The position numbers and the translations under genes are program-made. A stretch of DNA of 64,000 bases from assembly GCA_951406725.2 (NCBI GenBank), contig OX597833.1:22134001-22198000 (forward strand). The letters run 5' to 3'. Shown piece by piece: positions 1 to 64,000 of this stretch. Source of the stretch: Octopus vulgaris (Eukaryota). Each line of letters starts with the position of its first letter. Position 1 is the first letter of the stretch. Below the pieces are notes generated by a model. The model was given only the letters and a program-made list of their open reading frames with translations, was not told the DNA's origin and did no database searches.

Positions 1-129
1 CAAAGTTGACCACAGTGGAATTTGAACTCAGAACATAACGGCAGATGAAACACTGCTATGCATTTCGCTCGGTGTGCTAATGTTTCTGCCAGCTTGCCAC
101 CTTGACCTTTTGTTCTTGACTAGTTCTGT

Positions 130-935
130 AGCATGTCAGATGGCAGCACATGGTTGCATGTGCAGGGAGAACTGGCATTGATCTTCATGAGGCAGTGTGC
201 TGAGTGACATCACTGTGTTTACTTCACAAGTTGGGAAATTTGTGTTTTGGTGATCATGTGCATGCTGTAGTCTACGATTTTTGTCATGGACAAGAAGTTG
301 AGACAAAGAACTAACATGGGATTTTGCATTAAACTTTGGAAGTCTGCTACAGAGACATTGAGCATGTTTTGGCAAGCTTACAGCGACAAGACAATGGGTC
401 ATACAAAATGTGCTGAGTGGCACAGACGTTTCAAGAGCAGAAGAACGTCCATGGAAGACAATGAATGATCTGGAAGACCTGCCGCAAGCATCACTCTTGG
501 AAATGTGAAGAATTCATCTCCCAGGGCCAGACCATCAATCAAGAGTTCTACTGCGACATTTTGAAGTGTTTGAGGAAGGACATTCGGTAAAAGCAACAGA
601 ATCTGTGGAGCATGAAGAATTGAATTCTTTGTGATGATAATGCGCCCTGTCATTGAGCTCTCTTCACTCATAAGTTTCTCACCAAAAACATCCTATCGCT
701 TCTGCACCCATCCTATTCACCAGATTTGGCACCAACAGACTTCCATCTCTTCTCCAAGATGAAAATGCAGCTCAAAGGTCGCCATTTTAACACTGTTGTT
801 GAGATCCAGAGTGAATCAAAGAAGGTCCTTTATTGGCTTATGGAAAATGACTTCCAGGTTAGATTTTAAAAGTAGCATGAATGTTGGGACTGGTGTATTA
901 CTGTGCAAGGTGAATATTTCAAAGGAGAACTGCGA
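130..935 (+). mobile_element. Mariner transposase relic, internally deleted, with stops and frameshifts
   Basis: ORF 286-468 (FCIKLWKSATETLSM...EWHRRFKSRRTSMEDNE*SGRP) is a mariner N-terminal HTH region. It jumps to EFISQGQTINQEFY and later HPSYSPDLAPTDFHLFSKMKMQLKG (YSPDLAP.D motif). Confidence 0.9.
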
Positions 936-1004
936 AGACCTGACAAATAAAGAGAATTCATGGCTATATTCTACACCAGTTTTGCATAACCAGCCCCAGC
1001 CCAT

Positions 1005-1432
1005 TCAAAAGTACCTTGGATCGTAGGGCGACCTGCTGTGCTTGAGGAGACCTATTGAGTCAAGTACATCAACATCAAAATAAAATTCAAATGGAAATTG
1101 TAGTTGTGATACCCATGCCAGTGGCACGTAAAAAGCACCATCCAAACGTGGCCGATGCCAGCGTTGCCTAAACTGGCTTCCATGCCAGTGACACGTAAGA
1201 AGCACCAACCAATCGTGGCCGTTGCCAGCCACCTCTGGCCCCTGTGCTGGTGGCACGTAAAAAGCCCCCACTACACTCACGTAGTGGTTGGCATTAGGAA
1301 GGGCATCCAACTGTAGAAACACTGCCAGATCAGACTGGAGCAGCCTCTTGGCTTCCCAGACCCCGGTCAAACCATCTAATACATGCTGGCATGGAAAATG
1401 GACATTAAACGATGATGATGATGATGATGATG
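1005..1432 (+). mobile_element. RTE-LINE 3'-end-derived short repeat (family D) with (GAT)n tail
   Basis: aaaagcccccactacactc...ggcattaggaagggcatcca...catgctggcatggaaaatggacattaaacgatgatgat. The same sequence forms the 3' end of the RTE LINE at 25140-25350. Other copies lie near 11400-12060(-), 16210-16385(-), 28530-28670, 32730-33000, 44100-44420, 50000-50180(-). Confidence 0.8.
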
Positions 1433-1849
1433 TTAAAATTTAGGTAAATAAGTTATTTTTTATCAAACATAACTAGTTCAGGAACTTTTTGATACCATCT
1501 CTTGTGTGTGTGTGTGTATATGTATGTATGTATGTATACGATGTGCTTTCAGTTTCTGTCTATCAAATCCATTTGCAAGGCTTTGATGTCATCCAAAGGT
1601 TATAGTAAAAGACACTTGCCCAAAGTGTGCCACGCAGTGGGACTGAACCCAAGACCACATGGCTGGGACGCAAACTTCTTAACCACACAGCCAGGCCTGT
1701 GATAGTGGGTTTATAAGCAGTGTGAGAAGATAATGAAGGTACTTATTCACTGATGAAGTCTTACTGTAGAATTGAAACTACTCCTCCCCCCTCTCTCTTT
1801 TTCTGTTCACAAAGATAAACACAGACAGGTATTTACATCTGTCTTCACA

Positions 1850-1926
1850 TAACAGCAGCCACCACAGCTGTAATCATCATCATTATTACCATTGGCAGCA
1901 GCAGCAGCAGCAGCAGCAACACTATT

Positions 1927-1961
<35 letters not shown>

Positions 1962-2128
1962 TGTTGGTGGCAGCAACATCATTACCACTGCTGCCACCAC
2001 CACCATCACCATCGTCATCATCCTCATTCTCCTCCTTCTCATCTTCATCGTCTTCATCGTCATCATCATCATCATCTTCACAGTCATAGTTTTCATCATC
2101 ACCATCATCATCATCATGATGCAGCAGT
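1850..2128. repeat. (CAT)/(CAG)/(CAC) trinucleotide low-complexity tract
   Basis: Direct reading; it produces the poly-M and poly-S pseudo-ORFs. Confidence 0.95.
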
Positions 2129-3559
2129 TATTTATTGAGCACACCATTGTCTGAATGTCATGTTATTGTTATCTGGAACAAATTAGTCTACTGAAGTGGA
2201 GAAGCCCACTCTTCTTCTTCAACCCACACCAACAAAAGGTGTTTGGTCTTAATGCTGCAATAGGACAAACCACTTTTTAATATTATGGGGGTACTTCTAC
2301 ATGGTCACTCAAACTGCTAGAAATGGCAGCCAAATCTCCCACAAATCACTCTATTGTCTTAAATAAAGAAGAACACATTAGACAACATTGTCCTTGATAC
2401 ACAAGTAAACAGAATCATCAAAGCTGGAATGTATTTCAATGACGGTAGGTTGTTTCTATCCTGAAGTGGCTATTTATAGCTTGGTAGACAGGTATAACTA
2501 CTATGTTGTTTACATTGATCATGGACAGTGGCAAAATTCAAACCCTCAACCTCTTAAATGGTTTGCTTGTTACCCTATTAGTTTAGCCATCTCATTACGT
2601 ATCATATTTATAAGGCAGTAAGCTGGCAGAATCATTAGCAAGCGAGGTAAAATGCTTAGTGGTATTTCGTCTGTCTTTATGTTCTGAGTTCAAATTCTGC
2701 TGCGGTTGACTTATCCTTTCATCCTTTTCAAGTTGATAAAATAAGTAGCAGTTGAGCTATTGTAATTGACTTTGCCCCATTCCCTGAACTTAGGGTTAGG
2801 ATGTTGAACTAATCATAAGATTGTGGTTTCAATTCCTGGACTGGGTGACACATTGTGTTCTTGAGCAAAACACTTCACTTCGTGTTGCTCCAGTCCACAC
2901 AGCTGGCAAAAATGAGTAATTCTGTGATGGACTGGCGTCCTATCCAGGTGGGGAATTTATATGCCATGAAACCGGGAAAAGGGTCCTTATCAGTTGGTAT
3001 GACTCAAAAAGGTAACTTTACTTGAACTTGCTGGCCTTGTGCTAAAATTTGAAACTATTATGTACCATATTTGACAGCAGCTCATCAGCCATAAAAGACT
3101 ATAATTCACACTTCAATTTTGGCAAACGCTTTACTGAAATAAATAAGGGTTTCAAATATTGGTACAAGGCCAGCAATTTTGAAGGGAGGAATTTAGCCAA
3201 CACCATCAGCCCCAATGGTAGTTTATTTGATCACCCTTCAAGGTGTAAAAGGCAAAGTCGACTTAGGCACAATTTGAACTCAGAGCAAAAAGAGCTGGAA
3301 TAAATATCTTTCTAATTTTTGGTACAAGGCCAACAATTCTGAGGGGAAGGGCAAGTCGATTACATTGACCCCAGAGCTCAACTGGTACTTATTTTATTGA
3401 TCCCAAAAGGATGAAAAGCAAATTTGACCTTAGTAGGATTTGAACTCAGAATGTAGAGAGCCAGAATTATTGAAAGGCTGAACTTAGAATGTAAAGAATT
3501 GGAAAAAATACTGCAAAGCATTTTTCTCTCACACTCTAACAATTCTGCCATCTCACTAT

Positions 3560-3979
3560 CTTACTCTTTTACACTTTTACTTGTTTCAGTCATTTGACTG
3601 TGGCCATGCTGGAGCACCGCCTTTTAGTCAAGCAAATCGACCCCAGGACTTATTCTTTGTAAGCCTAGTACTTAGTCTATCGGTCCCTTTTGCCGAACCG
3701 CTAAGTTATGGGGACATAAACACACCAACATCGGTTGTCAAGCGATGTTGGGGGGATAAACAGACACACAAACATATACCCACACATACATATATATATA
3801 CATATAAATATATACAATAGGTTTCTTTCAGCTTCCATCAACCAAATCCACTCACAAGGCTTTGGTCGGCCCATGGCTATATTAGAAGACATTTGCCCAA
3901 GATACCACATAGTGGGACTGAACCCAGAACAATGTGGTTGGTAAGAAAGCTGCTTACCACACAGCCACTCCTGCGCCTA
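3560..3979 (-). mobile_element. Full-length tRNA-derived SINE, family A
   Basis: Minus-strand head ggcgcaggagtggctgtgtggtaag...gggttcagtccc (A/B-box-like), internal TA/TG microsatellite, tail gctccagcatggccacagtcaaatgactgaaacaagtaaaag. More than 20 full or partial copies occur in the window. Confidence 0.9.
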
Positions 3980-4429
3980 TCTTAGTTTAAAGTCCAAGAT
4001 AATCATGAACTTAAAGTGGTTTTATAGAACAACTAGAACTTTTATTGCTCATTATTATATTAATGTGGTGCTTTGCATGCATCTTAAAAAATTCTTACAT
4101 AAATCTGTTTCAGAATTTATATCTTGAAACTCCTCTACTTACAGACAGGTAATATCTTAGATTTAAAGTTATATAAATATCTCTGTACAGAATGTGTTAT
4201 TAACCAATGTTATATTCTATTATATTATTTAGGTTACTAAATATCCATTATAGTATTTATGGCACTGGTGCAAGATACCAAGTTTGGTACATAACTGTCA
4301 CTTGGTTTATTTATATGGATGCTCAAGCATTGTTGCCTAATTTTCTTCCTTGCTGGCTTTCTTCATCATCGTCATTGTTGCCACTACCATCATCATCATC
4401 ACCATCATCATCATTATTTTCTCTTGGAA

Positions 4430-4737
4430 CTCAGTTGGTTACAACAACGCGGGTTCCAGTTAATCCAATCAATGAAACAACCTGCTCATGAAATTAACGT
4501 GCAAGTGGCTGAGCACTTCACAGACACATGTACCCTTGACATAGATCTCAGGGAGATTCAGCGTGACGCAGAGTCCAACAAGGCTGACCCTTTGAATTGC
4601 AGGTACTACTCATTTTAACCAGCTGAGTGGACTGGAGCAACTGGAAATAAAGTGTCTTGCTCAGGGTCATGATGCACCACAGGGAATTGAACTCATGATC
4701 TTATGACCATAAGCCAAATACCCTAACCACTATGCCA
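4430..4737 (-). mobile_element. tRNA-derived SINE, family C
   Basis: Head gtggcatagtggttagggtatttggc...gagttcaattccc followed by a ctgagcaagacactttatttc core. Homologous copies at about 2790-3020, 19125-19430, 20897-21212 and 33830-34130. Confidence 0.8.
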
Positions 4738-5637
4738 CACACACACACACACACAAATACAATAGGTTTCTTTCAGTTTCCACCAACCAAATCCACTCAG
4801 AAGGCTTTGGTTGACATAGGGCTATAATAGAAGATGCTTGGGCAAGGTTCCATTACTGGGACTGAACCTGGAACCATGTGGTTGGAAAGCAAACTTCTTG
4901 ACCATACAGCTATGTATAAACGATATTAATTCTGTTTAGACAGAAAAAGTAAAAAAATAGGCACAACAATAAGGGAATCTCTATGTGGTCACTCAATTTG
5001 CAAGAAATAACAGCTAAAAATCTTCGTCAAATCACAACCCTACTGTCTTATAAATAAATGAAGAACACCTCGGAATAACATAGTCTTTTGATAGCATAAA
5101 GATGGGATGGTCATGACTGGATCACCTTTAATCATAGATTCTGCTCTGCTTGTCCAGGATTGTTTTGTGAGGCTAAACGACGGAAATAATAGCCACAACA
5201 ATCAGCAAATAAGGGAGCTCTGGATAGTTGCTCAGCATGCTAGAAACAGCAGTCAAATCTCCCTCAAACGCATACATACACACATTATATTAAAGATAAA
5301 ATAGACAATGTAGCTTTTGATAAACAAAATGGCAGGTTCATCATGAGTGGAAACCCTTTAAATCATAGGTTCACTTGACCAGAGTTGACTTTGGGCTAAG
5401 CAACAACACCAGCAACAGCAACAAGAACAGCATGGACCATTCCTTTTTTTAATTTAAAAAAAAATTTTTCTAATTGACATTAGGATCTAGTGTCTGGGGA
5501 GAGTCATTTTCTTTTTGTGCCTTATAATTTAACACACACACTGGTAAAATTTCCACTTATTTCTTATTTTTATTTTCCTAAAATTTTCATTGCATCTTGC
5601 AACGTTTTCAATAGTCTTGACTCTACATTATCCAATA

Positions 5638-6029
5638 CTAGCAATATCGCCCTGTGTTGCTTGGGTTTGTTTCGACCCTTTAGAATTGGAATTTTTGAAA
5701 AGTAAAAATTTTGCATTATGTAGCTTGTTATTCGCTTTAAGTGAACATTTTTCTGGTTGAAATACACGGTAAAATGGTGACACAACAGTAAAAAAATCGT
5801 AAAAAATAGGGATTTTCATAGAAAAAATGCACCTTTTTGATGTAAATAATTTTTGGTGCTAACATGGTCCGATTTGAATTTTTTCTTCTACAGTAGAAAG
5901 AGCAAGCATTCTTCTATCATACTCTCAATTTTGGACAACTTGCGCCGCAGGGTCTCGGAGGAGATAGTGTTAGTTGAAGGCTACCAAACCTGCCATACAC
6001 AGACAACTTCAGCTTTATACATAGAGAGA
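5638..6029 (-). mobile_element. Non-autonomous Helitron
   Basis: On the minus strand it starts A|TCtctatgtataaagc and ends ...cccaagcaacacagggcgatattgCTAG|T. This gives 5' TC, 3' CTAG, a subterminal GC-rich hairpin relic and insertion between A and T with no TSD. Confidence 0.8.
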
Positions 6030-7839
6030 TATTTTGTATTTAATTTGGTGAAAGCATGATTTGAGAAAGATTTAGTTGCTATGCTTGCTATTTCTAGCAG
6101 ATCGAATAACCATATAGAGGTTTCCTCATTGGCACAGTCATACTTAGCTGTATAAGAAATCTATTGTTTTTCTTGTTGTTTTTGTTGAAGTTGTTGTTGC
6201 TGTTGTTGTTTGTCAGATTATTTTGCAATGGAGAAAAACTTGGTTAGCTTCTTCTAGTGTTATCCTTAGAGATTAAAACCAGCAACTGATTCACCACTGT
6301 GCAGTAAGCGTTGATGGCTGCACTTAGCAGACAGGCATCATCTGTGCAGATGATGACGTCAAGATAATTATTGACATCGTGTAGGTTCAGCTGAGAATGG
6401 TATCGTCCAATGGTAAAGAAGTACTTCAAAACACTTCACCAATCACAGCTGCTGCTGTCTTTTACAAACAATGAATGCTATAGGAAAAACAAAAAAAACA
6501 CAGAACAAAACAAAAAAAAACAGGTAATGAACAATAAAAAAAACAAAAATTAGGCATAGCTGTGTGGTTATGAAATTTGCTTCACAACTATGTAGTTTTC
6601 GGTTCAGTCCTACTGCTTGGCACCTTGAGCAAGAGTCTTCCCCTAAAGCCTCAGGCTGATAATGACCTGTGAGTGAAATTTAGGGACAGGAATTGTACAG
6701 AAGCTTGTTGTGTGTGTGTGCTCTTCTAAATGGGTTGGGGGACTATGTCTTGCTTGTACATTCCATTCTGGCTTGGTTTCCACAGCTTGATGCTCTACCT
6801 ATTATCAACTGCCTTACTGAGTGTACAGGGTATATATTATGTGGCATTAGTACTAAGGAGGTTGTTGTGTCCTCAACAAGACCAAAGTGCTTTCTTGATC
6901 TGCTCTGTGTCTGCTTGATTTGCCATCAGGGACAAAGATATGTAAACACAATGATGTAATACTCTTTACTCTTTTACTTGTTTCAGTCATTTGACTGCAG
7001 CCATGCTGGAGCACTGCCTTTAGTCAAGCAAAATCGACCCCAACCAATGGTGGGCATACAAACACAGACACACAAACATATACATATATATACATATATA
7101 TATATGTGTGTGTGTATCAGTTTCCGTCTGTCAAATCCACTCACAAGGCTTTGGTCGGCCTGAGGCTATAATAGAAGACACTTGCCGAAGGTGCCACACA
7201 GTGGGACTGAACCCAGTACCATGTGGTTGGGAAGCAAGCTTCTTATCACACAGCCAGCCACTCATTTTATGTTCAAATCATCTAGATCTGGCCTCTCACA
7301 CCTATGCTACAAAGTTATTCTAAAAATACCAATCACATCACTGAAGTCTTGAAGCGATGAGATAATTCATGATTAATTCAAGACAATTTGAATAAATAAG
7401 TATTACATTCAACAGAGTAATCTGAAAGATAAAGGGTTAAAGTTATCAGCTATTATATATATATATATGTTATATAAATCTGTCATTACGTATAAGCTAT
7501 CATTACAAATTGGCAGTCATTACATAAAGACCATCATTACATAAAGTCTATCATTACATACAGACTGTCTTTTCAGCTTTTACTATTTATCTTTTTCTCC
7601 TTACTTGTTTCAGTTGCAGCCATGCTGGAGCACTACCTTGAAGGGTTTTAGTTGAACAAATTAATCATAGTATTTATTTTTTAAAGTTGGGTACATATTC
7701 TATTGATCTCTTTTGCCAAAGCACTAAGTAACAGGGTTGTAAACAAACCAACACCAGTTGTAAAGTGGTGACTGAGCATGCACACACACACACACACACA
7801 CATACATTAACATATATGACAGACTTCCACGCAGTTTCT

Positions 7840-8060
7840 TATTTCTTTATTGCCCACAAGGGGCTAAACAAAGAGGGGACAAACAAGGACAGACAAAAGG
7901 ATTAAGTCTATTACATTCACCCCAGTGTGTAACTGGTACTTAATTTATCAATCCTGAAAGGATGAAAGGCAAAGTCAACTTCGGCGGAATTTGAACTCAG
8001 AACAGATGAAATACCGCTAAGCATTTCGTCTGGCGTGCTAACATTTCTGCCAGATCACTG
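7840..8060 (-). mobile_element. SINE family B (Nin/Deu-domain-like core) nested in a family A SINE
   Basis: Core gactttgcctttcatcctttc..gataaattaagtaccag; flanked by a 10-bp duplication cgcagtttct / cacagtttct. Confidence 0.85.
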
Positions 8061-9368
8061 CACAGTTTCTGTCTACCAAATTCACGCATAACCCATTGGT
8101 CAGTCTGAAGCTATAGTAGAAGACACTTGCCCAAGGTGCTCTGCAGTGAGACTGAACCTAAAACCACATGGTTGCAAAAAGAGCTTATTAACCACACAAC
8201 TGTGACTGTCCCTGTTCCATGTGGCATGTTATAACATAAAGACAATTGTTACATAATGATTGTGGCTACATAGTCTGTTATAATTATATTGTCATTGTGT
8301 AAATACTATCATTACATATAGACTGCCATTAGAAGAAGATATCAATATAAGTGTATTGAGTAAACACAGCTGTCACATATCTACTTAAATTACATATGAC
8401 ACAAGGATTTAAATAATTATTATTTGTTCTACAGGGACATGCACAACAGCAACTAGCATATTTTGTGTTTGAACTTGTTGGAATGTATCAAAAATAAATA
8501 GGCAAATCTTTGTTTCAGATCACTGTACACAGTGCAAATAGTAATTTTTTTATTGGTTGTCAGATATAAGCACTGATCAGCAAACAGTTTGTTCACTGAA
8601 ATTATAAACAAATTCTGTAGCTCAAAAAGCCTGATTACTTATTGTTGATAAGACATGATATGTCAAAACACCAGTGTCTCAGAATCCTTTGTGCCAATGA
8701 GCCAGGAGTGTTATGGTCATATTATTGTTATAAAACATAGAAGTTGTTCTCTAGTGACATACACAACAGCAACTCTCATATTTGTATTTGAATCTGTTGG
8801 AATGTATTACAAACAAATATGCAAATCATCATTTCAGATCTCAGTGTACACAGTGCAATTAATGAATTTTTTATATTACGTATACTCTGTTATTACAAAT
8901 AGACTGTAATTATATATATATCTTTATATAAAAACTGACATTGCATACAGGATATCATGCTTATCAATATATGTATAGTCTGTCTCGGGTCTAAAAAACA
9001 AGATCGATGAGTCAACAAGACAGCCTTTATGCATCACTTGATCTGCTAAAAATAACAGCTAAATATTTCTGTCACCTACTAATCAATTTTGAAAAGAAAG
9101 CACTCGTTGAGCTATATAGTCTTTTGTTAGAAATAAAAGATGATGGTCACAAGTGGAATGCCTTTCATCGTAGGTTTGTTAAAAGAAGGCTTTCTCAAAA
9201 ATAAAACAGAATGGTCATGGTTTGATTGCACTTGATTTTGTCTGCTCAAACAAGGCCAGAGTAATGCTAAACAACTTACTCTATCAGTCCCTTACTGAAT
9301 TGCTGAGTTACAGGGATGTTAACAGACCAACACCGATTGTCAAGGGGTGTGGGGGATAAACACACGAC

Positions 9369-9399
<31 letters not shown>

Positions 9400-10568
9400 T
9401 GGGCTTCAACACAGTTTCTGTCCAGCAAATTTACTGATAAGAAGTTGCTCTGGGGCTATAGTAGAAGACACTTGTCCAAAGTGCCATGCATTGAGATTGA
9501 ACCCAAAACATGTGTTTGCCAAGCAAGCTTCTTAATGACATAGCCATGCCATGATATGATAAAGTATGTAAACAAGATAGCAAGAAGCAAAAAGGCTACT
9601 AAAAACAGAGTTAATGAATAACAAAAAAATCAAAGCCAAGAACACTTAAATCATTGCGACGGTCTTCTATTGGTCTTCATCAGATCACAGATATTATGAT
9701 CAACTTGATTAGCCATTATTGTATGATATTTTCACAAAGATTCTATTCATAAGTTGTTGATTAAGTTGGGAAATTTACCTCAAAACACACTAGGGAAACA
9801 TAACTGACTGTAATGTAAATAAATATAAATGACAAATAGATTTTGTCAAAACTAGTTTTGGTTACAACTAATGCTGCCCTTAATATGGTAAGCCAAAATG
9901 TAAGGTCTGTGAAGCAATTTATAGCTGGTGGTCATTCCCTTGTTTCTTTCTGTTGTATAGGGGTGGCAAAAAAAAAAAATTCAGATTCACCATTCTTGAT
10001 AAACATGTAGCAGGAATATTGGCACAGTCCCAAGCACCAACATACTGCCTAGGAATTGAACCTAGATCATTGTATTCAGATGACATAAATATAACTAAAC
10101 ACCAAAACAAGAGACTGATGACACTAGCAAACAACTAGTCATTCCTTAAGAACTTTTTTCTATGAGTAGCTGAGCTGACCAGCAAAAACACAATAGACCC
10201 AGCAGATGCTTACCTCATTTAGAATCCCAGTTTTTGTAAACAACCATTGGAAAATAAGCAATGTACTGAAATTTCATTAACAATTTTGTCTTTGGTGCCT
10301 CTATTTTTAAACAGACCACTGGCTATGTGTAGATAGTTTATATGGCAAATGATCTGCGATCATAACACAGCTAAGCCCAATGGCTGCTGGAACTTATCCC
10401 ACTCAATTTTGGCCACAGAGTGCATTGACTTCTTCACTCCACTGTCATTGCTTACACACATATCTTTCATGGACACACATGAACTGATTCACTTGGGGTA
10501 AATATTTGTTTTTCGATTGTCTGTTGCAACATCAACATTTGTTTGTTAACAATGATAAATATTTTGTA

Positions 10569-10780
10569 CTAGCACTATGACCCGGTGTTGCCAGGTCATA
10601 GTGCTAGTTGGTTTATCAATTTTTTTAATGGCTTTCTGGGGTGACTGGGGAAATGAAAAGATCTTCACGACCACCCTCACACAGTTTTGAAAGCCCATAG
10701 AAAATGCAAGCCTTTTATGTGAAAAACTATGGATTTGTATAAAGGACACACAGATATTTTGCTGTTTATAGATATAGAGA
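10569..10780 (-). mobile_element. Short non-autonomous Helitron
   Basis: Minus strand A|TCtctatatctataaacagc ... ctagcactatgacctggcaacaccgggtcatagtgCTAG|T, with a strong terminal hairpin and an A|T insertion site. Confidence 0.8.
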
Positions 10781-11467
10781 TTTACAACTTCACACAAACT
10801 TTTGTCCTTCAATCAACCAATCAAATTATTTCTTCTATTGTTTCTGTTTCAACCGCAAATGCACAGTGTGCAGCAGTTCAGATCATGATTGTAACTGGAA
10901 ATTGAAAAGTTGTCTTCGTGGGAGGTTTTTATGCCTGAATAACATAACAGAAAGCACTGTCTGTAAAGTAAGTTTCAAAGTTTTCAATGATGTGATGTAA
11001 GAAAAACAAACGATATGGTAGTTGCCAGGCCCTTGCATAAAACAGAATTTAATTTACTCTTGAATCTCTTTACAATGCTTTACTAGCATATAGTAATGTA
11101 TGGCAGTTGAGTTGTGGTTAAGTATTTGAATGGCTTGAAGGTTTTCTATGAAATGCATGAAGCATGATTTTCTCAGCTATGATTTTTTTCACTGCCATCG
11201 CTACTGCTATCATCATCATCATCATCAAAATTATTAGGACTCATAAGGGCCAGTTATTCAGTTTCCACAGCATATAAGTGACTGAGATCATGATACTCGC
11301 ACTGAACAGGATGCCAGTTTGTCACACGGTTATTCATTTACAGCCAAATGGACTGAACTAATGTGAAATGAAATGTTTTGCTCAAGAACACAACATCCTC
11401 CTCCTCATCATCATCATCATTTAACGTCCGCTTTCCATGCTAGCATGGGTTGGACGATTTGACTGAG

Positions 11468-11612
11468 GACTGGCGAACCAGATGGCTGCACCAGACTCTA
11501 ATCTGATCAAGCAGAGTATCTACAGGTGGATATGTATCATATGACTGGCGAACCAGATGGCTGCACCAGACTCTAATCTGATCAAGCAGAGTATCTACAG
11601 GTGGATATGTAT
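11468..11612. repeat. Perfect 70-bp tandem duplication (period 75) inside a family D repeat
   Basis: gactggcgaaccagatggctgcaccagactctaatctgatcaagcagagtatctacaggtggatatgtat occurs at 11468 and 11543. Confidence 0.95.
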
Positions 11613-12598
11613 ATATATACATATATATACATACATATATACATACATACATACATATATATATACAGACATATATACATACATATCATCATCGTTTAAT
11701 GTCCGCTTTCCATGCTAGTATGGGTTGGACAGTTTGACTGAAGACTGGCGAACCAGATGGCTGCACCAGGCTCCAATCTGATCTGGCAGAGTTTCTACAG
11801 CTGGATGCCCTTCCTAATGTCAACCACTTCAAGATTATAGTGGGTGCTTTTACGTGCCACCAGCACGAGGGCCAGTCACGTGGTACTGGCATTGGCCATG
11901 CTCAAATGGTGCTTTTTACGTGCCACCTGTACAGGAGCCAGTCTAGTGGCACTGGCAACGACCTCGCTTGAATATTTTTTCATATGCCACCGGCACAAGC
12001 GTCGGTAAGGCGGTGCTGGTAAAGATCATGTTCAAATGGTGCTTTTTACATGCCATCGGCACTACTTGACCAAGCATCAGAAAGTTGCTTCAACAGCAAT
12101 TGCACAACCTAGATAATGCTTGCACAACACCTCACAGATCATCCCCACCCTAGTGACATGATCCAGAGATAAGCCAAGGCAAGATATCCAATGCCAAGAT
12201 GGGTCACAGGTTCAGGAATGTGGAAGCATCTTGATTTCTATTTCAAGCAAAAGACCTCCAAACTATTCCCTGCCTTTTCCCAAATGTCTTGTTTTACCTC
12301 AGGATGACCCTCTCCTAAAGACATGCATTAACAAAAGCTAAAAAGTGCTTTGATCTCAGGGGTCTTCCAGCATGCCAGATACCACCCAGAATTTCTTTCA
12401 CTAGGTTAATTCGTCCTTTTGACTGGTCTTATTTTTAATTCCACAAGGTTTCTAGCAACCCTCCTCATCAGGCAAGATTGATGGATGGGGTGCTGGTTTA
12501 GTGACCAATGGCCTGACTATACAACAGGTTGAACTTGATTTAGTGATATCAGTAGTGTTCATGAGAGACCTCACAACTGAACTGACACATACATATAT

Positions 12599-12635
<37 letters not shown>

Positions 12636-12849
12636 TACACACACACACACACACACATACATACATACATACATACATACATACATACGTACATACATAC
12701 ATATATGTGATGGGCTTCTTTCAGTTTCTGTCTATAATCGACTTAATCCGTTTGTCTGTCCTTGTTTGTCCTCTCTGTGTTTAGCCCCTTGTGAGTAGTA
12801 AAGAAATAGATAATGTATATGTAGATATAAAATGACTTAAGTCGAAATA

Positions 12850-13320
12850 ACCATCATTTAAATGTATATAAATGTAATAATTAAAACCTAGGCTAGCTTA
12901 GGTTGTTTTTATGTCAGCTTATGAATTCAGTAAATTGTTAGGCAAGCCTAGGTTGCTTTTATATTAGAAAGAAATAATTTGAAATACTATACTGTTGAAG
13001 GCTGACATCGGTGTTACTCATTGAAGCTGGTGTAAGAGGAGGAGGAGGAGATTACACATTTGATGTCAATGGTTGGAGATTGTCAGCTGACTCCTGTTGT
13101 GATGGTGTAGATTGTTGTGCGAACTTGTCTAAAGTTCCTAGAATTGTCTTTTTCTTCTTCTCTTAAAGGATTAGGTAATAAGGTGCAATAGTACCTTAAC
13201 AACTCCACAGTATTTTTACAAAACATTGTGCATTGGGATCCATTTCCTCAAATAATAAAGCAAGACATCTATCTAAACGAGAAACAGCCTCTTGCATTTT
13301 CTTCAACATAAACCGATGAG
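12850..13320 (-). mobile_element. Tigger/pogo transposase C-terminal relic
   Basis: Minus-strand translation LALLFEEMDPNAQCFVKILWSC*GTIAPYYLIL*EKKKKTILGTLDKF matches the Tigger C-terminal pattern FExMDPNxERF...YxxIYxEKKKxTxQTTLDxF. Confidence 0.75.
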
Positions 13321-13606
13321 GCCCGAGGTTAATGATGCATACTGTATTTTAACATTAATTTTAATATGCTATACATGTGTCCATTGCTTTTTTTATTTAT
13401 TTCCTGGAGACGAATATGAATGTAACCAATCAATACAACCCGGAACTAACAGCACAGGATAGTATGAGCGTTATTGCTGTTTTTCCAGGTGATATAAATT
13501 AATACGGTATCTAATATTTATTTAATATTTTAGAAAGACTGACGTATCTTTGGAAATGATGTAAGTCAAAATGATTTAACCAGAGGAATTTGGGTATATA
13601 TATAAT

Positions 13607-13732
13607 TCTTATACAAGAATGTTGTTGTCAGTGGCTTCAACATTTTGGCCAGGTAAGCCATCGTCAGACAGCCAATGATGGTTTCGCTGGTCGAAACTTC
13701 GAAGTTATAGTCAACAGCATTCTTGTATAAGA
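13607..13732. repeat. Imperfect inverted repeat made of two decayed hammerhead-like motifs
   Basis: Arms tcttatacaagaatgttgttg / caacagcattcttgtataaga. Minus strand: CTGACGA-t-GGCT tacct GGCC-aAAA. Plus strand: CcaATGA-t-GGTT tcgct GGTC-GAAAC. Confidence 0.65.
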
Positions 13733-13822
13733 GTAATAAAACTGTACATTGCAAAAGTATAGAATAACTGTGTAGATTAATGTAAAATTGTTTTTATTGT
13801 AACTGAACATAAAAGCAAATAT

Positions 13823-13825
<3 letters not shown>

Positions 13826-13886
<61 letters not shown>
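13826..13886. repeat. (TA)n microsatellite, left flank of the HHR element
   Basis: Direct reading. Confidence 0.97.
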
Positions 13887-13889
<3 letters not shown>

Positions 13890-14015
13890 AAAAAATAGAA
13901 ATAGCAGTCAAGAATGCTTATTTCTATCAAAGTGGGACTCCGGGCACGACAAACCCTGTAATTCACATATGCAAAACGGAAGGGATAGATAACGAAAACG
14001 AAGTCTGGTGGTTAT

Positions 14016-14128
14016 CTGTGAACATCATGTTTCTGGATTATAAACATATTGAATATATATTTCATATATATTTTTGATATATATTTCATATACATTGCAT
14101 ATATATTTCACATCCTTCTTCAGCACAG
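14016..14128 (-). ncRNA. Type I hammerhead ribozyme motif (variant core), copy 1
   Basis: Reverse complement of 14697-14809. Confidence 0.7.
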
Positions 14129-14387
14129 CTTTCCATTGAAATAGATTTATCATAGATTTATCAAATGCTACGTACCTCAAACCTTCTGACCATGCGACAT
14201 CAAAATATTTGAAGAAAGTGAGCAAAGGCTAAAATATATATGCAATGTATATGAAATATATATCAAAATATATATGAAATATATATTCAATATGTTTATA
14301 ATCCAGAAACATGATGTTCACAGATAACCACCAGACTTCGTTTTGCATATGTGAATTACAGAGTTTGTCGTGCCCGGAGTCCCACTT

Positions 14388-14437
<50 letters not shown>

Positions 14438-14696
14438 AAGTGGGACTCCGGGCACGACAAACTCTGTAATTCACATATGCAAAACGAAGTCTGGTGGTTA
14501 TCTGTGAACATCATGTTTCTGGATTATAAACATATTGAATATATATTTCATATATATTTTGATATATATTTCATATACATTGCATATATATTTTAGCCTT
14601 TGCTCACTTTCTTCAAATATTTTGATGTTGCATGGTCAGAAGGTTTGAGGTACGTAGCATTTGATAAATCTATGATAAATCTATTTCAATGGAAAG

Positions 14697-14809
14697 CTGT
14701 GCTGAAGAAGGATGTGAAATATATATGCAATGTATATGAAATATATATCAAAAATATATATGAAATATATATTCAATATGTTTATAATCCAGAAACATGA
14801 TGTTCACAG
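14697..14809 (+). ncRNA. Type I hammerhead ribozyme motif (variant core), copy 2
   Basis: Stem I ctgtg, core CTGAAGA, extra a, stem II GGAT...ATCC enclosing a long AT-rich insert, extra a, GAAA, stem III CA-tga-TG, then GTT (predicted cut after 14804) and cacag closing stem I. Confidence 0.7.
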
Positions 14810-15337
14810 ATAACCACCAGACTTCGTTTTCGTTATCTATCCCTTCCGTTTTGCATATGTGAATTACAGGGTTTGTCGTGCCCGGAGTCCCACTTTGATA
14901 GAAATAAGCATTCTTGACTGCTATTTCTATTTTTTCGGTATGCGGTCAAACAACCTGTTGCTTGTCCCTTTTTCTTATATACAATATATATACTGAACTT
15001 TACAGAAGTTCCTGCCGGTAATCGGCTATATTTACATACTGAATTCTACCAGTAAATAATTGTGGTTTTTAAAAACCTTTATAGAAATTATTTACTCTTA
15101 TTATTATATTACTAATTGGATTTTTCACTCCCTTACGACAACCAAATGGTTCCTACTCATATGGAACTATTTTTGTAGTGCGCATGGCAAAATTTTGGAG
15201 GGAAGTTTTACGAATTCAAACGTCTATGTAGGTTTAGCCTTTGCTCACTTTCTTCAAATATTTTGATGTCGCATGGTCAGAAGGTTTGAGGTACGTAGCA
15301 TTTGATAAATCTATGATAAATCTATTTCAATGGAAAG

Positions 15338-15450
15338 CTGTGCTGAAGAAGGATGTGAAATATATATGCAATGTATATGAAATATATATCAAAAATATAT
15401 ATGAAATATATATTCAATATGTTTATAATCCAGAAACATGATGTTCACAG
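15338..15450 (+). ncRNA. Type I hammerhead ribozyme motif (variant core), copy 3
   Basis: Identical to 14697-14809, exactly 641 nt downstream. Confidence 0.7.
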
Positions 15451-15741
15451 ATAACCACCAGACTTCGTTTTCGTTATCTATCCCTTCCGTTTTGCATATG
15501 TGAATTACAGGGTTTGTCGTGCCCGGAGTCCCACTTTGATAGAAATAAGCATTCTTGACTGCTATTTCTATTTTTTCGGTATGCGGTCAAACAACCTGTT
15601 GCTTGTCCCTTTTTCTTATATACAATATATATACTGAACTTTACAGAAGTTCCTGCCGGTAATCGGCTATATTTACATACCGAATTCTACCAGTAAATAA
15701 TTGTGGTTTTTTTAAAAACCTTTATAGAAATTATTTACTCT

Positions 15742-15797
<56 letters not shown>

Positions 15798-16629
15798 TGA
15801 TGTTTGCTTACATATATACATACGTACACACACACACACTCTTTCCGTCTGTCTGTCACCTTCTCTCTTTCTCTCTCTAACTTATAGCAGAAGATACATG
15901 CTTCAGATAGTATTGTTTCTTTTCTTGTTTCTATTGTCTTGCTTCTTACTCTATTTTGATGAAGTGTTCACCCCAAAACGTCACTTTACTTCTTTGCCTT
16001 TCTCACATTTTTTTTTCAGCATTCTATTTACTGTGCACAACTTTCAGTGTTTGTTTTTTTTCCTTTTTTGTGAGTTGACATTTTATCCATCACTTATCAA
16101 ATTTATCTCAATTTGTTGTAACTTCTTGTGTTGTCCAACTGCTCATCTCTTATTCCCCCTATTCCATTAATGCTACTTCACCTACACTCACACACACACA
16201 CACACACATGCTTCACGTCCACTTTCCATGCTGGCATGGGTTAGATGGTTTGAGATGGAGCTGGCTAGCAAGGAGCTGTCCAGACTCCAGCTGTCTGTTG
16301 ACACATGGTTTCTATGGCTGGATACCTTTCCTAATGTTAACCAATTAACAGAGTATGCTGGGTAATTTTTACATGCCACTGGCATGGGTGGAAAGTAGAC
16401 ATTAAATGATATTGATGATGATGATGATGATGAACAATAACTGTTTGATAACATTGTGTATGATTATAATAAGCAGTCCAAATTCTGTATGTGTGTATGT
16501 GTGTGTGTTTGTATGTGCATGCATGTGTGTGTGTTTGTACATATTTGGGTCTGGCTGGAACTTTACCTTACAAAACAATGTGAGATCAGTGAAGGAGTAA
16601 AGTTCCAATTGTTAAATACGATCTGTTCA

Positions 16630-17515
16630 CCCACCATCAAACCCTCACTGCTGCCACCACCACCATTACCACCACCACCACCACCACCACCACCACCACC
16701 ACCACTACCACCACTCAACCATCATTGTTGCTATTATTAGTACCACCAACAGCATTCTTATTGTGACTACTACAACTACTACTTCCACAACTATCACAAT
16801 ATTCTCTCCACCAAAACACAATTGATAACAAGAAGGCAATGGAAGCCCTTAGAAGATCACAAGAGTTGCTAAAAATAGCAGTTGCCTCTGTGCAATCACA
16901 TTCACATTCTCTTAATAAAGGACAGGAAAGAGACACATTTGGTAATGCAGTACTAAAGATGGAATGGTCATGGCTGGAATGGAATGTCTTTGGCTATAGG
17001 TTTGCTTAAGGGAGCAAGCTGAAGAACAGCAACAACACAGAAGCATAAAAGCCACTACATCAACCAACTCAGGGTCTTAATCAACAAACTCAAGAACAAT
17101 GTCACCACCACCACCACCACCACCCCTACTACAGCCGCCACAGCTGCCACCACCACCACCACTGCCGCTGCTGCCACCACCACCCTACTACTACTACTAC
17201 CACCAACTTCAATCACCTCTACTAGCACCACTGCTATCACCACTTCTACTACCACTGTCACCAACACTTGCAAACACCTCTACCACAACAACTCACACTC
17301 TTAATTAACCACTACCACTATCACAACCAACATCCATCACCACCACAACCACCACCATCACCACCACCACCACCACCACCACACCACCATAACAACAACA
17401 ACAACAACCATCACCACCACTACCACTACCACCCTCAATTAACCACCACTACCACAATTAACCACCACTCCCATCAGCACCACCACCGCTACAACCACTG
17501 CTACCGCCATCACTA
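16630..17515. repeat. (CAC)/(TAC)/(CAA) trinucleotide low-complexity tracts
   Basis: Direct reading; source of the poly-P, poly-H and poly-V pseudo-ORFs. Confidence 0.9.
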
Positions 17516-17696
17516 TATACCGAATTGATTATTATATTATATAAAGATGTCTTTGATTCTAATTCTGTAGAACCATTTACCTTGTTCAAAGATCTTAATC
17601 AGGTAACTCTGATACACTTTCCTTGACTCTGCCATAATTAATGGATCATTTCTAGCACAGAAACACGTATAGCCTTCTTTATAATCTTTGTCCCTC

Positions 17697-17791
<95 letters not shown>

Positions 17792-18253
17792 TATAATGCT
17801 TTACACCTTTGTCTTTCTTGTTCTGTGTATATTGCTTCTTCACTCCTCTCAACATCTCTCTCTTTCTCTCACTCTCTCATTTTCTACCTCTATGTCTCTT
17901 TCTCTCTCTTTCTCTCCCTTGATCTCTTTCATGACAATAATTTCCATAATCTTCTTTTGTCTCAAAGAAAAACAACAACAACAACAACAAAAAACAAAAT
18001 AAAAATGAAAAAAGAAAAAAGGCAAAAAAAATATACATACACACACACACAAAAAAAAACTATAAATAATGCTACAAATATAAAACAAACATCCAATCAT
18101 ATTTATAATGACTCCATCATTAATTCTACCCCTGCATCTACCCACCTCCAACATCCATCAATCACCACCCCACCCACCCTTGTAAGACATCTTAAGAGCA
18201 AAGATGTATTTTTAAAAAATGAAATAAAAAAAATGTAATGAAAATAATTAAAA

Positions 18254-18302
<49 letters not shown>

Positions 18303-19429
18303 AGATTTTGTTATGGGTAATTACAAAAGAAAATCACAACCTGCATGCACACACACACACATATGCATCCATATATGTATATATGTATACACAGGCACAC
18401 ATGTGAACACATGCACATATGCACGCATGTACACACATGCATATACACATATATGTGCACACACACAGCTAACCCAACTCCATTTTTGAGTGTAAACCAA
18501 AGATACATTCATTAACTTAAAGCAAACAAATAAATAACCAAACGAAGACAATTTATTTCCAAGGAAATTAATAATACATGCTCAACTATTCACGAGATAC
18601 TTCATTATTTTATAGCTCCTCCCACCCACCACCCTTTCTTTCTTTCTTTCTTTTTTTCTACACCCACCCCAACCACCACTGCCACCATCACCACCATCAC
18701 CACCATCACCACCTCTCTCTTCAAGTCATGTAACATGTACAAAATGAATTAAAAACCTGTGAGAGAGCAGTCAATAGAAGAAGGCCTTCCAAGACCTTCT
18801 GTGCAGTTGCACGAAATAGCAGCCAAATCGTCCTCAAATCTCATTCTGCTATTGTTTACCTTTTGCCTTTTACTTTTCTGATTGTTTCAGTCATTGGACT
18901 GTGGCCATACTGTGGCACCACCTTCAACGATTTATTCGAACAAATCAAAGCCCAGTATTTAAGTCTAGTACATATTTTATTGGTCTCTTTTGCCGAACTG
19001 CTACATTACCGGGATGTAAATGAACTAAGAGCAGTTGTCAAGTAGTGGTGGGAGACAAACTCAAACACACATGCATGCAAATACATACATACATACATGC
19101 ATATTTATTAAAGGTGTGAAGACACATGGTTTGGTGGTTAAAGGTGTCTGGCTTACAATCATAAAGTCATTAAAGTCGTGAGTTCAATACCTAAAGGCAA
19201 GTTGTGTCCTTGAGCAAGACACTTTATTTCATGTTGCACCAGATCACTCAGCTGAGAAAAATGAGTAGTACCTGTATTTCAAAGTGCCAGCCTTATCACA
19301 TTCCGTGCCACGCTGAATCTCCCTGAGAACTTCGTTAAGGGTTTGCATGTCTGAGGAGTACTCAGCCATTTTCATATTAATTTCATGAGCAAGCTGTTCA
19401 ACTGAAATCTCCATCATCATAACTGACAG

Positions 19430-19790
19430 AGTGCTTGTTGTTGCTGGCTCCAGCTGACAGTACCTGGTATGGGCCCCTATCCAGGGTTACAGAAAGGAGA
19501 CAACCTTGAAAGAAATCCAGAGTGGAGCCCCATAGGCGGTTTAGTGTTTGACCTGACACTCTTCCGGCAGCTCCTGCAACCAAGCTGGTGCCACACGTAA
19601 TGCTCTGCATTCCTTTGGACTACATCAGCAAGGTTGAGAGAGGAATCCTGACGATTGGGCTGCCCAGAATTTTCTTACATCTAGCCCAGGCCTGTGCAAG
19701 ACTGGAGAGGAAAATGGAGAGGACATGAAATGTAAAAACCAGACTGGATTAGTTTATGCTCAACTCCATTATCTCCCGAGACAAAAAGAT
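19430..19790 (+). mobile_element. Probable RTE-type LINE 5' UTR fragment
   Basis: GC-richer island with aaatccagagtggagcccc...cggcagctcctgcaaccaagctggtgcc. A related island lies at 58480-58880. Family assignment is from recalled similarity only. Confidence 0.4.
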
Positions 19791-19792
19791 GC

Positions 19793-19852
<60 letters not shown>

Positions 19853-20229
19853 AAAAGAGAGAGAGAGAGAGAGAGAGGAAAACTGTAATTGTCACTAATT
19901 GTGATTGAGGGTGCCAAAGTACTTGTAGTGTAAGAAATAAGAGTTAGAAACTCTTAATGCTGTATTCTTTTATTCTTTTACTTGTTTCAGTCATTTGACT
20001 GCAGCCATGCTGGAGCACTGCCTTTAGTTGAGCAAATTGACCCCAGGACTTATTCTTTGTAAGCCTAGTACTTATTCTATTGGTCTCTTTGGCAGAACCG
20101 CTAAGTTACAGGGACGCAAACACACCAGCATCGGTTGTCAAGCGATGTTGGGGGGACAAACACAGACACACAAACACATACACACACATACATATATATA
20201 TACAATTAGTTATATAATAAGAGTAAACA

Positions 20230-20765
20230 ATAGCTTTAATAGTTTTTAAAAAACCAACAATTATTTACTGGTAGATTTTGGCATGTAAATATAACCATTA
20301 ATGGTAGGAACTTCTATAAAGTTCAGTATATATATTGTATATAAATAAAAGAGGCAGGCAACAGGTTGCTTAGCCACATACCGAAAAAATTAGAAATAGC
20401 AGTCAGAGACTGTTTATTTCTATTTTCTACAAATAAGACTCCACATATGACATATCCCTGTAATTCGCCTGATCGAGAAGTGGAGGTACGTAGCATTTGA
20501 TAAATCTATTTTAGTGGAAGTTTACGCTGACGAAGGACATGGAATTGATATTTTATTATATTCCTAATCCAGAAACGCGTTCGTAAATAACTGTTAGACT
20601 TTGTTTTCGTTTTTTCTTCTTTCTGTTTTGCATATGTGAATTACAGGGATATGTCGTATGTGGAGTCTTATTTGTAGAAAATAGAAATAAACAGTCTTTG
20701 ACTGCTATTTCTAATTTTTTCGGTATGTGGCTAAGCAACCTGTTGCCTGCCTTTTTTATTTATAT
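20230..20765 (+). mobile_element. Diverged member of the HHR element family with inverted arms, inserted in the microsatellite of a family A SINE
   Basis: Arms of about 130 bp (about 20340-20467 and 20635-20765) are reverse complements. The sequence is homologous to 14650-15095 (gaggtacgtagcatttgataaatctat, gttttgcatatgtgaattacaggg, ttgactgctatttcta, ttttttcggtatg, caacctgttgc). Confidence 0.85.
20521..20587 (+). ncRNA. Type I hammerhead ribozyme motif with palindromic stem III
   Basis: tttacg-CTGACGA-a-GGA..GGAAT..ATTCC..TCC-a-GAAA-CGCG-TT-cgtaaa. Stem I is tttacg/cgtaaa and AACGCGTT is self-complementary. Confidence 0.75.
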
Positions 20766-21214
20766 ATATATACATATATATGACGGGCTTCTTTCAGTTT
20801 CTGTCTACCAAATCCACTCACAAGGCACTGGTTGGACTGAGGCTATAGTAGAAGACACTTGCAAAGTGAGGCCTTTTTTCTTCACCTCTTCCACATGCGC
20901 GTGGCTTAGTGGTTGGGACATTCGGCTCACGATTGTAAGGTCGTGAGTTCAATTCTCGGTGACGTGTTGTATCCTTGAGTAAGACACTTTATTTCACATT
21001 ACTCCAGTCCACTCAGCTGGCAAAAATGAGTTGTACCTGTATTTCAAAGGGTCGGCCTTATCACACTGCGTCATGCTGAATATCCCTGAGAACTACGTTA
21101 GGGATACACGTGTCTGTGGATTGCTCAATCACTTGCATGTTAATTTCATGAGCAGGCTGTTCCATTGATCGTATCAGCAGGGACCCTCATCATCGTAACC
21201 GACGGAGTGCTCCT

Positions 21215-21865
21215 TCTTCCACATCTACTAAACGTTTTCCTTTAAGAGCTTTTTCCATTCAGAAGAACAAACATGTCACAGGGAGCAATATCAGATGAAT
21301 AGGGAGGGTAGGTAAGTGAGGTCATGCCATTTTTAGTCAAAAATTGTTTCACACTCAAGGTAGTGTTCACACCACCATTTTCCATTTTGCCACAGGTAAG
21401 GGTGTTTCCATCTCGCTGCATCTCACAAATGCTTCAGAACTGCCAAGTAAAATGCCTGGTTAACAGTTTGACCATGAGGAACAAATTCTATGTGGACAAT
21501 TCCTTTTGCATTGATGAAACAAATCAGCATCGTCCTGACACTGGACTTTACTTCGTGTGCTTGTTTTGGGGGCATTTTGCTTCCATTGACTTGACTGCTG
21601 CTTCATTTCCAGGTCATAACCATAGCATCAGCTTTTGTCACTAGTGATGACCTTCAAATAAAAGGTCCAGATCAACTTCCAAATGTTCTTTCAGTTCACG
21701 ACACACATTCACTCATGACTGCTTTTGATCTTCTTTGAGCAAGCAAGGCACAAGTTTTGCTGCAACAGTCTTTGTTCGCAATTCCTTGCTCAAAATTTGT
21801 TGGCAGGAGTTCCAGGACACACCAGTCATATCAACAAGTTTATCAATTGTTCAGCATCACCACTA
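21215..21865 (-). mobile_element. Mariner transposase relic
   Basis: Minus strand gives KVITSDKS*CYGYDLEMKQQSSQWK (TGDExWxYGYDPETKQQSSQW motif) and YPPYSSDIAPCDMF (YSPDLAP.D motif). Confidence 0.85.
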
Positions 21866-21866
21866 G

Positions 21867-21908
<42 letters not shown>

Positions 21909-23035
21909 GGTGAGGATGCATAGCTTAGTGGTTGTGCTGTTCAACTCATGATTACTAGATCATGATTTCTGTGTGGTGTGTTGTGTTCTTGAGCAAAACG
22001 CTTCATCTCACATTACTTTGCAATCACTTCAACACCCAACATGTGGTATGCAGTGCACCTGTTCAGACAACGTCAATTTGATGGAGGGAGTGAGTTAATG
22101 TGCAGCACATACATTTGATCACTATGAACAAATCATTTGTGCAGGTCATTCAGCAAAAGCTGAACACTCATATGTCATCTTTGATGAGAGGGTCCATCAT
22201 TATTAAGATGGGGAGCTGGCATAAATGATAGCAAGCCGAGCAAAATGCTTAGTGGCATTTCATACATATTTACATTCCGAGTTCAAATTCTGCTGGGGTT
22301 GATTTTGTCTTTCAGCCTTTCAGGGTCAATAAAATAAGTACCAGTTGAGTACTAGGGTCAGTGTAGTTGACTTAGCCTCTCCTCCAAAATTGTACACCAT
22401 CGATCTCACTCTCTCCTCTGTGACCATCTTTGATCCAGTTGCAAGACCAGGTCAAGACAACTGAGGATGGAGATAGATGCAGTGGATGACCAAAATGTCT
22501 TTACTTGCTTCATCTTACACTCTGAATTCCACAATGCATTACTGCAGCCACCTTCTCACCACTGAACTATAAAGGTTTCTTCCACAGAGTTTGTTGGATC
22601 CAGTCTTCACATGCATAGGGAAGCCATAACTCTAACTCATTTCATACGCAGAAATTCACATGCATAGGGAAGCCCTCATGGTCTGACTTATTTCATACAC
22701 AGAAATGAAAGTCTGACAGATCAATTTTGCTTTCTGTCATAGACAAAAATGAAAACCTGATAGATGAGTCCCATCCTCTTTCATACACATGAATTCAGGA
22801 CTGAGAGATCAGTTCTGTCTTCTTCTACAGAAATCTTTATCCAGTAGATAAATCCATTTTGTCTGATGAAGCTTAAAGGCTTCTCTTATTAGTTGTTAAT
22901 GTCCAAACCCTTCCATGGAACTGAATAAGCTGAAAGTGTCTAATTCTTTCCATGGATTAAGTGATGAGGAAAAACAAATTCTCAAATCTATCCTGATCAA
23001 AAAAAACTTATGGATTTTGATCCTTCATCTTGAAC

Positions 23036-23276
23036 AGTGATTCTCAATGGGGGTCCATATGGCCCTTGGGGATCCATATAAGATTTTCTTGTCAAAATTT
23101 ATTTACAATAAATTCGTTTTACATTTACAATACACCAAATATTTTTTATACAATTCCTAATATCTAATTATATAAATATAAATAGGATATTTTAAACCTT
23201 GAATGGCTATGGGAGTACATTCATGTAAAATAGGAATCAAAGGGATCCACAGGCAAAGAATGGTTGAGAACTACTG
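23036..23276. mobile_element. hAT-like MITE
   Basis: TIRs cagtgattctcaa / ttgagaactactg. Related copies at about 30100-30468 (SINE inserted) and 49481-49880 (opposite orientation). Confidence 0.65.
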
Positions 23277-25139
23277 ATCATCACTAGCAATTGTGTTCAA
23301 ATTGGTGGCTTAGTCTTTTGATTTTCAATGAATGTACCACTATAAATAATAATGGTTTGATATCTACATTCCCCGTACAACCTTGAGCGAAATACATTGG
23401 CAATGGTTTTTTAAATACTTTCAAAGCTGGCCTTGATAGGATTCAAACTCACAGAATAAAGGAATGTAATAAAACATTGCAAAATATTTTGTGCGATGTG
23501 TAATGATTCTGCCTCCCAACTGTCGTTTGAAGAAGAAATAAAATTTAATGAATCCATCATATGCATGGAGAACAGTAAGATTCAAAACGGTGGCTTGCAT
23601 ATTCATTCTTAATATGTTTCAACATATTCAAATATGAATATGATAATCACTGTTGTGATTGTCACCGGAGAACAGTTTCTCCTTTATGATGAATATGTGT
23701 TCATAACACACTTGATTCATTAGTATAAGAGATTCAAGGACAGCCAGTGTTTTGATGGTGTCATGTTTCATCAGCCAGAAGCATCCCCAGATCAACAAAT
23801 CTAACAAGAGTTGATTGTCTTGTTTATAATTTCAGCAAACAAACTGATCATTGATCAGCAAGTTGTTGAAATAAAATTTATTTTTAAGATAGAGGCAAGG
23901 TCACATATGTGGCCGGGTGAGAGGACAATCAATTACATCATGCTCAGTATTTGATTGGGATTTAATTTTATCAAATTCAAAGGGATAAAATGCAAAGCAG
24001 AATGAAACAACTAAATACCACAAAGTATTTGACTAACACTCTGCAAACTGTGCCAATCCACCATCCTTGCATTTCTTCTTTTTTTATCTCTTAGAAGGGA
24101 AGGGCAGTGACTATGACCCTTTACAGGGCCTCTGAGACAGGTGGAAAGGAAGGAGGAAGGTATTCTCAAATGGGAGACCAGACCAGAATGCTTGCAACAG
24201 AGTGAAGTTCACTAAAAGCACCCAAGGTGCTAAATGGTAGTGTTGAACTGGGAAATGGACTAAATCTACCACCCATGTAGGCGCTGGCAGGATTTGAACT
24301 CAGAATGTAAAGAGCTGTAGTACTGCCTTTATCAGCAATGTTGACCTTGGAGGAATTTGAACTCAGAAAGCAAGTTGCATGCATGTCCAACACTCTAACA
24401 ACTGTACTAATTAACGACCCATTATTTCATGGTGTGATAATGGTGATGTCTAACTGTAGTCCAACTGTTATGGGAGAATCCTGTACACCACCACGTGACT
24501 GGAAGTTGACAAATGGATTCCAATAAATAAAGAACTGTGTGAACTGTCAGAGGTAGTTGATCGTGTTAATGATATGTGTTGGGTTAATATCGTACATGTG
24601 TTCAAGTAGTATGGAGTGCATTCTGTGTGAACATAATAATTCTGTGATAGGTTATTTTAGATAACCACATCCAAATATTAATTTGAGTAATACTATTTTA
24701 CTCCTACGTGTACACGTACATCATAACACCAATGATGGAGAGTACAGCTAACAAAATCAATTATTTTATTAGCCATGGAAGGATGAAAAGCAGAACTGAC
24801 CTCAACAGGATTTTAACTTACACAATAAAAATCCACAACTAAATACCACAAGGTATTTTATATTCAATGTTCTAAAGATTTTGTCAATCTACAGTACTTT
24901 TATGATAATACTGATTTCAAATTTTGGCACAAGACTATCAAGTCCAAGGGAGGGGGTAAGTTGATTAGATCTCTCCTCCAATGCTCAACTGGTACTTACT
25001 TTAGCAACCCAGGAAGGATGAAAAGCAAAGTGGACCTCAGCAGAATTTGAACTCAGAAAGTAAAGATGGACAAAATGCCGTTAATCATTTTACCTGGTGT
25101 ACTAACTATTCTACCAGCTTGCAACCTTACTTCTATGAT

Positions 25140-27025
25140 AATCATCATCATCATCATAGTCACTTAATGTCCATGCTGGCATGGGTTGGGCGGTTTGACC
25201 AGGGCTGGCAAGCTGGAAGGCTGCACCAGACTCCAGCTTGATTTGGGATGGTTTCTATGCTGGATGCTCTTCCTAACACCAACTCCTCTGAGAGTGAAAT
25301 GGGTGCTTTTACATGCCACCAACATGGGTGTTGCTTGCATAACACCAGTATCTGCCATGACTGCAATTTTGCTCAGCTTGATGGGTCTTCTTAAGCATGA
25401 CATAATGCCATGGGTCTCGGTCATTGCCTCCATGAAGCCCAACACTTGAAAAGAACTCACCTCCATGAGGCCCAATGCTTGAAAGGAACTCACCTCCATG
25501 AGGCCCAACACTTGAAAGGAACTCAGCCACTTTGCCTCCATGAGGCCCAATGCTCGAAAGGTGCTCTTTACGTGCCACTGGCACAGGTGCCAGTTACATG
25601 ACACCAGCATCAGTCACGACTATGATTTCATTTGGTTTGATGGGTCTTCTCAAGCACAGTATATTTCCAAAGATCTTGGTCACTAGTTATTGCCTCTGTG
25701 AAGCTCTGTGAAGTTTGGAGATCGTGCTTCACCACCTCATTCCATGTCTTCCTGGGTCTACCTCTACCACAATTTCCCTCCACAGTTAGAGATCAGTACT
25801 TCTTTACATAGCTGTCCTCATCCATAATGCATCACATGACCATACCAGCACAGTCATCTCTCTTGCACACTACATCTGATGCCTCTTATGCCTAATTTTT
25901 CTATCAAGATGCCTACACTCCATTGAACATTGTACATCCAGCAAAGCATACTGGCTTCATTTCTTTCAAGCCTACACATGTCCTTAGCTGTCACAGCCCA
26001 TGTTTCACTGCCATGTAGCATAGCTGTTAACACACAGGCATCATACAATCTGCCTTTCACTCTGAGAGATAGACCTTTTGTTGCCAGCAGAGGTAGGAGC
26101 TCTCTGAACTTTATCCAGCCTAATATTATTCTCACAGCTATGCTCTCAGAACATCCACTTCTGCTACTAACTTGGTCACCAAGATAACGGAAGCTATCTA
26201 CTACCTCTAGCTTGTCCCACCAATAGTTGATGGAGTCTATTTTCCGCACATTTTCGATGTTTATTGTACCTGTGTATCTTGCACATACAAAAGTTATTTT
26301 CCCTGTTAGCCTTCCTCTAATGTTGCTGCACTTTTTTATGTGTCCAAAGCTTACACTGGGTGCATCTTATGGAGTTTACACCTACATCTTTTCTACAGCT
26401 TGAGCAGGGCCATCTACCTGAAGAGATTTGGGATCTGCCTGCCTTCCTACTTACTAAGACTTTGGTTTTGCTAGGTTAACTCCAAGGCCCTTCGATTCTA
26501 GACCCTGCTTCCATACCTGGAATTTCTTCTCTAGTTCTGGTATTGATTCAGCTATTAGAGCAAGGTCATCAGTATAGAGGAGATCCCAGGGACAGCTTAA
26601 ATTCCTCTGTTATTGTCTGGAGGACTCTGATGAACAAGGGGGTCTGAGGACCGATCCTTGGTGAACCTCTACTTGTATCCTAAATTCTTCGCTGTACTCA
26701 TTGCTAACCCTCACCTTACAGGTAGCATCCCTGTACAAGGCTTGTACAGCTCTCACCAACCACTCATCTATCCCTAGTTTCCATAATGACCACCAGATAA
26801 GGGATCAGGGGACTCTGTCAAAGGCTTTCTCCAAGTCAAAAAAAGCCAAGTATAGAGGTTTATCTTTGGCTAGGTATTTTTCCTGCAGCTGTCTTACCAG
26901 AAATATAACATCAGTGATGCTTCTGCCTGGCACAAAACCAAACTGCACCTCATCAAGACTAACTCTCTCCCCAATTAGTTGAGCTATGATTCTCTCCATA
27001 ACTTCCATCACCTGGTCCAACATTT
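25140..27025 (-). mobile_element. 5'-truncated RTE-clade LINE (reverse transcriptase pseudogene, 3' UTR, (GAT)n tail)
   Basis: QFGFVPGRSITDVIFLVRQLQEK..LYLAFFDLEKAFDRVP, VHQGSVL, LLYTDDLAL, VDSFRYLG, LYDACVLTAMLHGSETW, with frameshifts. The 3' UTR has about 33-bp tandem units containing ctccatgaggcccaa. Confidence 0.95.
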
Positions 27026-27136
27026 TACTAGTAATGATATAATAATATCAGTAAATAAAATAACAAATGATGGAGGTGTTACAGGTTGGTAACCTGTAAA
27101 AGAGAAAATATAAAACAGAACAGTATTAAGACTTAC

Positions 27137-27289
27137 CGTAAATTAAATCCAGTAACAGAGAGTCTGCTATAATTCCAAATAAGTTACAATATGGCACTGT
27201 ATAAAGAGCCATAGTAATTGAGTGTAAGGGTAAGATAGAGTCACATCATTTTATTAATCAAGTCCATCATTTTTCCAACTAGATTATAT
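27137..27289 (-). other. Candidate spliced exon (UTR-like or non-coding) of an unidentified minus-strand transcript
   Basis: 153 nt of non-repetitive sequence bounded by acceptor tttttttttattccAG and donor CG|GTAAGT. All three frames contain stops; a late ATG opens MALYTVPYCNLFGIIADSLLLDLIY up to the donor. Confidence 0.4.
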
Positions 27290-30200
27290 CTGGAATAAAA
27301 AAAAATAGATGAAATTAATGGAGATGTTTTGCTATGAGGTAACATCAAATTCTAACAAAGTTACAAATCAATAGAATCACCCCATGTATTTCATTATGTT
27401 ATTGGAATTATAGTTTTCAATCCAGCTGGAATAAAATAAAAGTCAGCTTTAGTAGGATTTGAACTGAGAACCTAAGGTGATGAAATTAAACCTTCTCGTG
27501 TCCTTAGTTTAGTTTTCTATGCTCGGGAACAGTGATGCAATTGTCAAGTTCTAGAAATAAAATTTTGCAGCTGGTTTTGTATATGACATTAAACCAGATT
27601 AGTAGTTATCCTAACTCACAAGTCATCAACAGAGCAATGTTTATTTGAATAAACAGTCATCTTTACATGTACCCTCAAAATAATGTTGCAGTAATTATGA
27701 AACTCTTTAAAAATTAATAAGCAATTATCATAAATTATTTAGACTGATGTTGATAAAACAGCTGCACCAGGATTCTACGGAATTTACTTTAAAGATTAAC
27801 TCTATCATACATTGAATTACAATCATAAAATATTCAAAATTTCAAATTTAAAACTGCACAAGGACTTCATAAGTGATCCTGTATAGGAAGGAAATTGGGC
27901 GGAACTCAATTCAGCAGAGGCAACAAGCACAATACAATATATGAGAGATCAACTGAATCAATGCCTAATATGGTAATAGATGATGATGATGATGAAAATG
28001 ATGATGATGGTGATGTCATGCTGATGGTGTCGGTGGTAGTGGTGGTAGTGGAGATGTTATTCTGTGACATATTTCCGATAATTAGCTTGTTAAAGTGATA
28101 CCATATTCTGTACCAAAATTGATTCTAGTCAGCTGTGAACGAAAAGGTATTAACAAAAATTCAGACAAGAATCAAAATCATTAACACCCATATGTGCCCC
28201 CACCACCACCACCATTACAAGCATCACAATCACCACTGCCATCACCATCACCAATCTACAGATCATTTGTTTCTTTCTTGTCCTCCACTACTGTTTGACA
28301 ACTAATGCTGGTGGTTTTATGTCCCCATAACTTAGCGGTTCAGCAAAAGTAACTGATAGAATAAGTACCAGGCTTAAAAAAAAAAGTATCGATGTCAATT
28401 CATTCAACTAAAATTCTTCGAGTCGGTGCCCCAACATGGCCATAGTCTAATGACTGAAACAAGTAAAAGATAAAAGATACATACATACATACAAACACAC
28501 ACACACACATATATACATACCACTGGCCCTTGGAAGGGCATCCATCTGTAGAAAGTCTGCCATATCAGATTGGAACCTGGTGCAGCCATCTGGCTTGCCA
28601 GTCCTCAGTCAAATTGTCCAACCCATGCTAGCATGGAAAGCGGATGTTAAACGATGATGATGATGATGACAGTCATCATCTTCATCATCATAATCATCAT
28701 TTAATGTCTACTTTTCCAGCTGGCATGGATTGGATGGAATTTGTTGAGAAAGATTTTTATACAGCAGGGTACCCTTCCTGTCATTAACCCTCACCTGTTT
28801 TCAAGTATGGAAATATTATGACCAGAAATATCTTGGAAAATCAGACATGAGGGACACTGTTTGCATGATGGAGACACTCATCAACAATTATCATGCAATA
28901 TCACGGCAAAGACTTACCATCCATGACCATCACATCTACATATATATATATATATAGGCATGGCTGTTTGGTAAGAAGTTTGCTTCCTAACTACAGGGTT
29001 TTGAGTTCAGTCCCATGGCATCTTTGGAAATTGTCTTCTACTGTGACCCTGGGCCAACTAAAGTGTTGTAATAGACAGAAACAGAAAGAAACCCACTTCA
29101 TGGTGTGGATAGGTGAGGTGAGTATGCATGGCTGACTGTTAGTCTTCCATAAACAGCCTTTCCTGGACTTGTGCTTTGGAGGGGAACTTTCTAGGTGCAA
29201 TCCCATGGTCATTCATGACCGAAGGATATCTTTACTTTTACTTTTACATACAGGTTTGTGTGTGTGACAGTTGTAAATGAGCATCATCATTATCATCATA
29301 TAAACAAGATTGTTCATTTCCAGTCTTCCAAGAAAAACATGTCAAGCTATGGGAAAATATTACCTGATTTGGAAACAGGTGAGAGTTGGTGACAGGTGAC
29401 AGGAAAGGCTGTAGAAAATCCTCCTCTACAAATTCTGTTTGACCCATGCAAGCATGGAAAAATCAACATTAAATAATGATGACTATGATGATGATAACGA
29501 CGATGGTGATGATGATGATGATGATGCACAAATTAAACCACAAAAGTAAGTTATGAAATTTACTATAAAATGAATAGATTTAAGTCTTTAGATTTCTTTT
29601 GTCTCCTCCTCTCTGACAATGAAGAATTCCCTGCAGCTCACAATATAATCAAATCATCAAACTTTTATCTACAATATTTTGTGTTGTGGGGAGTGGGAGA
29701 TCTTTCTCTTTGGGAAGGGTGTTTAAGACAAAATTCTTCATAATATAATTATGCTGTTGACATGTTCAAAATGCCAACAGTAATCACGTTATTTTTTTTT
29801 CTCAAGCACCTAGTTATAATTAACATATTTTATCAAGTCTTTCAATGAGATGTTATTTAGTTATCATCTTCCTTCTTTGTTATAAAACACAGCTTTCCTT
29901 TATTTATTTCACGTATGGTACACTTTACTTAAACAAGAATTTCTTGGAATTATTATGTCAATAACACATCGACCAATTCCATTGTCAATTTATTTATTTA
30001 TCAGTCGGTTCAATTTCCTGAAATGTGTTTCTACTGTATGAAATTCCACCAGAAATTACCTATAACTATTTATAAGCCAACTATTTACTACCTCAATAGC
30101 AGTGGTTCTCAACCATATGGCCAGGGTGGGGTATATATGTGTGTGTATATATATTTGTGTGTCTGTGTTTGTCCCCCCAACATTGCTTGACAACCAACGC

Positions 30201-30770
30201 TGGTGTGTTTACATCCCCGTAACTTAGCGGTTCAGCAAAAGAGACCGATAGAATAAGTACTAGGCTTACAAAGAATAAGTCCTCGGGTCGATTTGCTCGA
30301 CTAAAGGTGGTGCTCCAGCATGGCCACAGTCAATTGACTGAAACAAGTAAAAGAGTAAAAGAGTATAAAAATATATGATTTTTTTTAAACATTAAACTGG
30401 TATGAGGATCCAGTAGAAGAAAATAGAAATCAAAGGGGACAACAGGTAAAAAAGGGGTTGAGAACCACAACATTACATGATTGTTTGCCTTGTTAAGCAT
30501 AGCAGCCAAATATCCTTCAGATCCCAGTCTATTGTCTTATATAGGTAAGGAAGGGTAGAACCAAGACATATGTGATTGTAAAGAAAACGTCTTAATCAAG
30601 TGTGGATAGATTCTGGCATTGCTGTGTGGTAAGAAGTTTGCTTCACAACAACATGGTTCCAGGTTCAATCCCACTGCATGGCACTCTGAGCAAGTATTTT
30701 CTACTAAAGCCTCAGGCCGACAAAATCCTTGTGAGTGGACTTGGTAGATGGAAACTGTGTGGAAGCTAAC

Positions 30771-30805
<35 letters not shown>

Positions 30806-31069
30806 CCTTGTATCTGTGTTTGTTTCCCACTACCACTTGGAAAACAGTGTTGGTGTATTTATGTCCCTGTAACTTAGCAGCTCAGGCAAAAGAGCCCGAT
30901 AGAATAAGTACCAGCCTTTAAACAAAAATAAGTATTGGGGTTGGTTTATGTGACTAGAATCCTTCAAGGCAGTGCCCCAGCAAGGCTACAATCTAATGAC
31001 CAAAACTAGTAAAAGATAAAAAATAAGAGATAATGGTTATGACAAAAAAGAACAAAAAGAATGTTCACA

Positions 31070-32360
31070 CAACCAGGCCCTTTCAAATGTGCTCCTGATG
31101 ATGCAACACCTGGCCCTACTACCACCACTGGGCCTAAGAACACAACTTCAAGTTACTCAGAACTTCCTTTGCACATTGTCTAACTTTATATATTGCATCC
31201 TATGCAAAAAATGCATTTTACATTAATGAAACAGGCCATTGTCTTAATGATAACTTTCAGGAGCATATTCAAAACATACTACAATGTAAGCCTAGCCTAC
31301 TACAATACTACATCCCATTTCATCACTCACTTGTCAGTGTACAACATCCTTTTCTATTCTAGGCACAAGGCCGGAAATTTTGGGGGAGAGGGCCAGTCGA
31401 TTAGATCGACCCCAGTTTGCAACTGGTACTTAATTTATCGACCCCGAAAAGATGAAAGGCAAAGTCGACCTCAGTGGAATTTGAACTCAGAACATAAAGA
31501 CAGACGAAATACCTATTACTTTACTACCCACAAGGGGCTAAACACAGAAGGGACAAACAAGGACAGACAAATGGATTAAGTCGATTATATCAACCCCAGT
31601 GTGTAACTGTTACTTATTTAATCGACCTCGAAAGGATGAAAGGCAAAGTCAACCTCGGCGGAATTTGAACTCAGAACGTAGCGGCAGACAAAATACTGCT
31701 AAGCATTTCGCCGGTGTGCTAACGATTCTGCCAGTTCGCCACCAGCATCACCACACACCATATTCTCAAGGAAACAGAAGGAACAAGGTTTCATATCTAA
31801 ACTTGCCACCATGTCACCGACAGGTTTAAATGAACATTTTTTCTTCTCTTCCTAGACCTCCCCTGACTTCATTAAACCCTTTCTTATCTTTCAGCTCCAC
31901 TCCCACTTTACCTACATTTCACTCTCCACTTCGCTTGTTTGTCCTCATTTCATTGCCCTTTCTTCCTTACTTATCAGTGTGCAACATTACCAAACACTAT
32001 GGATCCATATTCGCATGAAAACGAAGGGAACAATGTTTCATATTCAAACTTAGCATCATGACACCAACAAGTTTAAATGAAGATCTTTCCTTCTAATCCT
32101 ACATATCCCTTTAGTTCGTTAAACCCTTTCTTCTCTTTCATCTCCACTCTCATCTCATCTGTTTCTCTTCATTCCATTGTACTTTTTTCCTCCCTTGTTT
32201 CACTATTTCTCCTACCACTTCTTGCTCACATGGTCCTATGTTCCTGATCAGTTGCAACCAGTTTTTTTTTTATTAACTTAGAGGATGTCTTTCATTAATT
32301 TTTCCCTTTTGACTTTTCCCCTGAAGAAGGACTTTGTCCAAAATTTTGGAGTTTCCACTC
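31070..32360 (+). mobile_element. Penelope-like element relic (Neptune-type GIY-YIG endonuclease, tandem 3' repeat, decayed HHR), interrupted by nested SINEs at about 31348-31741
   Basis: QVTQNFLCTLSNFIYCILCKKC../FYINETGHCLNDNFQEHIQ fits the VIYxIxCxxC..YIGETGxxLxxRFxEH pattern. The C-terminus RKQKEQGFISKLATMSPTGLNE is repeated as KRREQCFIFKLSIMTPTSLNEDLSF*. CTGAAGA-a-GGAC-ttt-GTCC-aAAA lies at 32321-32343. Confidence 0.85.
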
Positions 32361-32396
32361 CTCACAGCATTCTACTTTAACCTATATATAAATATA

Positions 32397-32600
32397 TTTG
32401 GTTGGTGCATAATTATTATGGCCTTTTTTCAATAAATTTTATTCAACAAAAACAATAACAACATTTAACAAAACCTGCTTCCCATTTGCTTGGCAGCTGG
32501 TTGGAATAATCATTTAAATTATGTTTTTGTTAAATGTTGTTATTGTTTTTGTTGAATAAAATTTATTGAAAAAAGCCGCAATAATTATGCACCAACCTAA
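32397..32600. mobile_element. Mariner-type MITE
   Basis: TA-flanked TIRs of about 75 bp starting tt(a/t)ggttggtgcataattatt, similar to Hsmar1/MADE ends. Confidence 0.9.
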
Positions 32601-34954
32601 TATATATATATGTGTGTGTGTGTGTGTATATATATTAGCATGGAATACAGATGTTAAATTATGATGATGATGATAATGATGACATGTGTATGTGCATGTG
32701 TGTGTACATGGGTGTGTGTGTGTATGCCCCCCGATTGGCTCCCATGCTGGTGGCACATAAAAAGTACCATCCAAACGTGGTCGATGCCAGTGATGCTTGA
32801 CTGGCTCCCATGCTGGTAGCACATAAAAAGCACCCACTCCACTCTCGGAGTGGTTGGCATTAGGAAGGGCATCCAGCAGTTGAAACCTTGCCAGATTAGA
32901 CTGGGTCTGGTGCAACCTAATGGCTTGCCAGTCCTCAGTCAAACAGTCCAACCCATGCCAGCATGGAAAACGGATGTTAAAACGATGATGATGATGATGT
33001 ATATGTGAGACGGTCACAATTGGAAGGCTTTTAATTATAGATCTGCTTCATCAGAACTGACCTACAACAACAAAAACAACAAAGCAAGCCAAGCTAAAAC
33101 AGAAGAAATGGATTGAAACAAAAGGCCAAAAAAAAAAATGATAGAAAATAGAAAATAAAAAATAAAAAATAAAAATAAATAAGATTACTTTGTTCGTCAT
33201 AGACATAATTCATTGAGATTTGTTGTCGGTACTCTCACATAATGTTACAAATAATTAGTGGTTGTTATGGAAACATGCAAGCAACCATAAACCATTTATT
33301 TATAAGGTGGTGCTGCTGTTCTTTTTAATGTTGTTGTTGGAAAAAAAAAATTAATTGAGGTTATTTCTCACCCACACACAAATTAATATTTTGAGCTTAT
33401 TTCTCACCCACACACAGACATTAATATTTTGCAATAATAACATCTAAATCTCTTTCATTCCATGTCTGCCTTCTATTTTGTTGTTGTTTAGGCCGAGGTC
33501 AACCATGACTGAGCAAAACTATGATCAAAGACAATCCAGCCATGGCCGCCACATCTTGTTATAACAAACAGCATAATTAGGGTAGTCACATTTATCAATG
33601 TATCTTTTATCGGTTAGTCATTTTAGTTACTGGACTGTGGCAATGCTGGGGCACCACCTTGAAGGGTGTCGAACAAATCAACCAAAGTATTTATTCTTTT
33701 AAGCCTATAACTTATACTATCAGTCTCTTTTGCCAAACTGCTAAGTTATGGGAATGTAAACAAACCAACACTGGTTGTCGGAAGATAAACACAAGCACAC
33801 AAACACACACACACACACACACACACACGAGAGCTCCAGCTGATCCAATCAACAGAAGAGCCCACTCATGAAATTAATGTGCAAATGGTGGAGTACTCCA
33901 CAGGCATGTGAACCCTTCATGTAGTTCTCTGGGAGACTTAGTCTGTCACAAAATGTGACAAGGCTGGCCCTTTTTTGAATTACATGTACTACTCATTTTT
34001 ACCAGCTGAGTGGACTGAAGCAATGTGAAATAAAGTGCCCTGCTCAAGAGCACAACGCATTGCTAGGAATCAAACTCACGACCTTACAATTGTGAGCTGA
34101 CTGCCCCTAACCACTAAGCCACATGCCTTCACACAACACACACACACACATATATATATATGTCACCTTGGGCAAGTGTCTTCTACTATAGCCTCAGGCC
34201 AGCCAAAGCCTTGTAAATGGATTTGGTAGATGGAAACTGAAAGAAGCCTGTTGTATATATACATATATGTGTGTGTGTGTGTGTGTGTTTGTCCCTCCAC
34301 CATCACTTGACAACTGATGTTGGTATGTTTACATACCAGTAACGTAGCAGTTCAGCAAAAGAGACCAATAGAATAAGTACCAGGCTTACAAAGAATAAGT
34401 CCCGGAGTCGATTTCCTTGACTAAAAGGCGGTGCTCCAGCATGGCCACAGTCAAAATGACTGAAACAAGTAAAAGAATAAAAGAACACACACACACATAA
34501 AAATATATATATACACACACACACGCACATATATGTGTGTGTGTGTGTGTGTGTATATGTATATATATATACATACACTCAATAGATTTCCATATAATTT
34601 CCACCCATCAAATTCACTCACAAGGTACTATAGCAGAAGGTACTTGCCCGAGGTACTGTACAGTGGGACTGAACTTAATACTGCATGCCTGCAAAGCAAG
34701 CTTTGTAACCTCACAGCTATGCCTGCACCAATTTCAACTTTTCCTTTTATTTTAAAAACATTATGAAGCGTGTGTGCGAGTTAAGGGGGATTTGGCTTCT
34801 ATTTCTAGTAAACCAAGCAGCTACATAAAGGCTCCTTCGTTGTTGTCATTGTTGCTATCTTCTTTAATGCAGTGCTTTATGCAGATATTAGACACTGAAG
34901 CTGACATGTAGCAAGCTTCACTTAGCAGAACTCTAACAACAACAAACTTGCACT

Positions 34955-35075
34955 TCTTTGCTCTCTCACTTACAAACACACTCTCTCTCTCTATCTGTCT
35001 GTTTCTCCCTTTCTCTTTATCTGTCTATCTGTTTCTCTTTCTCTCTATCTGTTTCTCTCTTTCTCTTTTTCTTTC

Positions 35076-35107
<32 letters not shown>

Positions 35108-35592
35108 CACCCCCACACATTGTATCTCTCTCTTTCTGTCTCTCTTAATCCCTTTTCTGTTACAGACACTCTCTCTAGCTATCTGTCCGTTTCTCCCTTT
35201 CTTTTTCTCTCTATCTGTTTCTCTCTTTCTCTTTCTTTTTCTCTCTCTCTTTCTTTCCCCCCTCTCTCTCTCTTTCTCTTCTCTCTCTCTCCACCCCCAC
35301 ACATTGTATCTCTCTCTCTCTGTCTCTCTTAATCCCTTTTCTCTTATAGACACACTCTCTGCTTTTTTTCTCTAGCAACAGACATGCTCTCTCTCTCTCT
35401 CTCTCCCTCATTGTCGGTCTCTCTGTCTGCCTGCATGTCTGTCTGGCTCTCACTCTCCACCCCCACACATTGTCTCTCACTCACTCTCTCTTATTCCTTT
35501 TCTTTCACAGACACCCTCTCTACGTCATGCTCTCTTTAGTCACAGACATGCTCTCTCACATTGTCACTATGTCTCCCTCTCTCTCACCCCCA

Positions 35593-35643
<51 letters not shown>

Positions 35644-35665
35644 ACACACTCCTCACTCTCCTCTT
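34955..35665. repeat. (CT)n-rich tract with internal duplications, followed by (CA)n
   Basis: ccacccccacacattgt occurs three times within CT-rich units. Confidence 0.9.
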
Positions 35666-37567
35666 ACGACATTGATGGTTCATTGAAGAGAAAGACAAGA
35701 AGAAGAAAAGAAAGAAAAAAAGATTAAAGACAAAAGAGAGAAAGGGGGAGAGATAAAGGGTAGGGTCTATGGAGGCAAAGCTAATTCATCCATTGCTGTA
35801 ATAGTTGCTATTGAGACTAAAGAATATAATTTTGCTATTCAACAGAGGAAAGAACTGGAATTCTCTGTTGAGAAATGTAATTAACATGGTTATGGTTGAG
35901 AGGTTCGTTAATAATCAGAACATTTACATCAGCAAATATAAAATATTTCATCATCATCACCATCACCATCATCATCGTTGTCGTCATCACTACCATCATC
36001 ATCATCATCACCATCACCATCACCATCACCATCATCATCATCATCATCATCATTAGTACTCAACTTCTTTAAGTTCCACTTGGGGAGGAAGGTAAGGGTG
36101 AACTTGATGGATGGTGAGTGAAAGAGGTGAGAATAGCTTGGGTGAATAGGTTTATTATTTTTTTTTTCAACATGATCCCATAGGTAGAAGAACACAATGA
36201 GGAGAGAGAGGGAGAGAGGGAGAGAGGGAGAAAGAGAGGGAGAGATAGTGGGGAGAGAGAGAGAGAGAGAGAGCACTCGCCCTTTTGCAGTCTGTGTAAT
36301 CCTGGATCTGTGGTGTTCTTTGATTGGCACCTGCTCTCCCATCCCACCCCACCAATGGCTGTGTCTCCTTCCCTCTTTGGAATGAATCATTTCATACATT
36401 TTGGGATACTTTTGTTTCACTTGACTCTGTTTTACATAACAGATTCTGATTCATTAATTTAACACTACTAATTGACAACCGTATTCGATAGCATATAAAA
36501 CACACTTTTATCCCAAAAATGTGTCACAAAAAAATTCACTCTGGGTCCTATATGCAAAGTTGGTCCTCTCATATGTTTAAACTTTTATGTCTCTGAATAT
36601 GTGCTGCTAAAATAGGAATGTGCCCAATATACCCATGCATCTTTTATGCCATCAAATATGCTCTAATATCAATACAGCCTTGGTTTTTTTATCTGATTAT
36701 GCAATAATTACAGCAACGTTGAACCCTTTATTCGCAATATTACTGAATCTGGAACTTAACTATGGTCTGTCTATAGCACTTATTCAGCATTACCTGACAC
36801 CTTTGGGTCTCAATGACACCATTATCTCTTATAACCTCAACTACATACACATATACCATATTTTATGGTATACAAGATACACATTTACCCACCCAACCCT
36901 AACAAATGTGTCTCAAAACATTACCCTGGGTCCTATATGCAAAGTTGAGTCTTTCATAAGCTTTAATGCACTAAAACTGGGGGTTTTTTTCTTGAACCTG
37001 TGCTGCCAAAATTGGGATGCTTCAAATATGTCTGTGTGTCTTTTATGCCATCAGATATGGTATTCTTTTATTCTTCTATTCTTTTACTTGTTTCAATCAT
37101 TTGACTGCAGCAATGCTGGGGCACCACCTTAGAAGGTTTCTGTAGGTGAAGAAATCAACCCTAGGACTTATTCTTTGTAAGCTAGTACTTATTCTATCTG
37201 TCTATTTTGTCAAACTGCTAAGTTATGGGGACACAAATACATCAGCATTGGTTGTCAAACAATATCAGTGGGGAGGGGACAAACAGACATACACACAAAC
37301 ACACATGTATGTGAATATATATATATATATACGACGGGCTTCTTTCAGTTTCCGTCTACCAAATCCACTCACACTGCTTTGGTCAGCCTGAGGCTATAGT
37401 AGAAGACACTTACCCAAGGTGCCATGCAGTGGAACTGAACCTGGAACCATGTGGTTGGGAAACAAACCTCTTACCACACAGCCATACCTTCATCTTTTTT
37501 TTTCTCTCTAGTTTCAGCTCAGAGCTGCGGCCATGCTGATGCACTGCTGTTTAAAAAAAATTCTTTG

Positions 37568-37638
37568 TGCATCGGCCGGGAATCGAACCCGGGCCACTCG
37601 CGTGGCAGGTGAGCATTCTACCACTCAGCCACCGATGC
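37568..37638 (-). tRNA. tRNA-Gly(GCC), probably a pseudogene
   Basis: gcatcggtggctgagtggtagaatgctcacctGCCacgcgagtggcccgggttcgattcccggccgatgca (71 nt). Acceptor and T arms are intact and an oligo-T run follows. The D stem (GCTG/GAAT) is disrupted and the anticodon stem has an A:C mismatch. Confidence 0.85.
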
Positions 37639-37728
37639 ATCTATGTATCATTGTTTAATAATAACAACTATGCATCACTATTTAACAAAAACAATTAACT
37701 ATGAATCATTACTTAATAACAACTGACT

Positions 37729-37814
<86 letters not shown>
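37729..37814. repeat. (ATT)n microsatellite
   Basis: Direct reading. Confidence 0.97.
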
Positions 37815-38534
37815 TACTAATAACGATTGATTATGTATTTGACACTAGCAGTTGATTATATGAATTATTCAATACTTGCTTCTGGTCACACTACTAGCGT
37901 TACGCACCTCCTTTAGTGAACCCTATTAGCCCTTATCGAATTATTCTTAACACTCATATTTTAAATGTGCAAACCGGATTTTTGGTTTCACAAACAACCT
38001 TCCTTGTTCAATTCTGTTCACCTTTCTTAATTCAGTTCTCTAATGTTTAGAATTTATAATTTTTTGTATGAATTTCTGCTATGGATTATATTCCAAAACT
38101 TTTCTTATTTCTTTTGGTCTTATTGGTGACTGCCTTCCAACAATTCTTTTCCAGGGTTCAACCTCCCTAAATAATATATATTTTTATAAGTTTTTGATTT
38201 TATAATTCATAGTTTTTCACATTTCACCTGATCCAACATGAGTTTTGAAATTATCATTTTTTTTCTGTTCCTCTCCCCAGATGTATTACACTTTCGAAAT
38301 GTTTCTATTTCTAATTTCTATTCCCAACTTTATTTTTAACTTATGTAATGGAATTGACGTATTTTATATACCATACCCCCACTGAGACTCAATCTAAGAT
38401 TTATACACACCCCCAGCTCATGGACACTGCAGATTATAACATGAGATTTTACCATTATGTTTTTCATTTTTCCTTTCTCATTTGATCCTTGACATTATTA
38501 AAAAAAAATTATTTACTTTCTTCATATATCTACT

Positions 38535-38774
38535 GTCTTTTACTCTCTTTTACTTGTTACAGTCATTTGACTGTGACCATGCTGGAGCACCACCTTTAGT
38601 CGAGCAAATCGACCCCAGGACTATTCTTTGTAAGCCTAGTACTTATTCTATTAGTCTCTTTTGCTAAACCGCTAAGTTACGTGGACATAAACACACCAGC
38701 ATTGGTTGTCAAGCGATGTTGAGGAGACAAACACAGACACACAAACATACACACACACACACACACACACACAC

Positions 38775-38821
<47 letters not shown>

Positions 38822-38831
38822 CATACATACA

Positions 38832-38865
<34 letters not shown>

Positions 38866-39272
38866 CGACAGGCCTCTTTCAGTTTCTTATTTCTTTACTG
38901 CCCACAAGGGGCTACACACAGAGGGGACAAACAAGGACAGACAAACGGATTAAGTCGATTATATCGACCCCAGTGCATAACTGGTACTTATTTAATCGAC
39001 CCCGAAAGGATGAAAAGCAAAATTGACCTTGGCGGAATTTGAACTCAGAATGTAGTGGGAGATGAAATACCGCTAAGTATTTCGCCCGGTGTGCTAACGT
39101 TTCTGCCAGCTCGCAGCTTCTTTCATTTCTGTCTACCAAATCCACTCACAAGGCTTTGGTTGGCCCGAGGCTATAGTTGAAGACACTTGCCCAAGGTGCC
39201 ATGCAGTGGGAACGAACCTGGAACCATGTGGTTGGTAAGCAAGCTACTTACCATACAGCCACTACTACGCCT
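38535..39272 (-). mobile_element. Family A SINE with nested family B SINE (38888-39114)
   Basis: Both halves of family A are present, with an imperfect duplication of about 16 bp around the insert (gcctctttcagtttct / agcttctttcatttct). Confidence 0.9.
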
Positions 39273-39554
39273 ACATATATTTCTCCCATTCATTGTTTCT
39301 ATTACCGATCGGAGTCCACTATATATGAAACTACTATCGCATATTACCTAGGACACAAGTACATCTCATGCTATATACATCCCAAATATGGGAGCATACA
39401 TACCTGCTGCAGAAAAAGTTCATCTTAAATTTTTATTTCCGCTGCTTGGTGACATTTACTTTATCTGTTTATTCTATATCCTTTTATTTCCATCCTCTTC
39501 ATACTATACATTATTCTGCCCCTTGGCATTCTGTTTATTTATATAAATGGCTTT

Positions 39555-39632
39555 GTGTGTAGGTGTGTATATGCGATACTTATAGAGGTTAGTATATGTG
39601 GGTGTCCGTATGTGTATGCATATAAGTATGTG

Positions 39633-39666
<34 letters not shown>

Positions 39667-40370
39667 AGTATATATATAGATATGTATATATGTATATGTG
39701 TATGTACATAAGTGCATATACATATATAGGTATCTATATATGGTTGTGTGTATGAATGTGTGAGTCTATGTATATACCTGTGTATGGGTGTATATCTGCA
39801 GGCATGTATATGTGTGTATCTGTACATATATATGTGTGTGCATGTGTGTGCATGTAAAAAAAAAATATATATATATGTGTTATATGTATATGTATATATC
39901 TTTGTATGTATGTGTGTGTGTATATTTATGAGGCTATGTACACATAAGTATCTCCATGTCTGTGCATACATATATGTTTGGGTCTGCGTGTTTGTGTATG
40001 CATATCTATCGGTGTATGTATGTATGTGTGCATATATATATAAATATGTGTATGTGTTTGTGTATTTTTGTATACGTGCATGTACTTGGGTAGATGTGTT
40101 GGTTTGTGTGCATAGGTATAGGTGTGTATGGAGAGAGATTTATGCATATCACCCATACTTCCAGTTTTTTTATAAATTTGATTTAACCGTACCTGTATAA
40201 TTTTATATAGTTCAGAATTAGCATATCCAATCTCTAATTTTACCACTAATGTGTGTGCGACTATATATATATATATATATATACACACACATATATATAC
40301 ATATATACACATACATATATATACATATATATATACATATATACACATACATATATGTATATATATATAC

Positions 40371-40415
<45 letters not shown>

Positions 40416-40476
40416 TATATACATATATACACATACATATATGTATATATATATATATACGTTTATATATATATAC

Positions 40477-40533
<57 letters not shown>

Positions 40534-40576
40534 TATATACATATATACACATACATATATGTATATATATATATAC

Positions 40577-40633
<57 letters not shown>

Positions 40634-40658
40634 TATATACATATATATACATATATAC

Positions 40659-40732
<74 letters not shown>

Positions 40733-40811
40733 TACATATATATATACATATATATATACATATATATACATATATACACATACATATATATATACATATA
40801 TATACATATAT

Positions 40812-40890
<79 letters not shown>
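39555..40890. repeat. Complex (TA)/(TG)/(CA) microsatellite array with higher-order units
   Basis: A unit containing tatacacatacatatatgtatata...cgtttata recurs at 40260-40890. This array explains the long YI/IY pseudo-ORFs. Confidence 0.95.
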
Positions 40891-42349
40891 TCTCATTATT
40901 TGCCAATAACAATTGATAATATGTTGTTATTGAATAATAGCAATTGACTGTATGCATAGATATTTGGCTGTAAACTTTGACTATAAGTGAATGACAGTAA
41001 CAATTTATTTTTTTATCGTAGGAAGATCATTATGTTAATAACAAACACATGCACAGGTTCAATTTTACTTATTCTTTATTTGATGATTGGTTATTCATTT
41101 AACCAACTTATTCAGTGATCAGTCAGCTATGTTTGTCAAAATCCTTTTCTCACTATTTGCAACCTCTTCAAAGACATGCCCTCTCTATTCCAGGTCAGCT
41201 TCAGACCTGAAGCTTTGAAGAGGTCATGAATGCCAACAAAAAAAGATTTTTATAAACACAACTGAGTGATTTATTAACCAAATGATTAATCAAACAATTG
41301 ATTAGGTGGTTGCTTAAATAGGCAACCAAATAACAAAAGAAAAAAATGACAAAGTTGAAACAGTGTGTGTGTTTATTATTGGCATAATGACCCTCTCAAA
41401 AGATAAAAATTTGGTTCAACACATAAGTTCACATCAAGAATCTTGTAAATCAGATACAAAATATACAACTGACAATAGCCTACATATAATTATTTGACAG
41501 TAACACTTGGTTATTTACAAATGACAGTAAGAAATGACTATAAATATTTGACTGATTATATTTAATTATTTGGCTGTAACACTTAACTATATGCAATTGA
41601 CAACAACATTTGACCTGTTGAGAGAGAGGGGGGGGAGAAAGGGAGAGAGAGGAATTAGGAAAGAGAGAAGGAGAGAGAGAGGGACATAGAGAGATCATGG
41701 TGGTGGTGGTGGTGGTGGTGGTGGTGGTAATTGCATAGTTTAAAAGTGTATATTTTTAATTCAACAAAGTTTTTTTTATATCAGCAATCACTTAACGCAT
41801 GTGCATAAGTGCAATTCAATGAAATATTCAAGCTTATTTACATGGCAGATATATACAATTTAACTAAAGGTTGTATCATATGTTCAGGGTATATATATAT
41901 TTTTTTTATTTATGGGGCAAAATGGAGAAATGAGTGAATATTCATTTTATGAGTGCTGTGTATTAGGTCTATAAAATTGTGCATAAAGTATATAAAGTAT
42001 ATATATAAAGTGCATTAAGTAATCATCATATTCCAATTTCTTTCACTTTTCAATGAGTAACAGGTGAGTGACTATCTTTCCATAAAGAGACAAGCTATGC
42101 TTTCAGATTTTTTGGATAAAGTTTACAGAAATAACCCAATAGGTTTACCATTAATTCTGTAAAATATTCATGGGTCCCACTAGTTACATATTAACCTGTA
42201 TTTTTTTTATATATTAATGTTACTGTTTACCCCCAGGTCATCTCTTACTAAGTGGACCTATGATCAAAGAATATATTTTGAACTACATTCTCCAATGTGT
42301 TCTTAGTTCTACAAGGTGCTAAGAGGTATATTGAAGGTAAATTGGTGGT

Positions 42350-42550
42350 CCTGTACCTAAATTAGAAGCCATTATTATTTGGTTTGACTCAGGTTCGATT
42401 TTATTCCTGGTGGGATTTATGTGAGTAGCAGGTTACTAGCTGTAATCTGAGGTGTCCACAAGTTTTCAGTAGTCTTTCAAGTGCCTGAAACCTTCCTGAT
42501 AATCCTTGCTGTCCCTAAGAGACAAACTTTCTGTAGGAGCTCCATAGTGC
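42350..42550 (-). mobile_element. 3' end of an R4/Dong-like (restriction-like endonuclease) non-LTR retrotransposon
   Basis: MELLQKVCLLGTARIIRKVSGT* matches the LQKxxLLGTAxIxRKVL C-terminal motif; a short 3' UTR follows. Confidence 0.7.
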
Positions 42551-42562
42551 ATTTTATCATCA

Positions 42563-42594
<32 letters not shown>

Positions 42595-44424
42595 GAGAGA
42601 GAGAGAGAGCAGTGAATGCCATCAAAGAGACACTGGGGTAAACTATATGAACCCAGTATACCCATCATGACTACCCATCTGATAAGGGGACACTAGGCAC
42701 ATGCATCACAACCATATGTGTGTGACATGGTGATCTCATATCAAGATAAACAGCATATGACCTTGCAGGTGGAGCCCAGTTAGAATCTTCTTCAGGTCGA
42801 GTAACCCATTCCGCTCAAAAGGTCCCTGTTAAGGATGTTGAACGAAACATCCATGTTTCCAGAGGTGAATTATTCAAACCCTAAAGAATCCCTCTCAACA
42901 CATGGCTATGATACTCTCCCACTACTTCTGCTCGTAATCAGAGATGCACATATCGTCAGCCACTAAGGGACATGCTCAACTGGTTAAGGTCAAACAACTG
43001 ACAAGCAAATCTGTGGTATTGAGCAGAATATTTGTTGTAGCCCATCTTTTATACCAAGACAAAATAATGTACATGATAACACTTCCAATCTGTTAAAGTC
43101 AGGAGCTATGAGAGCCACTGCCTGGTACTGCATCAAGGCATGTATTATCATCATCATTATTATTATTATTATTGTGTTTTAAGGCTAAGGCAGCAAGCTG
43201 GCAGGATCGTTAGCAGGCCAGGTAAAATGCTCAGCAGTATTTCATCTACCAAGGTCAACTTTCATCCTTTCGTCCTTTCGGGGTGTCAATAAATTGAGTA
43301 CCAGTTGAGTACCAGGGATGATGTAATTGACTTACTCCCTCCCCAAAGTTGCTGGCCTTGTGCCAAAATTTGAAATCATCATCATGTTTTAAAGGAGCAA
43401 GCTGGCAGAATTGTTAGCACCCCAGGTAAAAAATGCCTAACCACATTTCAGCCATCTTTATGTCCTGTGTTCAAATTCCACTGAGGTTAACTTTGCCTTT
43501 CATCCTTTCAGAGTCAATTAAGTACCAGTGAAACACTTGTGTCGATGTATTTGACTAAAACCCTGCCCCCAAATTTCAGGCCTTGTGCTTATAGCAGAAA
43601 GGATTATTATTATTATTATCATTATTATTATTATTATTATTATTATGTTTTAATGTAGCAAGGTGGCAGAATCATAAGTGTGCTTAACAAAGTGCTTAGC
43701 AGCATTTCTTCTGGCTCTACATTCTGAATTCAAATTCTGCCAAGGTTGAATTAGCATGGTTGAAATGTTCGTTTCACAACCATGTCATTTTGGGTTCAAT
43801 CTTATTGTACAGCAACTTGAATTAAGTATCTTCCACCATAATCCTGGACTGACAAATGTTTTATGAGAGAATTTGGTAGGCAGAGACTGAATGCAAGTCC
43901 ACTGTATAAAAGTGTATGTATGTGTATGCGTTCCATGCTGGTGTATGTGTGTGTGTATGTGTGTGTGAGTGTGCATGCATGTGTGCATACATGTGTGTGT
44001 ATGCATATAGATGAATATATATGGATACACGGCTTTGTAGCTAAATAAATACATGGTTGTCTTTACATACAGGCATGTTCTCTGCATGCCATTTCAGCTG
44101 AGTGTTCCTAATCTTGTGGGCTTGTGGGAGCTGGTACCATGTAAAAAGCACCCATGCAGGTTCCAGGTTAAAGCACCCATGCTGATTCTAGGTAAAAGCA
44201 CCCATGCTGGTGCCACGTAAACACAACCAGGCAGGTGCTGTGTAAAAGCACCCAGTACACTCTGTAAAGTAGTGGGCATTAGGAAGGGTATCCGGCTGTA
44301 GAAACCATGTCAAAACAGACATGAAGCCCGGGCAACTCTTCAGCTGCTCAGCTCCTGTCAACCCATCCAACCCATGCCAGCATAGAAAAGAGACATTATA
44401 TAATGGTGAGATGAAGATGATGCT

Positions 44425-45050
44425 ATATGAGACATACGTATAATGTGTCCCAACAAGCAGATGTGGTGTTGTGCCATGGTGGTTTCAATGCTGGGCAGTC
44501 TGGCCCAGAGCAGAACCTCTTCATTGGTAACATAGTCCTTCCATTGAATCCTCATGATTGCAAGAAGTTTGTGTTGTTGGAAAGATTTGATTGTCTCCAA
44601 GTTACATTGATGCAAAATGCACATCTCACAGCCATAGAAGAGTGTGGAAAGAACAATAGCTTGGAATCAGCTCCTTTTTGCAGAGTTGGCTCCAGGCACT
44701 AGACCACACAGAGCCCCTAAATTCTGTTTCTGAGATCAGCTCAAGGTCACTCACCTCTGCTGCTCCACCGGTTTAAATACCTGGGAGACAATCGCCAAAG
44801 ATCATCCAAAGTAGAAGAATGCATTACCAAGGGAACAGACCAGATGGAAAATAACAGAAGTCAAGAGGTAGGGGTCAGACATCGAAGAAGCAAAGAGTGA
44901 CTTGCACTTCCTTGTCCCTTGCCAAACACTCCCCTGCAATAAATGCCTCCAACTCTTCTATACAGCCCTTGGACTGAACAGCCACCTCAGGCACTAGCAT
45001 CCTTTACACCCATCAGGATGGAATTGCTCAACCACTCACTACAGATTATC
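44425..45050. mobile_element. RTE/BovB-like LINE 3' fragment with 5' inversion
   Basis: Minus 44667-44425 reads FQAIVLSTLFYGCE..RIQWKDYVTNEEVL..LPSIE..LLGHIIRM. Plus from 44668 reads QLLFAELAPGTRPHRAPKFCF*DQLK and later CNKCLQLFYTALGLNSHLRH. Confidence 0.85.
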
Positions 45051-45114
45051 TACTCAAATATGAGTTAATACCAATGCCTATATATATACATATATATATA
45101 CATGTGTGTGTGTA

Positions 45115-45168
<54 letters not shown>

Positions 45169-46511
45169 ACACATACATATATGTGTGTATATGTATGTAT
45201 ATATATATACATATATATATATATATACTCACACACACACACATATATGTGTGTATGTGTATGTATATATATATATATACATATATATATCTGTATATAC
45301 ACACACATATATGTGTGTATGTGTATGTATATATATATATACTACTCATATATGTATGAGTAGTATGTGTGTATATATGTGTGTGAGTGTGAGTATATAT
45401 GTATAAAATATGTATGCATAATGAGGGTTGAAACAAGTCACTATCAACAAAATAATTAATTAAATCAGTTATTCGTTAGTGAATGTTTCAGAGTCAGTTG
45501 TCATCATAGCCATCATGATGGCAGAAATATGATTGGTTCTTCTAAATATCTAGATTTGGTTTTAACTCACTCCACTCCATCACCACTGCCACCAATCTCA
45601 TCAAACAACAACTCTCTTTCCATTTTATGGTATCAATGGCAGAAATCCTGGGATATTTATGATGTTTTCCATAATTCTGTGTTGCTTTTGCATTGTATTG
45701 TATTGTATTGTATTGTATTGTCAGAATAGCACAAACTTACTGACCGTATCTCCGTTGCTGGTGCCACCAGACACAAGCCAACAGCTACCGCTGGCTTAAC
45801 TCCAAACCAATATAGTCTGTACGCCTGGATGCTTGTACTAATATTCCTTGTTGCCAAAGTGTCTCGGCAGTTGGCAGAAGGTGTGGGTGGGTGGGTGGTG
45901 TGGTGAAAGAACATTAAAAAAAGGGTAGCAAACATATAAAGAGAATCTCAAAAGTTTGGGACATACACCTGTAATTTAATGATATTCTATTGTTAGAGGT
46001 TATTTTATCCATAAAACTCCTAGTCAGTTCCTCTTGTTTCATAGGGATCAGTCATCCCTTTTTTTTCCAGATCAATCAGGATTTTTTCCTTCATTATTAC
46101 ATTCTTATGTAATAGAGTTTTTTTTTTGTTTTATCTTTTACTTGTTTCTGTTGTTGGACCGTGTCCATGCTGGGGCACTACCTTGAAAGGTTTTAGTTGG
46201 ACAAATTGTTTTTTAAGATGAGTCCTTATTCAATCAGTTTCATTTGCCAAACTGCTAAGTTATGGGCTATGTGCACAAACAACACCAATTGACAAGCAAT
46301 AGTGGGAGAGGGAAAACACAGACATAAAGATATTCACACACAACTGGCTTCCACACAGTTTCCATCTACCAAATTTACTTACAAGGCAAATCAGGGCAAG
46401 AGTAAAAGACACTTGCCCAAAGTGATGCACAATTGGACTGAACCCAGAACCATGTGATTGCAAAGCAAGTCTACTTAGCCACACAGCCATGGCTGTGCCT
46501 ACAAAAATATA

Positions 46512-46944
46512 CAAGATCTGATCAAAAAGTGTCAGAACTGTTGCTATGGTAATGGAACTAAAGTACACAGAGTGAAGCCTTTTGGCACTGATTGACCTTG
46601 AGCTCTGTTGAGTACAAGCAGTATGTTGGTTACAGAAAGACCACAGTAACAAAACAGAAACTTTGTTTGAAAATTCAAAGAATACATAAATTAGCATAAA
46701 CGAATACATATACACACACAATCGGATACATGTACACACAGAAACGAAAACATACACTTCGGTGATCTAAGTACAGGGATTTTATTAGATGATATGGAAA
46801 ATAGTAAATTATTTCATTAGGGTGTACTTTTGGACCTGTATTCCGTGAATGTCTAAGTCACAGCATTCTCAATCACTTCCATTCTTTATAAGTGTGTCGA
46901 GTGTGGTTGTCTTACCACACCACAGAAGTTCCATCAGTGATCAT

Positions 46945-46994
<50 letters not shown>

Positions 46995-47249
46995 GTGAGT
47001 GCATGCATGGAAAGAGACATGGCTTGAAGGTTATTATTTCAAAGAATATTTCCAAAAATCAAATCCCACTTGAAAGGAACAAGATTTCAAGACATCAAGG
47101 AAATCCAAGAGAAAATGTGACAAGGCAGCTGCTCACTATCCCAAAAAAGGAGCTCCAGCAATACTTCAAGGCAGATTAAATACCGAATTGGTATGTGTTG
47201 TAGTTTTCTTTTTATAGCACCAGTCTTAATACTTTTTGATCAGATGTCA
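46512..47249 (+). mobile_element. Internally deleted mariner element
   Basis: TA-flanked TIRs caagatctgatcaaaaagtgtcagaactg / cagtcttaatactttttgatcagatgtca. C-terminal relic LKGTRFQDIKEIQ..ENVTRQLLTIPKKELQQYF. Confidence 0.85.
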
Positions 47250-47995
47250 TACTTAAAAAATAACTGATTAAATAAATACACTTTTAAAATGTGCCTCACT
47301 TGAATCAATAGTGGGAGACAAATCTGTATTTATATTCAACACCAGGTGTCAGGTAAACAAGCAAAGCTGAGAAAGGAATCGACAAGATTTCTCTACCAAA
47401 GGTTCTATTCTCTTCTCTATAAGACTCCATATCCAGCTCTCATCTGTGAATCCATAAACTGTTGGCATGTGGTTGTTGGTCCACTCATTGGACAACAGCA
47501 TTGGCAGGCCAGCTGGATAAGGATAAGAAGTAGCTAACAAGCCTTGAAACTCTCAATTATATTCCTGAAGAGTTTGTAAAGCGATTCTGGCAATACAATA
47601 CAATGTAATGTAGACATGTAAAGATTGAATTTTCAGTAGACTGAGTGATAGAAACTTAACCATCAATGATCATGCTTTAACAAGCAGAAAGCTGATATAC
47701 AGCAACATCACTCTGGAACATGTATCTCAGAGTGTGGTGAAGCATGTGGCAAGATATTTAATATTTGCTTGATCTACATATCTCCCCATATTCTGAGGTC
47801 CATGTTCCACAGTAATGATGCCAGATACGACCTTTCTGCTTGTTAAAACAAAACCATTTATTGTTGGGTTTCTTCCACATAGTTTGCTGAAAATCTAGTT
47901 TATGTTTAATTTGACAAGGCCTTAATGAATATATCTCTCTTTTTACAAAATGCTAGGATGTAATTTAAGGAATATTTGGCTACTATCTTTAACAT

Positions 47996-48382
47996 AGGCG
48001 TAGAAGTAGCTGTGTGGTAAATAGCTTGCTTACCAACCACATGGTTCCAGATTCAGTCTTGGGCAAGTGTCTTCTACTATAGCCTCGGGTCGACCAAAGC
48101 CTTGTGAGTGAATTTGGTAGATAGAAACTGAAAGAAGCCCGTCGTATATATGTATATATATATGGGTGTGTTTGTGTGTCTGTGTTTGTTCCCCCAACAT
48201 CGCTTGACAACCGATGCTGGTGTGTTTATGTCCCTGTAACTTAGCGGTTCGGCAAAAGAGACCGATAGAATAAGTACTAGGCTTACAAAGAATAAGTCCT
48301 GGGGTTGATTTGCTCGACTAAAGGCAGTGCTCCAGCATGGCCACAGTCACATAACTGAAACAAGTAAAAGAGTAAAGAGTAA
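47996..48382 (+). mobile_element. Family A SINE
   Basis: Head to gtaaaagag tail. Similar copies at 50325-50722(+), 37060-37490(-), 56300-56735(-), 30615-31020(+), 51550-52160(+). Confidence 0.9.
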
Positions 48383-48759
48383 GTTCAGCCAGAGCTCTGA
48401 GGTTCCCTTGTTGTCTTATAATGAGTACACAGTAGGGAATGGTAGACCCAGAAAATGATTAACTTAGTAAAGAATATGTTCTTTGTCCTTTGTTGTTGAA
48501 GGTGAGCAAGACTTAAGATAATCTTCCTTCATTCCAATCATCCTATAGAATCTCTGTTCTATACATTAAGTAACCTCAGTTATTCCTTGCCACTGGATCA
48601 AAATGTCCGGGATATATGATAGAGGCTGATCATTTGGTGCAGCTCTCACTCACTGTAATCTAAATTGTGTACAAATTAAATCACTGTAAAAGTTCTGTAG
48701 CCACGAAGAAGCAGTAATGATACACCCAAGCTTAGCTCAAGTCTTCATTCAGGCAGCTC

Positions 48760-49195
48760 AAGATCCAAGTCAGTCTTGAGTCTAGTTCATCTTCAACAAC
48801 AAAGTGCAAACAGTTTAATCCTCTTTTAGGTCCATCATTCACTATGACACAACTATTACAAGAGAAGTGAGTCTCAGTGTAGTCAACAAACATGCTAAAG
48901 GTAGTAGCTAAACGTTCTTTAAATTACTTTGTCACACAATATCACAGTATTGACCAGAACATCAAATGCTGTTATACACTACTGATCACGATGTGCTTCC
49001 AATTCTGTTTTGATTGTACCATTCTTTTCCATCATGACTCAAATTGCTTAACTAAATTGTCTTCCATCATCGAGGAGACCTTCCAAGTGGCCTTTTCCAA
49101 TCTCTTGAATTGGCGATCACTTGATGACTGTATGAAACCACCTGTTGTCTGTGAACCTTACAACATATCTGCCAACGAAGAAGCCTCTGAGTAGT
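48760..49195 (+). mobile_element. Highly decayed RTE-like LINE fragment
   Basis: Weak match to the LGSxIxxDxxIxxEV...IxxxTK pattern (..SIIHYDTTITREV..SIDQNIK) with frameshifts. Confidence 0.35.
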
Positions 49196-51579
49196 CAACA
49201 AAAAAAAAAAGCCAAAGACAGCAACTAAATATTCCTTAAATTACATCCTACCATTTTTTTTAAAAGGAGAAGGGACATATCTGTTAAGGGTTTGTCAAGC
49301 TACACATAAAACTAGATTTTCAGTGAACTGTGAGGAAGAAACCCAACCATCAATGGCCATATTCCCACAAGCAGAAAGGTAGTATCCAGCATCATCACTA
49401 TGAGATATATACCTCAAAGTATGGTGAGACATAAAGATCAAGAAAATATTAAATAGGCAAGTGGTTCTCAGTTCAATATCCAGTGGTTCTCAACCATTTT
49501 TTTTTTGTGCCTATGGGCCCCTTTGGTTCCTATTTTACACTACAGGACCTCCATAGCAATTCGATAAATATAAAAAATCTCACTGTATTTTTATAGTTAA
49601 ATATTATTAAGGATTGTATAAAAAAAAATTAATAGATTTTGAGTATTCATCATCATCATTTAATATCCGTTTTCCACGTTTGGCATGGGTTTCACAGTCT
49701 AACTGGAAATGGTAAGCCAGAGAGTTGCACCAGGTTCCAGTCTGTTTTGGCTTGGTTTCTATGGTTGGATACCCTTCCTATACTTTTATTGTAGAAATAT
49801 AACAAATTTATTGCATATAAATTCTAACAACAAAATTTTATATAGACACCCCTCCCCCAAGGGCCATAAGGAACCCCCAGTTCCTTTAGGCATTAATATC
49901 AGTGGGTTTCTAAGCAGTGCCTTCGTGAGAGTGTTAAGGAAGCTACATAGCTGTTTCTTCTTTTTCTACCCATAAACATTGTATCCTTATCATAATTATC
50001 ATCATTTAATGTCCACTTTCTATGCTGAAATGAGTTGGATGGTTTGACTGGATCCAGTGAGTCATAGAGCTGCATCTATCTCCAATATTAGCTTTGGCAT
50101 GGTTTCAACAGCTGGATGCCTTTCCTAATGCCAGCCACTTTACAATATATACTGGGTGAGGGTTTTTTTTTGTGCCACTATTACTATGTGTAAAGACAAA
50201 ATTTTTACATTCATCATCATAATACAAAGTTGGCTAAAAATCTATAGACATCTTCTATAGTACACTATAGCAATGAAATGAAACATTGTAAATAAATACC
50301 CCAGTAATTTAAAATTAAATAATGTATGTGTGGTAAGTAGCTTGCTTACCAACCACATGGTTCCAGGTTCAGTCCCACTGCGTAGCACCTTGGGCAAGTG
50401 TCTTCTACTATAGCCTCAGGCCGACCGATGCCTTGTGAATGGATGTGGTAGACAGAAACTGAAAGAAGCCCATCGTATATACGTATATATATATATATGT
50501 ATGTATGTGTATATGTTTGTGCGTCTTTGTCCCCCAACATCGCTTGACAACTGATGGTGGTGTGTTTATGTCCCCATAACTTAGTGGTTCAACAAACAGA
50601 CTGATAGAATAAGTACTAGGCTTCCAAAAAATAAGTCCTGGGGGTTGATTTGCTCGACTAAAGGCGGTGCTCCAGCATGGCCGCATTCAAATGACTGAAA
50701 CAAGTAAAAGGGTAAAAGAGTAAAAAATAATGTAGTCCTAGATATGCAATGTCTGAGAGAAGGATCGGGGGTGGGAATTGAAAGGGAGGCAGGTCATGGC
50801 TGGAGTGACTTTGGTCAGAGATGAGCTGGAGCTAAGTAACAACAGCAACAAAATCAATACCTACAGACTTACCCCCACCCCCTTTTTCTGCCATAATATC
50901 TCTATGGCTACAGTTAATTTTACACAGAAAATAAACTGATAATAATGATGACGACGACGATGATGTTAATGATGATGATGATGATGATGACAATATCAAT
51001 GATGATAGTGTCTAAGATTGACACAAGGTATTAACAAGAAAAGCATTCTATTTTGTTAGAAATATTTATTCCAAAAGAAATCTGTCGTGAGTTAGTTTTC
51101 ATACATCTCTTTTTTAAAATCTTTTCCAAATCAATTATTTTTGTTTTTAATTCTAAATATTTCCCCCATATTGCTAACATAATTATTGTTTCTAACTTCA
51201 GACTTTCGTCTTGGAGGAATTTCTCTACTTCAGAATGCAGACTGTTCCAGCACATGTCATATATAGTGAAAAATGCCAACCAAAATAGTAATAACATCTG
51301 TGGGAACTGACTGTCTCCTGTAACCTGGAGCATCATGTTGGAATCTAAATGCAATTTTGTTTGTAGTTGCTATTTTCACCAAGATGACTTTTGTAAAAGT
51401 AAAGATCAAAGTTACATTGCTATTTTGAGTTGGTTATTTGCAACTCTAAATTCTTGAAACTTTCAAAGGAAAAAAAAAAGACTTCTAGATACAAGCATTA
51501 CCCATCTCTCTCATTCAAGGCCTCAGGCTAAATAAAACACCAGTACACGCAAGTGTGGCTGTGTGGTAAGAAGCTTGAA

Positions 51580-51810
51580 GGCAGCGAGCTGGCAGAATCG
51601 TAAACACGCCAGGCGAAATGCTTAGCAGTATTTCGTCTGCCGTTACGTTCTGAGTTCAAATTCTGCCAAGGTCGGCTTTGCCTTTCATCCTTTCGGGGTC
51701 GATAAATTAAGTACCAGTTATGCACTGGGATCGATGTAATCGACTTAATCCCTTTGTATGTTCTTGTTTGTCCCCTCTGTGTTTAGCCCCTTGTGAGCAA
51801 TAAAGAAATA
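51580..51810 (+). mobile_element. Full-length family B SINE nested in the head of a family A SINE
   Basis: ggcagcgagctggcagaatcg...gagttcaaattc (A/B boxes), Nin-like core and aataaagaaataa tail; flanking duplication taagaagctt. Confidence 0.9.
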
Positions 51811-52934
51811 AGAAGCTTACTTCTCAACCACATGGTTCTGGGTTCAGTCCCACTGTGTGGCACCATGGGCAAATGTTTTCTACTATAGCCTTGGGCTGAC
51901 CAAACAAAGCCTTGTGAGTGGATTTGGTAGATAGAAACTGAAAGAAGCCTATCATTTATATTTATGTGTGTGTTTGTTCTTGTCCCCCACCACCTCGTGA
52001 TAACTGGTGTTGGTATGTTTATGTCCTCATAACTCAGCAGTTTGGGAAAAGAGCCTAATAGAATAAGTACCAGGCTTTAAAAAGTTAGGTTCAACTAAAA
52101 TTCCTCAAGGCAGTACTCCAGCTTGGCTGCAGTCTAATAACTGAAACAAGTAAAAGATAAAGATAAAATTTTTTATAAACCAACTTTATAAGATTTGTCA
52201 TCTACTATAACCTCGAGCCAACCAAAGCCTTGTGAGTGGATTTGGTAGATGGAAACTGAAAGAAGCCTGTCATATATATGTTTGTGTGTCTGTGTTTGTC
52301 CCCACAACATCGCTTGACAACCAATGCTGGTGTGTTTACATCCCCGTAACTTAGCGGTTCGGCAAAAGAGCCCGATAGAATAAGTACTAGGCTTACAAAG
52401 ACTAAGTCATGGGGTCAATTTGCTCAACTAAAAGTGGTGCTCCAGCATGGCCACAGTCACATGACTGAAACAAGTAAAAGAGTATGGCTGTGTGGTTTAA
52501 AAATTCACTTTTCAACCATATGGTTTCAGTTTCAATCCCACCGTGTGGAACCTTAAAATTAAGATGAATATTTTAGGAAATATGACAATTTTAATGGTCA
52601 GCGAATTGGTCAAGATCATGCCTAGTTAGGCCTAAATTAATGATTAGCCATATTTATGATATCATATCTTTCAATCTGAGGTAATAATCATCTTCAAATT
52701 ACACAAATTAATAGTGACCATGCTATAGCATTTTCCTGGGGTTTTTTTAAGTTTCTTCTACAATAGCTCCAAGCTGACCAGTGACTTGTGATTGATTTTG
52801 GTAGATGGAAACTGTGCAGAAGCTCATCATCATCATTGTTTTATTATTCATTTTTCCATGTTTATATGAGTCAGATGGAATATATTGAGGCTGATTATCT
52901 ATAGCTGGATATCCTTCCTGTTGCCAACCCTTAC

Positions 52935-53160
52935 TTATTTCTTTACTGCCCACAAGGGGCTATACACAGAGGGGACAAACAAGGACAGACAAACAGATTA
53001 AGTCAATTATATCGACCCCAGTGCCTAACTGGTACTTATTTAATCGACCCCAAAAGGATGAAAGGCAAAGTGGACCTCAACAGAATTTGAACTCAGAACA
53101 TAGCAGTAGCCGAAATACCGCTAAGCATTTCGCCCAGTGTGCTAACGTTTCTGCCAGCTT
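52935..53160 (-). mobile_element. Family B SINE with clear TSD inside a family D-like repeat
   Basis: ttgccaacccttactt is duplicated on both sides. Confidence 0.9.
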
Positions 53161-55949
53161 GCCAACCCTTACTTGCTTTCAAGTAATGTAATATTTCTCC
53201 CTTGTCTGAACACATTTACCCAGATTTGGGAAAACAAATGATACCATTTGTATGGTGGTGGAACTCACTTACAACTATCTTGTAGTGTCAAAATGAGATG
53301 CATGCACATACATATAGCTAAAAATACATATATACATACACACATGCATAAATACACACATACATGAAGGGCTGCTTTTAGTTTCCATCACTCGAATCCA
53401 CTCACAAGGCTTTAGTCAATGTGTGGCTAAAGTAGAAGACACTTACCCATGGTGCCATGCAGTGGAACTGAACCTGCAACTATGCACTTTGAAAACAAAC
53501 TTCTTAACTAAACCAGTGCCAACACACACACACACACATATGCAAAGTTTAGGTTAGTTAAAATATGTTTCTCACATATTTCAACTGCTAAAAGGCAAAT
53601 TCATTGCAGTTACCATGGAGAAAATTTTTCTCTTATGGTATAAAGGTGAAAAAGCACCATATCTGTCTAGTGTTGCCAGCTATCAGGTTTCCCAAACATC
53701 AAAGTATCTAGTTCTTTAGCTGTTATCAATGGGAAATACCTAAAGGAGACAACTCTAGACAGACGTTGACAAAGCTATAGCTCTAACTAAAGTACAGTCA
53801 ACAACATTGACTGATTTGTGCTAGTATATGTCAAGGTCGTGGAAATTACCATAATATTAGCGCCAAGCAGTGTTTAGGCATAAACAAAGTTTAGGTTAGT
53901 TAAAATATGTTTCTTGCAAATTTAAACTGCTAAAAGGCAAATTCACTGCAGTTACCATGGAGAAAAATTCTCTGTTTTGGTAAAAAAAAGGTGTAAAAAC
54001 AACATATTTGCCACCAATTTGCCTTTTAGCCACTATTGATAATTATTTTGATGAAATAACAGTAAACTGGCTGACTGGCTGGCTGGGACTGACAGAATTA
54101 CAGGATTAATAATGATCTGGAATGTAACTTCAGACCAATGGCTATGCTGTTTACAGGATTAACTAATTACTTAACTGATTTGATAACAATACAGAAGAAC
54201 CAATAGCTGGATGAACAGGTCGATCATTGTAAAATTAAAAGGATCATGGATTAATGGATTGATTATAGGAAAGATGAATCAATAATTTAATTCATAGATT
54301 GATAAATGAAGAGTGTTAATTGATGTCTGGTTAAATGGATTAGTTTGTAATGAACAGATGTTTGGAATGAATAACTGATCACAAAATGAATTAATGACTG
54401 AATATATTGATCAATAACCATTAATTTTTTTTTTTTTTATTTTTGAGCCCAAGGATTCATAAGGTCAGACCAAGATAACAACATTCCCCTTGAATGGGGA
54501 TGCTAATCTACTGAAGGGTTCAAGACAAGCATCATTTTTGAGGGGAGAGGCAAGTTGATTACATTGAATCCTAGTACTTGACTGGTATTTTATTTTATCA
54601 ACTTAAGGGATGAAAGGCAAAGTTGACCTCAGTGAGATTTGAACTCAGAGCATAAAGAGCCAAGAGAAATGCTGCTAAGCATCTTGTTTGATGTATAACA
54701 ATCCTGCCAACTCAATACCTTACCAATGGATGAATGATAAATATTAGTGTAATAAAATAATGAGTCCTGTTTCAGCAATTTAGATTAAGTTTGTGTCAGT
54801 ATGGTACCTGTATATCTAGGTGAAACATGAGCAAAATCAGGGCAAATAATATCCCCACCCAACCACTGACAAGAAAAAAATCAACAAACAATAGCACAAG
54901 GTTAGTGTAATTATTACACTGCAAAGGAAGTAAAAAGAAAAGAAATCAATGTTTTGAACATCTGTCCTTTGTCAAGACAGAAGGAAGATGAAAGAAAAAG
55001 AAAACAATGATAGGAAAAATTGTCTTTTTCCTCCTTTTTCCTTCTATATTGACAAGGTACAATGTAAATGTCTCACCTGGATACACAATTACTGCACTGA
55101 CACAGATTTAACCCAGATTATCAACATACGAATATAATCCCCATCCTCATTATCATCTTATATCCACTTCCCCATGGGCTGGACAAGGTATCAAGGTTCA
55201 AAGTCAGTTTTTATTTGGAGTTACAAATCTGCTAGATAGATCAGAAACCATGTCTCACCTGTACATTCTAATTTGGCATCGTTTCTGAAGATTGATTTCC
55301 TCCCTGTAGCACCGACAAAGAACTTTACCTTATCATATAATCATTTTTTAGTTAGCATTTTAATGCTTCTTGCATTAAATGTGTTAACACTAATTTAAAT
55401 ATTATTTTTCATGCAGAATAGCATCTGTCATCATCATCATCATTATTTAACGTCTGTTTTACATGCCAGTATGGGTTAGATGGCTTGACAGGAGCCGGAA
55501 AGGCCAGGAGTCACACCCTTTTCTAAACCATAACATTTTCTGAATAAATAAATGCTATGTTGGTTGGAGAGGTGGATGGATAACTAGACATATTTATGTC
55601 ATCTTGGACAGATGATTGGATGAATGATTAGATCAATATCTATTGAAGAACTGAATCATTGAATGAATGGTTAGTTTAACATTTAGTTCAGCTGTAGAAT
55701 CAAGTAATGAATCAATGAAATAGCTATCAGATGGCTGGATCAAGAAATGAATGAATCAGTTGAATAGATTCCATAATGTATCAATGGTTGGTATTATTGT
55801 TATCGTTTAATCACCAGGTCAAACCTGATCAAGCAGACCTACAAGCAAAGACATTCCAACTGTGACCATCATGTCTTTTTCTTTTTAAGGATATCCATCC
55901 ATCTCTGCCCACTATTCCTGGAATAGTTATAGGGATTACGACAGCAGGG

Positions 55950-56290
55950 AGTCTTATCAGAAGCAATCATCATTTGACTTTCCTGCTGGATTCTCAAGTA
56001 TGACCAACAGAGACTATGAATATTATCCAACCATCTCGCTTTTTTTTGTTTTGTTTTTTTTTTGTCTACTCCTTGGTCTCCTGCCAGTAGCCTCTACTTG
56101 AAGAATTCATCTTGTGCTTCTTTCCTGTGACATTCTAACCAGAAATTTGTGGTACTAGAGTTGTGACCTTTCAGTGTAGAGAAATAACTGCTTGACCTGG
56201 AGACATTCCCTGGTCTCTGAGTTAATCACAGAGTCAAGTAATGCTACTCCAAAGATTCTTCAGAGGAACCCCATTTTGGCCACTGGTATT
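55950..56290 (-). mobile_element. RTE LINE C-terminal relic
   Basis: GFL*RIFGVALLDSVINSETRECLQV..LVRMSQER..ILQVEATGRRPRSR..RWLDNI. Confidence 0.75.
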
Positions 56291-56521
56291 AAGAATCTTT
56301 TGTTCTTTTACTTGTTTCATTCATTTGACTGTGGCCATGCTGGAGCATGGCCTTAAAGGGTTTTTAGTCAAAGAAATCAACCCAGGACTTAGGACTTATT
56401 CTTTGTAAGCTTTGTATTTATTTTATCAGTCTCCTTTGCTGAACTGCTAAGTTACAGGGATATAAACACACCAGCATCAGTTGTCAAGTGATAGCAGGGG
56501 GATAAACTCAGATACACACAC

Positions 56522-56568
<47 letters not shown>

Positions 56569-57138
56569 CATACATATATATATGTGGCAGGCTTCTTTCA
56601 GTTTCTATCTACCAAATCCACTCACAAGGCTTTGGTCAGCCTAACACTATAGAAAATATTTGCCCAAGTACCACATAGTGGGACTGAACCTGAAACCATG
56701 TGGTTGGGAAGTAGCTTCTTACCAAACAGCCATGTGGACTATATTATCTGGCATGTCACTTCATTTAGCCAAGATGACCAGCAGTTATTGAGGGACATTT
56801 GGCAGCTATTTCTAGCAAGTTATGTAACTGTTTGAAAGCTCTCTTGTTGGCTCAGAGCATCAGTGATTAAAAGGACAGGTCACTACAAGCTTACAAAAGA
56901 GAACACAAATTAGTTAATTTGCACTATTTTACAGAAGCCATGATCAATACTGATATCTCAAATGGCTATAAGGTACAAGCAGAGCTGTGAGGTAAGAAGT
57001 TTGCTTCCAAACCACATGGTTTAGGATTCAGTCCCTTTATGTGTCTCCTTGGATAAGTGTCTTCAATTACAGCTCCAAGCCAACCTAAGCTTTGTAAGTG
57101 GAGTTGGTAAATGGAAACCATAAGATATATATAAATAT

Positions 57139-57338
57139 ATATTCTTTAATAAACACAATATATGTTTTTATGTGCTATGATTAGTTTCATGTACTGAGAA
57201 CATGCCAAACATTGTTTTATAACACGCTTGGTATGCACAATCATCAGACACTGCCCAAATGGCATAACAAACTAGCCCTCAGCATATGAAACTAATAGCA
57301 GCACATAAAAAACATATATTGTGTTTATTAGATAATAT
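57139..57338. repeat. Foldback element with inverted arms of about 60 bp
   Basis: taataaacacaatatatgtttttatgtgct...tagtttcatgtactgag / ctcagcatatgaaacta...agcacataaaaacatatattgtgtttatta. Confidence 0.85.
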
Positions 57339-57400
57339 TTATCTCTCACCAGATGGAGTACTTTTTTTGTTGACCATCATGGAACAGTATACTATTTATA

Positions 57401-58271
57401 CACAGTGCAATTGGTAAATTGTTGCCGTTTTATATCTTTAATTTCACACATGTGCATTGATGATTGTTTTTGATTTTGTCAATTACACAGTATAGTAGAG
57501 TCAGTTGGGCACCATCTGTGAGAAAAACAGCACCATGACAGAATTCACTCTGCCAGAAATTTGGAAATGGCATGTAGTACTGCTTGACATTTGCACTGGA
57601 AGCTCCAGTACAAACAGATGGTGAACACACAGATCAACTGTTAGCTTGCTGTGTCCCCAAATCATGTACCAAGAGTGATAAAAATCAAACATCCAGTAAA
57701 CATCATGGTGTTCAGAATGATCACTAGCGATAGCGACGTTATGCCTCCATTCATCTTCCCACACAGCCTCAGACTCAACACTTAGGCCCGCATCAAGTGC
57801 CTGGAGGAGGTAGTGCTGCCCTGGGTCAAGAAGGTGGCTGCTGGAAAAACCTATGTCTGGCAACAGGACTCTGTACCATGCCACACAAACAGGAGAACAC
57901 AGTCATGGCTGTCACAATTTCTACAACCACATCTGGCCACCCTAACTCCCCAGACTGCACCCCTTGATTATTATGTGTGGGGCACAGTTGAGCAAAAGAC
58001 CATCAAAACTCCTTGTAACACCAAAGATAAACTGACAGCAAGGATTATGGCAGCATTGACCAACTTAAACAAGGAGACCATCCAGAAGAGTTGCAGGAGA
58101 TTCCTAAGTCGTCTGGAGGCTGTGGTTGGAGCCAATGGTGATTTTATTGAATAAATTTACTCTTTAGTATTTCAAGATATTTTTATATATAATTTTGGTA
58201 AATATATCTGTTGAAATGGTATGTCATTTTCATTTTTGCGTAATTTAGACAACAGTTTATTCATCGCACTT

Positions 58272-58275
<4 letters not shown>
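57401..58275 (+). mobile_element. Tc1/mariner-superfamily (maT/DD37D-like) element, internally deleted
   Basis: ORF 57813-58154 reads YVWQQDSVPCHT..TQSWL..PLDYYVWGTVE..CRRFLSRLEAVVGANGDFIE. TA-flanked imperfect TIRs cacagtgcaattggtaaattgttg / caacagtttattcatcgcactttgtg. Confidence 0.9.
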
Positions 58276-58324
<49 letters not shown>

Positions 58325-59657
58325 GTTTGTGTGTATGTATGAGTGTGTTTCTGTCTCTTTGCTTTGACATCTCATGATAACTGTGTCACCATCATGCAAG
58401 CAGTGTCCTTCATTCCTAATCTTCTATTAAAATATACTTGGTCATGGGGAAATATTACCTTACCTTGTCTCCAGAAGAAAGTCACTCACAGACACTTTGA
58501 TGGACCCAGAGCAGATGAGGTTCTTCAGCTCTTCAGCTGCTTATCTAAGAGAAGGTAACTCCATCCAAATCCTGCATTGTGATAACTACCGGGCTCATGG
58601 CACTTGCTGCGCCAGACCAATACAAGGTTGAAGGAAAGGTGAGTGAGACTGGCTTTGTACAAACCCTCCCCACTGCAATAATAAACCTCTGTTGCCTTTT
58701 AGCATAATTTATTGAGCATTTGAAAAGGCTAAGGGAGTAAACCCTTGTGAGAAAATCTTGTGGAGGGGTCCCTAAGGCAGATATGTACAGTCATACTTAA
58801 CCAATATACAGTGTCCCCTGCAGCTCCCTAGGTACTGCAAACATACTGACTTGTCTTTCTCATGGGGTGTATTCATGAACAGAAAATGGGGCTAGGAATT
58901 TGCTTTTGGAATCAGTCCAGGAACAGCTGAGGTGGTTAAGCTACTGTCTCTGAAAAACCAACAAAGCAAAAGGCCAACAATATTTGCCAAGGATCCACCA
59001 AGTTCAACTTTGCTTTTCATCCTTTTGGGAGTCAATAAAATAAGTACCAGTTGAGCACTGGGGGCCAATATAATCAACTTAAATTGGAATTGTTTGCCAA
59101 AATATGAAACTAATATTTGCTAAGGATAAAATACAATAGCAGAGGCAGAGTATACATCATTGGCAGGTTTGCTGACAAACTCTTACATAACAATACTCAA
59201 CTCCAGAGGATCACAATATGGTTTAATAAAACGAAGTTAAAAAGACTGTTTGAAGTGGAGAGATGGTAAATGTACTTGGGGCTTGGTACTTGCTTCTGGA
59301 AACATCTCAGGCACAGCAGAGGTGGTTAAGTTACTGTCTCCACAATACTATCAACCAATGACAAAGAAAAAAGGTCAACCACTTGACTGGTACTTTAGTA
59401 ACTCCAGAAGCTTGAAAGGCATAGTTTTCCTTCACAGGATTTGAACTGTTGTTAATTATTGATAACAAATCATTTTTACCTGTCTCTAATTTCTTCTTGT
59501 CACTTTTGTTTCATTCATAATATTCTGTTTCCTATCATGTCTCACATTTCTCAGCTCCATCTGAATCTTTCTTTCTCTCTTCCCATCTCTTTTTCTGCAT
59601 GATCCTTTTTTTTCTACACTCTTGTTTTCAAACCTTCCTTTTCTATCCCGATTTTCC

Positions 59658-59659
<2 letters not shown>

Positions 59660-59728
<69 letters not shown>

Positions 59729-60440
59729 CTTTCCAGTAATAGCAATAAAAATATCTATCTGAATATTTACTCATATATATCTTTATATATACACACACAC
59801 TTCCATTCTCTCTTTTAATACCTTTTTTACCAACCACACCTCATTTTGCACCTTTCATTTGCTCCTATTCTCATTTTTCTCAATATTTCAAATAGACAAT
59901 ATCTGTGTGTGTATGTGTGTGCGCGTGTGGTTATGTGTGTGTGTGTGTGAGTGTGCATGTGTTTGTGTATGTGTGTGTGTGTGTGTGTTTGTGTGTGCGT
60001 GCGTGTGGTTATGTGTGTGTGTGTGAGTGTGCGTGTGTTTTGTGTGTGTGTGTGTGTGTGCGTGTGTGTGTCTCCCTAGCTGATTGACTTGATTACCAGT
60101 TTGTCTTTTTGTCTATTTGTCTGTCTATCTATCTAACTACCTGTCTCTCTATCCTTCCATTCATCAGCGCATTTCATTGACTGTTTGTCTAAATCTCTCC
60201 TTTCTTTTCTCTCTCCCTCTCCCCCCCTCTCTCTCTCTCCCGTTATTCCATCAACTCACACTCATGTCCCAACCACAATAATCTTTTCTGCCTTTCTCTC
60301 TCTCTCTCTCTCTCTCTCTTCTATTTATCTTTTGTCTTCCAATTTATTCCACTCTATCTCAATGTCATTACACTAATGTTTAAAAACTGATCAAGCTGCA
60401 ACTCTCTCTCTCTCTCTCTCTCTCTCTCACTTTTTCTCTC
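59660..60440. repeat. (CT)n and (GT)n microsatellite cluster
   Basis: Direct reading. Confidence 0.9.
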
Positions 60441-60822
60441 TCCCTTTCTCATACATAGACAACATCTGATGCCCTCTCTCTAAACACTGTTTCCTCCCAC
60501 CCTCCCTAAAATCTTGTCTCCACCTCTTGCTCTTTTCTCCATTCATTTTTCCTTTCGCTTTCTCCTCCTAAAAAAAAAGTGACAGCCAGATGTGCCTAAG
60601 TGTTGTACACATGTATGTGTAAGAGTGTGTTCATGTGTGTGTGTCTGTGTGTGTGTGTGTGTGTGTGTGCTCAGCAACAGGAAGAGTTTCTGTGTGAATA
60701 TCAAGTAGACTAGGAGAGTCACACATCATCATTGTTGTTGTTGCTATTTTTGTAGTGCACAACAGACCAGCGTTGTTGTCGAAAGCTAATCAATACAACT
60801 GTAACAGTTATCAATGAGAGAA

Positions 60823-61272
60823 CACTACTAGTACTACCACCACTGCCACCATCACTACTACTACTACTAGCACCACAACTACTGCCACCACTACCACTAT
60901 CACCACCACCATTACTACTACTACTACTACAATACCACCACCAGCACTACCACATCTACTACTACCACTATCACCACATCTATTTCTACTACTACTATTA
61001 CTGCTACTGCTACTACCACCACCATCACAACTACTGCCACCACTACCGCTACTACTATCACTGCCACCATTACTACTGCTACTACTATTACTACCACCAC
61101 CACATCTACTACTACTACTGTCACCAAACTACCACCACCACTACCACTACTACCATCACTACAACTACAACAACTACTACAATTACTAGCTTTAATACTA
61201 ATACTAATATTACTACTACTGCTGCTACTGCTACTACCACCACCACCACCACTACTACTACTGCTGCTACTA

Positions 61273-61307
<35 letters not shown>

Positions 61308-61360
61308 ACTACTACTACTGCTGTTGCTGTTGCGCCCATTACTAATACCACTACCAATAT
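60823..61360. repeat. (CTA)/(CCA)/(CTG) trinucleotide tract
   Basis: Direct reading; source of the poly-S and poly-V pseudo-ORFs. Confidence 0.95.
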
Positions 61361-63692
61361 CATTAATGGTAATGTTTTTTTGTATGTACCACAAGGGCCC
61401 AAACACTTATAATGTTACAAAGGTGAAAGATAAAGAAGAAGAAGAAGAACAACAACAACAAACAGCAGAGCATTAGAAGGATGATATTGGTTGATATATG
61501 GATTAAAAGGTTGATATTGACAAATAATAAAGACACCTTGATAAATGAATAAATAAACAACTTTCTATTATAGTCAAGGCAGTGCTCCAGCATGGCCACA
61601 GTCTAATGACTGAAACAAATAAAAGATAAAAGATAAACAATAATGTTGAACAATAAATTAACAACAAGAAGGGGTCCTTAAAATAGCAGAGGCAAACAAA
61701 TATGTTGTGCGATTCTATGTACCCCATTACGTAAGCTTTGAGTACCCTGAGACATCAAAAACAAAAACCTTCTCCCACTTTTTGCTGCCTAACCACAGCC
61801 TCAGTTTGTAATAGACTCGTTTAGTCACTCTCACCCATGTTTTATTAAATTTGATAGAGGGCAGCACCTCTCTCTCTCTTTTGCTGACTCTCTCTACTTT
61901 CACTTTCCTTTTCATGTATGCAACTGCTATTGTTTCAGCTCATAGAGACACAAACAGCTCGTTCTCGTTCATTGAACACTAGATATTTTGATCATAAACA
62001 CTTGTGCTGTTGTAGTCTGCTGCTGCTGCTGCTATGGCAGAGGTGGTTCCCTGCCCTTGATACAGTCAATTCATTTGCCATGTGTTGGGTGCATATGTGT
62101 GTGTAATCAATGTGTGTATAGGAGTAAGGTGTATTTCATCACAATTTCTTAATTTTTATTTTAATTTTTTCGTTTATAGAGAAGAAAAAGAACTGTTGTT
62201 ATGACTGTTAGCTTTGGGTTAGCCCTGCTGATTGATCAAGTAAGACTTATAATAAAAAGCATTCCAACCATGACCACATCATCTTTTCATGTATCCATGA
62301 CTTCTTTATCCAATGTATCTTCCCATTTTTTTTAAGACAGTGGAGTAATTTGAGAGAGATTTGACAGCTATTTCTAGGGGATGGAGCAACCATGCAGAGG
62401 CTCCCTTGTTGACTTGTACATTGTGTCATGAATTAGCCCCAAGTCAGCAATGATTTAGTAGACCCTTAAACTGAATATCATGAAATTATACACCAGCATT
62501 TGTCTATTCCCCACCACCTCTCTCTCTCTATCTATCACTACAAAAATGGTCTCTGCTTTTCAGAGATAGCTGGTTTCACGCCCTCTCCACTTAGAAACTC
62601 CCAACACAAACTCTTCTCTTTTCCTCATCCAAATTGTTTCTTCTACCCCTCCCCAAACCTTGCATTTACCCACCAACCCCCAGTACTTTCTTCCCCAAAA
62701 CATTGATCCTTTGGATTTTCTTCCCTGCACATATCTTTCCTGCAGCTGTCAACTTGCGAATGTTCATTATCAATCACATTGGTTTCACCAGCCTCTGAAA
62801 AAAGTGAAGGCCATTGCCAGAACTATTTCCTCCAGACCAAACTACTAAGGAAGAAAAAAAGAAAAAGAGGGAACCATCACATAAGGCCAATGAGGAAATC
62901 CCCATATAATTCCCAGACTGCCCTGTTAACCAAAAGCTTGTACCTTCTTCCCAAAATTCTATCCACAACCTAAAAGTACATATTCAGAGCATGACCACCC
63001 TCTCAGATCATGCTGGCCATTCCCACCTCCTTACCTACCTTTCAACAAGTTTACAGAGTAGGTGACACTTCACTCTCCACCCTTGTGTCTATGTTAGACA
63101 CATGGGCCTCATATTTAGAAGAAGGGATATAGACCACCATATTTGATAGTTATTTTATCAACCCTGACAAAATTAAAGTCCTTCTTGTGATTCAAAATGC
63201 AGACCATAACACAAAATAGTAAAGACTTTTGTCTGCTTCTCTATTGATTCTATGGATCCAGTTTTAATAATAATGATCCTTTCATCTGTAGACACAAGTC
63301 TTGAAATTTTGGGTTAGGGGGCTAGTCAATTTTGTTGAACCCAGTACTTGACTAGTACTTATTTTATCCACCCCCAAAAGGATGAAAGGGCAAGTTGACC
63401 TCAGAAAGTAAAGCCAGATGAAATTTCCGAAAGCATTTCACCCAGTGTAGGCACAAGGCCTGAAATCTTTTAGAGGAGGAGGATAATTAATTACCTTGAT
63501 TTCAGTACTGAACTAGTACTTATTTTATCGACCTAAAAGGACGAAAGGCAAAGTCAACCTCTGCAGCACTTGAACTCAGAACATAAAGAACCAGAAGAAA
63601 AGCTGCTAAGGATTTTGTCTAGCATGGAAACAATTATGCTCTCCTCATCCTCCTCCTCCTAACAATAATATTAATACTACTACTACTACTAC

Positions 63693-63740
<48 letters not shown>

Positions 63741-63884
63741 TAATAATAATAATAATATCAGGTCATTAAGAACCAAATGTCTGATTTTCTTATGCACCAA
63801 GTTTGGTGTTAACTCCATTGTTTTATCCTGACAATTCTTTGTTTTACAACATTGAAGAGTTACACCATCACTTTCCGAAATGCA

Positions 63885-64000
63885 ATTCATGGTGTCTGAT
63901 TATATTATGAGTTCAATCTTGAAAATCAGCCCCATGGTAGACCTGAGACCAAGGTGGATAATGATGAGCTGGAAACTGTAGTGAAAGTGGATACATCTCA
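63885..64000 (+). mobile_element. Mariner transposase fragment, runs off the window
   Basis: FNLENQPHGRPETKVDNDELETVVKVDTS matches the mariner LExxxxxGRPxxVDNDxLxxxVExD linker. Confidence 0.7.

Follow-up and report, generated by a model that had tools for sequence, protein, structure and literature searches.

What does a pair of diverged hammerheads in one stretch of Octopus vulgaris DNA say about selection on RNA structure? The window analyzed here (64,000 nucleotides of contig OX597833.1) contains, at positions 20521-20588, a motif with the layout of a type I hammerhead ribozyme, and near 14.7 kb it contains related hammerheads whose stem I differs on both sides and is still paired. An earlier note, made from the sequence alone, regarded this as the strongest evidence in the window that the RNA structure was under selection. 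The locus thus raises the question of whether the fold was selected and, if so, in which copies.

The 20.5-kb motif and its counterparts at 14.7 kb

The 20.5-kb motif presents a CUGANGA core, GAAA and UH in type I order and is built from the following parts:

20521..20526, + strand: 5' arm of stem I (positions 2.6-2.1), TTTACG
20527..20533, + strand: catalytic core C3-A9, CUGACGA (DNA CTGACGA), with C at N7
20534..20537, + strand: 5' side of stem II; A10.1, mismatched with A20571, then G, G and A paired with 20570-20568
20538..20567, + strand: 3x3 internal loop (CAU 20538-20540 / UAA 20565-20567) and distal stem IIb
20541-20545 with 20560-20564, + strand: the pairing of distal stem IIb, which also covaries
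20568..20575, + strand: 3' side of stem II; UCC, then A11.1 at 20571, followed by G12-A13-A14-A15.1
20572-20575, + strand: GAAA, with CGCG next
20575..20580, + strand: helix III dyad ACGCGU
20580..20581, + strand: U16.1 (20580) and U17 (20581) of the GUU triplet; predicted cut 20581/20582
20582..20588, + strand: 3' arm of stem I, CGTAAA (1.1-1.6; 20582-20587), plus U1.7 at 20588
20683..20712, + strand: small hairpin AGAAATA...TATTTCT in the downstream flank, present across subfamilies

Stem I is predicted to extend past an internal loop, with approximately 20505-20517 pairing with 20590-20601, both here and in most subfamilies.

Comparison of the two loci reproduced most of the earlier description. 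Counted outward from the core, the five stem I pairs are G-C/G-C, T-A/C-G, G-C/A-T, T-A/T-A and C-G/T-A, exactly as claimed; three of the five have therefore changed on both sides relative to the 14.7-kb hammerheads (CTGTG/CACAG), and within the core the copies differ at N7 only. The cut had been predicted after 20581, which is the correct position by the hammerhead consensus. Stem III had been described as a palindrome, AACGCGTT. The outer letters of this sequence, A14 and U17, have to be unpaired in an active hammerhead core, so the dyad is present but its working part is ACGCGT (20575-20580), shorter than the whole of AACGCGTT.

The two loci share the mismatch at 10.1·11.1 (A20534·A20571). 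The sixth stem I pair is U-A in the 20.5-kb copy, and among 50 copies from the 14.7-kb family 45 have G·A there. Flank identity of about 70-80% shows that the copies are homologous. When six changes were placed randomly on the ten stem positions (200,000 trials), the two-copy pattern arose by chance at a rate of 0.5% if every pair had to be Watson-Crick and 2.5% if G·U was accepted as well. Made after the fact and from two copies, the comparison is therefore no more than suggestive.

The G+C fraction of the motif is 0.25-0.35. An Rfam search of 20470-20640 returned no hammerhead model match at E<=10, and there was no hammerhead among the 150 of 162 matches listed for the whole window; the Rfam miRNA matches in the window proved to be AT-rich fold-backs. 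The bare CTGANGA..GAAA pattern was not enriched (6 observed versus 4.65 expected). A relaxed scan of the window recovered the 20.5-kb motif, the three identical comparison motifs and one weak, G·U-rich, chance-like match near 42.9 kb, while a covariance model run over the window gave no complete motif beyond the 20.5-kb motif and its three comparison motifs.

The motif lies in a non-coding repeat inserted into microsatellites

Both loci are insertions of one repeat family. The 20.5-kb insertion, of ~580 bp, consists of an inverted arm joined to a 5'-truncated forward arm, and the comparison hammerheads lie in a young insertion of a related subfamily:

13889..15753, both strands: young family B insertion, 641-bp unit, bounded by (AT)n and (TA)n
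14697..14809, + strand: family B hammerhead with stem I CTGTG/CACAG, helix III ACATGATGT and a long AT-rich stem II
15338-15450, + strand, and 14016-14128, - strand: identical copies of the family B hammerhead
20040..20200, + strand: left part of an interspersed host repeat, whose microsatellite is the insertion target
20200..20466, - strand: left inverted arm of the 20.5-kb insertion, unit phases 56-316, without a ribozyme; may extend to 20188
20465..20778, + strand: right arm, a 5'-truncated family A unit running from approximately phase 464 via the cut site to approximately phase 187 (family B unit phases)

The family B insertion comprises about 1.8 units on the + strand (14592-15753), an inverted arm on the - strand (13889-14233) and a fold-back piece between them. 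This ~360-bp fold-back (14232-14593), made of two inverted, deleted unit pieces flanking (AT)23, accounts for the false Rfam miRNA matches. The right arm of the 20.5-kb insertion ends in a TA repeat, and the host repeat, of which uninterrupted copies are found at 48063-48305, 3640-3896 and 50394-50643, continues after about 20760. Since the 20.5-kb insertion has a single ribozyme, this ribozyme has no partner in cis, and a transcript would carry one ribozyme. Elsewhere in the window there is a tRNA-Gly (GCC) gene or pseudogene (37567-37638, - strand).

We searched the 2.8-Gb assembly (227 contigs) for further copies. Subfamily A, to which the 20.5-kb copy belongs, gave 1206 first-look candidates, and the scored copies are 89-98% alike; subfamily B, which includes the 14.7-kb copies, is younger, with 937 candidates at 98-100% identity. 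Exact patterns in which the core and stem II were fixed and stem I was free matched 1047 + 397 times with A·A at 10.1·11.1, 379 times with A opposite another letter (C/G/T), 186 times with C·A and 120 times with G-C, compared with 0-11 matches for the reversed patterns used as controls. A few of the exact-pattern matches have unrelated flanks and hence fall outside the clade.

A flank profile over 357 loci yielded 511 matches, and removal of 171 duplicates and 42 matches with a degenerate core left a final set of 298 copies from 229 sites, which fall into ten groups (A, B, C, D, E, F, G, H/I, P and R); 291 copies were placed in the tree. The copies were drawn from the best-hit and exact-pattern lists and are not a random sample. 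Because the filter removed the degenerate-core matches, core conservation among the copies was not used as evidence.

All subfamilies could be aligned both upstream and downstream of the motif, and no ORF was found in the repeat unit. B, C, D, E and F have a tandem period of 550-644 bp, with head-to-tail units that carry a complete hammerhead. Neither the 20.5-kb locus nor any of 33 sampled family A sites contained a same-strand tandem, so that B, C, D, E and F are the only subfamilies in which cis dimers were observed. TA repeats mostly begin about 170-200 or 280-300 nt past the cut site; 3' ends derived from similarity were noisy, and ends were taken from the first TA run and from the two window insertions.

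Two further observations concern the unit. A splice-donor-like GTGAAT/GTGAGT lies at 20636-20641 (+ strand), ~55 nt beyond the cut site; it is absent from R but recurs in A, B, C, D, E, F, G and H/I and in roughly half of the P copies. The pseudo-LTRs of Penelope-like elements (PLEs) can contain introns. Contigs from 4 + 4 sequencing runs presumed to be RNA contained no spliced joint; such contigs carry no information on transcript ends, strand, circles or expression. One locus (L223, G000:C1:33468000-33477900) holds two subfamily D unit pairs on the same strand, 6.5 kb apart and with no long ORF between them, possibly as a result of local duplication.

Shared changes keep the stems paired and private changes do not

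We built a tree from the flanks only (152 columns), leaving out the stems and the core, ran parsimony site by site and sorted the changes in each pair into those common to three or more insertion sites (shared) and the rest (private). The deep nodes of this tree are weak, and F is nested in H/I. In stem I, all 33 shared changes at pairs 1-5 ended paired, 14 of them two-sided, whereas only 29 of 69 private changes did so and 40 broke the pair (Fisher p=6.9e-10). The contrast held when pair 6 was added (41/45 shared versus 36/89 private changes ending paired), and five slid registers showed no difference between shared and private changes (p=0.07-0.83). It extended to stem II (10.2-10.4; 7/7 versus 13/33) and stem IIb (24/29 versus 24/54). 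G·U and A·C endings stood at 8:0 in shared changes and at 19:18 in private ones. An earlier sample, comprising 274 copies, had 29 shared changes, 28 of which ended paired; simulated independent evolution on the tree gave 0.39±0.09 for this sample, and none of 20,000 runs reached 0.97.

Counts of pairs gave the same picture. In 24 representatives, 96.6% of 408 cells were paired, compared with 32-42% in slid versions, and 13 of 17 pairs had changed on both sides. None of 500 shuffles matched the paired share or the covariation score, although 19 of the 500 matched the count of two-sided pairs. RNAalifold, run unconstrained, returned the same 17 pairs in a structure identical to the hammerhead. 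Subfamilies also contain G·U intermediates, such as C-G, U-G and U-A at pair 2 in H/I and G-C, G·U and A-U at 10.2 in subfamily A.

Together, these results support the conclusion that the + strand RNA of the source, or copying, lineages was under selection, as read from sequence, and that inserted copies decay neutrally. A larger alignment had been proposed as the test of the original observation, and the covariation in it is strong and absent from slid registers. As evidence for selection, the comparison within the window is suggestive when two copies stand alone, and it becomes strong over 298 copies at 229 sites. The claim that the RNA structure was selected is thus borne out, by the phylogeny-aware test, by counts of pairs set against shuffled and slid controls and by the unconstrained fold, but for the copying lineages. 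Selection did not act on the 20.5-kb copy itself, which is a decaying passenger: private changes disrupt pairing about as often as neutrality would predict. The covariation is real and strong, yet of an already described kind, since PMC4209133 describes hammerhead families within a genome that are full of compensatory changes and thus covary at the family level.

Helix III is self-complementary

A type I hammerhead has either a stable helix III or a dyad, and the 20.5-kb copy has the dyad form. Within one molecule, its helix III was computed to form 1 bp closed by a 4-nt loop (+6.0 kcal/mol), and between two molecules 6 bp (-7.5 kcal/mol); the other subfamilies gave +0.4 to +6.0 kcal/mol for the monomer versus -4.6 to -10.8 kcal/mol for the dimer. 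The minimum-energy fold of a lone monomer is not the active one, and core letters pair with the helix III region in it. We then considered 18 helix III variants, each present at two or more sites. Among their inner pairs, which lie too close together to pair within a single molecule, 22 of 24 are complementary, and six pair types occur; because the variants are related, any p value for this count would be too small. The earlier note had taken the palindromic stem to mean cleavage as a dimer, and these pairs support that reading indirectly. A self-complementary helix III of this kind would fit the dimer model set out in PMC4209133 and PMC6765202.

Probable mobilization by a Penelope-type enzyme

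Partial tandem and inverted arms and microsatellite targets are described as PLE traits (10.1101/2021.04.23.441226), and reverse transcription of one PLE is reported to start at two internal points (PMC11167929). The octopus repeat has traits of a nonautonomous PLE, namely partial tandems, inverted 5'-truncated copies in microsatellites and preferred internal 3' ends, and it has no ORF with reverse transcriptase (RT) and GIY-YIG inside the element, as an autonomous PLE would. By analogy, this architecture and the dependence proposed in 10.64898/2026.07.22.740005 suggest that the repeat depends on PLEs.

The genome is rich in PLE-like ORFs with canonical hammerheads of their own, and these elements also end in TA repeats. 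PLE-like loci L093, L094, L097 and L098 (G000 C9, C11, C19 and C2) have frames of 980-1090 residues and canonical hammerheads with a palindromic helix III; the repeat period of L097 is 4650 bp. A Pfam search with two long PLE-like ORFs gave no match, and the Atlas placed a PLE-like ORF among rotifer clusters that carry RVT_1 on a minority of their members. The assignment of these ORFs to PLEs is based on known PLE motifs and on the rotifer clusters in the Atlas.

In blastn searches, the family B unit had no match to 48 PLE-ORF loci of one PLE group, and no autonomous element sharing the unit was found at these 48 loci or at six loci with nearby RT pieces. An RT-endonuclease ORF adjoining a family B copy (L034/L061) was rejected as the autonomous partner because it belongs to another PLE, which has its own, different hammerhead and into which B had inserted. 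The RT pieces at L107, L118, L037, L244 and L307, also considered as partners, are separate insertions. Four pairs of distant copies were checked for an intervening ORF, and a single PLE protein query matched none of them.

We consider the following account likely. The type I hammerhead-shaped motif sits in a non-coding 550-644-bp repeat, and its stems kept pairing, probably because the transcripts have to fold and would cut themselves, presumably in dimeric form; copying into TA repeats, likely by a Penelope-type enzyme, would follow. A source copy would be transcribed through tandem units, two neighboring ribozymes would pair via helix III, U1.7 would dock onto the loop-2 A, and a cut 3' of U17 would leave unit-length RNA in linear or circular form. 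A PLE RT-endonuclease acting in trans would begin at preferred internal points, ~180-200 and 280-320 nt beyond the cut, and write the RNA into (TA)n. The mismatch at 10.1·11.1 and the GUU triplet would probably slow the ribozyme.

A mismatch at the base of stem II

In a type I hammerhead, 10.1-11.1 is a base pair, usually G-C, and in the 20.5-kb copy it is not. Across the clade, subfamilies A (34 of 34 copies), B, C, E, F and H/I have A·A, P has C·A or A·A, G has A·C and D has A-U, and G-C occurs only in R and some G copies. Changes at this position showed no trend toward pairing (2 of 7 shared changes ended paired). Subfamilies A, B, E, F and H/I, all with A·A, have GUU as their cleavage triplet, and D, G, P and R have GUA or GUC. 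GUU is a weaker cleavage site.

According to PMC3088659, 10.1-11.1 is the most conserved pair after A15.1-U16.1, and U·U is the mismatch best tolerated there; matches with other such core-adjacent mispairs were discarded from that survey. Among the papers listed in our literature searches there was no A·A or C·A case at this position, and fuller PLE variant catalogs or supplements may contain one. The same mismatch occurs in hammerhead-like motifs with unrelated flanks at L117, L143, L174, L041, L180, L334, L342, L053, L154 and L218, and it may thus occur in other element families of the genome.

The nucleotides of a loop 1/loop 2 contact are present by sequence. U1.7 is found in 267 of 298 copies, with all 31 exceptions in subfamily D, and the last letter of loop 2 is A in 297 of 298; by analogy, both appear to be kept in the register of the U1.7-loop-2 A contact as summarized in PMC11875169. 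Subfamily D (e.g., L193 and L223) is the sole subfamily with C at 1.7 and has also gained A-U at 10.1-11.1, which may reflect a trade between the tertiary contact and the strength of helix II. Two related copies combine C1.7 with A·A.

Tentatively, the clade might represent a natural tuning series: helices, dyad and contact letters were kept by selection, G10.1-C11.1 gave way in the most successful subfamilies to A·A or C·A together with GUU, and a deliberately slowed ribozyme would leave enough uncut multi-unit RNA for Penelope-type copying. We regard this as a possibility on the doubtful side. If it is true, such motifs escape Rfam and descriptors that require a 10.1-11.1 pair, and a whole class of animal hammerheads may be missed. 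The relation between cleavage rate and spread is directly testable with the G-C (R), A-U (D), A·C (G), C·A (P) and A·A (A and B) subfamilies.

The same letters could instead mark lost catalysis, with the hammerhead fold serving as a binding or folding platform for a mobilizing protein and cleavage being vestigial or dispensable. Such a role would accommodate the 10.1·11.1 mispair (A·A or C·A) and the U17 that characterize the abundant subfamilies A, B, E, F and H/I, element ends that lie far from the cut site, and the report that ribozyme-dead RNA of a purified PLE inserted normally in vitro (PMC11167929). It would not account for catalytic letters that show little or no variation across the 24 representatives, with N7 free (a count biased by the core filters), or for the restriction of H17 to U, A and C, and an axolotl hammerhead with U·U in the 10.1·11.1 place does cleave (PMC7229834). 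We judge this explanation unlikely.

No more probable, in our view, is a shift of register, in which A20534 would be an extra unpaired nucleotide between A9 and G10.1, the 10.1-11.1 pair would really be G20535-C20570, and A20571 would be another inserted nucleotide ahead of G12. An extra nucleotide after A9 is known in PLE hammerheads (PMC4209133), and position 20534 varies among A, C and G across the family. However, R has G-C and D has A-U at precisely the 10.1/11.1 positions, the pair that follows is A-U in many copies and not a fixed G-C, and it is with the mismatch counted in that helix II has its canonical 4 positions and helix I its 6 bp.

Two further explanations were considered. The compensatory changes could have been made at the DNA level, by template switching that repairs inverted repeats without any selection on RNA, a process that does occur here given how rich the elements are in fold-back junctions (14232-14593). 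Template switching would yield Watson-Crick, strand-symmetric products, and the excess of G·U over A·C in shared changes largely refutes it; moreover, G·U intermediates last in whole subfamilies, and the arms are merely 5-6 nt long and 55-110 nt apart. We consider it very improbable. Less credible still is co-option of the 20.5-kb copy by the host: its stem I, core letters needed for catalysis and helix III are all preserved and agree with the family A majority, but it is 89-98% identical to the other scored family A copies and sits within the microsatellite of another repeat, and private changes across copies break stem I pairs at an approximately neutral rate.

Relation to known hammerhead systems

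Selection on the fold during copying remains our preferred reading. It bears on the role of hammerheads in PLEs and animal retrozymes: these ribozymes are common, but their activity in vitro is weak, and one reconstituted system did not need them for insertion. The normal insertion of ribozyme-dead PLE RNA (PMC11167929) and the failure of 8 of 9 frog retrozyme dimers to cleave (10.64898/2026.07.22.740005) speak against a requirement for cleavage. Covariation as such is expected for elements of the PLE/retrozyme type and has already been described. What this family provides is a clean genomic argument that the fold was selected during copying and not after insertion, together with a set of naturally occurring variants, suited to side-by-side comparison, of a base pair that is as a rule fixed.

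The closest parallel is with metazoan non-LTR retrozymes (PMC7229834; 10.64898/2026.07.22.740005), described as non-coding, AT-rich tandem units that each contain one type I hammerhead, with a helix I of 6 bp, a helix II of 4 positions, internal loops and a proposed PLE dependence; axolotl HHR_Amex1 likewise has a weak palindromic helix III. Their units are given as 150-450 bp (PMC7229834) and the octopus units measure 550-644 bp, and retrozymes form long arrays whereas octopus insertions are mostly short, truncated and inverted. At the base of helix II, the octopus motifs have A·A, C·A or A·C and axolotl HHR_Amex2 has U·U. By sequence alone, the octopus element would be classed as working like a PLE-dependent retrozyme, with a larger unit and, in subfamily A, without a tandem.

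Unlike the PLEs whose pseudo-LTR hammerheads were described by Cervera and de la Peña (2014; PMC4209133), the octopus unit has no RT-endonuclease ORF, and the highly conserved G10.1-C11.1 reported there has mostly been lost from the octopus clade. PLE motifs are described in PMC6155905 as lacking tertiary contacts, whereas the octopus clade keeps U1.7 and the loop-2 A. The hammerheads with U10.1·U11.1 reported by Perreault et al. (2011; PMC3088659) share a natural mismatch at the first position of stem II; theirs is U·U, and here A·A and C·A dominate in over a thousand copies that have G-C and A-U sister subfamilies. To what was known of these systems, the octopus family adds the test of shared against private changes, sequence support for a dimer helix and a dominant 10.1·11.1 mismatch accompanied by canonical sister subfamilies.
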